Shown: positions 1 to 64,000 of the stretch, one piece after another | Layout: each line of letters opens with the position of its first letter | Position numbering within the stretch: position 1 is the stretch's first letter | From: Alphaproteobacteria bacterium | GTDB lineage: Bacteria; Pseudomonadota; Alphaproteobacteria; Bin95 | Reading direction: 5' to 3' | Assembly (NCBI GenBank): GCA_965205265.1 | Contig: CBDBGH010000003.1 | Span: 1,696,001 to 1,760,000, forward strand | Length of the DNA: 64,000 nucleotides | Translations under genes and position numbers: made by a program | Notes under the pieces: model-generated | What the model was told of the DNA's origin: nothing | What the model saw: the letters and a program-made list of their open reading frames with translations, nothing else | Databases searched by the model: none

Positions 1-1
1 G

Positions 2-724
2 CTGGCAGTAGCCGCTTCGGAGCCGCGCTATGCAGGCGCGATCGTCATGGACAGCGATGGCGAAGACCGGCCGGAAAACGTGCCGCAACTGGTCGCCGCA
101 ATGGGGGCGGACTGCAACGCGGTCGTGGCGCGTAGGGGACGGCGGACGGAATCCCTGCCCTTCCGGCTCTTCTATCGCCTCTACCGCCGTTTTTTCCGGC
201 TGCTGACGGGCCGGCAGATCCGCTTCGGCAATTTCTGCGCCCTCGACCGCCGCGCCCTGCTGCGACTTAACGCCATGCAGGAGACGCGCATCCATCTCGC
301 GGCAGCGATCATCAAATCACGGCTGCGGCGGGTGGAAATCTCCTGCGACCGGGGCAAGCGATACGATGGCCGGTCGCAGATGAATTTCTACGATCTGGCG
401 CTGCACGGCATTCGCGCAGTTGCCGTGTTCGACGACGCCGTGCTGACGAGAATGGGCGCGGTTTGCGCCGGGGCGGCGGTCTCCGGCGTTCTTGTCTTTC
501 TGGTCGGCCTTGCCCTGAAACTTGCGGGCCAGACGCCGCCGGGCTGGCTCACATTCGTGACCGGATTTCTGGTCCTTGTCTTCCTGCAAACCGCAGTCCT
601 CAGCCTCGTCGCGCTCATCATGAATGCGCTCGGCTACCGCTCGCCGGCGGACCTCGAAGCGGCGGCGGCCTCGCTCATTCTGAAGACGGAAGCGACCGGG
701 CCGGACGATCCCGCCGATGCGTGA
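2..724 (+). CDS. GT2 glycosyltransferase, GtrB/DPM-synthase-like (5' truncated by window edge)
   Basis: DSDGEDRP DxD-type motif, GNFCALDR, RYDGRSQMN, two C-terminal TM helices; frame is open back to base 2. Confidence 0.85.
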   Translation: MAVAASEPRYAGAIVMDSDGEDRPENVPQLVAAMGADCNAVVARRGRRTESLPFRLFYRLYRRFFRLLTGRQIRFGNFCALDRRALLRLNAMQETRIHLAAAIIKSRLRRVEISCDRGKRYDGRSQMNFYDLALHGIRAVAVFDDAVLTRMGAVCAGAAVSGVLVFLVGLALKLAGQTPPGWLTFVTGFLVLVFLQTAVLSLVALIMNALGYRSPADLEAAAASLILKTEATGPDDPADA

Positions 725-1124
725 GGAAGCGGGCCGGGTCCTGCGCTTCGTGCTCAACGGCCTGTTCGCGACTGCTGTGCATTTCGGGGTGCCCGCGGGA
801 CTGGTCGAGGGCGCCGGAATGGGATCGGCAGCGCTCGCCAATGCTCTCGCGGCGGTCTGCGGCATAACGGTCTCCTATGCCGGCAACCGCAGCTTCGTGC
901 TGAGGAGCCGCGCGCCTCACCGGCGGGCCGGCGTCCGTTTCCTTGCCTGCTATGCAGCCGTCGTCTCGCTGCATGGCGGCGCTATGGCGCTATGGGCGGA
1001 TATCGGCGGGCTGGACTACCGGATCGGCTTCCTGCTCTTCACGGGCGCAGCCGCCGTCCTTACCTATGCGCTGAACCGCTTCTTCGTCTTCAGGGAGCCC
1101 GGGGCGGAACTATCGTCCAGGTAA
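717..1124 (+). CDS. GtrA family flippase-like membrane protein
   Basis: RFVLNGLFATAVH...SYAGNRSFV...TYALNRFFVF pattern, 4 TM segments, overlaps the GT2 stop. Confidence 0.85.
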   Translation: MREEAGRVLRFVLNGLFATAVHFGVPAGLVEGAGMGSAALANALAAVCGITVSYAGNRSFVLRSRAPHRRAGVRFLACYAAVVSLHGGAMALWADIGGLDYRIGFLLFTGAAAVLTYALNRFFVFREPGAELSSR

Positions 1125-2556
1125 TCCCGATGGGGCGGGCGGTGGCGGAGCCGCTCCACAGGAAAGCCTCCTGCCGCAACTCCCGCCCGGCGGCCAGCGC
1201 AACCAGGCCCGGCGCCGGCTTCGATCCCGTCCGCCATACGACCAGAGCACCCTCGCCGACAATGTCTTCAGCCGTGATCCACGGCGATTTGCGTTCATCC
1301 GCGTCGATGGACACGGAGGGCCTGCCGGGCGCCGCGAGCGCGATCAGCCCCGCCTCCCAGACCGGTCCGGCGACAATGCGCGGCATGGCGCCGGTTTCGC
1401 CTTCATAGGCGCGCAGCAGGCGGGCAGCGATCTCCTCTTGCGGCCAGACGACCCGCGAGGGCTTGTCCGACCGCTCGGCGCGCAGAAGAACCGACGTCGC
1501 ATAGGCCGCGGGCACCAGCGCCAGCATCACGGCAGCGAACAGGGCGACCCGCGCGAGCCTCCGGCCCTCGAACCGCCCCGGCAGCAGCGCCATCAGCAGC
1601 AGGCCGGAGAGGTTGAACATCGGCATGCCCCACATGTCTTTCAGCCCCATGCCGGTTGCCCCGGCCATCAGCGCTGCCAGAAAGGCGGGCAGAAGGCCCA
1701 TGACAAAGAGGAAGCGCCGGGCCCGCGCCTCCCCGGGGGGCAACCGTGCCGCGCCCCTGCCTATCAGGCCGGCCCCGAGCGCCATCAGCAGGAAAACGGC
1801 ATGGTCCGCCGCCTGCGTCAGCAGGAACGAGAGCGGGCCTCCCGGCCTGCCCGAGCCAGCCCGCGCCAACGCATAGTCGAGCGGCAGGAAGCCGGTTTCG
1901 ACCAGGTACTGCGCCTGCGGCGCGGCGACGGCGGCGAAGACCGCCAGCGCCGCCCAGGGGCCGATGCGGGCAAGCTGCGCGCGGGCCTGCGCATCCAGCA
2001 ATATCCAGAGGCCCGCCGCCGCCAGAAGCAGGCCGGAGGAGTATTTCGCCCAGAGCGACAGGCCGGCGAAGACGCCCAGCAGCAGCCACCAGACGATCCG
2101 CCCGCCCGCCGCCGAACGCCAGAGCGCCAGGCATGTCCACGCCCATAACGGCATCTGCATCAGGTTGTGGTTCATCTCCGGCGTCGGCCAGGAATAGTAG
2201 AAGACGCCGGTCAGCAGCAGCGTACCGGCCGCCGCCCGGCCCGGCCCCAGGAGGTCGCGACCGAGCAGATAGACGGCGGCGAAGCTCGCGATGACGCAGG
2301 CCTGTGCGAGCAGGTAAGCCGGCCAGAGCGCGCCGGAGGAGAGGAGCCGCACGGCTTCGAGCAGCAATCCCGGCAGGTTGGGGTGCTTGTAGGTCGCAAC
2401 GACGCCTTCCCGGCCCCAGACCAGCATCTCGACGACATCCAGCGGCGGCGCGCTGTGGGTCAATGCAGGCGCGAGGGTCCAGACAAGCGCCTGCGCGGCG
2501 CACAGCACGGCAACCGCGCGTCCGGGGCGCAACGGGAGTCTTTCGGAATGGATCAT
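1090..2556 (-). CDS. GT-C fold glycosyltransferase (ArnT/PMT_2, GT39/83-like)
   Basis: PLDVVE...YKHP, LSLWAKYS motifs; multi-TM, 488 aa. Confidence 0.8.
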   Translation of the reverse strand: MIHSERLPLRPGRAVAVLCAAQALVWTLAPALTHSAPPLDVVEMLVWGREGVVATYKHPNLPGLLLEAVRLLSSGALWPAYLLAQACVIASFAAVYLLGRDLLGPGRAAAGTLLLTGVFYYSWPTPEMNHNLMQMPLWAWTCLALWRSAAGGRIVWWLLLGVFAGLSLWAKYSSGLLLAAAGLWILLDAQARAQLARIGPWAALAVFAAVAAPQAQYLVETGFLPLDYALARAGSGRPGGPLSFLLTQAADHAVFLLMALGAGLIGRGAARLPPGEARARRFLFVMGLLPAFLAALMAGATGMGLKDMWGMPMFNLSGLLLMALLPGRFEGRRLARVALFAAVMLALVPAAYATSVLLRAERSDKPSRVVWPQEEIAARLLRAYEGETGAMPRIVAGPVWEAGLIALAAPGRPSVSIDADERKSPWITAEDIVGEGALVVWRTGSKPAPGLVALAAGRELRQEAFLWSGSATARPIGITWTIVPPRAP

Positions 2557-2582
2557 TGCGGCGAGAACTGCGGGCGCCCGGC

Positions 2583-3056
2583 TCAGCGCCCCTGGCTTCT
2601 ATCCGGCTTGCGCTGGATCACCGGCATGAGCACGCCGGTCAGCATCGTTTCGTTGTACTGGTTCCTTGCGTGGAAGGACATGCGCATATTGCCCCGGTCC
2701 GGACGAGACGACGGCAGCAGTTCCAGCACCTGGCAGCTGACCCGGAGCGTGTCGCCCGGCCGCACGGCGCGCAGCCAGCGCAACTCGTCGATACCCTTTC
2801 CGCCCAGATTGCCCGAGCCGAACACCCGCGCCTGGACGAGCAGGCGAAAAACCACCGACAGGGTGTGGAACCCGCTCGCCACCAGGCCGCCGTAAATGCT
2901 TTCGACGGCGCGTTCCCGGTCCAGATGGAAGTATTGCGGGTCGTATTGCAGCGCGAAGTCGATAATGCTGCTTTCGGTAAAGGTGTAACCGTCCGTTTCG
3001 AAGCGCTGGCCGACCCTGAAGTCGTCGAACCAGCGCCCGGTTTCACCCGCCTCCAT
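2583..3056 (-). CDS. MaoC family dehydratase
   Basis: FALQYDPQYFHLD, GGLVASGFHT, LRWLRAVRPGDTL. Confidence 0.9.
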   Translation of the reverse strand: MEAGETGRWFDDFRVGQRFETDGYTFTESSIIDFALQYDPQYFHLDRERAVESIYGGLVASGFHTLSVVFRLLVQARVFGSGNLGGKGIDELRWLRAVRPGDTLRVSCQVLELLPSSRPDRGNMRMSFHARNQYNETMLTGVLMPVIQRKPDRSQGR

Positions 3057-3496
3057 TACCAGGTTCCGGTGTTCTCCATCGACGCCCAGGGTTCGGCCGG
3101 GTCGCGCGGGCCGCCCGCCTGCAGCAGCTCGATGGAAATCCCGTCGGGGGAGCGGATGAAGGCCATATAGCCGTCCCGCGGCGGACGGTTGACGGTCACG
3201 CCGGCTTCGGAGAGGGATTGGCAGAGGCCGTAGATGTCATCGACCTCGAAGGCGAGATGGCCGAAATTCCGTCCCCCCTTGTAGTCCTCGGGGTCCCAGT
3301 TGTAGGTGAGTTCCAGAACCGGCGCCTTCGCATCGCGGGCCACCGCCTCGTCCGCCGATGCAGCGAGGAAGATGTTGGTGTAGCGGCCCTTTTCGCTTTC
3401 GGTGCGCCGGGTTTCGACCATACCCAGCAGGCCGCAATAGAAAGCGAGCGACTTGTCGAGGTCCGAAACGCGGACCATGGTGTGCAGGTAGCGCAT
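3056..3496 (-). CDS. gloA: Lactoylglutathione lyase (glyoxalase I)
   Basis: MRYLHTMVRVSDL, LELTYNWD, GRNFGHLAF, FIRSPDGISIELL; start reassigned to ATG 3496. Confidence 0.9.
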   Translation of the reverse strand: MRYLHTMVRVSDLDKSLAFYCGLLGMVETRRTESEKGRYTNIFLAASADEAVARDAKAPVLELTYNWDPEDYKGGRNFGHLAFEVDDIYGLCQSLSEAGVTVNRPPRDGYMAFIRSPDGISIELLQAGGPRDPAEPWASMENTGTW

Positions 3497-3546
3497 GGCT
3501 GGATTTCTCCTGGATTGGAACGGGCCGGCGGCAGAATAGGCGCGGC

Positions 3547-4323
3547 CTAGCGCCCTTGGAAGACCGGCGCCCGTTTCTCCATGAAGGCCGTGCGGCCCTC
3601 GCGGTAGTCCTCGCTTTCCGAAGCCCGCATCTGGAGAGCGCGGTATCCCGCTTCGGTTTCCTCCATCCGGCCCGCTGCGATGGCGTTCAGGCCTATCTTG
3701 GCGCCCATGAGGGAGAGCGGCGCGTTGCCTGCAATGGACTCCGCGAATTCGATTGCCGCCTCCACCGGGTCCCAGTCCACCAGCATGTCCACCAGGCCCA
3801 TCTGCGCCGCCTCTTCGGCCGTGAAACGTTTTGCGGTGTACATGATCTTCTTGGCGTTGGTCACGCCGACGATACTGGCAAGCTTCTGCAGCCCGTCCAT
3901 GCCGTAAATGATGGAGAGCCGCGCCGCCGGGATGCCGAATTGCCCGCTGCGGTCCGAAACCCGAAAGTCCGCGCAGACGATGAGGCCGCATCCCCCGCCG
4001 ACCGCATAGCCGCGAATTGCTGCGATGACGGGCTTGGAAAGTTCGGCGATAGAATGCTCGGCGAAGACCACCTGCCGTCCGTAATCCGCCGCCTGCTCCG
4101 CATCGCCGCGCACTTCGGCGAACTCCGAAATGTCAGCCCCGGTGCAGAAATTGTCGCCGGCCCCGGTGAGCACAACGGCGCGCACGTCCTTGTCCTCATC
4201 GAGTTCGGTGAACAGCCGGCCGAGTTCGGTCCACATAGCCTTGGTGCAGCAGTTCTTCTTCTCCGGCCGGTCGATCGTGACCACCGCGACCTGACCCCGC
4301 CGGCGAAGCTTGATCTCGTCCAT
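3547..4323 (-). CDS. Enoyl-CoA hydratase/isomerase
   Basis: FCTGADISEF, KPVIAAIRGYAVGGG, EGRTAFMEKRAP; start MDEIKL at 4323. Confidence 0.9.
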   Translation of the reverse strand: MDEIKLRRRGQVAVVTIDRPEKKNCCTKAMWTELGRLFTELDEDKDVRAVVLTGAGDNFCTGADISEFAEVRGDAEQAADYGRQVVFAEHSIAELSKPVIAAIRGYAVGGGCGLIVCADFRVSDRSGQFGIPAARLSIIYGMDGLQKLASIVGVTNAKKIMYTAKRFTAEEAAQMGLVDMLVDWDPVEAAIEFAESIAGNAPLSLMGAKIGLNAIAAGRMEETEAGYRALQMRASESEDYREGRTAFMEKRAPVFQGR

Positions 4324-4437
4324 GGACCTCTTTTCTCCCTGTCGTCCGCCCCCGTTATGCCGCGCCGGCGCCGCCCTTGCCAAGAGAAACCGGTTGGCGA
4401 GAATGGCCGCAGGTTTCCCAAGGGGAGGAAGAGCGCC

Positions 4438-5610
4438 ATGGCCGGGGCACTGGAAGGGCTTAGAGTCATCGACTTTACCACCAATCTTTCGGGGCCCTAT
4501 TGCGCGATGCTGCTCGCCGACCAGGGCGCCGATGTCATCAAGGTGGAGCGTCCCGAAGGCGAAGCGATGCGCCAGACGCCGCCCTTCGTAGCCGGCGAGA
4601 GCGCGCCCTTCATGCTCTGGAACCGCAACAAGCGCTCCGTCACGCTCGATCTCAAGACCGACGACGGATTCCAGGCCGCGTGGGACCTTTGCATCTCGGC
4701 CGATATCGTGGTCGAGAACTTCCGGCCCGGCGTCATGGCGCGGCTCGGCCTCGGCTATGAGGTGCTCGCCGCGGAGAACCCCGGCCTGGTGATGACCTCG
4801 ATCTCCGGCTTCGGGCAGGACGGGCCCTATGGCACACGCGGCGGTTTCGACCTGATTACCCAGGCCATGTCCGGCCTCGCCGCGATCAACGGCCCGGAGG
4901 ACGGTCCGCCCTTCCGCCTGCCGATCGCCATTTCCGATGTCGGCGCCGGCATGTTCGGGGCCTACGCCACCATGGTCGCCATTCACGGCCGCACGCAGAC
5001 CGGCAAGGGCCAGCATGTCGATGTGTCGCTTTACGAGAGCGCCATGTCGTTCTGCGTCTATGAGGCGGCAGCCTATTTCGCGACCGGAAAGACGCCGGAG
5101 CGCATCGGGCAGCGCCACCGCGGCAGTTCCCCCTACCAGATCCTGAAGGCGAAAGACGGCTATCTCGCGGTCGGCGGCGCGCAGCAGAATCTCTGGTTCC
5201 GCATCTGCGACGTGCTCGGCCGCCCCGATCTGACGGACGATCCGCGCTTCCGGACGCGCGCCGACCGGGTGGCGAACAACGATGAACTGATCGAGATCTT
5301 CGAGAAAGTCATGCAGACCCGCACCCGCGACGAATGGCTGGCCGAGCTCGAGGAGGTGGGCGTGCCGGCAGGCCCGGTGATGGACCATGGCGAGGTGTTC
5401 ACCGACCCGCACACGCTCGCCCGCGACATGGTCGTCGAACTGGACCATCCGACGGTGGGGAAAATGAACACCATCGGCACGCCGGTGAAGCTCGCCGCGA
5501 CGCCCGGCGCCGTCGCCCGTCCGGCGCCGCTCCTGGGTGAACACACCGAGGAGGTCCTGGCCGAACTCGCCGCCCGCAAGCAGCCGCCGCTCGCCGCCGC
5601 GGAGGAATAG
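4438..5610 (+). CDS. Family III CoA transferase (CaiB/BaiF)
   Basis: LADQGADVIKVE, NRNKRSVTLDLK, ENFRPG, APLLGEHT. Confidence 0.92.
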   Translation: MAGALEGLRVIDFTTNLSGPYCAMLLADQGADVIKVERPEGEAMRQTPPFVAGESAPFMLWNRNKRSVTLDLKTDDGFQAAWDLCISADIVVENFRPGVMARLGLGYEVLAAENPGLVMTSISGFGQDGPYGTRGGFDLITQAMSGLAAINGPEDGPPFRLPIAISDVGAGMFGAYATMVAIHGRTQTGKGQHVDVSLYESAMSFCVYEAAAYFATGKTPERIGQRHRGSSPYQILKAKDGYLAVGGAQQNLWFRICDVLGRPDLTDDPRFRTRADRVANNDELIEIFEKVMQTRTRDEWLAELEEVGVPAGPVMDHGEVFTDPHTLARDMVVELDHPTVGKMNTIGTPVKLAATPGAVARPAPLLGEHTEEVLAELAARKQPPLAAAEE

Positions 5611-5663
5611 CCCTCCCGTTCTCGACAGGCAGCGCGGAAAGGGATAAATCTCGCATCCCGGTG

Positions 5664-5739
<76 letters not shown>

Positions 5740-5775
5740 CCCATCGAAATCGGACCGGTCAGGCGGGAGGCACCC

Positions 5776-6942
5776 ATGGCGCTCAAGGACAGTGTGGACG
5801 GAATCCTGGAGGCTGCGGTTTCGAGGGGCGATGTCCCCGGCGTCGTGGCTGCGGCGACGACGGCTGAGGGGACCGTCTATGAAGGCGGGTTCGGCGAACG
5901 GGCGGTCGGCAGCGGCGCGGCCATGACGCCCGACACGGTCGGCTGGATCGCCTCCATGACCAAGGCCGTGACCGGCGCGGCTGCCATGCAGCTGGTCGAG
6001 CAGGGAAAGCTGGAGCTCGACGGGCCGGCCAGCGCGGTCATCCCGTATCTCGGCGAAGTCGGGGTGCTGGAGGGCTTCGACGATGACGGCCAGCCGAAAA
6101 TGCGCCCGCCCAAGCGGCCGATCACGCTGCGCCACCTGCTGACCCATACCTCCGGCTATGTGTACGAGATCTGGAATACGGACATCCTGGCCTACCAGGA
6201 GGCGAAGGGCATTCCGCAGATCACGAGCTGCGAGAACGCCGCGCTGACGACGCCGCTCTTGTTCGATCCGGGCGAGCGGTGGGACTACGGCATCGGCATC
6301 GACTGGGCCGGCAAGATGGTCGAGGCGGTGAGCGGACAGCGGCTCGGGCAATACATGAAGGAGAACATCTTCGACCCGCTCGGCATGGGCGACACCGCCT
6401 TCAGGGTCTCACCTGCGATGCAGGAGCGGCTGGCGACAGTCCATGTGCGCGGCGAGGACGGCGCCTGGGCTCCGATGGAGTTCATGGTCGAGCAGGACCC
6501 CGAGTTCGAGATGGGCGGCGGCGGCCTCTACTCCACCGTCGGGGACTATCTCAAATTCATCCGCATGATCCTGAGCAGGGGTGCGGCGAACGGCCACCGC
6601 GTGCTGAGGCCTGAGACCGTGGAGGCCATGTCCGTCAACAGCATCGGCGACAACCGCGTCGTCAATCTCGCGACCGCCATGCCGCCCTACTCCAACGATG
6701 CCGAGTTCTTCCCCGGCATGGAGAAGACCTGGGGCCTGACCTTCATGATCAACAATGAGGTGGCGCCGACCGGCCGGACGGCCGGCAGCCTCGCCTGGGC
6801 CGGCCTCGCCAACTCCTATTTCTGGATCGACCCGGCCAAAGGCATCGGCGGCGCCTACATCACCCAGGTCCTGCCCTTCGCCGACGAGAAGTCGCTCCCC
6901 CTCTACCTCGACTTCGAGACGGCGGTTTACCGGAGCCTGTAG
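5776..6942 (+). CDS. Serine hydrolase, beta-lactamase-related (EstB-like esterase)
   Basis: SMTK SxxK motif, LRHLLTHTSG, FDPGERWDYG, WAGLANSYFWIDP. Confidence 0.9.
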   Translation: MALKDSVDGILEAAVSRGDVPGVVAAATTAEGTVYEGGFGERAVGSGAAMTPDTVGWIASMTKAVTGAAAMQLVEQGKLELDGPASAVIPYLGEVGVLEGFDDDGQPKMRPPKRPITLRHLLTHTSGYVYEIWNTDILAYQEAKGIPQITSCENAALTTPLLFDPGERWDYGIGIDWAGKMVEAVSGQRLGQYMKENIFDPLGMGDTAFRVSPAMQERLATVHVRGEDGAWAPMEFMVEQDPEFEMGGGGLYSTVGDYLKFIRMILSRGAANGHRVLRPETVEAMSVNSIGDNRVVNLATAMPPYSNDAEFFPGMEKTWGLTFMINNEVAPTGRTAGSLAWAGLANSYFWIDPAKGIGGAYITQVLPFADEKSLPLYLDFETAVYRSL

Positions 6943-6950
6943 CCGCGCAG

Positions 6951-8558
6951 CTACGCGGTCTCCGCCGCATAGTCCTCCACCAGCTGGAACTTCCGGATCT
7001 TTCCGGAGCCGGTCAGGGGGAAGGCGGGGACCTCGCGCCAGACGACGGGCGTTTTCTGCGGCGAGAGGCGGGCGCGGCAGTGGCGGCGGAGTTCCTGCGG
7101 GTCCATCTCCCGGCCGGGCTCCATGCGCACGAAGCAGGCGACGATCTCGCCCCATCTCTCGTCCGGCAGGCCGACCACGGCCACCTCCGCCACATCGGGA
7201 TGCTCCAGCAGCGTGTTCTCGATCTCCGCCGGGAAGAGGTTCTCGCCGCCCCGGATAATCATCTCCTTCACCCGCCCGGTGATGCGCAGATAGCCCTGCC
7301 GGTCGAGCGTGCCGAGATCGCCGGTGTGCAGCCAGCCGTCCGCGTCGATGGCGTCCGCCGTGGCCGAAGGGTTGTCGTGGTAGCCGATCATCACGCAATA
7401 GCCGCGCGTGCATATTTCGCCGACCTCGCCGACCGGAACCACGCGGTTCTCGCCGTCCACGCTGCGGATCGAGACCTCCGTCTGCGGCATGGGGAGGCCG
7501 GTCGTATTGCAGACGATCTCCAGGCTCTCGCCCATATGATGCTGGGTGACGAGGGGCGAGGCCTCGGTCTGTCCATAGACTGTCTGGAAGGCGCAGCCGA
7601 ACCGCCCGGTCACATTGCGCACCAGTTCCGGAGCGACCATCGATCCGCCCGAAATGGCGATTTCCACCGACGAGACATCGAACGGCTCCTGGTCCAGGCA
7701 CTCCATCATCGCGACCAGCATGGTCGGCACGCCGAGAAGCGCCGTCACCTTCTCGCGCTCCATCAGGCGGAGGATGGCGGCCGGGTCGAACAGCTTGATG
7801 AGATACATCGCGCAGCCGGCCTGGAGCGCGCCGAGCGTAATCAGGCCGCAGCCGCTGGTGTGGAACATCGGCATGAAGTTCGCCCAGACCGAGTCCGGCC
7901 GGGTGCCCGCGCGGGCAGCACAGTAGCGCGCGTTGTTGGTGAGCGAACGGTGCGACAGCACGGCCCCCTTGGGAAAGCCGGTCGTGCCGGAGGTGTATTG
8001 AATTTGCGCCGCATCGTCCGGGGTGACCTCAGGCAGTTCCGCCGGCCGGTCTCCGATCCGGTAGAGCGCTCCACGGTCGTCCAGATCGACGATTTCCCGC
8101 ACCGCCGCAAGGCCGTCGCAAGCGGCAACGGCGATCTCCGCCATCGGATTGCCCCGGTAGCTCTCCACCGAGAACAGCGCCGAGGCGCCCGACTGCTCCA
8201 GCACATAGCGCAGCTCAGCCGCCTGGTAGGAGGGGTTGGCCGTCACCAGGATGAGGCCGGCGAACCCGCAGGCATATTCCATCAGCACCCATTCCGGCAC
8301 GTTCGGCGCCCAGACCACGAGGCGTTCGCCCGGCGCGAAGCGCGACGCCAGCGCCTTCCCGAGCCGTTCGCTGTCCGCCAGCAGTTCCGCATAGGTCCAG
8401 CGCCGCCCGTTCTCTCCGTCGAGGTTCACCTCCACCAGCGCCGTGCAGTCGCCGCGCCTGGCCGCCATGTCGCGCAGCTGGCCGCCAACCGTCGTCTCCA
8501 GCACCACATCGTCGGTCTGGGCGGGAATGTAGGATTCGGTAAGGTCGAAGCGGTACAT
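6951..8558 (-). CDS. AMP-binding acyl-CoA synthetase
   Basis: YTSGTTGFPKG, YGQTE, WLHTGDLG, GRVKEMIIRGGEN. Confidence 0.93.
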   Translation of the reverse strand: MYRFDLTESYIPAQTDDVVLETTVGGQLRDMAARRGDCTALVEVNLDGENGRRWTYAELLADSERLGKALASRFAPGERLVVWAPNVPEWVLMEYACGFAGLILVTANPSYQAAELRYVLEQSGASALFSVESYRGNPMAEIAVAACDGLAAVREIVDLDDRGALYRIGDRPAELPEVTPDDAAQIQYTSGTTGFPKGAVLSHRSLTNNARYCAARAGTRPDSVWANFMPMFHTSGCGLITLGALQAGCAMYLIKLFDPAAILRLMEREKVTALLGVPTMLVAMMECLDQEPFDVSSVEIAISGGSMVAPELVRNVTGRFGCAFQTVYGQTEASPLVTQHHMGESLEIVCNTTGLPMPQTEVSIRSVDGENRVVPVGEVGEICTRGYCVMIGYHDNPSATADAIDADGWLHTGDLGTLDRQGYLRITGRVKEMIIRGGENLFPAEIENTLLEHPDVAEVAVVGLPDERWGEIVACFVRMEPGREMDPQELRRHCRARLSPQKTPVVWREVPAFPLTGSGKIRKFQLVEDYAAETA

Positions 8559-8599
8559 GGCGGTCGTTCCCAGGAAAGGCGTTTATATCGTTGGCGTCC

Positions 8600-8899
8600 T
8601 CAAGCTGCGAAACCGGCTGTTCCGACCTCGCGTTCCAGCCGGCCTCCAAGCAGCCGGCGCGCTTCCTCCAGATCGTAGTCAGCCTGCAGGCCGAGCCAGA
8701 AGCGCTCCGAAGTGCCGAAATAACGGGCCAGCCGCAGCGCCGTATCGGCGGTGACGCGGCGTTTGCCATGCACGATTTCGTTCAGGCGGCGCGGCGGCAC
8801 GCTCATTTCCCGCGCCGCCCGGTTCTGGCTGAGGCGCAACGGTTCGAGAAATTCCTTCAACAGGACTTCTCCGGGGTGGACGTTCGGAAGCCGCTTCAT
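8600..8899 (-). CDS. higA: HigA family antitoxin (orphan)
   Basis: HPGEVLLKEFLEP...RLNEIVHGKRRVTADTALRLARYFGTS..FWLGLQADYDL. Confidence 0.88.
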   Translation of the reverse strand: MKRLPNVHPGEVLLKEFLEPLRLSQNRAAREMSVPPRRLNEIVHGKRRVTADTALRLARYFGTSERFWLGLQADYDLEEARRLLGGRLEREVGTAGFAA

Positions 8900-8933
8900 C
8901 GGAAGAAAGCCTCCCTCGAAACTTACTGGCGCA

Positions 8934-9359
8934 TCAGCATTTTGCCATCCTTGCCTCCACCGTCACCAGACCCGCCGGGGGATCGACGATGACGCGGTCG
9001 CCGGTGGCGATCAGGCGGGTGATGTCGCCGTCCTCGAAGCGGTCGCAGAGCGCCATGCCGGCAAAGGCCGCGCCCTGCGCCAGTATGGTGTTGGCGGCAT
9101 TGAACAGGATCGCCTTCGGCGCGAGCCCACGTTCCTTCATCTCGCGCAGCATCCAGGCGGACGCGACCCCGCCCTTGGCCGTGTTCAGCACCAGCACCCT
9201 GTCCACATAGGAGAGCCCGGCGAGCCTGTGCCCCGGCCGGGAGAAGGTGCCGGCGAGCCGGTCCAAGTCGTAGCGGGCGGAGAAATCGTCCGACGCGACC
9301 AGCGCTTCGCCTTCGACTTTCGGCCCGATGCCGGGATGGCAGCGCAGGCGGAGCGTCAC
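8934..9359 (-). CDS. Aconitase X swivel (small) subunit, DUF126
   Basis: VEGEALVASDDFS, GDRVIVD; GTG start overlaps the AcnX large-subunit stop (GTGA). Confidence 0.8.
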   Translation of the reverse strand: MTLRLRCHPGIGPKVEGEALVASDDFSARYDLDRLAGTFSRPGHRLAGLSYVDRVLVLNTAKGGVASAWMLREMKERGLAPKAILFNAANTILAQGAAFAGMALCDRFEDGDITRLIATGDRVIVDPPAGLVTVEARMAKC

Positions 9360-10600
9360 GGGATGCGCCCCGTCTCGGCGGCCGTCACGCAGTCCTCCAT
9401 GCCGACGAGCGCCGGCCGGTAGCCGTAGCCGCCCAGGATGTTGACGATCTTGACCGAATTGCTGAGCAGTCGGGTCCAACCGTTCGCCTCGCCGATCTCG
9501 CGCGCATACTGGTTGTAGAAGCATGTGCCGCGCAGCACGACCGCGCCCGAGGCCTCGATCCGCGCGACGATGCCGAGCCGTTCGCAATCGGCCGCCACCG
9601 TCGGCGAGGTGCACACGATCAGCGCCGTCCGCTCATGCACCCGGCGGCCCTCCAGCAGCTCCGCGACCCGCGCCATCTCCACATGGCTGAGCTGCGGCGC
9701 GGCGAAGACGACCACATCCACCTCGTCGCCGCTCGCGCCGAAATTGCCCCGTAGCCCCTCCAGGTCCTTCCTGCCGATCTCCACCGGCTCCGGCGGCGGA
9801 CCGTCGCATACCGCTTCAAGGTCCGGCGCCTCCGGCGTCACGCCGACGATGTGGAACAGCGGAGTCGAGCCGAAGCTCGCCATGGCGGCGCCGAAATGCT
9901 TCATCTCGTCGGAGGTCGGCGCGCCCTCGATGCCTTCCAGCACCGGCACCTCCCAGTAGGAGCCGCAGAGCCGGCCGATCAACCCGCCGAGCACGCCCCA
10001 ATCCGTCAGCCCCTCCGGTCGTTCCGAGACGATGAAGCGCCTCGTCGCGCGCCGGTTGCGGTCGAGATGCAGGCCGTAGCGCGGCGTCCGCCCGGTGAAG
10101 CCGGCCGCCAGGGCCGAGGGGCCGCCCTCGAAATTGGAGCGCGCGCCCAGCACGCTGTTGCAGTAGATCACCACGCCGGTGTCGCCATAGGCGACATGCT
10201 CGCCCCGCACAGGCGGCATGATCGTCTGGTAGGTGACGCAACTGTCGGTCATCAATATGCCGAGCGCCGTGCAGGCGGCGATCGTGCGGCGTTCGAGCGC
10301 CGCCATTTCTTCCGTCTGGCCGAGCGGGCGGTAATGGGAAAGGTCCACGCCGCGGGGGTCGGTCAGCATCGGCACGGCAACGCGGCGCTCCGCTTCGGGA
10401 TGAGCCGCAAGCCCTTCCAGGAACGCCACGCCGGCCTCACCCAGCGATTCCGTGTCCGCCATCATGTGCGCCTGGGCGACGGGCACGAAGTCTTCCGCAT
10501 CGAACATGCGGCCGACCTCGACCATGTGTTCCACCGCCCAGCGCCGGGGCTCGCCCATCTCTCCGGCCAGCATGGCCCTCTCTTCGTCGTTCAGCCTCAC
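9356..10600 (-). CDS. Aconitase X catalytic (large) subunit, DUF521
   Basis: MRLNDEERAMLAGE, NSVLGARSN, GRTPRYGLHL, KHFGAAMAS, FHIVGVTPEA. Confidence 0.88.
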   Translation of the reverse strand: MRLNDEERAMLAGEMGEPRRWAVEHMVEVGRMFDAEDFVPVAQAHMMADTESLGEAGVAFLEGLAAHPEAERRVAVPMLTDPRGVDLSHYRPLGQTEEMAALERRTIAACTALGILMTDSCVTYQTIMPPVRGEHVAYGDTGVVIYCNSVLGARSNFEGGPSALAAGFTGRTPRYGLHLDRNRRATRRFIVSERPEGLTDWGVLGGLIGRLCGSYWEVPVLEGIEGAPTSDEMKHFGAAMASFGSTPLFHIVGVTPEAPDLEAVCDGPPPEPVEIGRKDLEGLRGNFGASGDEVDVVVFAAPQLSHVEMARVAELLEGRRVHERTALIVCTSPTVAADCERLGIVARIEASGAVVLRGTCFYNQYAREIGEANGWTRLLSNSVKIVNILGGYGYRPALVGMEDCVTAAETGRIP

Positions 10601-10787
10601 GGATCGAACAGCCCCCTTCCGACACGCGCCGACCTTACATGCCGGGCCCGCAAGGCACTACCGTTATCCGGACGCGGAACCGCTCGTCCGGCAGCGATTC
10701 CCGGCTCCCGAGCCTGCCCAATGCCCGGAACGGCGTCGCATCGCCTCCTGCGGCAGGGTGCTGGAAAAGAGGTTCCGCAACACACAG

Positions 10788-11168
10788 CTACTTCGCCCGG
10801 CCCCTCCGGTCCAGCGCGAATGCGGCGATCCAGGCCGGCAGGCTCAGCAGGGCCGCCGCAACCGCAATCGCCGGCAGGCCGAGCAGCCCTGCGAACAACG
10901 CCGCCACTGTTGTAGCTGCGCCCAGCGCTATCCCAGCTGCCGAAGCAGCGGCGCGATAGCCGAGACGCCAGAGACGCCGGCAGGCCAGAGCCAGAGGCAG
11001 GCCGCAAACCGTTACCGGTGCCAGAGACAACAGCGCGCCGCCGAGGCCGGCACCTGCCAGCAGCCCGTCCCCGAACCGAATTACGGCCGTCACCGCAATT
11101 CCCGCCGGCAACCAGAGCAGCGCCGGAACCCAGAAGCCGAACGGCACAATGCGTCTTCGGTCGTTCAT
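10788..11168 (-). CDS. Small hypothetical membrane protein
   Basis: 126-aa hydrophobic ORF (about 4 TM), co-oriented with neighbours. Confidence 0.55.
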   Translation of the reverse strand: MNDRRRIVPFGFWVPALLWLPAGIAVTAVIRFGDGLLAGAGLGGALLSLAPVTVCGLPLALACRRLWRLGYRAAASAAGIALGAATTVAALFAGLLGLPAIAVAAALLSLPAWIAAFALDRRGRAK

Positions 11169-11197
11169 GCGCTATTCGAGCGCGAAGGGCCGGACCA

Positions 11198-11330
11198 ATG
11201 CCAGCGGCACCGGTATGCGACTCACGAAGAATGCCGCCCCGGCCCCGGCTTCCCCGCTGCCGGGAAAGGTTCCGGATCGCCCCGGATCGGGGTCCGTGAC
11301 AAGCTGCTGGCGCGCCGTCCGGGACGATGG
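11198..11330. repeat. Degenerate REP/MITE-like element related to 55834-56068
   Basis: TGCCAGCGGC resembles the TACCAGCGGC end; CCCGGATCGG...GCGCGCCGTCCGGGACGA resembles 55997-56029. Confidence 0.4.
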
Positions 11331-11347
11331 AAGAGGCTTATCGGTTC

Positions 11348-12130
11348 TTACCCGCAGCCGTCGGTGCAAGGCAGCGAATATTCCGCCTCCGAGACCGGCT
11401 TGCCCTCGGGATTGACGAGGCGCATGCGGCCGTTGCGGCGCTGGAGGCTCAGGCGGTCGTCCCAGAACATCGGGCGCAGGAAGCGTATGGCGAGGTCGAG
11501 GCGTCCGGGCATGATGTCCCCGGCAAGCGCGGCGACATAATAGTGGATGCCCATGAGGCCCGCGGCTATCGGGGCCCGGAAGCCGTAGCGCGCCGCGACC
11601 TCGGGATCGTTGTGGATCGCGTTCAGCGAATCGTCGCTGTAAGCCGCCACGCCCTCCGGCGTCAGCCGGTGTTCGGCGATCCGTTCGAAGGCGTCTTCGT
11701 CGGGAACGGGCGCGCCGCCCCCGCCGGGGCCCCGCTTGCGCGCCGGGTCGGGCCTGAGCCCGGAGCGTTCCGTCTCGCAAACCTCCCTGCCCTCGCGGTC
11801 GCGGTAGCTGAACCGGCACCACACCCGCCGCCCGCGCGGCACGGCCTCGATCCGCGTGACCTCGCCTGCGACGGTCAAGGGCTCTTCCACCCGCACGGCG
11901 CGATGCAGGCGGAAGCGCTGCGTCATATGCACCTGCCCCAGCAGAGAGATGCCGGACTCGTGCATCGCCTTGAGCGCGCCGTGCCCGAGGAAGGTCGGAT
12001 CGGCCAGGTCTCCGTAACGCCCGGCATCGATGCCGGCCGCGCCGAGTTTCGCTTCCTGGAAGGCGCGTTCGACGGAAAACGCCACCGTCTCGAACGCGAA
12101 CCCGGGCTCCAGCAGTTCATCCCCTTGCAT
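11348..12130 (-). CDS. MaoC-like double hot-dog fold dehydratase
   Basis: NAIHNDPEVAARYGFRAPIAAG, IRFLRPMFWDD; start MQGDEL at 12130. Confidence 0.75.
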   Translation of the reverse strand: MQGDELLEPGFAFETVAFSVERAFQEAKLGAAGIDAGRYGDLADPTFLGHGALKAMHESGISLLGQVHMTQRFRLHRAVRVEEPLTVAGEVTRIEAVPRGRRVWCRFSYRDREGREVCETERSGLRPDPARKRGPGGGGAPVPDEDAFERIAEHRLTPEGVAAYSDDSLNAIHNDPEVAARYGFRAPIAAGLMGIHYYVAALAGDIMPGRLDLAIRFLRPMFWDDRLSLQRRNGRMRLVNPEGKPVSEAEYSLPCTDGCG

Positions 12131-12195
12131 CGGTCCCGACCCTCGTTTCGTCCCCATCCCGCCGCGGCGGGCGAGCGCGCCTGCGAACATCCGGC

Positions 12196-14514
12196 TCAAC
12201 GCGGCCAGTCGTCCTCGCGGTAGAGGAACATCGGGCTGCTCCACGCCTGGAACCCGTCCTCCGTGAACACCGACACCCAGACCGGGTTGTCGCCCTTTGC
12301 CGAGAGCGGCACCTCCAACTCGGTCGAGAATTCCCGGCAGGAGAGTTCGTCGGGCAGCCGGAACACCCTGATCCGCCGCTCGAGGCCGCCCGCTTCCATG
12401 ATCCAGTCCTCGAGGCCGATCTCGGAGAGCGGATGGTCGAGCGCGCCCAGATTGCTGGTCAGGTGGAACATGCTGTCCGACGTCTCGGCGAGCCAAGCAT
12501 CGAAGCCCCCGAAATTGCCGGTGGTGATGGCGTCGAACACGACCGTGTCCCGCCCCCTCTGCTCCAGCAGCCGTTCCTTGTTCCAGGCATTGATGGGCTC
12601 CATGCGCAGGATCGACGCATGCTGGAAGCGCGCCCGGCCCTTCCAGTTGGTTTCGCGCCCGCGCCCCCTGTATTCCGCGCCGCTCCACAGCACGCGGATG
12701 CGGGAGCCGAGCGCGTCCGCGCCGTGGGGACGGAGCGTGCGGAACACCTGCGTGCCGTTGCGGACCTCGATCCGCTCGATGGGCGACTGCGTCACGACTT
12801 CGAGCGAGAGCGTGACCGCCGCATCGTCCGTCTGCGCGATGTCGCCCATCATGATCTCGCCGACCGGCTGCGGCGCCTCGCCCTCGAAAGCGTGCGGGTC
12901 GCGCTCGAAAAGCTTACCCCCGGCCCGGAACCGGGCGCGGACATCGAGATGCATCCGGGTGCCGGTGGTACCGTAGGTGTGACGGCGCTGGACCGCATCC
13001 ATGATGCCGTCCCGGCTCAGCTCCGTCGCGTAGAAGCAGGTGAGCCCCCCATACGCCCCGAAGGTCGAGGCGCCGGGGTAACTTGCTCCCGGCCGGCCCT
13101 TGTGGCCATCGCTGTTGCAAACCACGCCCGAGCGGTGGCCGAGGGGGAAGCCGTCGGTCAGCAGCCACTCGAAGGTGCCCCAGGCCGAATGGATCTCCAT
13201 TGCGGCTTCCCGGCACGGATCGTGGGCATAGCCGATGTCGGCGTAGCGGCCGCCCACATGCGCGTAGATGAAACAATCCTCGTCGGCCAGCATCTCGAAC
13301 AGGCGGTTGGCGTTGGGCGCATCCGTGTCGAGATCGGAGCGGTCGGTCAGCAGGGCATGCGAGGAGCGGTGGATCGGCCGGCCCTCGCGGCGGAAATACA
13401 CATTGCGGTCGCCGCCGACCGCCGTGTTGCCGGACCACTCGTAACCGGGAAAGGTGACGAAGCGGCCGTCCTGGTGGTGCTCCGCCGTCAACTGGTTCAC
13501 ATGCTCCCAGAAGGTGTTGTTGACCTGGAAGTCGTTGGCCTGGTGGGCGGTCGCATCGAGGAAGGACTTGTTGCGGGCGAAGTCGAAATACTGCCGCGCC
13601 GTGGTGATGCCGATGCTCTCGCCGCTCTGCCCGTGCAGGTCGCCCCAATAGCCGCCGAACGGCCCGTCCCGGACGACAAGCGGATGGGATTCCGCCGCAA
13701 TCGTCCCGTCTTCGCCTCGCACAACGATGCGCAATATGCCCGGCTCGCTCACCGAGAGGCCCTCGAAACAGACCGATTTGCGGCCGAGCGGATAGTCCAC
13801 TTCGGCCGGCAGCCCGGATACCGGCATGGTGCTGTCCAGCGTGAACCGCCCGCTCGCCCGGTCCGTCGGGTTGCCCCAGACATCCTCCGCCTTCAGGCCG
13901 AACTGGAACGTCTCGCCGGGCCGGCGGAGCGACGGCAGCACCGCGCGCCAGCAGACCGGCGGCCCGGGCACGACGGAAATGGCCGGCGACTCCGGAATGG
14001 GCACATGGTGGCCGACGGCGCAGACATCGGCGAGGACGCGGAACTGGAAGTCCATCTCCACCATGGTCTGCATCCGCATGCCGGGGGATCCGCCGGAGGT
14101 GTCCCCGAAGGTGATGTGGATGCTGTCGCCCTCGCGCAGGAAACCGCCCATGACATGCGCCGTCAGCGCCTTCCAGCGGGGCCTGGGCGCGCCGTGCGAA
14201 ACATAGGACAGCCGGATCGGCACCCCCTTGCTGGAGCGCGCCGTGACATAGTTGTAGCCGGCGGGATCGTCCATCTGGAGCCCGCCCCAGTCCCCGAGGG
14301 AGCGGAACGAGACCCGGATGCTGCCGGTATCGTCGAGGCCGTAGCGCCCGACGGTATAGACCAGCTCGAATGTCTGGAGGCTGCGCACCTCGACCGGGTC
14401 GTTCGGGCGCAGTTCGGCATAGCCGTAGAGCACCGGGTCGGCGCCCGGCTGCACCGCCGGCCACGCCTCGCCCATCATCTCGTCCGCAAGCGGCCCGTCC
14501 CTGAATTCCTTCAT
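12196..14514 (-). CDS. DUF3604-like PHP/metallohydrolase protein
   Basis: WGDLHGQS, PGYEWS, GGDRNV, MEIHSAWG, NSDGHKGRPG, AWSSP. Confidence 0.8.
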   Translation of the reverse strand: MKEFRDGPLADEMMGEAWPAVQPGADPVLYGYAELRPNDPVEVRSLQTFELVYTVGRYGLDDTGSIRVSFRSLGDWGGLQMDDPAGYNYVTARSSKGVPIRLSYVSHGAPRPRWKALTAHVMGGFLREGDSIHITFGDTSGGSPGMRMQTMVEMDFQFRVLADVCAVGHHVPIPESPAISVVPGPPVCWRAVLPSLRRPGETFQFGLKAEDVWGNPTDRASGRFTLDSTMPVSGLPAEVDYPLGRKSVCFEGLSVSEPGILRIVVRGEDGTIAAESHPLVVRDGPFGGYWGDLHGQSGESIGITTARQYFDFARNKSFLDATAHQANDFQVNNTFWEHVNQLTAEHHQDGRFVTFPGYEWSGNTAVGGDRNVYFRREGRPIHRSSHALLTDRSDLDTDAPNANRLFEMLADEDCFIYAHVGGRYADIGYAHDPCREAAMEIHSAWGTFEWLLTDGFPLGHRSGVVCNSDGHKGRPGASYPGASTFGAYGGLTCFYATELSRDGIMDAVQRRHTYGTTGTRMHLDVRARFRAGGKLFERDPHAFEGEAPQPVGEIMMGDIAQTDDAAVTLSLEVVTQSPIERIEVRNGTQVFRTLRPHGADALGSRIRVLWSGAEYRGRGRETNWKGRARFQHASILRMEPINAWNKERLLEQRGRDTVVFDAITTGNFGGFDAWLAETSDSMFHLTSNLGALDHPLSEIGLEDWIMEAGGLERRIRVFRLPDELSCREFSTELEVPLSAKGDNPVWVSVFTEDGFQAWSSPMFLYREDDWPR

Positions 14515-14632
14515 CGTCGGCTCCTGGGTCTCCGGCGGCGCTCGGGCTGCCCTTCCGGTCCCGCCACGCTCCTCCGCCGGACTCATAAACGACCCGCGCG
14601 CCGGCGGCAAAGGCGGCAGGGACGGGGAAAAA

Positions 14633-15031
14633 TCAGGTCAGCACATCGACCAGTTGCGCCTCGACGATTCTGCGGTCCTGGGTCAGAAGCGTCGCGCCGG
14701 TCACACGGGCGGTTGCGACCAGAATGCGGCCCGCCGGGTCACGATGAAAGAAGTCCGGCAACGAAGCCAGTTCGGCCGCCACCGCCGGCGAGATTCCGTG
14801 CCGCCGCACCAATGGGCGCGCGACCGCCTTTTCCAGCCACTCCCGCAGGGGAATCGCCAGACGAATGCGGCCCAGATCGTGCAGCATCGCCACTTCCCAC
14901 AGCGAAATATCGGAGACCAGCAAGGGCGACTCCGCATTCGCGGACGCAATTGCCTCCCGCTGACGCCGGGACAGCCGGTCGCGGTCTCCATGCCACCAGA
15001 GCAATATATGCGTGTCCAGCAGCGCCTTCAC
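14633..15031 (-). CDS. vapC: VapC PIN-domain toxin (conserved Asp apparently replaced by Gly)
   Basis: LLDTHILLWW, ISLWEVAML, HRDPAGRILVATA, LLTQD; GTGA overlap with the antitoxin. Confidence 0.85.
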   Translation of the reverse strand: MKALLDTHILLWWHGDRDRLSRRQREAIASANAESPLLVSDISLWEVAMLHDLGRIRLAIPLREWLEKAVARPLVRRHGISPAVAAELASLPDFFHRDPAGRILVATARVTGATLLTQDRRIVEAQLVDVLT

Positions 15032-15267
15032 CGCTTCAGGCTGTCCCAGCGCTCCTCCGGAAACACCGGCTCGACGATGTCTTCGAGAATGACGACCGTT
15101 CCCTCCAGCTCGGTCTGGGGGTATCCGTCGCTCTCCCCGGTCGCGCGCGTCAGCTCCGCAACCGGCCGCCCGCGCTTCAGGATCACCACCCGTTCGCCCG
15201 TCTCATGGACGCGGTCGAGAATGGCGAGGCACCGCGCCTTGAAATCGGATGCGTTGATCGTCACCAT
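15028..15267 (-). CDS. Phd/YefM family antitoxin
   Basis: TINASDFKARCLAILDRV...VVILKRGRPVAEL. Confidence 0.88.
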   Translation of the reverse strand: MVTINASDFKARCLAILDRVHETGERVVILKRGRPVAELTRATGESDGYPQTELEGTVVILEDIVEPVFPEERWDSLKR

Positions 15268-15302
15268 ATGACCAGTATTCGTGACCGGTCATATGACGTC
15301 AA
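15265..15302 (-). promoter_or_regulatory. TA promoter/operator, probably leaderless
   Basis: Minus strand TTGACG-N17-AATACT-N6-ATG; overlapping palindromes CATATGACC..GGTCATATG, TGACCGGTCA and GTCATATGAC. Confidence 0.6.
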
Positions 15303-15414
15303 GATCGACAAACGGCCAATGGCGTTTCTTTTCCGCACGCCGCGCAATGCCTCTATAGTCGAGGATACGGCCGCTGGCGGACGGCGCGGCCGGTCCGCGG
15401 GAGGCTTCGGGACG

Positions 15415-16071
15415 ATGATCCACTACACCTACTGGCGCAGCACGGCCGCCTACCGGGTGCGCATCGCGCTCAACCTCAAGGGCGTGCCCCATGAGTCCGC
15501 CTATGTGCATCTCTCGCGCGACGGCGGCGAGCACAAGCAACCGGCGTACCGGACCAAGAATCCTCAGGGCCTCATCCCGGCGCTCCAGGTCGGAGACACA
15601 GTCTTCGGCCAGTCGCTGGCGATCCTCGAATATCTGGAGGAGACGCACCCCGAGCCGCCGCTATTGCCGAAGGACCCGGTCGAACGGGGCCGCATTCGCG
15701 CGCTTGCCGGCCTGATCGCCTGCGACATGCACCCGGTGAACAATCTCCGCATCCAGATCTATCTGCGCCGGGAGATGGGATGCTCGCGGGAGCAGGTGCT
15801 CGCCTGGTACCGGCACTGGATCGCGGAAGGCTTCGGCGGCATCGAGCCGGAGCTCGCCCGGACGGCGGGCGACTGCTGCTTCGGCGACGAGATCACCATG
15901 GCGGATGTCTGCCTTGTCCCGCAGGTCTTCAACGCCCGGCGCTTCGATTGCGACCTCTCGCCCTATCCGAACATTACCGCCATCGACGCGCGCCTCTCCG
16001 CCCACCCGGCCTTCGCGGCGGCCGAACCGCTCGCGCAGGAAGATGCCGAACCGGACAACGACCCCGGCTGA
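15415..16071 (+). CDS. maiA: Maleylacetoacetate isomerase (GST zeta)
   Basis: YWRSTAAYRVRIALNLKG, IACDMHPVNNLR, ADVCLVPQVFNARRF. Confidence 0.92.
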   Translation: MIHYTYWRSTAAYRVRIALNLKGVPHESAYVHLSRDGGEHKQPAYRTKNPQGLIPALQVGDTVFGQSLAILEYLEETHPEPPLLPKDPVERGRIRALAGLIACDMHPVNNLRIQIYLRREMGCSREQVLAWYRHWIAEGFGGIEPELARTAGDCCFGDEITMADVCLVPQVFNARRFDCDLSPYPNITAIDARLSAHPAFAAAEPLAQEDAEPDNDPG

Positions 16072-16120
16072 CGGCAACGACACCAATCGTTCATTACGGA
16101 ACTTCCGGAGGCCCTGCCCC

Positions 16121-17110
16121 ATGAACCGGCGACGCTTCGGCCGCACGAATATCGAGATTTCGGAACTCACGCTCGGCGGCGGCTTCGTCGGCGGCCTGCT
16201 GCTCCACGCACCGGACGAGGTGAAGCGCGAATGCATCGCGGCCTGCCTCGACGCGGGCATGAACTGGCTCGACACGGCCGCCGACTATGGCGGCGGCGAG
16301 TCCGAGAAGGCGATAAGCTGGCTGACCGCGGAACTGCCGGCGGAGAAGCGCCCGCATATCAGCACCAAGGTCCGGCTGGACGCGGCACGGCGCGACAATT
16401 TCCCGGACCAGGTGCGCGCGTCGATAGAGGGCAGCCTCGAGCGCCTCAAGGTGGACCGGGTGGACCTGCTGATCCTCCACAACCCGCTGGTGCCGGAACC
16501 CGACCGCGCGACGCTGACGCTGGACGAGGCGCTCGGCGTCATCGACTGTTTCGACCGGCTGCGCGAGGAAGGCCTGTTCGACCATGTAGGCTTTACCGCG
16601 CTCGGCGACGGCCCGACGGTCCGCGCCGCCATTGCGTCCGGCCGCTTCGACATGGCGCAGGTCTATTACAACATGCTGAACCCGACGGCCGGCTTCGCAT
16701 TGGGCGGCGGAGCGGGCGCGAACTGGTCGAGCTCGGATTTCACCGGCCTGCTGGACGCCTGCCGGGAGCACGATGTGGGGGTGATGAACATCCGTATCTT
16801 CGCGGCCGGCGTGCTGGCGGCGGACGAGCGCCACGGGCGCGAAATCCCGATCACGGCAAACGCGGAAATGGCGGCCGAAGAGGCCCGTGCCCGGGCAGTG
16901 GTCGAAGCGCTCGGCGAACGCAACGAGACCCGCTCGCAGACCGCGATCCGTTTCGGCCTCAGCCACCCGGCCGTCTCGACCGTCGTGTTCGGCGTCGCCG
17001 AGATGTCTCATGTCCACCAGGCGCTCGCAGCCCCCGGCCTCGGGCCGCTGGAGGAAGACGCGCTCGCCGCGCTCAGGCGGGCATGGTCTTCCGATGCCTT
17101 CCGCGATTAG
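16121..17110 (+). CDS. Aldo/keto reductase
   Basis: LDTAADYGGGESE, ISTKV, SLERLKVDRVDLLILHN. Confidence 0.88.
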   Translation: MNRRRFGRTNIEISELTLGGGFVGGLLLHAPDEVKRECIAACLDAGMNWLDTAADYGGGESEKAISWLTAELPAEKRPHISTKVRLDAARRDNFPDQVRASIEGSLERLKVDRVDLLILHNPLVPEPDRATLTLDEALGVIDCFDRLREEGLFDHVGFTALGDGPTVRAAIASGRFDMAQVYYNMLNPTAGFALGGGAGANWSSSDFTGLLDACREHDVGVMNIRIFAAGVLAADERHGREIPITANAEMAAEEARARAVVEALGERNETRSQTAIRFGLSHPAVSTVVFGVAEMSHVHQALAAPGLGPLEEDALAALRRAWSSDAFRD

Positions 17111-17117
17111 GACGCCC

Positions 17118-18383
17118 GTGACCGCCGGCCGGACACACTACGACGTCATCGTCGCCGGCGGCGGGTCGGCAGGCGTGGCCGCCGCCGTCGCCAGCGCGCG
17201 CATGGGCGCCAATACCCTCCTTCTCGAACGGTACAACTGCCTGGGCGGCGCCGCGACGATGCGCAATGTCGTCACCTATTGCGGCCTCTACACGCTTGGG
17301 GAGACGCCGCGCCGCGTCGTTGGCGGCATCGCCGAAGAGGTCATGCAGGGCCTCAGAAGGCAAGGCGCCGTCGATGGGCCGCACCGGCACCGGGGCGTAT
17401 TCGTCACCTTCGAGCCGGAAGCGGTGAAACCCGTCCTCGACGACCTGGCCGCGGCGGCCGGCGTGACCGTGATGTTTTCCAGTTTCGTCGCAGCCGCGGA
17501 ACGGCGGGACGGCCGGGTGCGGACCATCACCGTTGCCGGCCATTCGGGCCTGAAAAGCTTCACCGCCGGGGCCTTCGTGGATTGCACGGGCGAAGGCGAC
17601 CTTGCGGCCTTCTCCGGCGCCGGCACCCGCTACGGCAATGGCGCGGATGTGAATCTCGGCACGCTCGGCACACGGTTCGGCGGCGTGCCCCGCGCCGTGC
17701 CGGTGACAGCCGAGCGCATTGCCGAGGCGGTCGCAGGACTGGGCGCGAGGGCGGAATCCGTCACCAAGGACCGCAGCGTCGTCGCGCGCCTGCCGATATC
17801 GGGCGATGTCGTCGTCTATCTCGCCTCGGAGGACTACGACCCGCGCGACAGCCTTTCCATGTCGGCCGCGGAGGCCCGCGGCCGGCGGCAGGCCTGGGTC
17901 TATCTGGACGCGCTCCGGACCATCGAAGGCTGCGAGAATGCTTACCTCGTCGCGACGGGCCCGGAATTCGGCACGCGCGAGTCGCGCCATCTCAACTGCC
18001 TGCGGCAACTCGCCTGGGCCGACATCGAAAACCGCGCGAGGTTCGACGACTGCATCGCGCTCGGCGGCTGGGGCGCGGAGTGGCACGACCGCGCCACATA
18101 TTGGAGCACCTTCGACTACGCGCCGGACCGGGGGGCCTATGAGATACCGCTCGGCTGCCTGCGCAGCGCGGACACGGCGAACCTGTTCTGCGCCGGGCGC
18201 CTCGCCGACGGGGACCGGAAGGCCGGCGCCGCCATCCGGGTCATGGGCACCGCCTTCGCCACCGGCCAGGCTGCGGGCATCGCCGCCGCGCTCGAAGCCG
18301 ACGGGCGCTTCGCGGTCTCCGCTGTGCAGGCCGCACTGAAGAAGCAGAACGCCATCCTAGACCCCGCCGATATCCCGGCGTGA
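17118..18383 (+). CDS. FAD-dependent oxidoreductase
   Basis: DVIVAGGGSAGVAAA, FVDCTGEGDLA, GTRESR, RVMGTAFATGQAAG. Confidence 0.85.
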   Translation: MTAGRTHYDVIVAGGGSAGVAAAVASARMGANTLLLERYNCLGGAATMRNVVTYCGLYTLGETPRRVVGGIAEEVMQGLRRQGAVDGPHRHRGVFVTFEPEAVKPVLDDLAAAAGVTVMFSSFVAAAERRDGRVRTITVAGHSGLKSFTAGAFVDCTGEGDLAAFSGAGTRYGNGADVNLGTLGTRFGGVPRAVPVTAERIAEAVAGLGARAESVTKDRSVVARLPISGDVVVYLASEDYDPRDSLSMSAAEARGRRQAWVYLDALRTIEGCENAYLVATGPEFGTRESRHLNCLRQLAWADIENRARFDDCIALGGWGAEWHDRATYWSTFDYAPDRGAYEIPLGCLRSADTANLFCAGRLADGDRKAGAAIRVMGTAFATGQAAGIAAALEADGRFAVSAVQAALKKQNAILDPADIPA

Positions 18384-18401
18384 AAGGGGTCGAAGGCGGG
18401 G

Positions 18402-19325
18402 CTATTCCTTCGGCGCGGCGATCAGGCCGTAATGCTGCGGCTGGCGATGCAAGGCGAAGTCGAAGATCTGGCGGCGGATTTCGTCGCAGCGGTCGAGGTC
18501 GCAGTCCGCAACGACCACCTCGTCGCCAACGCCCTGGGCCATGGCCACGATCTCGCCCGTGGGCGCGACGATGGCGCTCTGGCCGATCAGGTCGCAACCC
18601 TCCTCCCGGCCGGCCTTGGCCACGCCCACCACCCAATTGCCGTTCTGGTAGGCGCCGGCCTGCATGGAGAGGTGGTTGTGGAACCACATCAGATGGTCGT
18701 GCTCGGGCACGGGCGGGTTGTGGGTCGGGGTGTTGTAGCCGAGCATGACCAGTTCGACCCCTTGCAGGCCCATCACCCGGTAGGTCTCCGGCCAGCGGCG
18801 GTCGTTGCAGATGCACATGCCCATCTTGCCGCCGAAGGCCTCGAACACCGGAAAGCCCAGGTCGCCCGGCTCGAAATAGGCCTTCTCCAGGTGCTGGAAC
18901 GGTCGCCAGGGCTCATGCTCGGCATGGCCCGGAAGGTGGATCTTGCGGTATTTGCCGACGATCTCGCCCTTGCCGTCCACCAGGATGGAGGTGTTGAAGC
19001 GCCGCTTGCCGCCGCCCGGCTCCCGGACCAGTTCCGCATAGCCGAGATAGAAGCCCACCCCGAGTTCCGCCGCCAGTTCGAACAGCGGGCGCACGGCCGC
19101 ATTCGGCATCTCGGTTTCGTAGAAGGCGTCGAGTTCCGCCTCGTCCTCCAAATACCAGCGGGGGAAGAAGCTGGTGAGCGCAAGTTCGGGAAAAACCACG
19201 ATCTTCGCGCCCTTGGCGTGAGCCTCGCGCATCATCTCGCACATGCGCGCAACGCAGGATTGCCGCGACTCCTCGCGGGCGATGGGGCCCATCTGGGCGG
19301 CGGCAACGCCTATCCGTCTGGCCAT
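18402..19325 (-). CDS. N-carbamoyl-D-amino-acid hydrolase (nitrilase superfamily)
   Basis: FPELALTSFFPRW, YRKIHLPGH, QHLEK, ICNDRRWPE (E-K-C triad). Confidence 0.92.
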   Translation of the reverse strand: MARRIGVAAAQMGPIAREESRQSCVARMCEMMREAHAKGAKIVVFPELALTSFFPRWYLEDEAELDAFYETEMPNAAVRPLFELAAELGVGFYLGYAELVREPGGGKRRFNTSILVDGKGEIVGKYRKIHLPGHAEHEPWRPFQHLEKAYFEPGDLGFPVFEAFGGKMGMCICNDRRWPETYRVMGLQGVELVMLGYNTPTHNPPVPEHDHLMWFHNHLSMQAGAYQNGNWVVGVAKAGREEGCDLIGQSAIVAPTGEIVAMAQGVGDEVVVADCDLDRCDEIRRQIFDFALHRQPQHYGLIAAPKE

Positions 19326-19344
19326 GGCGGTCTCCTCCCGGGTG

Positions 19345-20343
19345 TCACACCGCCGGTTGCTCGGCGCCGGGCACAAGATGGCAGGCGACCTGGTGGCCGG
19401 CTTCGACGAAGCGCATGGCCGGCTCCTCGACGCGGCAGCGCGCCTCGGCCAGCGGGCAGCGCGTGTGGAAGCGGCAGCCGGCCGGCGGGTTGATGGGGCT
19501 CGGAATGTCCCCCTTGAGGATGATGCGCTCGCGCTTGGCGCCGGGCTCCGGCACCGGCGCAGCGGAAAGAAGGGCGCGGGTATAGGGATGGCGGGGATCG
19601 GCAAACAGCGTTTCGCGGTCCGTCAGCTCGACGATCTTGCCGAGATACATGACCGCGACCCGGTGGCTGATATGCTCGACCACGGCAAGGTCGTGGCTGA
19701 TGAAGAGATAGGCGAGGTCGAACTCGTCCTGCAGGTCCATCAGCAGGTTCAGCACCTGGGCCTGGACCGAGACATCGAGCGCCGAGACAGGCTCGTCCGC
19801 AACGATCAGGCCGGGCTCCAGCGCCAGCGCCCGCGCCACGCCGAGCCGCTGGCGCTGGCCGCCGGAGAATTCATGCGGGTACTTGGCCATCTGGTCCGGC
19901 CGGAGTCCTACCCGGCCGAACAGCGCGCGCACGCGCTCCTCGATCTCCATGCGCGGGATTTCGCTGTAGTTCTCCAGCGGTTCGGCCACGATGCGCCGCG
20001 CCGAGAGCCGGGGGTTGAGCGAAGCATAGGGGTCCTGGAACACCATCTGCATCTGTCGGCGCAGCGTCCGCATCCGGGCGGCGCCCGCATGGGTCACATC
20101 CTCTCCGCGCACCAGGATTTCGCCCGAGGTAGGGTCGATCAGGCGCAGCACCGTCTTGCCGACCGTGGACTTGCCCGAACCGCTCTCGCCGACAAGGCCC
20201 AGCGTCTCGCCCCGGCGGATGTCGAAGCTGACACCATCGACCGCCAGCACCGACCCTACCCTGCGCCTCAGAAGCCCCGCATGGACCGGGAAATGCTTCT
20301 TGAGATCGCGCACCTCAAGCACGATATCGGCCTCGCCGTTCAT
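19345..20343 (-). CDS. Dipeptide/oligopeptide ABC ATPase (DppF-like)
   Basis: [35 protein letters not shown]. Confidence 0.92.
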
Positions 20344-21347
20344 GCCGCCCGCTCCGCCACGCGTTCCCACTCCCAGCATGCCACCAAGCGCTCCCCGTCC
20401 CGGCTTTCGAGCCCCGGCGTCTCGACCCGGCAGCGCTCCTGCGCGAAGGGGCAGCGCGGCGCGAAGGTGCAGCCCGGCATCTCCTGCCGGAGCGACGGCA
20501 CCACGCCCGGTATCTCGGCAAGGCGTCCCCGCCCGCCCGCGAGCGCCCGCGCGGCCAGCTTGGGGATCGAGCCCATGAGGCCGAGCGTGTAGGGATGCAG
20601 CGGCCGTGCGAAGAGGTCCGCCACCGCCGCCTCCTCCACCTTGCGCCCGGCATACATGACCACGACGCGCTGCGCGGTCTCGGCCACGACGCCTAGATCG
20701 TGGGTGATGAATACGATGGCGGCGCCGATCTGCTCTTTCAACTGGAGCATGAGGTCGAGGATCTGGGCCTGGATCGTGACATCGAGCGCGGTGGTCGGCT
20801 CGTCGGCAATCAGGATCGAGGGATTGCAGGCGAGCGCCATGGCGATCATCACCCGCTGGCGCATGCCGCCGGACAGCTGGTGGGGATATTCGCTGGCGCG
20901 GCGCCGGGGCTCCGGAATCTGCACGAGGTCCAGCATCTCCACCGCACGCTCGGCGGCGGCGCGGCGGCCGAGCCCCTGGTGCAGCTCCAGCGACTCCGCG
21001 ATCTGGCGGCCCACCGGCATGACAGGATTGAGCGAGGTCATCGGCTCCTGGAAGATCATGGAGATCTCGTTGCCGCGGATATCCCGCATCCGCTCCTCGG
21101 TCGCCTGCAACAGGTCCTCGCCGTCGAACAGGATGCGCCCCGCCTCGATCTTTGCGGGCGGGATCGGCAGCAGCCGCAACACCGACATCGCCGTTACGCT
21201 CTTGCCGCACCCGGACTCGCCGACGATGGAAAGCGTCTCGCCCCGGTCCACCCGGATCGAGACGCCGTCCACGGCCCGCACGATGCCGTCGCGGGTGTGG
21301 AAATGCGTCTTGAGGCCGTCGATTTCGAGGATTGCGCCGTTCGCCAT
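20340..21347 (-). CDS. Dipeptide/oligopeptide ABC ATPase (DppD-like)
   Basis: [25 protein letters not shown]. Confidence 0.92.
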
Positions 21348-21351
21348 CGGA

Positions 21352-22251
21352 TCACATCCGCCGGGCGATGCGGGGGTCGAGGGAGTCGCGCAACCCGTCC
21401 CCCAATATGTTCACCGCCAGCACGGTGACGGCGAGGAAGATGCCGGGGAAGAAGATCATCCAGGGCGCGAACTGGAAGTAGGTCCGCCCCTCGGCCATGA
21501 TGTTGCCCCAGCTCGGGATTTCGGGCGGCGTGCCGGCCCCGAGGAAGGACAGGATCGCCTCGATCACCACCGCCGACGCGCAGACATAGGTCGCCTGCAC
21601 GATCAGCGGCGCGAGCGTGTTCGGCAGGATGTGCTTCAGCAATATCTTGGGCAGCTTGGTCCCTACGGAGACGGCGGCCTCGACATAGGGCTGCTCGCGC
21701 ACCGTCAGCACGACGGCGCGGACAAGGCGCACGACGCGCGGAATTTCGGGAATCGAGATCGCGATGATGACATTCACGATGCTGGCGCCGGCCAGGCTGA
21801 TGAGCGCGATCGCGAGCAGCACGCCCGGTATGGCCATCAGGCCGTCCATGACCCGCATCACGACCGCATCGACCCAGCGGATATAGCCCGCAACCAGGCC
21901 GATGGAGAGCCCGATGACCGTGCTGATTACCGCCACGGCAAGCCCCACCATGAGCGAGATCTGGCCGCCATAGATGGTGCGCGCATAGACGTCGCGGCCG
22001 AGGAAGTCGGCGCCGAACCAGAAGGCTTCGCCCGGCGGCTTCAGCCGGTTGATCGGGTTCAGCCTGAGCGGGTCCGGGGCGATCAGGGGCGCCGCCACCG
22101 CCGCCAGTGCCATGAGGATCAGGATGCCCCCTCCGACGATTACCGTCGGGTGTCGGCGGGAATATTCCCGGAAGCGCGCCCAGGCGCCGGGGCGCGGACC
22201 CTCGTCCTCGACCTCGCCCGGAAACGCGGCGACCTGCGGCGCGTCGGCCAT
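21352..22251 (-). CDS. Peptide ABC permease (DppC-like)
   Basis: [18 protein letters not shown] loop, [17 protein letters not shown]. Confidence 0.9.
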
Positions 22252-23192
22252 CAGTAGCGGATCCTCGGGTCGAGAATAGTGTATGAGAGGTCGATGATGA
22301 GGTTCACGATCACATAGGCGCCCGAGAAGATCAGGATGACGCCCTGGATGATCGGATAGTCGCGCCTGAGCACGGCGTCGATGGTGAGCCGCCCGAGGCC
22401 CGGAATGTTGAACACGCTCTCCGTGACCACCACGCCGCCGATCAGCAACGCAATGCCGATGCCGATGATGGTGACAATGGGCACGGAGGCGTTGCGGAGC
22501 GCGTGACGGATGAGGAGCGCGTTGTTGTCGAGGCCCTTGGCCCGCGCGGTGCGCATGTAGTCCTCGGTCAGCACCTCCAGCATGCTCGCGCGGGTGATGC
22601 GGGCGATGAGCGCCACATAGATGATGCCGAGCGCGACCGTGGGCAGCGCGATGGAGCGCAGGAACGGCCAGAAGCCCTCGCCGATGGGCTTGTAGCCCTG
22701 CACCGGGAACCAGCCGAGCGTGATCGAGAAGAGCCACATCATGGCGTAGCCGATGACGAAGACCGGCACAGAGAAGCCCAGCACGGCGAAGACCATGATG
22801 ACCCGGTCCGTCATCGTGCCCGCGCGCCAGGCGGCGATCACGCCCATCGGCACGGCGACGAGGATGGCGAAGATGATGGTGGCGATGGCGAGCGCGAGCG
22901 TCGGCTCGAGCCGCTGGCCGATCAGCTTGGCGACCGGAAGGTTCGAGAAGATCGAGGTCCCAAGGTCGCCGGAGAGCAGCGCCCCTACCCAGCTGAAGAA
23001 CTGGATGTGCAGCGGCTCGTTCAGTCCGAGGTTCTCCCGGATTTTTTCGATGTCCTCAGGCCGCGCGTAATCGCCGGCGATGACGACGGCCGGGTCGCCG
23101 GGCGTCAGGTGCAGCAGCAGGAAGACGGCAATGCCCACGACCGCCATGACAGGCAGGGTCGCCAGCAGGCGGCGGGCGATATAGGCGTACAT
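22251..23192 (-). CDS. Peptide ABC permease (DppB-like)
   Basis: GDLGTS, YMRTARAKGL, PGLGRL, RDYPIIQG, LDPRIRY. Confidence 0.92.
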   Translation of the reverse strand: MYAYIARRLLATLPVMAVVGIAVFLLLHLTPGDPAVVIAGDYARPEDIEKIRENLGLNEPLHIQFFSWVGALLSGDLGTSIFSNLPVAKLIGQRLEPTLALAIATIIFAILVAVPMGVIAAWRAGTMTDRVIMVFAVLGFSVPVFVIGYAMMWLFSITLGWFPVQGYKPIGEGFWPFLRSIALPTVALGIIYVALIARITRASMLEVLTEDYMRTARAKGLDNNALLIRHALRNASVPIVTIIGIGIALLIGGVVVTESVFNIPGLGRLTIDAVLRRDYPIIQGVILIFSGAYVIVNLIIDLSYTILDPRIRY

Positions 23193-23214
23193 TCAGAACC
23201 GGTCCGAAAGAGGC

Positions 23215-23246
23215 GCCGCCGGGCGGAAGGGACTCCGCCCGGCGGC
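23215..23246. terminator. Intercistronic stem-loop after the substrate-binding protein gene
   Basis: 13-bp stem GCCGCCGGGCGGA/TCCGCCCGGCGGC with 6-nt loop. Confidence 0.6.
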
Positions 23247-23257
23247 TCCGGGACCCG

Positions 23258-24865
23258 TCATCCGGCGTCCTTGGAGATGTTCCAGAAGAACGGCACCGGC
23301 GAGACCAGCACGCCCTTCAGGCCCTTTCGCCAGGCAACCGGCTGGAACCACTGGCCGTAGTTCACATAGGGCACCAGATGGCTGAAGAGGCGGCCCTGCA
23401 GCTTGTCGATGATCGCCTTCTTGCCCATCGGATCCGCTTCCCGGGCGAACATGTCGCGCAGTTCCTCGGTCTCCGCATCCGTCGGCCAGCCGAACCAGGC
23501 CCTTTCGACGCCGCCGCCCGACACGCCGATATTGGCGATGGGCGAGGTGGCGTCAGCGCCGGTCGCATAGGTGTGGAAGATGTTCCAGCCGCCGTCGGCC
23601 GGGCTCTTCTTCTCTGCGCGCCGGGAGGTCAGCGTGGACCAGTCCATCGCCTGCACTTCCACATCCATGCCGATGTCGCGCAGCACCTGCGCCGTCACCA
23701 GCGCGGCGTTGTTCAGCACCGGAATGTCGGTGGACTGCATCAGGATGATCTTCTCGCCCTTGTAACCGGCCTCCGCCAGAAGCTGCTTGGCCTTCTCCGG
23801 GTCATGCGACTGGAGCGCCTCGACGCCGACATCGGACTCGTTCGGCGTGCCGCAGATGAAATAGGCGGCGCATTCCTTGTAGAGCTTCGGATCTCCGACG
23901 ATGGCCTGCAGATACACCTCCTGATCGACGGCGTAGAGCAGCGCCTGGCGCGCCTTCGGGTTGTCGAAGGGTGGGTGCAGGTGGTTCGGCCGGAGCCAGC
24001 CCTGTGTGCCCAGCGGGTCGATCACGGCGAGCTCGATATTGTCGTTCTGCTCCAGCAGCGGCACCATATCGACGGCCGGCGTCTCCCAGAGATCGACCTC
24101 CCCGTTGATGAGCGCGTTCATCGCCGTCGCCGGATCGGGAATGTAGATCCACTCGACCCGGTCGAAATGCACGACCTTGCCGCCGGCGGCGCCCGAAGCG
24201 GGCTCGCTGCGCGGCACATAGTCCTCGTTCTTGACATAGACGACCTTGGCGCCCGGCACCCACTCCTCCTTCACGAACCGGAACGGGCCGGAGCCGACCA
24301 CTTCCGGAACCTGCTGGTTCGGGTCGGTCTCGGCGTGCTCCTTCTTCATCATGAAGGGGGTGTTGGAGCTGATCTTGCCGATGGAATCGAGAACGAGGCC
24401 GTAAGGCTCGTTCAGCGTGAGCGTGAAGGTCTTGTCGTCGACCGCCTTCAACTCCTTGGTGAAGTCCATGAGCTTCTGGCCCATGCCGTCCTTCTGGCCC
24501 CAGCGCTTGATCGAAGCCACGCAGTCCTCGGCCTTCACCGGGTCGCCGTCATGCCATTTGAGGCCGTCGCGCAAGGTGAAGGTATAGACGAGGCCGTCAT
24601 CGCTGACGGAATGCTCGCCCACCATCTGCGGGTGGATGTTCAGCTTGTCGTCCTGGGCGAAAAGCGTGTCATACACCATGTAGCCGTGGTTGCGGGTGAT
24701 GTAGGCCGTGGTCCAGATCGGATCCAGGTTCTTCAGGTCGGCATGCGGCACGATGCGCAGCACCGACTCCGCCGATGCCGGCCCCATGCCGAGGCCGAGC
24801 GCCATCGGCGCCGCAGCCAGCGCGGCAAGCGCTGCGCGCCGCGTCGCGGTCAAAAATCGTGGCAT
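23258..24865 (-). CDS. Peptide/nickel family 5 ABC substrate-binding protein
   Basis: Signal peptide, LDPIWTTAYITRNHG, YTFTLRDGLKWHDG, GSGPF. Confidence 0.92.
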   Translation of the reverse strand: MPRFLTATRRAALAALAAAPMALGLGMGPASAESVLRIVPHADLKNLDPIWTTAYITRNHGYMVYDTLFAQDDKLNIHPQMVGEHSVSDDGLVYTFTLRDGLKWHDGDPVKAEDCVASIKRWGQKDGMGQKLMDFTKELKAVDDKTFTLTLNEPYGLVLDSIGKISSNTPFMMKKEHAETDPNQQVPEVVGSGPFRFVKEEWVPGAKVVYVKNEDYVPRSEPASGAAGGKVVHFDRVEWIYIPDPATAMNALINGEVDLWETPAVDMVPLLEQNDNIELAVIDPLGTQGWLRPNHLHPPFDNPKARQALLYAVDQEVYLQAIVGDPKLYKECAAYFICGTPNESDVGVEALQSHDPEKAKQLLAEAGYKGEKIILMQSTDIPVLNNAALVTAQVLRDIGMDVEVQAMDWSTLTSRRAEKKSPADGGWNIFHTYATGADATSPIANIGVSGGGVERAWFGWPTDAETEELRDMFAREADPMGKKAIIDKLQGRLFSHLVPYVNYGQWFQPVAWRKGLKGVLVSPVPFFWNISKDAG

Positions 24866-25046
24866 GTTCGCTTGTCCTCCTCTTGACTCCCGAATCGGCC
24901 GCACAGCGTCGCTGCCGAGCCGGCCGATCGGCAATGCAAGCACGGTTGCGCGCGCTTGTCACCTTCGCCGGCGGACACCTCGTAGGCGCAATGTCGCGGG
25001 CGGGCGACATTGCGCGACGCGGCGGCTTCTTTATGGTCCCCCGTCC

Positions 25047-26684
25047 ATGACCGACAGTTTCGACTATGTGATCGTCGGCTCGGGCACGGCCGGGTCCGTG
25101 CTGGCCGCGCGGCTGGCCGCAGGCGGCATCCATTCCGTCTGCGTGCTGGAGGCCGGGCCGCCGGACCGCCACCCTTTCATCCACATACCGGCCGGCTTCA
25201 TGAAGACGCTGACCGACCCGGCCGTGAACTGGCTCTATTCCACCGAGCCGAGCGAATGGACTGGCGGCCGGCGCATCCTTGCCGCGCGCGGCAAGACGCT
25301 CGGCGGCTCCAGTTCGATCAACGGCCACATCTACAATCGCGGCCAGCGGCTCGACTATGACGGCTGGGCGCAACTCGGCAACCGCGGCTGGGGCTATGCC
25401 GACGTGCTGCCCTATTTCAAGCGTAGCGAAAGGCGTGTCGGCGAGGGCGACGACACCTTCCGCGGCCGCGAAGGCAGCCTGGTCGTGACCGACAACCCCT
25501 ACCGCCACCCGCTCTGCGAGGCGTTCATCGAAGGCGCAGTCGGGCTCGGCATCCCCCGCAACCCGGACTACAACGGCGCCGACCAGGACGGCGTCGGCTA
25601 TTTCCAGCGCGCGATCCACAACGGCCGGCGGGTGAGCGCGGCGCGGGGCTTCCTGCATCCGGCCATGCGCAAGCGCGGCAACCTGCTGGACGTGCGCACC
25701 CGCGCCCATGCAACGCGCATCCTGTTCGAGGGCAAGCGCGCAGTGGGCGTGCGCTACCGCACGGACGGCAACCCCTATGAGGTGCGCGCGCGCCGCGAGG
25801 TCATCCTCTGCGGCGGCACGGTCAATTCGCCCCAATTGCTGCAGGTCTCCGGCGTCGGCCCGCCCGAATTGCTGGGCCGCTTCGGCATACCCGTGCTCCA
25901 TGCGCTGCCCGGCGTCGGCGAGAACCTGCACGACCACTACGCCGTTAGGATCGTCGCGCGGGTCAGGGACATGGAGACGATCAACCAGCGCGTCCGGGGG
26001 CCCGCCTTCCTGGCGGAAGCCGCCCGCTACTTCGCCGGCGGCCCGAGCGTGCTCGGACTCTCGCCGTCGCTCGTGCATGTGTTCTGGAAATCCGACCCGT
26101 CGCTCGACAAGGGCGACCTCCAGATGACCTTCACGCCCGCCAGCTACAAGGAAGGCGTGCAGGCCGCGCTCGACGACTATCCCGCCATGACGATCGCGCC
26201 CTGGCAGCAGCGGCCGGAAAGCCGGGGCCATATCCGCATTACCTCCGCCGACCCCCTGGCGCCGCCCGAAATCCAGCCCAACTACCTGGCGCACGAGATG
26301 GACCGGCAGGTGCTGCTGGCCGGCCTCCGCCTCGCGCGGCGCCTGCTGCGCACGCCGGAACTCGCGCCCTACAACGCCGGCGAGGAGTATCCGGGGGACG
26401 GGGTCGAGAGCGATGACGAGTGGCTCGATGTCGCCCGCCGGCGCGGCACGACCACCTTCCACCTGGTCGGGAGCTGCCATATGGGGCCGGAGGCGGACCC
26501 GCTCGCCGTCGTGGACGACCGGCTGCGGGTCCGCGGGCTGGACGGCCTCAGGGTCGCCGACGCCTCCATCGTCCCGCGCATGCCGTCGGCCAATACCAAC
26601 GCCGCCGCCTTCATGATCGCGGAGAAGGCGGCCGACATGATCCTCGACCGGCCGGCCCCCGCGCCCGTCACCCTTCCCGACTAG
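25047..26684 (+). CDS. GMC oxidoreductase (choline dehydrogenase-like)
   Basis: GSGTAG, GKTLGGSSSING, GVGENLHDH, GLRVADASIVP, NTNA. Confidence 0.92.
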   Translation: MTDSFDYVIVGSGTAGSVLAARLAAGGIHSVCVLEAGPPDRHPFIHIPAGFMKTLTDPAVNWLYSTEPSEWTGGRRILAARGKTLGGSSSINGHIYNRGQRLDYDGWAQLGNRGWGYADVLPYFKRSERRVGEGDDTFRGREGSLVVTDNPYRHPLCEAFIEGAVGLGIPRNPDYNGADQDGVGYFQRAIHNGRRVSAARGFLHPAMRKRGNLLDVRTRAHATRILFEGKRAVGVRYRTDGNPYEVRARREVILCGGTVNSPQLLQVSGVGPPELLGRFGIPVLHALPGVGENLHDHYAVRIVARVRDMETINQRVRGPAFLAEAARYFAGGPSVLGLSPSLVHVFWKSDPSLDKGDLQMTFTPASYKEGVQAALDDYPAMTIAPWQQRPESRGHIRITSADPLAPPEIQPNYLAHEMDRQVLLAGLRLARRLLRTPELAPYNAGEEYPGDGVESDDEWLDVARRRGTTTFHLVGSCHMGPEADPLAVVDDRLRVRGLDGLRVADASIVPRMPSANTNAAAFMIAEKAADMILDRPAPAPVTLPD

Positions 26685-26702
26685 ACAGGACAAGCCCCGA
26701 CC

Positions 26703-28067
26703 GTGGCCGCAGCCGACCTCCTGCCGCTGTTCATGTTTGCGGCGCTCGCCGCCTTCCTGTTCACCGGATTCCCCGTAGCCTTCGGGCTCGCCGGCCTGAC
26801 GATCCTGTTCGGCATCGTCGGCAACCTGATGGGCGTGTTCCAGTACATCGAGTTCACCAACATGGTGTACCGCATCTGGGGCGGCGTCGCGGAGAACCTG
26901 GTGCTGACGGCCGTGCCGACCTTCGTCTTCATGGGCGTGATGATGGAGCGGAGCGGCATCGCGCAGGACCTGCTCTACTGCCTCCAGGTGCTGCTGAAGC
27001 GCGTTCCCGGCGGCCTCGCGCTCTCGGTCACCGTGATGGGCACCATCATGGCGGCGATGACCGGCATCATCGGCGCCTCCGTCACCTTGATGAGCGTGCT
27101 CGCCCTGCCCCACATGCTGAAGGCGAAATACGACCACGCGCTCGCCTGCGGCACGATCTGCGCCGCCGGCACGCTCGGCATCCTCATTCCACCTTCGATC
27201 CTGCTGGTCATCATGGGCGACCTGATGGCGGTCTCGGTCGGCAACCTCTTCCTGGCCGCCCTTTTCCCCGGCCTGCTGCTCTCCGGCCTCTATTTCGTCT
27301 ATATCTCGTCCTATTCGGCTATCCGCCCGCAGGTGGCGCCGCCCCTGGACGACCTGGATACGCCGCAGACGGTCCCCGCCTATGCGGGCATGCTGCTCAA
27401 GGGCTTCATCCCGCCGGCGGTACTCATCCTGATGATAAAGGTCGCGATCTTCGGCGGCTGGGCGACGCCGACCGAGGGCGGCGCGGTCGGCGCTTTCGGC
27501 GCAACCCTGCTCGCGCTTGCCAACGGGCGCCTCACGCTCGACCTGATGAAGGACTGCTGCGACCGCACGGCGCTCACCGTCGCGATGATCTTCTTCGTCT
27601 TCGTCGGCGCCACCGGCTTCTCCTACGTCTTCCGCTCGCTCGGCGGCGACGAGGTGGTGGACCATCTCATCCTCTCGGTCGGGCTGGGGAACTGGGGCCT
27701 GCTGATCGTGCTCATGGCGATCGTGTTCGTGCTGGGCTTCTTCCTTGACTGGGTCGAGATCACGCTGATCGTGCTGCCGGTGTTCCTGCCCATCGTCGAC
27801 ATGCTGACCTTCGGCGCGCACGTGCCGGACCACGAGGTCGTTTACTGGTTCGCCATCCTGATTGCGGTCAATCTCCAGACCTCCTTCCTGACGCCCCCCT
27901 TCGGCTTTGCGCTCTTCTACATGAAGGGCGTGGCGCCGCCCGAGGTGAAGCTGACGGCGATCTACCGGGGCATCGTGCCCTTCGTGATCCTGCAGGTGAT
28001 CGGCCTCGCGACCGTGATCGCATGGCCCGATATCGCGCTCTGGCTGCCCCGCCAATTGTTGGACTGA
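26703..28067 (+). CDS. TRAP transporter large permease (DctM)
   Basis: [28 protein letters not shown]. Confidence 0.9.
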
Positions 28068-28107
28068 CCGCTTGCCCCCGCCGGCCCGTTCGGGCGACAC
28101 TGGAGCC

Positions 28108-29196
28108 ATGAACGACGCTCCGGACTCCGGCGAACCCGGCGGCGGACCGGCGGTCCGCCCGGAATGGGAGGCCACGGCGCCGACCCGCCGGGAGACGGTG
28201 CCAGCGCTTGAGGAAATTCTGGGTAAAGAGTTCAAGGTGCTGGACCCCGGCCCCAAACACGGTCCCGGCCCCCACCCCAGCCCCGGCTTTGTGCGCGTCG
28301 TGGACTATATGGGGGGCGATGACGCCATCGTGCAGGCCGCGCGCGTCTCCTACGGCAAAGGAACCAAGCGCCGTTCGACCGACGCCGCGCTTATCCGCTA
28401 CCTGCTGCGCCACCGGCACACTACGCCCTTCGAGATGTGCGAGATCAAGCTGCACATCAAGCTGCCGATCTTCGTCGCCCGGCAATGGATCCGCCACCGC
28501 ACAGCAAATGTGAATGAATACTCAGCCAGATATTCGAAGATGGACCCGGAGTATTACATTCCGGAGCCCGAACGCCTGAAATCCGTGCTGGACGAGCAAA
28601 AGCGGAGCCGCCGTGAGCGAGAAGCTCAACTGGACCTGTTCGCGCCGCCGCGCCAACAGCCGGCCCTGTCGCTGACGGCCCAGTCAACTTCCAACAAGCA
28701 GGGCCGGGAAGGCCAGCTGACCGATGCCGAGGTCCACGATTCCCTTTCGCGGCTCAACTGGGTGTCCACCCGCGCCTACGGTGTTTACCGCAACTTGCTG
28801 AACGAAGACGAAGACGGCGCAAAGATACGGGAGGATCGGGCAGGCATCGCGCGCGAACTCGCCCGGTCCGTCCTGCCGGTCAACTATTACACCCAGTTCT
28901 ACTGGAAGTGCGACCTTCACAACCTGATGCATTTCCTTTCGCTCCGCGCCGACAGCCACGCGCAATATGAAATCCGCGCCTATGCCGACCTCATTCTCGA
29001 CGAGATCGTGAAGCGCTGGGTGCCGGTGACATACCAGGCCTTTCAGGACTATGTGCATCGTGCGGAGTTTCTTTCGGCCGGTGCTCTCGCAGTTGTGCGG
29101 CGCAAGTTGGCGGACGAACAGGTCACACAGGACAACAGCGGCCTCTCCCCGCGCGAGTGGGACGAACTGGAGGCCATTCTGAACAGGAAGCCGTAG
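28108..29196 (+). CDS. thyX: FAD-dependent thymidylate synthase with two insertions
   Basis: [28 protein letters not shown] (RHRx7S motif), ARELAR, HAQYEIR. Confidence 0.95.
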
Positions 29197-29224
29197 CGTC
29201 CGGCCTCAACTCCTGGAGAAAGCA

Positions 29225-29635
29225 ATGAAAATCGAGCTCCATCACATCAATGTCTGCACGAAGAACGTGCCCGGGCTGGACGAGTTCTACCGCTCGGTCT
29301 TCGGCATGGAGACCATGGAGGGCCGCGAGGGCAACCGGGACCTGAAAGGGGGCTATTCCGGCGGCGTCTCCTTCCTGACCGACGGGCGCACCGAATTCCA
29401 CCTCGCCACGCAGGACCTGGGCGTCGGCCACCGCATGGGCCACGCCGTCAACCCGCTGGAGCGCGGCCACATCGCCTTCCGCACGGACGATATCGAGGCA
29501 GTCAAGCAGCGCCTGACCGACCTCGGCATTCCCTTCTCGGACTATGGCGCCTGGGCCATGGGCGGCTGGTACCAGATCTTCTTCCAGGACCCCGAAGGCA
29601 CGATCATCGAGATCCATCAGCCCGGCTACGAATAA
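29225..29635 (+). CDS. VOC/glyoxalase family protein
   Basis: LHHINV, GHIAF, QIFFQDPEGTIIE. Confidence 0.85.
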   Translation: MKIELHHINVCTKNVPGLDEFYRSVFGMETMEGREGNRDLKGGYSGGVSFLTDGRTEFHLATQDLGVGHRMGHAVNPLERGHIAFRTDDIEAVKQRLTDLGIPFSDYGAWAMGGWYQIFFQDPEGTIIEIHQPGYE

Positions 29636-29683
29636 CGGCCGCCGGGCTATACTGCCTCCGCCTTCACACGGGATATCCACATC

Positions 29684-30628
29684 ATGCAGTTTCGCAATCT
29701 GGGCCGTTCCGGCCTGCAGGTTTCGCTCGTCGGCGTCGGCTGCAACAATTTCGGCCAACGCCTCGACCAGGCCGGCACCGACGCCGTCGTCCATGCCGCG
29801 CTCGACGCCGGCATCACGCTGTTCGACACCGCCGACATCTACGGAGGGCGGGGCAAGTCCGAAGAATTTCTCGGCAAGTCGCTCGGCGCGCGCCGCAAGG
29901 ACATCGTGCTCGCCAGCAAATTCGGGATGCGCATGGCCGACGGGCCCTACGGCATCGGCGCGGCGCGCTTCTACATCATGCATGCGGTCGAGGCGAGCCT
30001 CAGGCGGCTCGGCACGGACTGGATCGACCTCTACCAACTCCACCAGCCCGACCCGCTGACTCCCATCGAGGAGACGCTGCGCGCACTCGACGACCTGATC
30101 CGCCAGGGCAAGGTGCGCTATATCGGCCACTCCAATTTCTCCGCCTGGCAGACGGTCGAGGCGGAGCTGACCGCGGAGATGCACGGCCTCAATGCCTTCG
30201 TCTCCGCGCAGGACGAATACAGCCTCGCCATGCGCGGCCTGGAAGATGACCGTCTGGCGATGATGGAGAAATACGACCTCGGGCTCCTGCCCTTCTTCCC
30301 GCTCGCGAGCGGCCTGTTGACCGGAAAGCATGGCGACAAGCCGCTCGCCGGCACGCGCATGGCCGACAGCAGCCGCTTCATCGACCGCTACTGGACCGAC
30401 GCCAATCTCGCCATGGTGCGCGAACTCACCGCCTTCGCCCGGGAGCGCGGCCGGACCATGCTGGACCTCGCCATGTCGTGGCTGGCGGCCCGCCCGCAGG
30501 TCTCCAGCGTCATCGCCGGCGCCATGTCGCCCGAGCAGATCAGGTCCAATGCGGTCGCCTGCGACTGGACGATGAGCGCGGAAGAACTCGCGGCCATCGA
30601 CGAAATCTGGACCCGCACCCACTCATGA
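29684..30628 (+). CDS. Aldo/keto reductase
   Basis: LGRSGLQVS, FDTADIYG, IDLYQLHQPD, GKVRYIG. Confidence 0.92.
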   Translation: MQFRNLGRSGLQVSLVGVGCNNFGQRLDQAGTDAVVHAALDAGITLFDTADIYGGRGKSEEFLGKSLGARRKDIVLASKFGMRMADGPYGIGAARFYIMHAVEASLRRLGTDWIDLYQLHQPDPLTPIEETLRALDDLIRQGKVRYIGHSNFSAWQTVEAELTAEMHGLNAFVSAQDEYSLAMRGLEDDRLAMMEKYDLGLLPFFPLASGLLTGKHGDKPLAGTRMADSSRFIDRYWTDANLAMVRELTAFARERGRTMLDLAMSWLAARPQVSSVIAGAMSPEQIRSNAVACDWTMSAEELAAIDEIWTRTHS

Positions 30629-31845
30629 ACATGCCGCGCGCCGCCGGGCGCCCCTTCATGGCCCTGCCCGGACCGACCAACATCCCGGAGCCGATCCTCC
30701 GGGCGATGGACCGGCCGACCGAGGACTTCAACAGCCCGGCCTTCGAGGCGCTGGCGGCCGGCTGCTACCGGGACCTGAAACGGATCTTCAAGACGGACGG
30801 CACCATCCTCTGCTGGGCGTCCTCCGGACACGGCGCCTGGGAGAGCACCATCGTCAACCTCTTCCGGCCGGGCGACGCTATCGTCATCCCGGAGACGGGC
30901 GCGTTTTCGACATGGTGGGCGGAGATGGCCGGGCTCTTCGGGGCCGAGGTCGTCACGCTGCCGGGCGACTGGCGCGGCGCCGCCGATCCGGACGCCGTCG
31001 AAGACGCGCTGCGGAAGGACACGGAACGGCGCATCAAGGCGGTCGGCGTCGTCCACAGCGAGACCTCGACCGGCGTGCTGAGCGATGTGGCAGCCATCCG
31101 GCGCGCGATGGACGCGGCCGGCCACGACGCACTGCTGATGGTCGATACCATCTCCTCGCTCGCCTCGATGGACTACCGCATGGACGAATGGCGCGTGGAT
31201 GTCACCGTCGGCGGCTCGCAGAAGGGGCTGATGCTGCCGACCGGGCTTGGAATCGTCGCCCTGAACGACCGGGCGCTCGCCATTGCCAGGGAAGGCGGCT
31301 CGCCGCGCCGCTACTGGAGCTGGCAGCGCATGCTGGACCAGGGCGGCGAGCTGCCGAAATTCCCCGGCACGGCGCCGACGCAGATTTTCTCCGGCATGCG
31401 GGTGGCCCTCGACCTCCTGTTCGAGGAGGGGCTCGACAATGTGTTCGCCCGCCACCGCCGGATGGCGGACCTTGTGCGGCTCGCCGTCGAGGAATGGGGC
31501 CTCGAACTGAATGCGCGCCGCCCGGAAGAGCGGTCGGATACGGTAACGGCCGTCCGCTGGCCCGAGGGCCACGACCCCAACGCCTTCCGCGACAGCCTGC
31601 GCGACCGCTTCAATGTCGCCGTCAGCCACGGCCTGCTCGACCTCGCCGGCAAGATCGTGCGCATCGGCCATCTGGGCGACCTGAACGAAACCATGATCCT
31701 CGGCCTGCTCGGCGCCATAGAGGCCAATCTTGCCATCGACGGCGTCCCCCACAGGCCGGGCGGCGTCCGGAAGGCCATCGAGCGCGTGGCGGCGGAGCGC
31801 GTCCTGGGCTCGCATGAGAGGATCATTCTTTCGGCGGAGGACTAG
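30625..31845 (+). CDS. Class V aminotransferase (serine-glyoxylate aminotransferase-like)
   Basis: PGPTN, VHSETSTGV, VDTISSL, GSQKGLMLP, RIGHLG. Confidence 0.9.
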   Translation: MNMPRAAGRPFMALPGPTNIPEPILRAMDRPTEDFNSPAFEALAAGCYRDLKRIFKTDGTILCWASSGHGAWESTIVNLFRPGDAIVIPETGAFSTWWAEMAGLFGAEVVTLPGDWRGAADPDAVEDALRKDTERRIKAVGVVHSETSTGVLSDVAAIRRAMDAAGHDALLMVDTISSLASMDYRMDEWRVDVTVGGSQKGLMLPTGLGIVALNDRALAIAREGGSPRRYWSWQRMLDQGGELPKFPGTAPTQIFSGMRVALDLLFEEGLDNVFARHRRMADLVRLAVEEWGLELNARRPEERSDTVTAVRWPEGHDPNAFRDSLRDRFNVAVSHGLLDLAGKIVRIGHLGDLNETMILGLLGAIEANLAIDGVPHRPGGVRKAIERVAAERVLGSHERIILSAED

Positions 31846-32029
31846 GAGGCCTTCCATGACGCGCTGCTCGCGCCTTCGGAACCGAACGCTGCGCTGAGGG
31901 AGGCTGTCCGCCGATATCGCGAGCGTTTCGGTGACTGAACCTCCGCTTGTTGCCGAGCCGCTCGGCCCCGTCGATGTGATTGGCCGCGCGTTCATTGCGG
32001 TATCCGACCGGTTTGAAACGGGCGGCGGC

Positions 32030-32480
32030 CCTTCGACAGGCTCCGCCGTCATGCCCGGACTTGTTCCACGGCTGTCCGGTTTAGATTTGGGGGACAGAGC
32101 GCATGGCTTGGATTCAAGCGGGTTTCCAAGGGTCTGGTCGAACCGGGACTCCGATCGACGCCCGGCGCGCCGCCCCTCTTCATCGTCATGCCCTCATATC
32201 GTCATGCCCGGACTTGTTCCGGGCATCCATGCGGCCGCCGCGATGGCCCCGACGGAGATGCCCGGAACAAGTCCGGGCATGACGGAGGAGGGCGTTCGGG
32301 CACAGCGCGCGGAGGCCGTTCGGACACGATGGAGGGAAGCGGACCGGAGACACCGCGCGCGCCCAAAAAACTCCGGACCGGCCCGGCCCAATGATGGAAC
32401 CGGACAGCAATGGAACAAGTCCGGGTATGACGATGTGAGGGCGGGCATGACGGCGGCGCCTGTCCTGAGCCTGCCGAAGG
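32030..32480. repeat. Nested palindromic REP/MITE composite
   Basis: Outer IR 32030-32043/32467-32480; 34-bp IR 32048-32081/32398-32431 (31 of 34 match); inner REP hairpin 32201-32283. Confidence 0.85.
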
Positions 32481-32581
32481 TACCCGGGGCGGGGCTCCGG
32501 GACCTCCCTCATCCCGGGTAGCCGCGAAGCGGCGTGTCGAAGGAGCTTGCCGAACGGACGGCAGGACAACCCGGACGGCCG

Positions 32582-33739
32582 CTACGTCATCCCCAGCCGC
32601 CCGCTCGCGATGCGGGCGCCTTCGGCCATGCTGCGGAGCTTGGCCCAGACCACGTCTTCCGGCACCCGGCCCATGCCGGCGGAGGTGTCGAAGCCGCAGT
32701 CCGTGCCGGCCTGGATGCGCGCCGGATCGCCGACGGCGCGAGCCGCGCGCTCAAGCCTTTCGGCGATGGTTTCCGGGTGCTCGACATAGTTGGTCGTGGT
32801 GTCGATCACGCCCGCGACCAGATACTGGTCCGGGGCCAGCGGCGTGCGGCGCAGCTCCTCGACCTCGTGCTGATGGCGGGGATTGGCGAAGGGCAGCACC
32901 AGCCCGCCGACATCGGCCTCGAGCAGGATCGGCAGCACGTCGCGAAGCTCGACATCCATGTCGTGCGGCCCTTCGTAGTTCCCCCAGCAGACATGCAGCC
33001 GCACCCGCTCGCGCGGCACATTGGCGAGCGCGCCGTTCAGCGTCTCGACCACAAGCTCCACCCAATCCCGGAAGGCGCGGAGCGGTTCGTCGGCGAACAG
33101 AAAATGGCGCTCCATCGCAAGGTCCGGCGCATCGATCTGCAACAGCCATCCGTTCTCCACAATTGCTTCGTATTCGACCCTGAGCGCCTCCGCGACATCG
33201 GCCAGATAGGCATTCCGGTCGGCATAGTGCCCGCTCTTCATGGCCGAGACCACGATGCCCGGCGAGGCCGCCGTCATGAAGGGCTGCCCGAAGCCGCCTC
33301 CCGCCCTTTCCAGCGCCAGGCGGAAGGTCTCGCACTCGTCTTCGAGCGGCCCCCGGTCCACATAGCGGACGGCGCCGAGGTTCATCGGCGGCTCCATGTT
33401 GGAGACCGCTTCGGCGCGCACGCGCAGGAAGGTCTCGTATTCGCGCACCAGCCCCGGATAGCGGAACACATCCCGGCGGCCGGGGCGCTTCCAGCTTCCG
33501 CCGAAGCCGCTCATGCGGTGCTGGACATAGAGGAAGAAGCCTTCCCGCTGCTGCTCGCCATTGTTACCGACGGTGACGCCCGCCTCGATCTGCCGGGCGA
33601 CAATGGCGTCGGTCGCCTTCCGTCCGGCCGCTGCCAGGGCGTCCGCGTCCACATGGCCGCCTTGCGCGCGGCGCGCATAGAGGCCGGTGAGTTCCAACGG
33701 CCGGGGCAGGCTGCCGGCATGCGTGGTGGGTATGCCCAT
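32582..33739 (-). CDS. Cobalamin-independent methionine synthase II-like (MetE C-terminal-type) protein
   Basis: [39 protein letters not shown]. Confidence 0.88.
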
Positions 33740-33966
33740 GGATTTCCGGCTCCGGTTTCGGCGGATCGGCAAGGCGCCATGCGCATTCTTCCCGAACGCG
33801 GCGGCGCAAGAAAGGTCCCCTGCCCGCCCGGCCGCCATCCCGGCCGGGCTTGCGCGGGGCGCGGCTTGGGCATACCGTTTTGCCGCCCGCAACCGGTTGC
33901 GGGCGGAATACGAACGGCAGAACTCTCGACAGGCCGGCATCTTCGATGCGGCCGGTGGTGGACCCC

Positions 33967-34386
33967 ATGACCGACATCCTCGACAGAGCGCCTCCCCGAA
34001 CCGAACTCAGCGACGCCGAATGGCGCAGCCGGCTCACGCCCGAGCAGTACAAGGTGACACGCCGGCACGGCACCGAACGCCCCTTCGCCAACGAGTACCA
34101 CGCCACCAAGACGCCCGGCACCTATCGCTGCATCTGTTGCGATATCCCGCTGTTCGAGAGCCACACCAAATTCGACAGCGGCACCGGCTGGCCGTCCTTC
34201 ACAGCGCCCGTCTCGGCCGAAGCCGTGGCGGAGAAGGTGGATCGAAGCTGGTTCATGACCCGCACGGAGGTGCTTTGCGCCGGATGCGACGCACATCTGG
34301 GCCACGTCTTTCCGGACGGGCCGCCGCCGACGGGGCTCCGCTACTGCATGAACTCCGCCTCCCTGCGCCTGGAGCCTGAAGAGTAA
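33967..34386 (+). CDS. msrB: Peptide-methionine (R)-S-oxide reductase
   Basis: [33 protein letters not shown]. Confidence 0.95.
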
Positions 34387-34430
34387 CCGCCTGCCCGACC
34401 CGACGACCGAACCCGAGGAAACGCGACCCC

Positions 34431-34751
34431 ATGCTCTACGAACTGCGCACCTACAACGCCGCGCCCGGCAAGATCGATGCGCTCAATGCGCGCTTCCGGG
34501 ACCACACATGCGGCCTCTTCGCCAAGCACGGCATCGGCGTCGCCGGCTTCTGGATCAACCGCGCGGACCCGAACCAGCTGATCTATATCTGCAGCTTCGA
34601 GGACGCGGCGCAGATGGAGAGCGCCTGGGCGTCCTTCCGCGACGATCCCGACTGGCAGAAGGCAAGGGCCGAGAGCGAGCGCGACGGCTCCCTCGTCAGC
34701 TCCATCGAAAGCGTGGTCATGGACCCGACCGACTACTCCCGGATGGCGTGA
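34431..34751 (+). CDS. NIPSNAP family protein
   Basis: YELRTY, WASFRDDPDW, PTDYS. Confidence 0.85.
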   Translation: MLYELRTYNAAPGKIDALNARFRDHTCGLFAKHGIGVAGFWINRADPNQLIYICSFEDAAQMESAWASFRDDPDWQKARAESERDGSLVSSIESVVMDPTDYSRMA

Positions 34752-34778
34752 ACGCCCGACCGCGGAGACAGCCCGGCA

Positions 34779-36257
34779 ATGGCAGGCGCGGCCAAGGACG
34801 CGGCCGAACATCTGGCGAGCCTTGACGACGGACGCGCCGTCTGGCTGGACGGCGCCCGCGTCGAGAACCCCGCCCGCCATCCCGCCTTCCGCAACGCCGT
34901 GCGCTCCGCCGCCGGGCTTTACGGCTACCAGGCCGATCCCGCCAATCTGGAGGCAATGACCTTCCCTTCCCCGACCGGCGGCCGGCGGGTCAACCGCGCC
35001 TGGCAGATGCCGGCCTCGCTGGAGGAGCTCGTGCGCCGCCGCGAGGCCCTGACCGCCTGGGCCGAATGCCATGCCGGCTTCATGGGCCGGGCGCCGGACC
35101 ATCTGGCGTCCGCGGTCACCGGGCAGATCATGGGGCTTGAGGTGTTCGAGGCGCACGACCCGGCCCGCGCGCGCGCCTTCCTCGACTATTTCGTCCATGC
35201 GCGCGACAACGACCTCTACCTCACCTATGTGATCGTCAACCCGCAGCTGGACCGCTCGAAGAGCACGGGCGAGCAGGGAAGCGACAGCCCGATGCTCCGC
35301 ATTGTGGACGAGGACCCGGAAGGGGTGACGGTGCGCGGCGGCAAGATGCTCGGCACCGCCGCGGTGCTCGCAAACGAGCTGTTCGTGGCCCACCTCCAGC
35401 CGCTGAAGCCGGACGAGGAGGACTACGCGATCAGCTTCGCGGTCCCGATGGCGGCGAAGGGACTCCGGCTGCTGGCGCGCAAATCCTATGAGGGCCGCGC
35501 GCTCTCCACCTTCGACGACCCGCTCGCCTCGCGCTTCGACGAGAATGACGGGCTGGTCTGGTTCGACGATGTGAAGGTCCCGTGGGAGCGGGTCTTCGTC
35601 CATCGCAGCCCCGCCATGTGCGCGCGCCAGTTCCACGCCACGCCCGGCCATATCTACCAGAACTACCAGGCGCAGATCCGCCTCGCGGTGAAATTCCGGT
35701 TCCTCGTCGGCCTCGCGCGCCGCATCTGCGAGACCATCGGCACGGCGAAGATGCCGCCGGTCGCCGAAACCCTCGGAATGCTGGCCGCGCAGGCGACGGC
35801 GGTCGAGACCATGCTCCACGGCATGGAGGCGAAAGGCCGCCAAAGGGGCCGCTATTTCGTGCCGGACGCACATTCCGTCTATGCCGCCCAGGCCTACTGC
35901 CAGGCGCTCTATCCGCGCATGGTCGAGCGCGTGCGCGGCCTGGCGGGTGGCGCGCTCATCATGCTGCCCTCCTCCGAGCGCGACCTCGCCGACCCCGAGC
36001 TTGCCGGCATCCTGCAAAGCGTCCAGCAATCCGCCGACGGCGCGCCGCCGGTCGAGCGCGTGCGGCTGATGAAGCTCGCCTGGGACGCGCTCGGCTCCGA
36101 ATTCGCGGGCCGACAGACGCAATACGAGATGTTCTATGCCGGCGCGCCCTTCGTCACGCGCGGGCACAGCTTCCGCACCTATGACTGGGAGGGGGCCGAA
36201 GCGCTGGTCGCGGCCGTCTCCGATTCCGCTGCCGAAACGAGGTCCGAACGGCCATGA
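34779..36257 (+). CDS. 4-hydroxyphenylacetate 3-hydroxylase family flavin monooxygenase (oxygenase component)
   Basis: GFMGRAPDH, RFDENDG, VPWERVF, LAWDALGSEFAGRQ..YE. Confidence 0.88.
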   Translation: MAGAAKDAAEHLASLDDGRAVWLDGARVENPARHPAFRNAVRSAAGLYGYQADPANLEAMTFPSPTGGRRVNRAWQMPASLEELVRRREALTAWAECHAGFMGRAPDHLASAVTGQIMGLEVFEAHDPARARAFLDYFVHARDNDLYLTYVIVNPQLDRSKSTGEQGSDSPMLRIVDEDPEGVTVRGGKMLGTAAVLANELFVAHLQPLKPDEEDYAISFAVPMAAKGLRLLARKSYEGRALSTFDDPLASRFDENDGLVWFDDVKVPWERVFVHRSPAMCARQFHATPGHIYQNYQAQIRLAVKFRFLVGLARRICETIGTAKMPPVAETLGMLAAQATAVETMLHGMEAKGRQRGRYFVPDAHSVYAAQAYCQALYPRMVERVRGLAGGALIMLPSSERDLADPELAGILQSVQQSADGAPPVERVRLMKLAWDALGSEFAGRQTQYEMFYAGAPFVTRGHSFRTYDWEGAEALVAAVSDSAAETRSERP

Positions 36258-37381
36258 AATTCAGTTTTTCCGAGGAGCAGACCGAGTTCCGGAACATGCT
36301 CCGCCGGTTCCTCAACGACCGCTCGCCGACGGCCGAAGTGCGCCGGGTCATGGAAACCGAGTCCGGCTACGATGCGGAGGTGTGGCGGGTGATGGCGGAG
36401 GAGCTGGGCGTCGCCGCAATCCATATCCCCGAGGCCTATGGCGGGGCCGGCTTCGGCGTCTCGGAGCTTGCCATCGCCGCCGAGGAAGCGGGCCGCGCGC
36501 TCCTGCCCTCGCCCTTTTTCGGATCGACCGTCATGGCCGCGACCGCCATTGCCGAGGCCGGGACCGACGCCCAGAAGCAGGCCCTCCTGCCCGGCATCGC
36601 CAGCGGCGCGACGATTGCCGCGCTCGCCGCCGCCGAACCCGGAACCGGCTGGAACGCCGACGCCTTCACGGCGGCCGCGCGCGCCGACAACGGCTCCTGG
36701 CGGCTTACCGGGCGCAAGAGCTATGTGCTGGACGGCATGGCCGCGGACCTTGTCGTGGCGGCGGCGCGGCTGCCGGAAGGCGGGCTCGGCCTGTTCAGCC
36801 TGCCGGCGGAGAGCGAGGGGCTTGCGCGCCGGCCGCTGCAATCCATGGACCCGACGCGCCGGCTCGCGCAGATGGACTTCGACGACGCCCCGGCGGAATT
36901 GCTCGGCGGGCCGGAGGCCGGCGGGCCCGCCTGGGCGCGGACGCTCGACATCGCCGCCGTCTGCCTCGCCGGCGAGATGGTCGGCGGCGCGGAGCGGCTG
37001 CGCGAGGACGCGCTCGAATATGTCTCCATGCGGATGCAGTTCGGCCGCTCCATCGCCTCCTTCCAGGTCACCAAGCACAAGGCGGCGGACATGTTGCTGG
37101 AGGTCGAGCTCGCCAAGGCCGCCGCCTACTATGCCGCCGCCGCGGCCGACGATGATGACGAGGTGGACCAGCCGCTTGCCGCGCTCGCCTCGCTCGCCAA
37201 GGCCGCCGCCTCCGACACCTACATGCAGACCGCCATCCACGCCGTGCAAATGCATGGCGGCATCGGCTTCACCCACGACAACGACACACAGCTCTGGTTC
37301 AAGCGCGCAAAGGCGAGCGAGGTCTTCCTCGGCAGCGCCGCCGACCACCGCGAACGCATGCTGCAGCACTGGAACGCCTGA
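36254..37381 (+). CDS. Acyl-CoA dehydrogenase (short partner subunit type)
   Basis: RMQFGRSIASFQVTKH, QMHGGIGFT; ATGA overlap with the upstream gene. Confidence 0.88.
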   Translation: MKFSFSEEQTEFRNMLRRFLNDRSPTAEVRRVMETESGYDAEVWRVMAEELGVAAIHIPEAYGGAGFGVSELAIAAEEAGRALLPSPFFGSTVMAATAIAEAGTDAQKQALLPGIASGATIAALAAAEPGTGWNADAFTAAARADNGSWRLTGRKSYVLDGMAADLVVAAARLPEGGLGLFSLPAESEGLARRPLQSMDPTRRLAQMDFDDAPAELLGGPEAGGPAWARTLDIAAVCLAGEMVGGAERLREDALEYVSMRMQFGRSIASFQVTKHKAADMLLEVELAKAAAYYAAAAADDDDEVDQPLAALASLAKAAASDTYMQTAIHAVQMHGGIGFTHDNDTQLWFKRAKASEVFLGSAADHRERMLQHWNA

Positions 37382-37382
37382 C

Positions 37383-38639
37383 ATGACCGACATGACCGAA
37401 GACGAAATCCGCGCCGAAGTCCGCGAATGGCTCCTGGAGAACTGGGACCCGGACCGGGGCCTTGTCGAGTGGCGCAACATGCTCATCGAGTCCGGCTGGG
37501 GCGTGCCGCACTGGCCGCATGAATGGCACGGGCGCGGCCTGCCCGTCGGCATGACGCCGGTAGTCGAGGAGGAGTTCGACAGGCTGGGCGCGGTCGGAGT
37601 CGCCAAGATGGGCATCCGCACGCTCGCCGCCGCCACGATCCTCGAACACGGCACCGACCTGCACAAAGAGCGCTTCCTGCGCGGCATCCTCACCGGCGAG
37701 GAAACCTGGTGCCAGCTCTTCAGCGAGCCCGGCAGCGGCTCGGACCTCGCCGGCGCCGTGACGCGCGCCGATTTCCGGGACGGGAAGTGGGTCATCAACG
37801 GCCAGAAGGTCTGGAACACCAGCGCCCACCACGCCGATTTCGGCCTGCTGCTGGCGCGCACGGACTGGGACGCGGTCAAGCATCAGGGCCTCAGCTATTT
37901 CCTGCTCGACATGCGCCAGCCGGGCGTCCAGGTCCACCAGCTCAGGCAGATGAACGGCCATGCCTCCTTCAACCAGGTCTTCTTCACCGACGCCGTGGTG
38001 GAGCCGGAATACCGGATCGGCGGGCTCGGCGAAGGCTGGAAGGTCGCGACGACCACGCTCATGCACGAGCGGCGGGGCGCGGACGGCGTGCGCCGCTACG
38101 CCACCGGCAGCGACCGGCCGGGGCGCATCTACGAGGAGGAGCGCGCCGAGGTCGCGACCGTCATGGCGCCCTATGTCTGGTATCCGCAGCGCACCGGCCG
38201 CGCCGACCTGCTGATCAAGCGCGCGAAGGCGGCGGGGCGCTGGGACGACCGGGCGGTAAGGCAGGAGGTCGCGAAGGCGCTGACGCTCGCCCGGACCGCG
38301 GAATGGACCGCGCGGCGCGCCCGCGAGGCGCAGCAGCTAGGGCTGCCGCAGGGGCCCGAGGGGTCCATCGGCAAGCTCGCCGCCAGCATCGTCGCCCGCG
38401 CCTGCGCGAAGGCCCACACCATGATCGCCGGCCCCGACGCCATGCTGACCGGCGAGGACGACGGCACGGACGGCGTGGTGGCCGAAATCCTGGTCTCGAC
38501 CCCGGCGATCTCGATTGCCGGCGGCACGGACGAGATCCAGCGCAACATCATCTCGGAGCGCATCCTCTCCATGCCAAAGGAGGCCCGCCACGACACCGAC
38601 CGCCCCTTCCGCGACGTGCCGCGGAACCAGGTCGGCTGA
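37383..38639 (+). CDS. Acyl-CoA dehydrogenase
   Basis: WCQLFSEPGSGSDLA, INGQKVWNT, TLMHER, IAGGTDEIQRNII. Confidence 0.9.
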   Translation: MTDMTEDEIRAEVREWLLENWDPDRGLVEWRNMLIESGWGVPHWPHEWHGRGLPVGMTPVVEEEFDRLGAVGVAKMGIRTLAAATILEHGTDLHKERFLRGILTGEETWCQLFSEPGSGSDLAGAVTRADFRDGKWVINGQKVWNTSAHHADFGLLLARTDWDAVKHQGLSYFLLDMRQPGVQVHQLRQMNGHASFNQVFFTDAVVEPEYRIGGLGEGWKVATTTLMHERRGADGVRRYATGSDRPGRIYEEERAEVATVMAPYVWYPQRTGRADLLIKRAKAAGRWDDRAVRQEVAKALTLARTAEWTARRAREAQQLGLPQGPEGSIGKLAASIVARACAKAHTMIAGPDAMLTGEDDGTDGVVAEILVSTPAISIAGGTDEIQRNIISERILSMPKEARHDTDRPFRDVPRNQVG

Positions 38640-38649
38640 CGCGCGGCTC

Positions 38650-40389
38650 TTATCCCGGCTGCCGCCTGCGCTCGCGGAGGCGCCGGGTCGCGTCGGCATC
38701 GACGGTCATCGTCGCCCGGTCGATGACGACGCCGTAGTCCTGCTCGGCGCTTTCGATCGACACATAGCCCTGCTCGACATCGGCGAGCACCCGTTCGGGC
38801 TCGCGCTCGAACGGGTCGCCATAGCCGCCCCCGCCGCTCAGCACGAACCGCACGCGGTCGCCGGGGGCGAGACGCCGATAGACCCCGTGGTCCACCGCCC
38901 CGCCGTTGTGCCAGAGGCCGCTGCCGCGCCCGTTCCGGCCGCCGAGGCGGCCGAACACCGGGAAGGGGCCGTCCTCGGTGCGGCCGCTGAGGCGCACCGA
39001 GCTCTCGACATCCCGGGCGCGCTCGCTGCCGCCGTCGAGGATGGCGAACTCGATCTCCTGGCCGAGCCCGCCCCGGTTGCGGCCCGGCCCTCCCGAATCC
39101 GCGAGAAGCTCCTTGCGGACATAGTACATCCGCGCCTCGTTCTCGGTCACCTCGACGGGAATGTTGCGGGTGTTGTTGGGGAAGCAGAGGCAGGCATAGC
39201 CGTCATGGCGGGCGCTCGCGCCGAAACCGCCGCTGTGCTGCGCGATGGCGAGGAACGACCGGCCGTCCGCGTGGCGGCCGTGGAGATAGACCTCGTTGGC
39301 CGGTGAGCCGCCGTTCGAGGCGAGTACGGTCTCCGGCATGACGGCCTCCATCGTCGCGAAGACGATCTCGGGAAAGAGGTGCGAGATCATCGTCCGGCCC
39401 CAGGTGGCGGCGGGCGGGCGCGAATTGACGACGGTGCCCTCCGGGGCAATCACCTCGATGGGCCTGAGCCCGCCTTCATTGTTCGGCACATCGGGGTCGA
39501 GCGCGAGCTTGATCGGGTAGGCGGTGTAGGAGCGGGTCATGTTGTAGGAGCAGTTGATCGCCGCCCCGACCTCGCCCGACGAGCCCGAGTAATCGACGGC
39601 GATCCCGTCGCCCGCCACCGTAACCTCGATCTTCACCACGACCTCGTCGTCGCAGCCCGGAACCTTCGGAAGCACCGCCACATTGCGGTAGGACCCGTCG
39701 GGCAGCGCCGCAATCCTGCGCCGGAGGCTCGACTCGGTGCGGTGGATGACCTCGGCCCCGAGCGCCTCCAGCCCGTCCAGCCGGTATTCCTCGAGCAGCG
39801 CCTTCAGGCCCCGCGCGCAGACATTGTTGGCGACGAGCTGCGCGCGGACATCGCCCAGCACCTTGTCCGGCACCCGGATATTGGCCCGCATGAAGTCGAA
39901 CACGGTCTCGTTCAGCCGCCCTTCGTCGAAGAGCTTGAGGATCGGGATTTTCAGCCCCTCCTCGTACATGTCCTTCGATTCGAGCGTGGACATCCGCCCG
40001 CCCATGTCGAGATGGTGGACGATGCACAGCGTGTAGCCCACGATCCGGCCGCGGTGAAAAATCGGGGCCGCGATCGAGATGTCGATGAGGTGGCCGCTCG
40101 CGATCCACGGGTCGTTGGTGATGATGGCGTCGCCGGGCCTGAGCGTCTCGGGAGGGTATTTCGCGATGAAATTGCGCAGCACTTCGGGAACGATGCCGAG
40201 GAACCCCGCCGTCGTGACCGTCGAGTGGGACAGCATCCGCGCGTCGGCGTCGAACAGCGCGCAGCAGAAGTCGTGATACTCCTTCACGGACGGGGTATAG
40301 GCGGTGCGCATCAGCCCGGTCGCCGCCTCATCCACGATGGTGATAAGGCGGTTCCAGAGAATCTGGATGGTGACGGGGTCGAGCTGCAT
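38650..40389 (-). CDS. Hydantoinase B/oxoprolinase subunit
   Basis: NDPWIASGHLID, HHLDMGG, PVEVTE, DSGGPGRNRGG, GGGGYGDP. Confidence 0.9.
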   Translation of the reverse strand: MQLDPVTIQILWNRLITIVDEAATGLMRTAYTPSVKEYHDFCCALFDADARMLSHSTVTTAGFLGIVPEVLRNFIAKYPPETLRPGDAIITNDPWIASGHLIDISIAAPIFHRGRIVGYTLCIVHHLDMGGRMSTLESKDMYEEGLKIPILKLFDEGRLNETVFDFMRANIRVPDKVLGDVRAQLVANNVCARGLKALLEEYRLDGLEALGAEVIHRTESSLRRRIAALPDGSYRNVAVLPKVPGCDDEVVVKIEVTVAGDGIAVDYSGSSGEVGAAINCSYNMTRSYTAYPIKLALDPDVPNNEGGLRPIEVIAPEGTVVNSRPPAATWGRTMISHLFPEIVFATMEAVMPETVLASNGGSPANEVYLHGRHADGRSFLAIAQHSGGFGASARHDGYACLCFPNNTRNIPVEVTENEARMYYVRKELLADSGGPGRNRGGLGQEIEFAILDGGSERARDVESSVRLSGRTEDGPFPVFGRLGGRNGRGSGLWHNGGAVDHGVYRRLAPGDRVRFVLSGGGGYGDPFEREPERVLADVEQGYVSIESAEQDYGVVIDRATMTVDADATRRLRERRRQPG

Positions 40390-40392
40390 CGG

Positions 40393-42528
40393 CTATCTCC
40401 GCCCGAACGCCGCCGGGTGAGGCGTCTCGTCGGCATCGTCGTCGGAGGCGGCAGGCCGCTGGATGACGAGGTCCACCACAAGGCACCCCAGCGGGCCCAC
40501 GCGCAGCCGGTCGCCCGGACCGATGACGGTCGTCGATTCCGGCTCTTCGATGACCGCAGGCCCGGCGATCTCCTGCCCGACGCGCAGCGCCGCGCGCTCA
40601 TACACCGGCGCCTGCTCCATGCCGGAGCCGGCCGGGACATGGATGTCCCGCCATGCCTTGGGCGCGGCGTCGGCCGGCGCCGGCGGCCGCGCGATGGCGA
40701 GCGCGGGCGGGGGCTGGCTCGCATGCACCCTTATGCTTGCGAGTTCGACGGGATTGTCGTCGTCCACCTTGCCGTAATGCGAACGATAAAGCGCCTCGAA
40801 GCGCGCCTCCCAGTCGCCTTTCGTCGAGGGGGCGTCGCACGGTCCGGAGACCTCAATCTCAAGCGGGTAGTCCTGGCCCGAATAGCGCAGATCGACGCTG
40901 CGGCGCAGAATGGCGGCGGCGCCGTCCGGCATCAGCTCTCCGGCCTCGGCTTCGAGCGCGCGGAAACCGGCTTCGAGCGCGGCCGGGTCCACCGCTTTCA
41001 GGATCCGCCTCACGGCGCGGCTCCGCTCGAACGCGACCGGGGCGGCAAGCAGTCCGAGCGACGACATGACGCCCGAATGGGGCGGCACGACGAGGCGCGG
41101 GCAGCCGAGCTTGCGGGCGAGCCCGGCCGCGTGAACGGGCCCGGCCCCGCCGAACGCGACCAGCGAGAGTTCGGGCGGCGCCTTGCCCTTCTCGGCGCAA
41201 TAGATTCGGGCCGCCGCCGCCATGTTCTCGTTGACGATCTCGTGAATCCCCGCCGCCGCTTCGAGAGGCGTGAGGCCGGTCGCTTCCGCAAGATGCGTCC
41301 CGACGGCCCGCTCCGCCGCAGCCCGGTCGAGCGCCATGCGCCCGCCCAGGAAGTAGTCGGGGTTGAGGTAGCCGAGCGCGAGGTCCGCATCCGTCACCGT
41401 CGGCGCCGCGCCGCCCAGGCCGTAGCATGCGGGTCCGGGCGTCGAACCGGCGCTGTCGGGTCCGACCCGGATGAGGCCGAGATCGTCGACGCGGGCAATG
41501 CTGCCGCCTCCCGCCCCGATTTCGAGCAGGTCATAGACCGGCACCGCTGCGGGGAGGCCGCTCCCGGACTTGAACCGGTGCTGGCGGTCCACCTCGTAGC
41601 TACGGGTCCGCGCGGCCCGGCCGTCCTCGATGATGCAGAGCTTCGCCGTCGTTCCGCCCATGTCGAACGACAACAGGTTGTCGATCCCCGCGAGACGCCC
41701 GAAATAAGCCGCCGCCTCGACCCCGGCGGCCGGTCCCGATTCGACGATCTGGACCGGCACCCGTTTTGCCGTCTCGACCGTTGCGGTGCCGCCGTTCGAC
41801 AGCATGACGAACAGCCGGTTCCGGTAGCCGCGCCCGGCCAGCCCTTCCGCCAGCCGCTCCAGATAGCCCTCCGCCACCGCCTTGACATAGGCGTCGAGCA
41901 CGGTGGTCGAGGTGCGTTCGTATTCCTTGGGCTCGGGATGCACCTCATGCGACAGCGACAGGGTGGCGGCCGGAAGCTCCTCGCGCAGGATTGCCGCCGC
42001 GCGGCGCTCATGGACGCTGTTGCGGTAGGAATGGAGGAACGAGACCGCGACCGCCCCGACGCCCTCGCCGCGGAAGACGGCCGCCGCCCGGCGGACGGCC
42101 GCTTCGTCAAGCGGAAGGAGCACCCTGCCGTCCGCCAGCACCCGTTCCGGAACGCCGAGCCGCAGCCGGCGGGGAACCAGCGGCTCGGGCAGGCGGATGA
42201 ACATGTCGTAAATGTCGTAGCGGACCTCCCGGGCCAGTTCGAGGATGTCGCGGAAGCCTTCGGTCGTGAGCAGTCCGGTCTTCGCCCCCTTGCGTTCGAG
42301 GATGGTGTTGGTGACGAGGGTCGTCGCGTGGATCGCCTCGGAAGTCCGGCCCAGCAGGCCGGGAATCGCGCCGGAGAGGTCGGCGATGCCGCGCATGACC
42401 GACTCCTCGGGCGCCTGTGCGGAGGTCAGGGTCTTCCCGACCCGGATAGTGCCGTCGGCGTCGTTGACCGCCGCGAAGTCGGAAAAGGTCCCGCCGATGT
42501 CGATGCCGAGGCGATAGCTGGCGGTCAT
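40393..42528 (-). CDS. Hydantoinase A/oxoprolinase subunit
   Basis: GIDIGGTFSD, ESGPAAG, DMGGTT, GAGGGSIA, PGPACYG; start MTASYR at 42528. Confidence 0.9.
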   Translation of the reverse strand: MTASYRLGIDIGGTFSDFAAVNDADGTIRVGKTLTSAQAPEESVMRGIADLSGAIPGLLGRTSEAIHATTLVTNTILERKGAKTGLLTTEGFRDILELAREVRYDIYDMFIRLPEPLVPRRLRLGVPERVLADGRVLLPLDEAAVRRAAAVFRGEGVGAVAVSFLHSYRNSVHERRAAAILREELPAATLSLSHEVHPEPKEYERTSTTVLDAYVKAVAEGYLERLAEGLAGRGYRNRLFVMLSNGGTATVETAKRVPVQIVESGPAAGVEAAAYFGRLAGIDNLLSFDMGGTTAKLCIIEDGRAARTRSYEVDRQHRFKSGSGLPAAVPVYDLLEIGAGGGSIARVDDLGLIRVGPDSAGSTPGPACYGLGGAAPTVTDADLALGYLNPDYFLGGRMALDRAAAERAVGTHLAEATGLTPLEAAAGIHEIVNENMAAAARIYCAEKGKAPPELSLVAFGGAGPVHAAGLARKLGCPRLVVPPHSGVMSSLGLLAAPVAFERSRAVRRILKAVDPAALEAGFRALEAEAGELMPDGAAAILRRSVDLRYSGQDYPLEIEVSGPCDAPSTKGDWEARFEALYRSHYGKVDDDNPVELASIRVHASQPPPALAIARPPAPADAAPKAWRDIHVPAGSGMEQAPVYERAALRVGQEIAGPAVIEEPESTTVIGPGDRLRVGPLGCLVVDLVIQRPAASDDDADETPHPAAFGRR

Positions 42529-42957
42529 GCGGCGAGTCCCGATGTTCGCGGCGTCCGGGGCGGTGCGCCGCCGCCGGCGATTTGCCCGGCATCCGACTGT
42601 AACAATGCAGCATTCGGCCGGGCAAGCAAGCGAATTGTTCCAAATATTCGAGTAATATTTCTCCATAGGGATTGCATTTTCAGAAAGTGTGCTATGATGG
42701 GTCCGAGGGAAGCGGCGTCCATGGACCGCTTCCCGCCCGCGCCGGTCCGGTGCGGCACGACCCCGATCCAGCCGACAGGTGAAGTGTGTCCTGTGCCCGC
42801 CTCGCGCGCGGGCAATCAGGCGCGCGAACCGCGCCGCCGCGAAACGCCCGCCCGCCCGCGCACAGGCGCCCGCGCAGGATGACGCGCGAATAAGGGTCGC
42901 TCCGGTGCCGGGGCGGTGTGCCGGATGAACATGAGACGAAACCAAGGAGCCGCACCC

Positions 42958-43869
42958 ATGCCCGCGCTCGACCCGACCCTCTCCCTCTCCTCCCGCCAGG
43001 AAGCCTTCTGCCGCCACTACACAGCCTCCGGCAATGCCGCAGACGCCGCAAGGCGCGCCGGCTATGCCGAACGCTCCGCAAGGCAGACCGGCTCCGCTCT
43101 GCTGGAACGCCCCTGGATCGTCGAGCGGGTGCGGCGCATCCGCATGTCGTGGCGGCGCACCGAGCGGGACGAGGCGCAGATCGTGCTCGCCCGTCTGGAG
43201 CAGGCCTGGGATGCGGCGGTCGCCAGCGGGTCCGCCTACATGATGGTCCGGATCGTCCGCTTCCAGGCGGAGATTGCGGGGCTGACGCAGCCCGCCAACC
43301 GGGCGGCGCTCTGGTCGATGCCGGAGGAGGACGAGTTCGGGGAGATCGAGGCCGGCGAGGCGCAGGAGGCCGGCACCGTGCCGGGACCCCTCGCCGAAGC
43401 CGTGCGCAATGGCCGTGCCCGCGCCGAGCGCGCCCTTGCCCGCCATTGCGGGAACAGGGAGGCGATGGAGGCAGGGGAAGGCTTCGACAGAGCCGCCCAT
43501 GCCATGACCGCCGAACGGCTCATGGCGGCCGTCGAGGAGCGCGAGAGCCTGCCCGTCTGCTTCGACCCGCCGCCGCCTCCGGCAAACGACCTGCCCCTCG
43601 CTGACGACCCGCCCGAAGACACCTACGACCCCGAGCGGTTCCCCGGCGAGTGGGCCGACGGCGACCGCCCGGGCGAGGAGGAGAGGGCCGAGGGCGCGGA
43701 GACCGACTGGCTCTACCAGCGCCGCAACGACTATGCCGAGATCCACGACCCCTGGTCGCCGGAAAACATCGAACGCCGCCAGGCCGACAGCCTCAACCGG
43801 CTCGAGAATGGGCCGCCCTTCAACCCGCCCGACAACGCCGGTTTCGCACCCGATCATGACAAAACATGA
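42958..43869 (+). CDS. Orphan protein with N-terminal terminase-small-subunit-like HTH and acidic low-complexity C-terminus
   Basis: LSSRQEAFCRHY..SGNAADAARRAGYAERSARQTGSALL resembles the TerS HTH; AAGGAG RBS upstream. Confidence 0.7.
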   Translation: MPALDPTLSLSSRQEAFCRHYTASGNAADAARRAGYAERSARQTGSALLERPWIVERVRRIRMSWRRTERDEAQIVLARLEQAWDAAVASGSAYMMVRIVRFQAEIAGLTQPANRAALWSMPEEDEFGEIEAGEAQEAGTVPGPLAEAVRNGRARAERALARHCGNREAMEAGEGFDRAAHAMTAERLMAAVEERESLPVCFDPPPPPANDLPLADDPPEDTYDPERFPGEWADGDRPGEEERAEGAETDWLYQRRNDYAEIHDPWSPENIERRQADSLNRLENGPPFNPPDNAGFAPDHDKT

Positions 43870-44024
43870 CATCCCATGACACGGCGCCGGAAGGTCGTCC
43901 CGGCCTGCACCGCTTTCGCGAGGGCAGGCGAGTGGGGGCGCTGCGGGGAAGGCCGGGAGGGGGTCGGCGGCCGTGCGGCCTGGCTAATCCTGGCCGGGTC
44001 GGGCCAGGGCCCTGCAGTGAAAGC

Positions 44025-44819
44025 TCAGGGGTCGAGCGTAAGTGCGACGCGGAAACCGTTGATGTAATAGGCGCGCTCTTCCGAACTCGTCCTGAAGCGG
44101 GTGGCGGAGCGCAGCGATTCGGGGCCGTTCAGCCAGGAGCCGCCCCGCAGCACCCGCCAGTTGCAGTCGCCCGAAAGCCGCGCGCTCCCGTCCGCCGGCG
44201 CACCGGCATGGCCCGGGTTCCAGCAATCCTCGACCCACTCCCACACATTGCCGTGCATGTCGTGGAGGCCGAAGGCGTTGGGCGGATAGGACCCGGCGGG
44301 CTTCGTGCCGCCGCTGCTGTAATTCGCCCGGTCCGGGTCGAGCCGGCCGCCGGTGTGATACGGCCCCGCCGTGCCGGCGCGGGCGGCATATTCCCACTCC
44401 GCTTCCGTCGGCAGGCGGTAGTCCCGGCCCGTCCGGTGCGACAGCCATTCGGCATAGGCCTTCGCATCGAGCCACGACACATGGACGACGGGCTGCCGGC
44501 CCCGGCCCCAGGGCGCGGAGGGGCTGTAGCCGCCGCAGCCGCCGCCGGCGAGGCAGGCATCCCACTCCGCGAAGGTCACTTCACGAACGCCGACCGCCAG
44601 CCGGCGGGCGATCCCGATCCGGCGCGCCGGGGTTTCATGCTCGCGATGCGCGCCTTCCCATGCGGGCGAGCCCATGATGAAACTGCCTTCCGGCAGCACG
44701 ACCATCTCCGGGCATTCCGGGCAGTCGCGGAACCGCTCTCCCGCTTGCTGGGCCAGCGCCGGTTGCGTTGTCCAGACCATAGCCGCAGCAGCGAATGCCA
44801 GGAGGAGGCGCCGTGTCAT
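44025..44819 (-). CDS. Secreted FGE-sulfatase (SUMF1/EgtB/PvdO) domain protein
   Basis: Signal peptide, RDCPECPEMV, RLPTEAEWEYAARAG, HDMHGNVWEW, RGGSW, GFRVA. Confidence 0.9.
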   Translation of the reverse strand: MTRRLLLAFAAAAMVWTTQPALAQQAGERFRDCPECPEMVVLPEGSFIMGSPAWEGAHREHETPARRIGIARRLAVGVREVTFAEWDACLAGGGCGGYSPSAPWGRGRQPVVHVSWLDAKAYAEWLSHRTGRDYRLPTEAEWEYAARAGTAGPYHTGGRLDPDRANYSSGGTKPAGSYPPNAFGLHDMHGNVWEWVEDCWNPGHAGAPADGSARLSGDCNWRVLRGGSWLNGPESLRSATRFRTSSEERAYYINGFRVALTLDP

Positions 44820-45028
44820 CGCCGCCCCTCCTCCCGCGCCGCAAGCAGGGCCAATGCTTCCGTTTCGGCAAGGCCGTCCTCTTCCACCGCGACCAGCACC
44901 GCCTCCGCCGACAGGTTTTCCGGGGCATCGTTGAGCGCCGCCCGCAGTCCTGGCGGCAATGCGTCGTAAGCCGCCATATCCGCCTTTGCCGCGGTCCGCC
45001 GGCCCGTCCTGTGGCGATTGGCGCTCAC
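44816..45028 (-). CDS. Small hypothetical protein (DUF6525-like)
   Basis: DMAAYDALPPGLRAAL; 4-nt overlaps with both neighbours. Confidence 0.55.
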   Translation of the reverse strand: MSANRHRTGRRTAAKADMAAYDALPPGLRAALNDAPENLSAEAVLVAVEEDGLAETEALALLAAREEGRR

Positions 45029-45876
45029 CCGGTCTCCATCGGCAGGGACGGGTCGCGCGCCCATGCCTGGAGGGAATCGTCATAGACGGCGACATTCTCC
45101 TGCCCGAGCAGGTGGAGCGCCATGGCGCCGAGGCTGGCCGCGATGCCGCCGCCGCAATAGGTCACCACGCGCTCCGCTTCCAGCGCGCCGGCCTCATCGA
45201 ATTTCCGCCGCACCTGCGCCATCGGCAGCATCGCGCCGGTCGCCGGATCGACAAGGTCGCGGCTCGGCACATTGACCGTCCCGGCAATGCGCCCCGGCCT
45301 GCCGTAATGCTGCCCGCCGCCCGCATGCTGCTCGGCCGTCAGCGAGTTCAGCACCACGGCGCCCGGATCGGCAAGCGCCGCCTCGACCTCGCTTTGCCCC
45401 ACGAAATAGCCCGGCCGCCGCCTCGCCTCGAAGACCGCCGGCGCCGGCGTCTCGTTCCCTGCGGCAGTCGGGCGTCCTTCGGCCTGCCACTTGGCCCAGC
45501 CGCCGTCGAGCACCGCTGCGCGGTCGTGGCCGAATGCCTTCAGCATCCACCAGAGGCGCGGCGCCCAATGCGGGGTCCCGCCGGAATAGACCACAACGGC
45601 GCTCTCGTTGGAAACGCCGAGCGCCCCCATCGCCCGGCCGAAGCGCGCCTCGCCGGGCAGGGTGAAGCGGAGCCGGCTCTCCGGGTCGGAGAGGTCGTCG
45701 ATGAGATCCGCAAAGACAGCGCCCGGAATGTGGCCCGCGAGATAGTCTCCGCGCCCGCTCACGGCCCGCATGTTGCCGCCCGGCACGGGATGCAGATGGA
45801 CGGTTGCGTCGAGGATGCGAAGCGCCGGATCGCCCAGGCGCGCCGCCAGCCATTCCGTGGAGACGAATGCTTCCAT
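45025..45876 (-). CDS. Tandem-rhodanese sulfurtransferase (SseA-like)
   Basis: GHIPGA, RLWWML, LDGG, YCGGG, YDDSLQAW. Confidence 0.9.
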   Translation of the reverse strand: MEAFVSTEWLAARLGDPALRILDATVHLHPVPGGNMRAVSGRGDYLAGHIPGAVFADLIDDLSDPESRLRFTLPGEARFGRAMGALGVSNESAVVVYSGGTPHWAPRLWWMLKAFGHDRAAVLDGGWAKWQAEGRPTAAGNETPAPAVFEARRRPGYFVGQSEVEAALADPGAVVLNSLTAEQHAGGGQHYGRPGRIAGTVNVPSRDLVDPATGAMLPMAQVRRKFDEAGALEAERVVTYCGGGIAASLGAMALHLLGQENVAVYDDSLQAWARDPSLPMETG

Positions 45877-45922
45877 GAAGGCTACTCTAGCCCGGATTTC
45901 GGGCGGCAGGAACAGGCGGCAA

Positions 45923-46774
45923 GTGGACAGGGATGCGCGGCTGGGCGCGCTTTACATGGTGCTCAGCACCATCATCCTGACGGCGCAGGACGCCATCGCG
46001 AAATGGCTCACCGCCGACTACCATTCCGGCGAAATCCTGTTCTATCGCACGATTTCCGGCATGGCGGTCGTCGCCTGGCTGATGCGCAGGGACGGCGGTT
46101 GGCGGCTCGCCGTCCCGCGCGCCCCGACGCTCACCCTGCTGCGGGGCGTGCTCGCGGTCCTGTGCAGCCTCGTCATTGTCATGTCCTGGGCGGTGCTGCC
46201 GCTCGCGGACGCCATGGCCGTCGTGTTCGTCAGCCCCGTCATGCTGACGATCATGTCGGCGGTTTTGCTGAAGGAGCGCGTCGGCCCGCGCGGCTGGGCG
46301 GCGGTGCTGATCGGTTTCGCCGGCGTGCTGGTGATGATGCGCCCCGGCACTTCCGCGTTCCAGTGGGCGGTCATGGTGCCCATCGCGGCCGCCTTCATCT
46401 CGGCGGGCCGCGACGTCATTACCCGCAAGCTCGGGCCGCTGGAGGCCTCCACCACGATCTTCCTCTACAGCCAGGTCCTGACGCTGGCCGGGGGCGGCCT
46501 CAGCCTGTTCTGGGAGATGAACTGGCCCGGCTGGTTCGACTGGCTGCTGTTCGGCGCCGCGGGCGTGATGGCCGGCATCGCCCAATATCTCATCATCGCA
46601 TCCTTCCGCCTCGCGCCGGCCTCGCTCGTCTCGCCGCTGCGCTATCTCAGCCTGGTCTGGGCGGTCGGCTTCGGCTGGTGGCTCTGGGGCGACCTGCCCG
46701 ATGTGTGGATCGTCACGGGCGGCATCCTCGTCGTCATCGCCGCCATCCTGACAACGCGGCCCGGCCGGCCTTGA
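45923..46774 (+). CDS. DMT/EamA family transporter
   Basis: LPLADA, LKERVG, 10 TM segments; start uncertain. Confidence 0.85.
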   Translation: MDRDARLGALYMVLSTIILTAQDAIAKWLTADYHSGEILFYRTISGMAVVAWLMRRDGGWRLAVPRAPTLTLLRGVLAVLCSLVIVMSWAVLPLADAMAVVFVSPVMLTIMSAVLLKERVGPRGWAAVLIGFAGVLVMMRPGTSAFQWAVMVPIAAAFISAGRDVITRKLGPLEASTTIFLYSQVLTLAGGGLSLFWEMNWPGWFDWLLFGAAGVMAGIAQYLIIASFRLAPASLVSPLRYLSLVWAVGFGWWLWGDLPDVWIVTGGILVVIAAILTTRPGRP

Positions 46775-46822
46775 TTGCCGCCTGCCGCGAGGCCACGATG
46801 CCCGTGCGTCTTTGAGAGGAGC

Positions 46823-47608
46823 ATGCCGATGACTCTGCCCGAATTGCGCCGGTCCGGCCCGATCGCCTATCGCGAGGCAGGCGCGGGCCCCGCTCTCGTG
46901 CTGATGCACGGCATCGGCGGCAGCTCGAAGACCTGGGAGGAGCAATACCGGGCCTTCGCCGGCAACCACCGGGTCATCGGCTGGGACGCGCCCGGCTTCG
47001 GCGGCTCCGACCCGGCGCCGGAGGCGACCGCCGACTGCTGGGCCGACGAGGCGATGGACCTGATGGACCGGCTCGGCGTCGGGACGGCCGCCCTGGTCGG
47101 CCATTCCATGGGCGGGATCGTCGCGCCGCGCGTCGCCTCCCGCCATCCGGGCCGCATCGTCAGGCTCGTCCTGTCCGGGACGCGCGCCGGTTTCATTGGC
47201 GCCCTCGGGTTCGAAGAGCGCCTGCGCGAATTCGACACGCTCACGCCCGAGGAGCGGGGCAGGACGCGGGCCGCCACGATGGCTGCGCCGGGCGCTTCCC
47301 CGGAAGTCCTCGCGCGACTCGCCGGTATCGCGGGCGAAGTCACGCGGGAGGCGTTCGCCGGCGGCGTCGCCGTGCTGGAGGGGACGGACAATCGCGCCAT
47401 CCTGCAAGGGCTCCGCATGCCGGCGCTCGTGCTTTGCGGCATGGAGGACGGCATCGCGCCGCCCGAACGCGGCGAGGAAATCGCGTCGCTGTTGCCGGAT
47501 GTCCAGATGGCCTGTTTCGAGGGCGCCGGACACGCAGCCTATGTCGAGAAGCCGGACGAATACAATGCCCGGCTCGCGGAATTCCTGGCGGAGCAGCCCC
47601 ATGCTTGA
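46823..47608 (+). CDS. Alpha/beta hydrolase
   Basis: HGIGG, GHSMGG nucleophile, GAGH. Confidence 0.88.
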   Translation: MPMTLPELRRSGPIAYREAGAGPALVLMHGIGGSSKTWEEQYRAFAGNHRVIGWDAPGFGGSDPAPEATADCWADEAMDLMDRLGVGTAALVGHSMGGIVAPRVASRHPGRIVRLVLSGTRAGFIGALGFEERLREFDTLTPEERGRTRAATMAAPGASPEVLARLAGIAGEVTREAFAGGVAVLEGTDNRAILQGLRMPALVLCGMEDGIAPPERGEEIASLLPDVQMACFEGAGHAAYVEKPDEYNARLAEFLAEQPHA

Positions 47609-48497
47609 GACCCACGGACGCTACGACCATTCGAGCATCGTCTCGCGCCCGGTCTATGACTGGCCGGACGGAAACCGCCTCGCCGTCTATGTCGCGCTCA
47701 ATGTCGAGGTGTTCGCCTGGGGGCGCGGCAAGGGCGCAGGCGTCGCGCCGCCGGACCAGGCGGTCAGCGCGTCGGTTTATTCCTGGCGCGACTACGGCAA
47801 CCGCGTCGGCATCTGGCGGCTGTTCGAACTGTTCGATGCGCTCGACATTCCCTGCGAAGCGCAGATCAACACCGCCGTCTATGAGCATTGCCCGGACATA
47901 GCGGAGCGGCTTCGGGCGCGCGGCGACGAAATCCTGGGCCACGGCGTCACCAATTCGGACGAACAGGGCGGGCTGCCGGAGGACGAGGAGCGCGCGCATA
48001 TCGAGGAGGTGACGCGCGCGATTGTCGAGAACGAAGGCGCGCCGCCCACCGGCTGGATGAGTCCCTGGCTCTCCAACAGTCCGGTCACGCTCGACCTGCT
48101 CCAGGAAGCCGGCTACCGCTACGTGATGGACTGGACGCATGACGACCAGCCGGTCTGGATGCGGACCCGCTCAGGCGGGCGCATCCTTTCCATGCCCTAC
48201 CCCATCGAGACCAACGACAACCGCGCGCTCGTCTGGTTTCGATACTCGTCCGAAGAGTATGCCGGCATGCTGATCGACTGCTTCGACGAAATGCTGGACC
48301 AGTCCACCGCCATGCCGCTGGTCTTCCCGATCTCGCTGCATCCCTTCGTCGTCGGCCGGCCCTATCGCATGCGCGCGCTGCGCCGGGCGTTCGAGCATAT
48401 CGCCCGCCACCGGGACCGCATCTGGCTCACCCGCCCGGGCGACATCTGCCGCCATGTCGAGAGCCTGCCTTCCGGCACCGTGCCGGGCGATCGTTGA
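47601..48497 (+). CDS. Polysaccharide deacetylase family (PuuE-like) hydrolase
   Basis: WRDYGNRVGIWR, GHG, GWMSP, HDDQP, LHPFVVGRPYR. Confidence 0.85.
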   Translation: MLETHGRYDHSSIVSRPVYDWPDGNRLAVYVALNVEVFAWGRGKGAGVAPPDQAVSASVYSWRDYGNRVGIWRLFELFDALDIPCEAQINTAVYEHCPDIAERLRARGDEILGHGVTNSDEQGGLPEDEERAHIEEVTRAIVENEGAPPTGWMSPWLSNSPVTLDLLQEAGYRYVMDWTHDDQPVWMRTRSGGRILSMPYPIETNDNRALVWFRYSSEEYAGMLIDCFDEMLDQSTAMPLVFPISLHPFVVGRPYRMRALRRAFEHIARHRDRIWLTRPGDICRHVESLPSGTVPGDR

Positions 48498-48506
48498 ACG
48501 GGTCCG

Positions 48507-50357
48507 CTACAGGCCGTAATAGAACGGGAGCATCAGGCTGGCCGTCGCCCAGACGAAGAGCAGCATCGGCAGGCCGGCGCGCACATAGTCCTGGAAGCGG
48601 TATCCTGCCGGGCCCATCACGAGCAGGTTGGTCTGGTAGCCCATCGGCGTCGCGAAGGCGCAATTGGCCGCGAACACCACGGCCACCGCGAAGGGCTCCA
48701 CCGGCGCGCCGAGGCCCTGGGCCAGCGAAACGGCAATCGGCGTAAACAGCACCGCCACCGCCTTCGTGCCGACCAGGTTTGCGAGCCCCGCCACCAGCAG
48801 GAAGAAGGCGGACAGCACCACCGATACCGGCGCGCCGGCAAGCGCGCCCGCCAGCAGGTCGGAAAGGATCGCGGCCCCGCCGGTCTCCTGCAGCGCCTTG
48901 CCGAGCGCCAGCGCCGCGGCGATTGTCAGCACGAGATCGGCCCCGACGGCCCGTCCCGCCTGCCGCAGGGTCATCACGCCCGTCGCCAGCATGGCGGCCG
49001 CGCCGACCATCGCGCCGATCACGATGGGCAGGATGTCCAGGGCCGCCAGCCCGACCACGACGGCGAAGATCGCAAGCGCGCGCCTGGCCTCGGGAGCCGA
49101 CGGCACCTCGCTTGCCGACCACTCGATCGGCAGGATGCCGGGGCGGCCCCGCAGCGCCGCTTTCGCCTCCGCCGTGCCCTGCACCAGGAGCACGTCGCCG
49201 GCGGCGAGCGGCAGGTCTGTGATCGGCCCGTGCCGGCGGGCCGCCCGGCGCTGCACGCCGACCACGACGCAGTTGTAGCGGTAGCGGAAGCCGATCTGCT
49301 CCAGCGTGCGGCCGATCAGCTCCGAGCCCGGCGTCACCAGCACCTCGCCGAGGAGCTGGCGCCCGCGCAGCCAGGGCGGCCTGCCATGCGTCTCGTCCTC
49401 GCGCGCCGCCCAGCTGTCGCCGAGCGAGGGATGCAGCAGGTCCATCTCGCCGCGAACGGCATCGGTCAGCGCCTGCCGCGTGGCGCTCACGATCAGGATG
49501 TCGCCCGGCCTGAGGGCCGCGTCGTCGCCGAAGGGCGGCAGCAGGCGCGCCTCGCCGCGCCGGATCGCATGGACCGTTACATCGGCAAGGTCCGGGAAGA
49601 AGCCGCCGACGGGCATCGACCCGTCGAGAGGCCGGCCCGCGACCACGTCGATCTGCGCGAGGAACTGCCGGCCGGTCGCAAGCCCCTGGCTTCCGGCAGT
49701 GCTGCGCTCCGGCAGCAGGCGGCGCACGACCAGAAGCGCGAACACCAGGCCGGGCAAGGCCACGGCGAGGCCCGGCAAGGTGAAATCGAAGAAGCCGAAG
49801 CCCGGTTGGCCGAGGTCGGTCAGCATGCCGGAAACCAGCAGATTGGTGCTGGAGCCGATCAGGGTCGTCATGCCGCCGAGGATCGAGGCGAAGCTGAGCA
49901 CCATCATCGACCGGCTGGGCGGCGCGCCGCCGCGGCTCGCGAAGGTCTGGAGGATCGGGATGAAGATGACGACGACCGGCGTGTTGTTGAGCACGCCGCT
50001 GATGAGCAGCACCGCTAGCAGGGACGCGACCAGCGCGGTTTCCGACCGGCCGCCCGCGATCCTGAGAAGCGCCCGCGCTCCCTGGTCGAGCGCGCCCGTT
50101 TGCGCCAGCCCCTGCCCCATCACGATCAGTCCGAGCAGCGCCAGCAGGGCAGGATTGGCGAAGCCGGCAAGCAGGGATTCCGGCCCGAGGAGATTGCCGC
50201 CGTCCGGCCCCCTCTCCGGAAAGGCGTGGAATGCCAGCAGAAGCAGGCAAACCACGAAGAGCGAGGAGAATTCGAGCGGCAGCCTGGGCGTGGCATAGAG
50301 CGCCAGCGCCACCGCTATGGCCCCGAAGGCCAGAACCGGACCGAGTTCGCCTTCCAT
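48507..50357 (-). CDS. SLC13 family permease with TrkA-C domains
   Basis: LNNTPVV, GGMTTLIGSSTNL, FATPMGYQTN. Confidence 0.9.
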   Translation of the reverse strand: MEGELGPVLAFGAIAVALALYATPRLPLEFSSLFVVCLLLLAFHAFPERGPDGGNLLGPESLLAGFANPALLALLGLIVMGQGLAQTGALDQGARALLRIAGGRSETALVASLLAVLLISGVLNNTPVVVIFIPILQTFASRGGAPPSRSMMVLSFASILGGMTTLIGSSTNLLVSGMLTDLGQPGFGFFDFTLPGLAVALPGLVFALLVVRRLLPERSTAGSQGLATGRQFLAQIDVVAGRPLDGSMPVGGFFPDLADVTVHAIRRGEARLLPPFGDDAALRPGDILIVSATRQALTDAVRGEMDLLHPSLGDSWAAREDETHGRPPWLRGRQLLGEVLVTPGSELIGRTLEQIGFRYRYNCVVVGVQRRAARRHGPITDLPLAAGDVLLVQGTAEAKAALRGRPGILPIEWSASEVPSAPEARRALAIFAVVVGLAALDILPIVIGAMVGAAAMLATGVMTLRQAGRAVGADLVLTIAAALALGKALQETGGAAILSDLLAGALAGAPVSVVLSAFFLLVAGLANLVGTKAVAVLFTPIAVSLAQGLGAPVEPFAVAVVFAANCAFATPMGYQTNLLVMGPAGYRFQDYVRAGLPMLLFVWATASLMLPFYYGL

Positions 50358-50386
50358 CTACAGAGGCGCCCCGTCCCGCCGGACTG

Positions 50387-51163
50387 TCAGCGCCGCGCCA
50401 CCATGAGCTTCTTGATCTCGGCGATCGCCTTGGCCGGATTGAGGCCCTTGGGGCAGGTCTTGGTGCAGTTCATGATGGTATGGCAGCGGTAGAGCCGGAA
50501 CGGGTCCTGCAGGTCGTCGAGGCGCTCGCCCGTCATCTCGTCGCGGCTGTCGGCGATCCAGCGATAGGCCTGGAGCAGCACCGCCGGCCCCAGATAGCGC
50601 TCGCCGCTCCACCAGTAGCTCGGGCAGCTCGTGGCACAGCAGAAGCAGAGGATGCATTCCCAGAGCCCGTCGAGCCGGGCGCGGTCCTCTTCGGACTGGA
50701 GGCGCTCACGCTCCGGCGGCGCGCTTACCGTCTTGAGCCAGGGCTCGACGGAAGCGAGCTGCGCATAGGCCTGGTTCAGGTCCGGCACGAGGTCCTTGAC
50801 CACATGCAGATGCGGCAGCGGGTAGATCTTCACGTCGCCGCGGATATCGCCGATGGCCTGGGTGCAGGCGAGCGTGTTGGTCCCGTCGATGTTCATGGCG
50901 CAGGACCCGCAGATCCCCTCGCGGCAGGACCGGCGGAAGGTGAGCGTGGAATCGACCTCGTTCTTGATCTTGATGAGCGCGTCCAGGACCATCGGACCGC
51001 AGTCGTCCATGTCGAGGTCGTAGCTATCCATACGAGGGTTGCCGCCCTCGTCCGGAGACCAGCGATAGACCTTGAAGCGCCGCGTCTTCCCGGCGCCGGC
51101 GGGCGCAGGCCAGGTCTTGCCGGCGCCGACCCTGGAGTTCTTCGGCAGGGTGAGCTGGGCCAT
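50387..51163 (-). CDS. sdhB: Succinate dehydrogenase Fe-S subunit
   Basis: [34 protein letters not shown]. Confidence 0.97.
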
Positions 51164-51181
51164 GGTCGTTGCCGTTCCTCG

Positions 51182-52984
51182 TCAGTAAACGCGCTCGACG
51201 GGCGGGATGTAGTCCACCTCGCCGGTCAGGGTGTAGTCATGCACGGGGCGGTAGGAGAGCGCTACTTTCAGATCGTCGTCGCACCGCGCGAGCGTGTGGA
51301 CCATCCAGTTCTCGTCGTCGCGGTCCGGCAGGTCCTCGCGGGCATGGGCGCCGCGGCTTTCCTTGCGCGCTTCGGCGGAGAACATGGTGGACATGGAGCA
51401 GACCATCAGGTTCTCCAGCTCCAGCGCCTCGACGAGGTCCGAGTTCCAGATCATCGAGCGGTCGGAGAGCCCGATGTCGGCGAGGCTGGCGGCGGACTGG
51501 TCCATCTGGCGGCAGCCTTCCTCCAGCACCTCCGCGTCCCGGAACACGGCGGCGTTGTTCTGCATGATGCGCTGCATGCCGCTGCGGATTTCGCCGGTCA
51601 TGAGCGAGCCCGAGGCATGGCGCAGGCGGTCGAGCCTGGCGAGCGGCCGGTCGGCCGCATCCGCGGGCGCGTCCGGCACCGCGCCCGGGCCGTCCACCGT
51701 CTCGGCCGCGCGCAGGCCCGCCGCGCGCCCGAACACGACCAGGTCGAGCAGCGAGTTGCAGCCGAGCCGGTTCGCGCCATGCACGGAGACGGACGCGCAT
51801 TCGCCGACCGCCATCAGCCCCGGCACGACCCTGTCCGGCTCGTCGGCGGTCGGGCTCAGCACCTCGCCGTGATAGTTGGTGGGGATGCCGCCCATATTGT
51901 AGTGGACCGTCGGCAGCACCGGGATCGGCTCGCGGGAGGCATCGACGCCGGCGAAGATGCGCGCCGTCTCGGTGATGCCGGGCAGCCGGCGCTGGAGCAC
52001 GTCTGCGCCCAGATGCTCCAGATGCAGGAAGATATGGTCGTTGCCCGCGCCCACGCCGCGGCCTTCCAGGATTTCGATGGTCATGGAGCGGGAGACGACA
52101 TCGCGCGAGGCGAGGTCGCGCGCGGTCGGCGCATAGCGCTCCATGAAGCGCTCGCCCTCGGAATTGGTGAGATAGCCGCCCTCGCCGCGCGCGCCCTCGG
52201 TGATGAGGCAGCCGGCACCGTAAATTCCGGTCGGGTGGAACTGCACGAACTCCATGTCCTGGTTCGGCAGGCCCGCGCGGGCGATCATCCCGTTGCCGTC
52301 GCCGGTGCAGGTATGGGCCGAGGTGCAGGAGAAATAGGAGCGCCCGTAGCCGCCGGTCGCAAGGATGACAAGCTTCGCCCGGAAGCAGTGGATCGTGCCG
52401 TCGTCGAGGTTCCAGGCGATGACGCCCCGGCAGTCGCCCTCCGGCCCCATGACCAGATCGAGCGCGAAATACTCGACGAAGAACTCGGCCGCGTGCCGCA
52501 GGCTCTGCTGGTAAAGCGTGTGCAGCAGCGCATGGCCCGTCCGGTCGGCGGCCGCGCAGGCGCGCTGGGCCGGGCTCTCGCCCCAGTTTTTCATGTGCCC
52601 GCCGAAGGGCCGCTGGTAGATCCTGCCTTCCGGCGTGCGGGAGAAGGGCATGCCGAAATGTTCGAGCTCGATCACCGCCGGCACGGCGTTGCGGCACATA
52701 TATTCGATGGCGTCCTGGTCGCCGAGCCAGTCCGCGCCCTTCACCGTGTCGTACATGTGCCAGCGCCAGTCGTCCTCGCTCATGTTCGCGAGGCTGGCGG
52801 CGATGCCGCCCTGCGCGGCGACGGTATGGCTGCGGGTCGGGAACACCTTGGTGACGCAGGCGGTCTTCAGCCCGGCCTGGACGCATCCGAGCGTCGCGCG
52901 CAGGCCCGAGCCGCCGCCGCCGACAACGACGACATCGTAGCTGTGGTCGGTCACCTCATATGCGGGTTTGCCGTTAGCGGTCAT
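51182..52984 (-). CDS. sdhA: Succinate dehydrogenase flavoprotein
   Basis: [29 protein letters not shown]. Confidence 0.97.
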
Positions 52985-52993
52985 GGGGGCGCC

Positions 52994-53374
52994 TCAGCCT
53001 CCGAGAGCGATCTTGAGGGTGGCGAAGGCGCAAGCGGCGGCAAGCGCCCAGCATGCGCCCTTGACGGCCACGATGGCGGCGACCCGCCGGCCTTCCCTGG
53101 AAATGTAGTCTTCCAGCACAACCTGCAGGCCGAGCGCGGCGTGGTGGAAACCGGCGACCGTGAACAGCAGCATGGCGACGGCGTTGAAGGGCGAGGCGAG
53201 CCATTCCGCGAACGTGCCGTGTTCGGCGCCAGCGAGCCGGATGACCGAGACCGCGAACCAGACGCTGAGCGGCACCAGCGCCAGCGCCGTCATGCGCTGC
53301 GCCCACCAGTGGGCCGCGCCCTCCCGCGCGGCGCCCAGGCCGCGCACGGCCTTGGCGGATGTCCTGAATTCCAT
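52994..53374 (-). CDS. sdhD: Succinate dehydrogenase membrane anchor
   Basis: GLGAAREGAAHWWAQR, HAALGLQVVLEDY. Confidence 0.93.
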   Translation of the reverse strand: MEFRTSAKAVRGLGAAREGAAHWWAQRMTALALVPLSVWFAVSVIRLAGAEHGTFAEWLASPFNAVAMLLFTVAGFHHAALGLQVVLEDYISREGRRVAAIVAVKGACWALAAACAFATLKIALGG

Positions 53375-53391
53375 GGGCCCCGCCTCCCCGC

Positions 53392-53775
53392 TCAGCCCGC
53401 GCAGGCCCAGACCCAGGCGCCCGCCGTCAGCACGACCGCCGCCGCAACGACCGCCCAGCCGGAGCGATAGGCCTGGTCCAGCTCCAGCCCCATGCCCGCA
53501 TCCCAAAACAAGTGCCTGATTCCGTTGCAGAGATGGTAGAAGAGCGCAAAGGAAAAGCCCGCCAGGACGATGATGCCCAGGGCTGAGCCGAAGAAGGCCT
53601 GCGCGGTGCCGTAGGCGTCCGGACCCGAGGCGGCGGCCAGCAGCCACCAGGCGAAGAACGCCGCGCCCACGCCCAGCGCAATCCCGGCGCCGCGATGGGC
53701 GATGGAAAGCACGGAGGTGAGTTGCGGGCGGTAAATCTGGAGATGCGGCGACAGCGGCCGGTTGTCGGATGCCAT
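53392..53775 (-). CDS. sdhC: Succinate dehydrogenase cytochrome b556 subunit
   Basis: RPLSPHLQIYRPQLTS..SIAHR, HLCNGIRHL. Confidence 0.95.
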   Translation of the reverse strand: MASDNRPLSPHLQIYRPQLTSVLSIAHRGAGIALGVGAAFFAWWLLAAASGPDAYGTAQAFFGSALGIIVLAGFSFALFYHLCNGIRHLFWDAGMGLELDQAYRSGWAVVAAAVVLTAGAWVWACAG

Positions 53776-53814
53776 GGAAAAAGCCTGTCTCACGCGCAAC
53801 GAAAGGCTCCGGTC

Positions 53815-53843
53815 TCCCTAGTCCCGGACAAGGGCGCTGTCAA
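53815..53843 (-). promoter_or_regulatory. Putative sigma70 promoter of the sdh operon
   Basis: Minus strand TTGACA-N17-TAGGGA, about 40 bp upstream of sdhC. Confidence 0.45.
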
Positions 53844-54048
53844 TCGGAGCGGCGCCGACCGTGTCGAAACAGGACGAGGACAGGCAAACATCCGGTTTGA
53901 GGCAGGCCCCCGAACACTCGGCGCCCTGTCCGTTGTATCCGGACCGGACGGCAACGGGTTCGGCGCACCTCCCGGCGCAGGCCGCGGCGTATGCTAGGCT
54001 GAGCGGGAGCCGGGAACGGCGGCGGTCGTCGAAGGAGGGTGGCGGACA

Positions 54049-54420
54049 TTGGCGGAAAAGCCGTTCGAGCTTTACGACCTCAAGGTGGAGGTGGTTGCCG
54101 GCGACAGGCCGATGATCTGCAACCACCCCGAGGGAGCCTATTTCACGGTGGAGGGCGAGAACCTCGTCTTTCCCGGCACCGACCGGTTCCCGATGTTTCC
54201 GCTTGCTGCGATCCTGCCCCTGCTGCCTGCAAAGCAGCGGGTCACGGACGAAAACGACTGGATGACGACGGATTCCGAGGTCGCCTGCCCGGACCCGCAT
54301 TGCGGCGGGCGCTTCCGCATAACGCGCCTGGGCAGGCGCCGCTTCGACCATGCGGAAACCACCGGCCTTCCGGAGGCGCGAGGCACGCCCTACTGGCGCA
54401 AGGGCGGGACTCGTGGTTAG
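54049..54420 (+). CDS. TIGR04076 family protein
   Basis: FELYDLKVEV, LPLLPAKQR, DWMTTD..VACPDP. Confidence 0.75.
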   Translation: MAEKPFELYDLKVEVVAGDRPMICNHPEGAYFTVEGENLVFPGTDRFPMFPLAAILPLLPAKQRVTDENDWMTTDSEVACPDPHCGGRFRITRLGRRRFDHAETTGLPEARGTPYWRKGGTRG

Positions 54421-55462
54421 GCCGGTATCGCTTCGGCCGGGCTACGAGTTCGCGCCCGTCATAAAAGGCGGCTGGCAACTGGCGGGCGACCACGGCCCCG
54501 TCGACCGCGCACGGGCGGTCGCCGACATGGAACGCTTCCTCGACGCCGGCATCACCGCCTTCGACTGCGCCGACATCTATGTCGGCGTGGAGGAGATGAT
54601 CGGCGACTTCATCGAGCGCCTGCGCCGGAACCGCGGCCCGGAGGCGGCCGATGCAGTCAAGGTGCACACCAAGCTGGTGCCCGACTTCGACCGGCTGCAG
54701 ACGATCTCGCCCGCCGGCATCGAGGCGATCGTCGACAGGTCGCTGAAACGGCTGCACCTGCAGCAATTGCCGCTGGTCCAGTTCTACTGGTGGGACCTGA
54801 CGCGCGGCCGTCCCTACGAGGTCCTGTCCTACCTGAAGGACATTCAGCAAAAGGGAAAGATCGGACTGCTCGGCGTCAGCAACTGGAGCGAAGCGGCGAT
54901 GCAGCCCTTCATCGATGCGGGTTTCGATCTCGTTTCGACGCAGGTCCAGTATTCCCTGCTCGACAACCGGCCGGCGGGCGCCTTCTCGCACTGGTGCGCC
55001 GGGAACCGCATGAAGATACTGTGTTACGGAACGCTTGCCGGCGGCTTCCTGACCGAGCGGTGGCTCGGCGCCGGCGATCCGGGGTACGAATTCGCCAACC
55101 GCTCGCTGGTCAAATACCGGCTCATCATCGACGAGTTCGGCGGTTGGGCGCTGTTCCAGCAGCTGATGCAGGCGCTCGCGGCGGTCGCCCGGAAGCACGG
55201 GGCGACCATCGGCGCAATTGCCGCCCGCTGGGTGCTGGACCGGCCGCAGGTCGGCGCCGTCATCATCGGCGCACGCACGGCCGGCCGCCTTGCAGAGACG
55301 GTATCCATCTTCGACCTGAAGCTCGACCGGGAAGACCGCCTCGCCATCGACGCCGTGCTTGCGCAGCGCCGCGGTCCGAACGGCAGGGTCTACGAACTCG
55401 AGGGCGACAGGACCGGCCGCCACGGCCGAATCATGAAATACAATCTCGGGCGCGCGCAGTAA
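54413..55462 (+). CDS. Aldo/keto reductase
   Basis: GGWQLAG, FDCADIY, VHTK, YGTLAGG, GRHGRIMKYNL. Confidence 0.88.
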   Translation: MVRPVSLRPGYEFAPVIKGGWQLAGDHGPVDRARAVADMERFLDAGITAFDCADIYVGVEEMIGDFIERLRRNRGPEAADAVKVHTKLVPDFDRLQTISPAGIEAIVDRSLKRLHLQQLPLVQFYWWDLTRGRPYEVLSYLKDIQQKGKIGLLGVSNWSEAAMQPFIDAGFDLVSTQVQYSLLDNRPAGAFSHWCAGNRMKILCYGTLAGGFLTERWLGAGDPGYEFANRSLVKYRLIIDEFGGWALFQQLMQALAAVARKHGATIGAIAARWVLDRPQVGAVIIGARTAGRLAETVSIFDLKLDREDRLAIDAVLAQRRGPNGRVYELEGDRTGRHGRIMKYNLGRAQ

Positions 55463-55518
55463 CCGCGCAGATCGCGCGTTACTCGCACCGGGCCCGGTTC
55501 GCCGTTCGGAGCAAAACC

Positions 55519-55773
55519 ATGACCGACGCCGAGTTGCTGGCGCGAATCACGGTCCGCCCGGATGTCTTCGGCGGCAAACCCTTAGTCCGGGACATGCGGA
55601 TTGCGGTCGAGCATGTGCTCGGAATGCTGGCTGCCGGCGACAGTGCGGAAAGGATCCTGGAGGAATATCCCGACCTGACGCCGGAGGATATCCAGGCGTG
55701 CCTCCTGTTTGCCCACCGCTCCATCGCCGGCGACCGGGTCCATGACCGCGTTCCCGTACGCGAAGCTTCGTGA
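55519..55773 (+). CDS. DUF433 family antitoxin
   Basis: RITVRPDVFGGKPLVRDMRI..VLGMLAAG..ILEEYPDLT.EDIQACL. Confidence 0.88.
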   Translation: MTDAELLARITVRPDVFGGKPLVRDMRIAVEHVLGMLAAGDSAERILEEYPDLTPEDIQACLLFAHRSIAGDRVHDRVPVREAS

Positions 55774-56163
55774 GGTTCCTGCTCGACGTCTGCGCAGCTT
55801 CGCGAAGCTTGCAGGCAGCGCTGGCGGAACCCATACCAGCGGCGCCGGGTTGCGACACATGGAGAATGCGCCTCGTCGCCTGCCCTCGCGAAAGCGGGGG
55901 GCGCAACGATCCCTTTGTCGTCACCCCGGCCGGAACGGAGCGAAGCGGAGTGGAGAGCCGGGGTCTCCCTGTGGCGTCTCTCCGGCCGCGGGAGGTCCCG
56001 GATCGGCGCTGACGCGCCGTCCGGAACGACGGCAAAGGCTCATGGGTTCTTGCTTGTAGCCGCTGGTACCATAGCGCGGCACGGCGACACGATGATCGAC
56101 GGCGCGATGATCGTCGTATCACGGGATCGGGTGCGGATACGATTCGAACGGGGAAGCGGTTAG
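55770..56163 (+). pseudogene. DUF5615 PIN-like toxin, disrupted
   Basis: N-terminus MRFLLDVCAA and C-terminus GAMIVVSRDRVRIR lie in different frames, separated by a MITE-like insert; the middle is missing. Confidence 0.7.
55834..56068. mobile_element. MITE-like element with internal REP hairpins
   Basis: Perfect IR TACCAGCGGC/GCCGCTGGTA (TA-flanked); internal IR CCTTTGTCGTC/GACGGCAAAGG 55912-56038. Confidence 0.6.
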
Positions 56164-56190
56164 GCCGGGTTTCTTCCCGAAGCGGCGGTT

Positions 56191-57246
56191 TAGAGCATGA
56201 TCTGACCTGATTGAATCGAGGGGGATTCACGGGGCGGAGGATTTGTGATTCAAGATGTCGGCCGGGATGAGGAGGCCGGCTGAGATGTCGAAAGCGCTTT
56301 CCCTTGATCTTCGCAATCGGGTTCTGTCGGCGGTATGTGCGGGCATGAGCCATAGAGCGGCTGGTGCGCGTTTTGGGGTGAGTGCGGCGAGCGTGAGCCG
56401 CTGGCGTGCGCTGGCGCGCGAACAGGGAGACGCGCGCCCGAAGGCGCTTGGCGGGGACCGTCGCTCGGGGCGGATCGAAGCGCAGCGCGATGTGATCCTG
56501 GGTCTTCTTGAGGAGAAGCGGGACATGACCATCGAGGAGTTGCGCGCGGCTCTCGGGGACCGGGGCCTCGCCTTCAGCTACGGGGCGATACAGCGCTTCC
56601 TCGTGCGCCACGCCATCACGCGCAAAAAAAGACCGGCCAGGCGGCGGAGCAGGATCGCCCGGACGTGCTGAGCCGACGGCGCACCTGGCGCGACAGCCAG
56701 CCCGGCCTCGACCCCGACCGGCTGGTGTTCATCGATGAGACAGGGGCCAAGACCAACATGGCCCGCACCCACGGCTGGGCCCCGCGCGGCAAACGTCTGC
56801 GCATGGCCGTCCCTCACGGACACTGGAACACAACCACCTTCGTCGCCGGGCTCACGCCGCGCGGCATGATTGCCCCCTTCGTGCTCTCCGGCGCCATCGA
56901 CCGCGATGCCTTCGAGGCCTACGTCAAAGTGGTCCTCGTCCCCGAACTGAGGCCCGGCGATATCGTCGTCATGGACAACCTCTCAAGCCACAAGGGACCC
57001 AGGGTCCGCAAGATGATCGAAGACGCCGGCGCGCAACTCCTCTTCCTGCCGCCCTATAGTCCTGACTTCAATCCCATCGAACTCGCCTTCGCAAAGCTCA
57101 AGGCAAGGCTACGAAAAGCTGCCGAGAGAACTGTCGACAGCCTCTGGAACACCATCGGACAAATCTCCCAGACCTTCTCACCGCAAGAATGCAAAAACTA
57201 CTTCAATGCCGCAGGATACTCCGCAACATGATCGGATTCCGCTCTA
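56191..57246 (+). mobile_element. IS630 family insertion sequence
   Basis: TA-flanked imperfect IRs TAGAGCATGATC.../...GATTCCGCTCTA; two ORFs. Confidence 0.92.
56285..57231 (+). CDS. IS630 transposase (orfA 56285-56671 + orfB, joined by -1 frameshift at A7G 56624-56631)
   Basis: SLDLRNRV HTH; RKK/KTGQAAEQDRPDV junction; DDE motifs FIDET, MDNL, NPIE. Confidence 0.9.
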
Positions 57247-57266
57247 AGCGACATTTTCGGGAACGC

Positions 57267-60200
57267 TTATCCCCCGTCATCGCGGTAGGGACGCCGGTTG
57301 CCCGGCGCCCCCCGCACAGATCCGGACGTGCCCGCTAAGGCATCCGGCTCCTCCCTCGGGTTGCGCTGTTCCCATACACGCTGACGGCAAGTCGTCGGTT
57401 CGGCCACGGGTGCCGGATTTCCACCTTGGGCCAGTACTTGGTCGTCAACTTGTCGACCTGTGCCCAGCCGAAGCGGTCCCGTTGCGATCTGCGGCGCGTG
57501 ATCGCGATCCACATCCGCTTCAGGCGCGAGGCGAAGCGGCTCAGGTATCGGTGGCTCATCGGGACGGCAAAGTAGTTCAGCCATCCGTCAAGCACCTTGC
57601 CCAGCCACCTCGCCGTTTCTTCGGCGTTGTCATGCATTCGGCTGCATAGCGCTTCCTTTATCCGCTTCAGTGTGCGGGCCATCCGCTCCGCAACCGGCTT
57701 GCGCCCCAACTGGAAACGCCCGCCTCTGGTCTCCGTGCAGTAGTGCGTGAAGCCCAGAAAGTCGAAAGTCTCCGGTTTGCCCTGCCCTCGTCGCCGACGG
57801 TTTCTAGGGGCAAATCGCCCGAACTCGATGAGCCGGGTCTTGTCGGGATGCAGTTCCAGTTCGAAGCTTCCGAACCGCTCCTTCAGGGCATCCAGAAATC
57901 GCTCCGCGTCCTGCTTGTGCTGGAAACCAACCACGAAGTCGTCGGCGTACCGCACGATGATCGCGTCGCCGTAGACCTCGTGGCTGCGCCACTTCTTATG
58001 GAACCAGAGATCGAGGACGTAATGCAGGTAGACGTTCGCCAGGATCGGCGAAATCACCGATCCCTGCGGGGTCCCCCGCAGGTCGTCCCGCCTCTCTCCA
58101 TCTTCCATGACGCCGGCGTTCAGCCACTTGATGATCAGCCTGATGACCCGCTTGTCCGCGATGCGGTGTTCAAGGAACCGGACCAGCCAGTCCCTCGACA
58201 CCGTGTCGAAGAATTTGCGGATGTCGCAATCGACCACCCAGTTGATCTTGAACTTGTCGATGCCGACCGCGATCGCATCGAGCGCATTGTGCGCCCCACG
58301 ACCGGGCCGGAACCCGTAGCTGAACCCCAGGAACTCCGCCTCGTAGATCGGCGTCAGGATTATCTCCGCCACGACCTTCTGGACGATCTTGTCCTCGATG
58401 GCCGCGACGCCGAGCGGTCGTGTACCGCCATCCGGCTTCGGGATGTTCACCCGTCGCGATGGCGTCGCCCGGTACGCTCCCGAATGCACGCGGTCGTGCA
58501 GGTCGGCCAAGCGGCCTTCCAGTTCCTTCCCGTACATCCGCCACGTCATGCCATCCGCGCCCGCCGCCGCGTTCTTCTTTAGCTCGAAGAACGCCCAGCG
58601 AAGCGCATCGACCGTGACATGGTGAAGGAGCGTCGTGAGACGCACCTTGCGTTCCCTTTGTACAAACTGCCGTATCCGGTCGGCCGCCTGTGACACGCTT
58701 TCCCGGTTCTGCGTCCGGCGCGTGCTTTGGCCTTCCGGATTCCCCTTGGGCTCGGCCCTTGGCTCCACCGGCTCCGCCGAGGCTGACGCCCCTTTGTTCG
58801 CCGGCTTCACGGCTACTATGGCCGAGTCTGACTTCTCCATGCCGTTCATCATCGGTTACGGACTACTCCTTTCCTTTGCGATCCTGCCACGACAGCGGGA
58901 TGGCATGGAGACCTCCCAGGTCCCGGTGCAGTGCTTACGTACGTGCATGGGTTCTTGGACACCGCGGGACTCCGACCCCCCTCGCCATAACGGTGGGTCG
59001 GATGCTGCCTTCGACCGAGGAAAAGGTCTCGGCATCCCGGACTAAGGATCTTTCGGTGCTCGATAGCCCTGTCCGCACGCGCCCCTGTCAACGCTTGACC
59101 CCCGCCCTCGCGAGCGACGGCCCATGACTCGGGGTGGAAGTGGTGGCTCACCTTCTCCTTCCTGCCGGACTTTCACCGGCTACACTGGCACCAGTTAGCC
59201 TGGCGCACTCCCTCCTTCCTCCCCGCCAGCGCCGCCTGGGCGGCGGCGAGGCGGGCTATGGGGACGCGGTAGGGGGAGCAGGAGACGTAGTCCAGCCCGA
59301 TTTCGTGGCAGAAGGCGACCGAGGCCGGGTCGCCGCCATGCTCGCCGCAAATGCCGAGCTTGAGGTCCGGGCGCGCGGCCCGGCCGCGTTCGGCGGCGAT
59401 GCGCACCAGCTCGCCCACGCCCTCGATGTCCAGCGTCTCGAACGGGTCGCTCGCCAGGATGCCGCCGTCGCGGTAGGCGCCGAGGAAGGAGCCGGCGTCG
59501 TCGCGCGAAATGCCGAAGGCGGTCTGCGTCAGGTCGTTGGTGCCGAAGGAGAAGAACTCGGCGGCGGCGGCGATCTCGGCGGCCCTGAGCGCGGCGCGCG
59601 GCAGCTCGATCATCGTGCCGGTGCTCCAGACAAGCGCCTTGCCCGTCTCTTCCGCCACCGTCGCCGCCGTCCGGTCGATGACGGCCCTGATGCGCTCCAG
59701 CTCGCTGCCCGCTGCGACCAGCGGCACCATGACTTCGGGCTCGGCGCCGGTTTCGGCAGCGGCCTCGAAGATCGCGCGGGCCTGCATCTCGTAAATTTCG
59801 GGCCATGTGATGCCGAGCCGGCAGCCGCGGTGGCCGAGCATCGGGTTCGCTTCCTCCAACCGGAGCGCCCGGCGGCGCAGCTTGACCGCATCGACGCCGG
59901 CCGCCTCGGCCACCTCGGCGGTCTCCTCCTCGGTGCGCGGCAGGAATTCGTGCAGCGGCGGGTCCAGCAGCCGGATCGTCACCGGCAGGCCGTCCATGAT
60001 CCGGAACAGCTCAACAAAATCCCGGCGCTGCATCGGCAGCAGCTTTGCGAGCGCGGCGCGGCGCCCGGCCTCGTCGTCGGCCAGGATCATCTCGCGCATG
60101 GCGAGGATGCGGCCCGCGTCGAAGAACATGTGCTCCGTGCGGCAGAGCCCGATGCCCTCGGCGCCGAAGGCGCGTGCGGCTTCGGCGTCGCGGGGCGTCT

Positions 60201-61860
60201 CGGCATTGGCGCGCACCCGGAGCCGCCGCACCCCGTCCGCCCATTCCATCAGCCGCGCGAACCCGCCGGTCACTTCCGGTTGGATGGTCGCGATCTCGCC
60301 CGCCATCACCTCGCCGGTGCCGCCGTCTATGGTGATCCGGTCTTCGGTCGTGAAGGTCCGCCCATTGGCGAGCATGACGCCGTCTTCGACATCGATCCGG
60401 ACTGCGCCCGCGCCTGAAACGCAGGCCCGCCCCATGCCGCGCGCGACCACCGCCGCATGGCTCGTCATGCCGCCGCGCGAGGTCAGGATGCCGCGCGCGG
60501 CGTGCATGCCGTGGATATCCTCGGGGCTGGTCTCGCTGCGCACCAGGATGACCGCCTCGCCATTCGCCGCCGCCTGCTCGGCGGCGTCGGCGGTGAAGAC
60601 GATCCGGCCGGACGCGGCGCCGGGCGAGGCCGGCAGGCCGCGCGCAATCACATCGCGCTCCGCCTCGGGGTCGAGTGTGGGATGCAGGAGTTGCTCCAGC
60701 GCCTGCGGCTCGATCCGCATGACCGCCTCTTCCGGCCCGATGGTCCCGTCCTCCACCAGATCGACGGCGATCTGCAGCGCGGCCTGGGCCGTGCGCTTGC
60801 CCGAGCGCGTCTGGAGCATCCAGAGCCGGCCGGTCTCGACCGTGAACTCGATGTCCTGCATATCGCGGAAATGACGCTCCAGCCGGTCGCGCATCTCCAT
60901 GAGCCGGGCGAACGCTTCCGGCATGGCGCGCTCCATCGGCGGCAGGCTCGAGCCGCGCGCCTCCGCTTCCGCCGCCGTCAGGCTTTGCGGCGTGCGGATG
61001 CCGGCCACCACGTCCTCGCCCTGGGCGTTGACCAGGTATTCCCCGTAAAGCGCATTCTCGCCGGTGGAGGGGTTGCGGGTGAAGGCGACGCCGGTGGCAC
61101 AGTCCGCGCCCATATTGCCGAACACCATGGCCTGCACATTGACGCCCGTGCCCCACTCCTCGGGGATGCCGTGCAGGCGGCGATAGGTCTGCGCGCGCGG
61201 CGTCTGCCAGCTTCGCATCACGGCGCCGATGGCCTCCCAAAGCTGGGCGCGCGGCTCCTGCGGGAAGGGCGCGCCGGTCTCCTCCAGCACGATCTCCTTG
61301 AAGCGGGCGACGAGGCCGCTCCAGTCATCGGCATCGAGATCGGCGTCGGCATCCACGCCTTTCTCGTCTTTCAGAATCTCGATTTCTTCCTCGAACAGCC
61401 CGCGGTCCACGCCGAGCGCCACATCGGCGAACATCTGCACGAAGCGGCGGTAACTGTCGAAAGCGAAGCGCCGGTCGCCGGAGCTCGCCGCCAGCGCCTC
61501 CACCGTCCGGTCGTTCAGGCCGAGATTGAGCACCGTGTCCATCATGCCGGGCATGGAGACCCTGGCGCCCGAGCGCACGGAAACCAGAAGCGGGTCCGCC
61601 TCGCCGCCGAAGCGCCTGCCGACGGCCGCTTCCACTTCCGCCAAAGCCGCCTCGACCTGCTCCTCCAGCCCCTCCGGATAGCGTTCGCCATCGGCATAGA
61701 AGCGGGTGCAAACCTCCGTGGTGACGGTGAAACCCGGCGGCACCGGCAGGCCGAGCCGCGCCATCTCCGCGAGATTGGCGCCCTTGCCGCCGAGCAGCGC
61801 GCTCATCTCCGCGCGCCCTTCGGTCCGCCCGCCCCCGAAGGCGTAAACCCAACGGGTCAT
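57267..61860 (-). CDS. ppdK: Pyruvate phosphate dikinase (exon 1 59209-61860, exon 2 57267-57278)
   Basis: LGGKGANL, GGMTSHAAVVAR, GIGLCRTEHMF, GTNDLTQ; splicing gives ...RKEG-DGG-stop. Confidence 0.95.
57279..59208 (-). mobile_element. Group II intron (about 1.93 kb, likely bacterial class E) inserted in the ppdK 3' end
   Basis: 5' GTGCG at 59208; domain V GAGCCGGATGCCTTAGCGGGCACGTCCGGATCT 57350-57318; DVI ending CCCTACCGCGAT at 57279. Confidence 0.93.
57335..58852 (-). CDS. ltrA: Group II intron reverse transcriptase/maturase (no obvious En domain)
   Basis: IPKPDGGTRPLG, SYGFRPGR, GTPQGSVISP, RYADD, FDFLGF; stop lies in domain V. Confidence 0.95.
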   Translation of the reverse strand: MMNGMEKSDSAIVAVKPANKGASASAEPVEPRAEPKGNPEGQSTRRTQNRESVSQAADRIRQFVQRERKVRLTTLLHHVTVDALRWAFFELKKNAAAGADGMTWRMYGKELEGRLADLHDRVHSGAYRATPSRRVNIPKPDGGTRPLGVAAIEDKIVQKVVAEIILTPIYEAEFLGFSYGFRPGRGAHNALDAIAVGIDKFKINWVVDCDIRKFFDTVSRDWLVRFLEHRIADKRVIRLIIKWLNAGVMEDGERRDDLRGTPQGSVISPILANVYLHYVLDLWFHKKWRSHEVYGDAIIVRYADDFVVGFQHKQDAERFLDALKERFGSFELELHPDKTRLIEFGRFAPRNRRRRGQGKPETFDFLGFTHYCTETRGGRFQLGRKPVAERMARTLKRIKEALCSRMHDNAEETARWLGKVLDGWLNYFAVPMSHRYLSRFASRLKRMWIAITRRRSQRDRFGWAQVDKLTTKYWPKVEIRHPWPNRRLAVSVYGNSATRGRSRMP

Positions 61861-61863
61861 CGA

Positions 61864-63915
61864 TCAGCCCTCTATCCGGGAGAAGTCCGCAACGCCTGCG
61901 GTCGCAGCCCGGATGCCGGCGAGCAGCCGGAGCCGGTTGGCCCGAAGCGCGGCGTCCGCTGCATTGACCGTCACCTCGTCGAAGAACCGGTCCACCGGCG
62001 CGCGCAATGTCGCCAGCGCCCGGGTCGCGGCGGAGAAGTCCTCAGCCTCGACCGCGCGGGAGGCCGCCGCGCCTGCCCTGCCCAGCGCCTCATGCAGGGC
62101 GCGTTCCGCCTCGACGGCAAAGGCGGACGGGTCGGCGTCGACGCCGTAGGAGGTGCTGTCCTTCTTCTCCTCTATGGCGAGGATGCTGCCGGCGCGCTTG
62201 TAGGCGGTCAGCAGGTTCGCGCCGTCCTCTTCGTCCACGAAGCGTTCGAGAAAGGCGACGCGGGCCATCAGCCGTGTCAGGTCGTCCTCATTGCCGAGCG
62301 CGAAGACGGCGGATACAAGGTCTTGCCTTGCGCCGCGCTCGCGCAGATGCGCCTTCAACCGGTCCTCGAAAAAGGCGAACAGCGTCTCGCCGCCCTCATC
62401 CGTTCCGTAGCTTTCCAGCGCCGCCGCAATCGCGGGACGCAGCGGCAGGCGCAGGCCGTTTTCCAGCACGATGCGCACGATGCCGAGTGCGGCGCGGCGG
62501 AGCGCGAACGGGTCGCGCGATCCCGTCGGGCGCTCGTCGATAGAGAAGAAGCCGGCCAGCGTGTCGAACTTGTCGGCGAGGGCGGCGACGATTGACACCG
62601 GATCGGCCGGCACCGAATCGCTAGGCCCCTGTGGCCTGTAGTGTTCTGCCAGCGCGTTGGCTATGTCGGCGCCCTGCCCCTCCTCTAACGCATAGTAGCG
62701 GCCCATGACGCCCTGCAATTCGGGGAACTCGCCGACCATCCCGGTCACGAGGTCGGCCTTGGCAAGACGCACCGCCTGGCGGCAGCGCGCAGCGTCGGCG
62801 CCGGGAACGAAGGGCGCCAGCTTGTCCGCCAGACGCTCCAGCCGCCGGACCTTGTCGCCCACGCTTCCCAGCTTTGCGTGAAACACCACCTTGTCGAGCG
62901 CCGGCAGGCGGTCTTCCAGCCGGCGCATCCGGTCCTGATCCCAGAAGAACCGGGCGTCGGCGAGACGCGCGCGCAGCACGCGCTCATTGCCGGCGCGGAC
63001 CGCCGCATTGCCGTCGGGCGCCTCAATATTGGCGACGAACAGGAAGCGCGGCGCGAGCCCGCCCGCCTCGTCCTCCACCGGGAAATAGCGCTGATGCGAC
63101 TCCATGCTCGTCATCAGCACTTCGGGCGGCAGTTCCAGAAAGGCCGGGTCGAAATCTCCGACGCCGGGCACCGGCCATTCGGTGAGGCCCGCATTCTCGG
63201 ACAGCAGGCGTTCCGAAAGGCGAACGCCCTCCGGCGCGCTCTCGCGGATACGCTGTACGCGTTCTTCTACATCGATCAGTACGAAGGCCGCCCGCAGCTT
63301 CGCCTCGTAATCCGCGAATCCGGTGACGGCGAACGGTTCCGGCGCCATGAAGCGATGGCCCTGCGTGCGATTCGAGAAATCGAGCCGCGCTTCCGTGCCG
63401 CCGATCTCGATGCCGCCGGGCAGCGCCTCGCCTCCGAAGACGGCCAGCACGTCCCGCAGCGGGCGCACATAGCGCATCGGCGCATCGCCCCAGCGCATGG
63501 ATTTCGGCCAGGCAAGACCGCCCACCGCATCCGCCACGATCTCCGCCAGCACTTCGCGCGCCGGACGGCCGGGCACGCGGCGCACGGCGAACCAGAACTC
63601 GGCCTTGCCCTGCTGCCGGCGCTCGCAGTCCTCCAGGCTTGCGAGGCCGGCCGCCTTCAGGAAGCCCTCGACAGCCCGGTCCGGCGCGCCGACGCGCGGG
63701 CCCTTGCGCTCCTCGATGCGGTCGGGCTGGCGCTCCGGCAGGCCCTCGACGACCAGCGCGATCCGGCGCGGGGTGGCGAAGGCGCGCGAGGCTCCGTGCG
63801 CGAGCTCCGCCTGCTTCAGCCCCTCCAGCACGAGGCATTCGAAATCGCGCCGCGCGCGGTCCTGCATCCGCGCCGGGATTTCCTCCGACAGCAATTCGAC
63901 GAGCAGTTCGCTCAT
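61864..63915 (-). CDS. glyS: Glycine-tRNA ligase beta subunit
   Basis: ELLSEEIPARMQ, WPKSMRWG, EFPELQG, PTGSRDPFALRR. Confidence 0.96.
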   Translation of the reverse strand: MSELLVELLSEEIPARMQDRARRDFECLVLEGLKQAELAHGASRAFATPRRIALVVEGLPERQPDRIEERKGPRVGAPDRAVEGFLKAAGLASLEDCERRQQGKAEFWFAVRRVPGRPAREVLAEIVADAVGGLAWPKSMRWGDAPMRYVRPLRDVLAVFGGEALPGGIEIGGTEARLDFSNRTQGHRFMAPEPFAVTGFADYEAKLRAAFVLIDVEERVQRIRESAPEGVRLSERLLSENAGLTEWPVPGVGDFDPAFLELPPEVLMTSMESHQRYFPVEDEAGGLAPRFLFVANIEAPDGNAAVRAGNERVLRARLADARFFWDQDRMRRLEDRLPALDKVVFHAKLGSVGDKVRRLERLADKLAPFVPGADAARCRQAVRLAKADLVTGMVGEFPELQGVMGRYYALEEGQGADIANALAEHYRPQGPSDSVPADPVSIVAALADKFDTLAGFFSIDERPTGSRDPFALRRAALGIVRIVLENGLRLPLRPAIAAALESYGTDEGGETLFAFFEDRLKAHLRERGARQDLVSAVFALGNEDDLTRLMARVAFLERFVDEEDGANLLTAYKRAGSILAIEEKKDSTSYGVDADPSAFAVEAERALHEALGRAGAAASRAVEAEDFSAATRALATLRAPVDRFFDEVTVNAADAALRANRLRLLAGIRAATAGVADFSRIEG

Positions 63916-64000
63916 AGCGCCGCCGCGTCCAGGTGGCCGCGCGAGCGGAGCCAGACGCCGGCCGAAGCGCGCGCGAGCGTCCTGACCCGCCCGATATAGG
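63912..64000 (-). CDS. glyQ: Glycine-tRNA ligase alpha subunit, C-terminal fragment
   Basis: YIGRVRTLARASA...; ATGA overlap with the glyS start. Confidence 0.85.
   Translation of the reverse strand, partial: YIGRVRTLARASAGVWLRSRGHLDAAAL

Follow-up and report, generated by a model that had tools for sequence, protein, structure and literature searches.

A ThyX thymidylate synthase with a conserved insert that carries a peptide matching the beta-clamp-binding consensus in an alphaproteobacterial lineage

The physical coupling of dNTP synthesis to replication forks is an old and unresolved question, and the thyX gene described here raises it in a specific form: does this thymidylate synthase dock on the beta sliding clamp (DnaN) through a peptide of its own? 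The gene lies in an alphaproteobacterial contig, within the window, by which we mean the whole stretch of 64,000 nucleotides that was analysed. An earlier note, made from the letters of this stretch, had drawn attention to the pentapeptide QLDLF inside an insertion of the protein and had proposed that the enzyme may thereby be brought to the clamp.

The longest thyX open reading frame runs from 28072 to 29196 on the plus strand, with a TTG at 28072 as its first in-frame start. The true start is likely the ATG at 28108 (M13 in the numbering used throughout), because conservation of the M13 column reaches at least 90% in alignment A1 (115 of 121 sequences, six short, partial or redundant ones having been omitted, with weighted frequencies) and because the closest homologue is 362 aa long; starting at the TTG would add 12 residues (28072-28107) that are absent from homologues. 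The gene, encoding an FAD-dependent thymidylate synthase, is thus placed at 28108..29196 (+) on the basis of the reading frame and its translation, Pfam, NCBIfam and Foldseek, and has a GC3 of 0.78. Upstream, a DctM transporter gene ends at 28067, the thyX ATG following 41 nt later. Long antisense frames also lie opposite real genes, such as the frame of 1195 aa at 24669-28256 on the minus strand, which spans the DctM gene; frames of this kind are common artefacts in DNA with 68% G+C and are not genes.

The protein belongs to the ThyX family. Pfam PF02511 (Thy1) matches it with an E-value of 4.9e-55 (186.7 bits against a cut-off of 24.8) and the NCBIfam equivalog TIGR02170 with 198.9 bits (cut-off 87.9), while its AlphaFold2 model, built with 150 diverse sequences (mean pLDDT 88.3), finds 6j61 (Thermus) and Thermotoga ThyX TM0449 (1o26) as its best Foldseek matches, with E-values of about 1e-22 and target-normalised TM-scores of 0.8-0.9 against solved ThyX structures. 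The signature stretch R141-S155 (28492..28536, +), delimited by conservation and by the Thermotoga alignment, is aligned with RHRIASYNELSGRYS of Thermotoga ThyX; among the 150 diverse ThyX sequences its residues R141, S151 and R153 are invariant, and H142, R143, N148, Y154 and S155 are at least 90% conserved. The pattern RHRxxSxNxxSxR, with a catalytic-site Ser and Arg, which we take to be the ThyX signature, is matched except for its first Ser, which is replaced by Asn in the ThyX of the window. A conserved loop, QSTSNKQGR (Q204-R212; 28681..28707, +), was recognised by conservation directly 3' of the insert and is probably functional, as suggested by its columns: Q204, N208, Q210 and G211 are at least 90% conserved among the 150 diverse sequences, and Q204, S205, Q210, G211 and R212 are invariant in alignment A1. 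A second extra segment, E245-R256 (28804..28839, +), shows up as a 12-residue gap in the alignment with the Thermus enzyme 6j61 and is common in the wider ThyX subfamily, the A3 consensus retaining its columns. The protein therefore shares domain, signature residues and fold with canonical ThyX (FDTS) enzymes such as Thermotoga TM0449 and Thermus 6j61, from which it differs by a 32-residue insert and a longer N-terminus; it is most likely a catalytically ordinary ThyX apart from the added insert module.

The genome, at 98.98% completeness, yielded no ThyA, and ThyX is the cell's only thymidylate synthase type, present in two copies. Since ThyA is absent, ThyX is predicted to be functional in converting dUMP to dTMP. 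The second thyX copy (P0038, 71% identity) lies outside the window at G000:C3:5267334-5268305 on the minus strand (locus L159, G000:C3:5267034-5268806) and has an insert of its own with the motif QPDLF, so that both copies of the genome are insert-bearing. About 21 kb from it there is a second NrdJ-like ribonucleotide reductase (C3:5244415-5246553), and a block of DNA-precursor genes around the second thyX may have been duplicated or acquired.

The insert itself could be delimited precisely. The earlier note had claimed a 32-residue insertion at 28579..28674, and both the translation and the alignment with 6j61 bear this out: residues 169-202 remain unmatched in the Thermus enzyme, residue 168 pairing with chain residue 109 and residue 203 with chain residue 110, and the insert is real for this reason. 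As annotated, it comprises K170-L201 (28579..28674, +), has no counterpart in 6j61 or 1kq4, and is located between the YIPxPE strand and the QSxxNKQGR loop. Its N-terminal half belongs to a charged helix predicted at residues 166-184 (28567..28623, +) by DSSP in both AlphaFold2 models. The helix is followed by QLDLF, Q186-F190 (28627..28641, +), identical to the beta-clamp-binding consensus pentapeptide and read from the translation exactly where the note had put it. A variable return linker rich in Glu, Ala and Pro, A191-A203 (28642..28680, +), then leads back into the core. This linker was defined by its length and column information: in 112 unique inserts it is between 10 and 35 residues long (13-14 in 100 of them), half of its composition (50%) is E, A and P together, and column information stays at 1.0-2.1 bits over residues 191-200 before climbing over L201-A203. 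A search for DNA repeats around the insert that might betray a duplication or mobile origin returned only two short pairs, consistent with chance.

How much can be read into five residues depends on what the clamp recognises. The canonical clamp motif is Q-phi-x-[L/M]-[F/L], and QLDLF is its strongest-binding consensus peptide; the LF moiety suffices for binding to the clamp, where it anchors subsite I; at position 3 there is a mild preference for Asp, and the Gln is important and not essential, as exemplified by AMSLF of the delta subunit and QPLLI of MutL, according to a 2024 review (PMC11139829). From the same source, the MutL peptide lies in a structured region and has a Pro at position 2 that excludes its Gln from subsite II, and the delta and MutL motifs are ordered or hidden until the clamp is bound (PMC11139829). 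Residues 186-190 of the window's ThyX conform to the canonical definition. Taken alone, such a motif is weak evidence: in about 1.28 million residues of coding-like open reading frames of its own genome, 1.1 occurrences of QL[SD]LF are expected and two are observed, one in ThyX and the other in an ABC ATPase, where it probably arose by chance. For a given 32-residue stretch, the chance of QL[SD]LF is roughly 2e-5. What lifts the ThyX motif above chance is its conservation across homologues. When the search was widened to QL[SDN]LF or Q[MP]DLF over 3405 coding-like reading frames of the genome, it returned five: the two ThyX copies, the ABC ATPase and a plasmid replication initiator present in two identical copies.

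Within the insert, the information is concentrated at the end of the motif. In alignment A1 the weighted conservation of D188 (0.83), L189 (0.93) and F190 (0.91), corresponding to 3.2-3.9 bits, forms the peak of the insert, most other insert columns carrying 1-2 bits; L169 (0.97) and R181 (0.96) match the motif in their conservation. At position 186, M (0.47) and Q (0.35) prevail, and position 187 is D, P or L. The core [DNSTQGKE][LMF][FL] is kept in all 135 of 135 insert-bearing rows, including clade members that fall to about 56-60% identity, and L169 and L189 are spaced by 13-28 residues, most often by 20-21 (83 of the 112 unique inserts). The expectation voiced in the earlier note, that QLxLF would be kept while the rest of the insert drifts, therefore holds for the D-L-F part and less so for positions 1 and 2, whose conservation is partial: Gln occupies position 1 in 36 of the 112 unique inserts; the canonical form Q-phi-x-[LM]-[FL] is found in 23 of them and MDDLF, not QLDLF, is the commonest pentapeptide. 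MDDLF occurs 29 times, ahead of WPDLF (14), QLDLF and QPDLF (7 each), QLNLF and QHDLF (5 each) and QMDLF (4). Among the inserts whose N-side is shortened or Gly-rich (spacing 13-16), 9 of 17 have QL[NSQK]LF. Motifs of the Q type are present in a Dongiaceae-like clade (QHDLF, QPDLF, QADMF) and in the main insert clade (QYGLF, QLKLF, QLQLF and QLNLL, besides the genus of the window itself), thus in lineages on both sides of the insert-bearing clade, and MDDLF is confined to clades nested inside the main one. The canonical regular expression, when applied to 150 diverse ThyX representatives, matched once, at QLNLL in a 62-residue insert at the same site (P0124).

The insert is lineage-specific and old. 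From recall, the earlier note had described alphaproteobacterial ThyX as reading straight through this site, which proved correct: 91 of 109 ThyX reading frames from relatives and named alphaproteobacterial genomes have the form YxPxPEH-LAAQSxxNxQGR without an insert. The insert is likewise absent from 80 of the 88 50%-identity cluster representatives having both anchors (the other 62 of the 150 representatives, without recognisable anchors, were left unscored). It is present in 119 of the 120 best matches (56-92% identity) from a search of 5.8 billion proteins, P0037 being the exception. A scan of genome contigs, whose best 80 hits did not include the genus of the window, returned mostly insert-less ThyX that served as a comparison set. 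In the order of the window, sampled by 37 genomes from three genera, its own genus bears the insert in 16 of 17 genomes (G000, the genome of the window, included; G013 is without it), and none of the 19 matched genomes from the two sister genera has it; outside the genus it was seen in one Rhodospirillales MAG (L062) and in two from Dongiaceae (L066, L076). An allele of thyX that naturally lacks the insert thus exists inside the insert-bearing clade of the same genus, in G013 (L017, G013:C1:992095-993042) and in P0037, and the module can be regarded as an add-on to the ThyX fold because these alleles do without it.

Trees were built after removing the insert columns. FastTree, run on 227 rows (the query, 109 locus reading frames and 117 database proteins of at least 300 aa), required three state changes. 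IQ-TREE was run on a subset of 65 rows, comprising 7 Dongiaceae-like rows, 29 hand-picked rows of the main insert clade (two insert-less ones among them) and 29 insert-less rows (26 random plus named ones). In this tree one branch parts all 29 insert-less rows from the 34 insert-bearing ones and the nested insert-less pair P0037/L017, with an SH-aLRT support of 96.5 in a quick run and support values of 89/95.6 in a careful one. The IQ-TREE result, in an unrooted tree, is compatible with a single origin of the insert and one later nested loss. A double independent origin, which the three changes of FastTree might evoke, is not claimed, as IQ-TREE groups all bearers beside one branch. By its spread over this clade the insert is old and not a private oddity. 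The ThyX of the genus is not sister to that of its sister genera in the IQ-TREE phylogeny, and for this reason thyX has probably moved horizontally.

The earlier note had described such motifs as normally lying on flexible loops or tails; for this insert, the better AlphaFold2 model does not support a flexible loop. AlphaFold2 with the deep alignment of 150 diverse sequences models the insert as a helix (166-184) followed by coil, with block means of pLDDT of 88, 89, 83 and 81, and the insert is on this model predicted to be ordered. A run with a shallow alignment of 115 close homologues gave a mean pLDDT of 64.6 and values below 50 for residues 184-213; disorder of the insert was not concluded from it, invariant catalytic stretches having also scored below 50. 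The ordered prediction makes a structural hairpin a serious rival to clamp binding.

Other proteins of the lineage offer a comparison for the motif. At the C-terminus of DinB, all 17 of 17 genomes of the genus (L160-L176) have ADPP[ED]LF plus four residues, with no Gln and a Pro at position 2; in the genome of the window, QTNLF lies near residue 938 of DnaE and QFVLHL at the N-terminal end of Hda. By their position, the peptides of DnaE, Hda and DinB would be functional clamp motifs. The plasmid replication initiator (PF10134, E 6.5e-57, RepA family) carries HQPDLFV near residue 30, N-terminal to its domain; ThyX copy 2 contains this heptapeptide too, and in the initiator it is likely a clamp-binding motif. 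The two identical initiator copies (L157, G000:C2:8761-10083, and C2:37060-38382) are 28.3 kb apart on the 43.2-kb contig C2, which suggests a concatemer or an assembly repeat. Plasmid RepA relatives in 41 genomes yielded a single weak match outside the own genome, too few to judge the conservation of the motif. At the level of sequence, the dialect of the ThyX motif is common to DinB of the genus (DPPELF) and plasmid RepA (HQPDLFV).

The presumed receptor is also in place. Counted along an alignment to 1jqj, all 12 residues that form subsite I in E. coli beta, and 7 of the 8 that form subsite II, are retained in the cognate DnaN (P0122): R153, L156, T177, G179, H180, R181, L182, P249, R253, V254, V367 and M369 correspond to R152, L155, T172, G174, H175, R176, L177, P242, R246, V247, V360 and M362 of the E. 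coli protein, and N327, Y330, P370, M371 and R372 are also kept, V344 of subsite II being replaced by Ala. As far as residue identities tell, its peptide pocket is intact. Tmk and three ribonucleotide reductases of the genome have no comparable motif, and a whole clamp-tethered pathway to dTTP is therefore unsupported. We also noted dozens of identical 338-aa/340-aa AAA+ (IstB-like) reading frames at about 35 sites of contig C3 (such as 1051491-1051862 and 2223656-2224027), presumably copies of the helper gene of an insertion sequence that has multiplied strongly.

What, then, is the x-x-D-L-F peptide, QLDLF in this protein, for? That it is an internal beta-clamp-binding motif of ThyX is the explanation we place first, holding it to be evenly balanced between right and wrong. 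In its favour, the motif is identical to the strongest-binding consensus given in the review (PMC11139829), the conservation of the insert peaks at D-L-F with the core in every row, and this core survives changes of spacing on the N-side (13-28) as well as in the linker on the C-side (10-35). Canonical QL[NSQK]LF is found in 9 of the 17 inserts with a truncated or Gly-rich N-side, Q-type motifs occur on both sides of the tree, and in a separate 50%-cluster representative the site is occupied by QLNLL, the sole match of the regular expression among the 150 diverse representatives thus falling inside such an insert. The motif shares its dialect with DinB and RepA of a lineage in which DnaE has QTNLF and Hda QFVLHL, the DnaN pocket is intact, ThyA is missing while both ThyX copies bear inserts, and the insert-less allele of G013/P0037 marks the module as an add-on. 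Against it, Gln is present in 36 of 112 inserts and the canonical form in 23, and the largest group, MDDLF, having Met and Asp at positions 1 and 2, fits no described clamp motif; the confident, ordered model (pLDDT 81-89) means that Leu and Phe could simply be packed; L169 and R181 are conserved like the motif, as expected of one small folded unit of helix and peptide; the insert adjoins a conserved, probably functional loop, which makes a role in cis plausible; and Tmk and the ribonucleotide reductases carry nothing comparable.

Most of these objections speak for a hairpin with a structural or regulatory role, a small folded unit of helix and loop whose Leu189 and Phe190 would pack on the hydrophobic base of the helix (L169, V172, L173) or on the body of ThyX, the likeness to a clamp motif being coincidental. 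R181 and D188 would perhaps form a salt bridge, and the hairpin could act on the adjacent QSxxNKQGR loop or on the tetramer by stabilising or gating it. The deep-alignment model with its helix and coil, L169 and R181 being as conserved as D-L-F, the spacing of 20-21 residues in 83 of 112 unique inserts, the missing Gln at position 1 in most inserts and the location immediately 5' of the conserved loop all agree with such a hairpin, which we consider a real possibility, if a rather doubtful one. It accounts less well for a core that is kept with helices 5-8 residues shorter or Gly-rich, or with spacings up to 28, for Gln and an aliphatic residue at positions 1-2 far above the expectation from composition in several separate lineages, and for an insert that G013 and P0037 can dispense with. 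Clamp binding and hairpin are not mutually exclusive, because the delta and MutL motifs are themselves ordered or hidden before the clamp binds, as the review reports (PMC11139829). It is unlikely that x-x-D-L-F serves as a short linear motif recognised by some partner besides DnaN, such as a replication, repair or one-carbon enzyme or a protease adaptor controlling the level of ThyX; family-wide only D-L-F is conserved (plus Gly-Met in the MDDLF group), which is less than a full clamp motif, but the canonical forms and the match to the DinB and RepA motifs of the lineage point to DnaN. To our knowledge no other bacterial hub reads Q-x-x-L-F or D-L-F. A neutral insert with a chance motif is highly improbable: pentapeptides can arise at random, as QLDLF in the ABC ATPase illustrates, but a core retained in 135 of 135 rows across a clade reaching down to about 56-60% identity while the flanks drift effectively refutes this explanation.

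If the peptide does bind the clamp, ThyX would have gained a surface-loop module ahead of the QSxxNKQGR loop, made of the charged helix, the x-x-D-L-F peptide and the variable Glu/Ala/Pro linker. Leu189 and Phe190 would plug into subsite I of DnaN, which is hydrophobic, and subsite II would take up Gln186 and Leu187 in the proteins that have them; tetrameric ThyX would in this way be brought to clamps that are loaded at replication and repair forks or remain behind them. ThyX is a slow enzyme, and one candidate outcome is a local supply of dTMP by this sole type of thymidylate synthase, another being a replication-coupled control of ThyX. The accessibility of the peptide, its binding to DnaN and the effect of such binding are points that we infer. 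The fuller proposal, that the ThyX of this clade is a genuine sliding-clamp client, docking through an internal QLDLF-type peptide at replication and repair sites, we hold a shade more tentatively than an evenly balanced view.

Several known systems provide points of comparison. Like the clamp clients Pol III alpha (QADMF), MutL (QPLLI), delta (AMSLF) and Pol V (QLNLF), ThyX presents a pentapeptide ending in Leu-Phe or similar in a loop of a folded protein; the window's ThyX has the exact consensus QLDLF, and those of relatives have QLNLF, QLSLF, QADMF and QPDLF. As in MutL and delta (PMC11139829), the region around the motif may be an ordered one. As a candidate client, ThyX would differ from these proteins in being an enzyme of nucleotide biosynthesis and not a polymerase, repair or initiation factor, and in lacking the Gln in most members of the insert family. 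The clamp partners tabulated in the 2024 review are without exception DNA-handling proteins, and thymidylate goes unmentioned in it (PMC11139829). In eukaryotes, a replitase or nuclear complex for de novo dTMP synthesis (SHMT1-TYMS-DHFR) has been described, and an interaction of SHMT1 with PCNA reported (PMC2688753). The shared idea is a thymidylate synthesis tethered to the sliding clamp at forks; the contact is made there through SHMT1 and PCNA and not by thymidylate synthase, and the proteins and motifs are unrelated. For E. coli, the idea of a replication hyperstructure has been put forward and is debated (PMC2773459).

Plasmid replication offers a nearer case, within this very genome. The RepA-family protein of contig C2 has HQPDLFV before its domain, as in ThyX copy 2, and its clamp binding we likewise infer; it belongs to another protein family with another role. 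TrfA of RK2 is a plasmid replication initiator with an N-terminal clamp motif. The earlier note knew of no described clamp-binding ThyX, and the literature searched, which left most subscription journals out of reach, agrees with it, no description of a clamp-binding thymidylate synthase having been found there. A clamp-binding ThyX is thus apparently undescribed so far, and the reading is plausible.

Should it be true, ThyX would represent a new class of carrier of clamp-client motifs, an enzyme of nucleotide biosynthesis, and would connect nucleotide synthesis physically to the bacterial replisome for the first time, with either a clamp-tethered supply of dTMP or a replication-coupled control of dTMP synthesis in bacteria. 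It would also broaden the rules for clamp clients and the motif variants to be sought (xPDLF, MDDLF). If the motif is instead structural, the family is a cautionary case of a perfect consensus peptide within a folded insert. A conserved, consensus-grade clamp motif in a thymidylate synthase makes the question of fork coupling directly testable, and the genus provides a ready-made system with one peptide, one pocket, an insert-less allele and a second copy with a variant motif.
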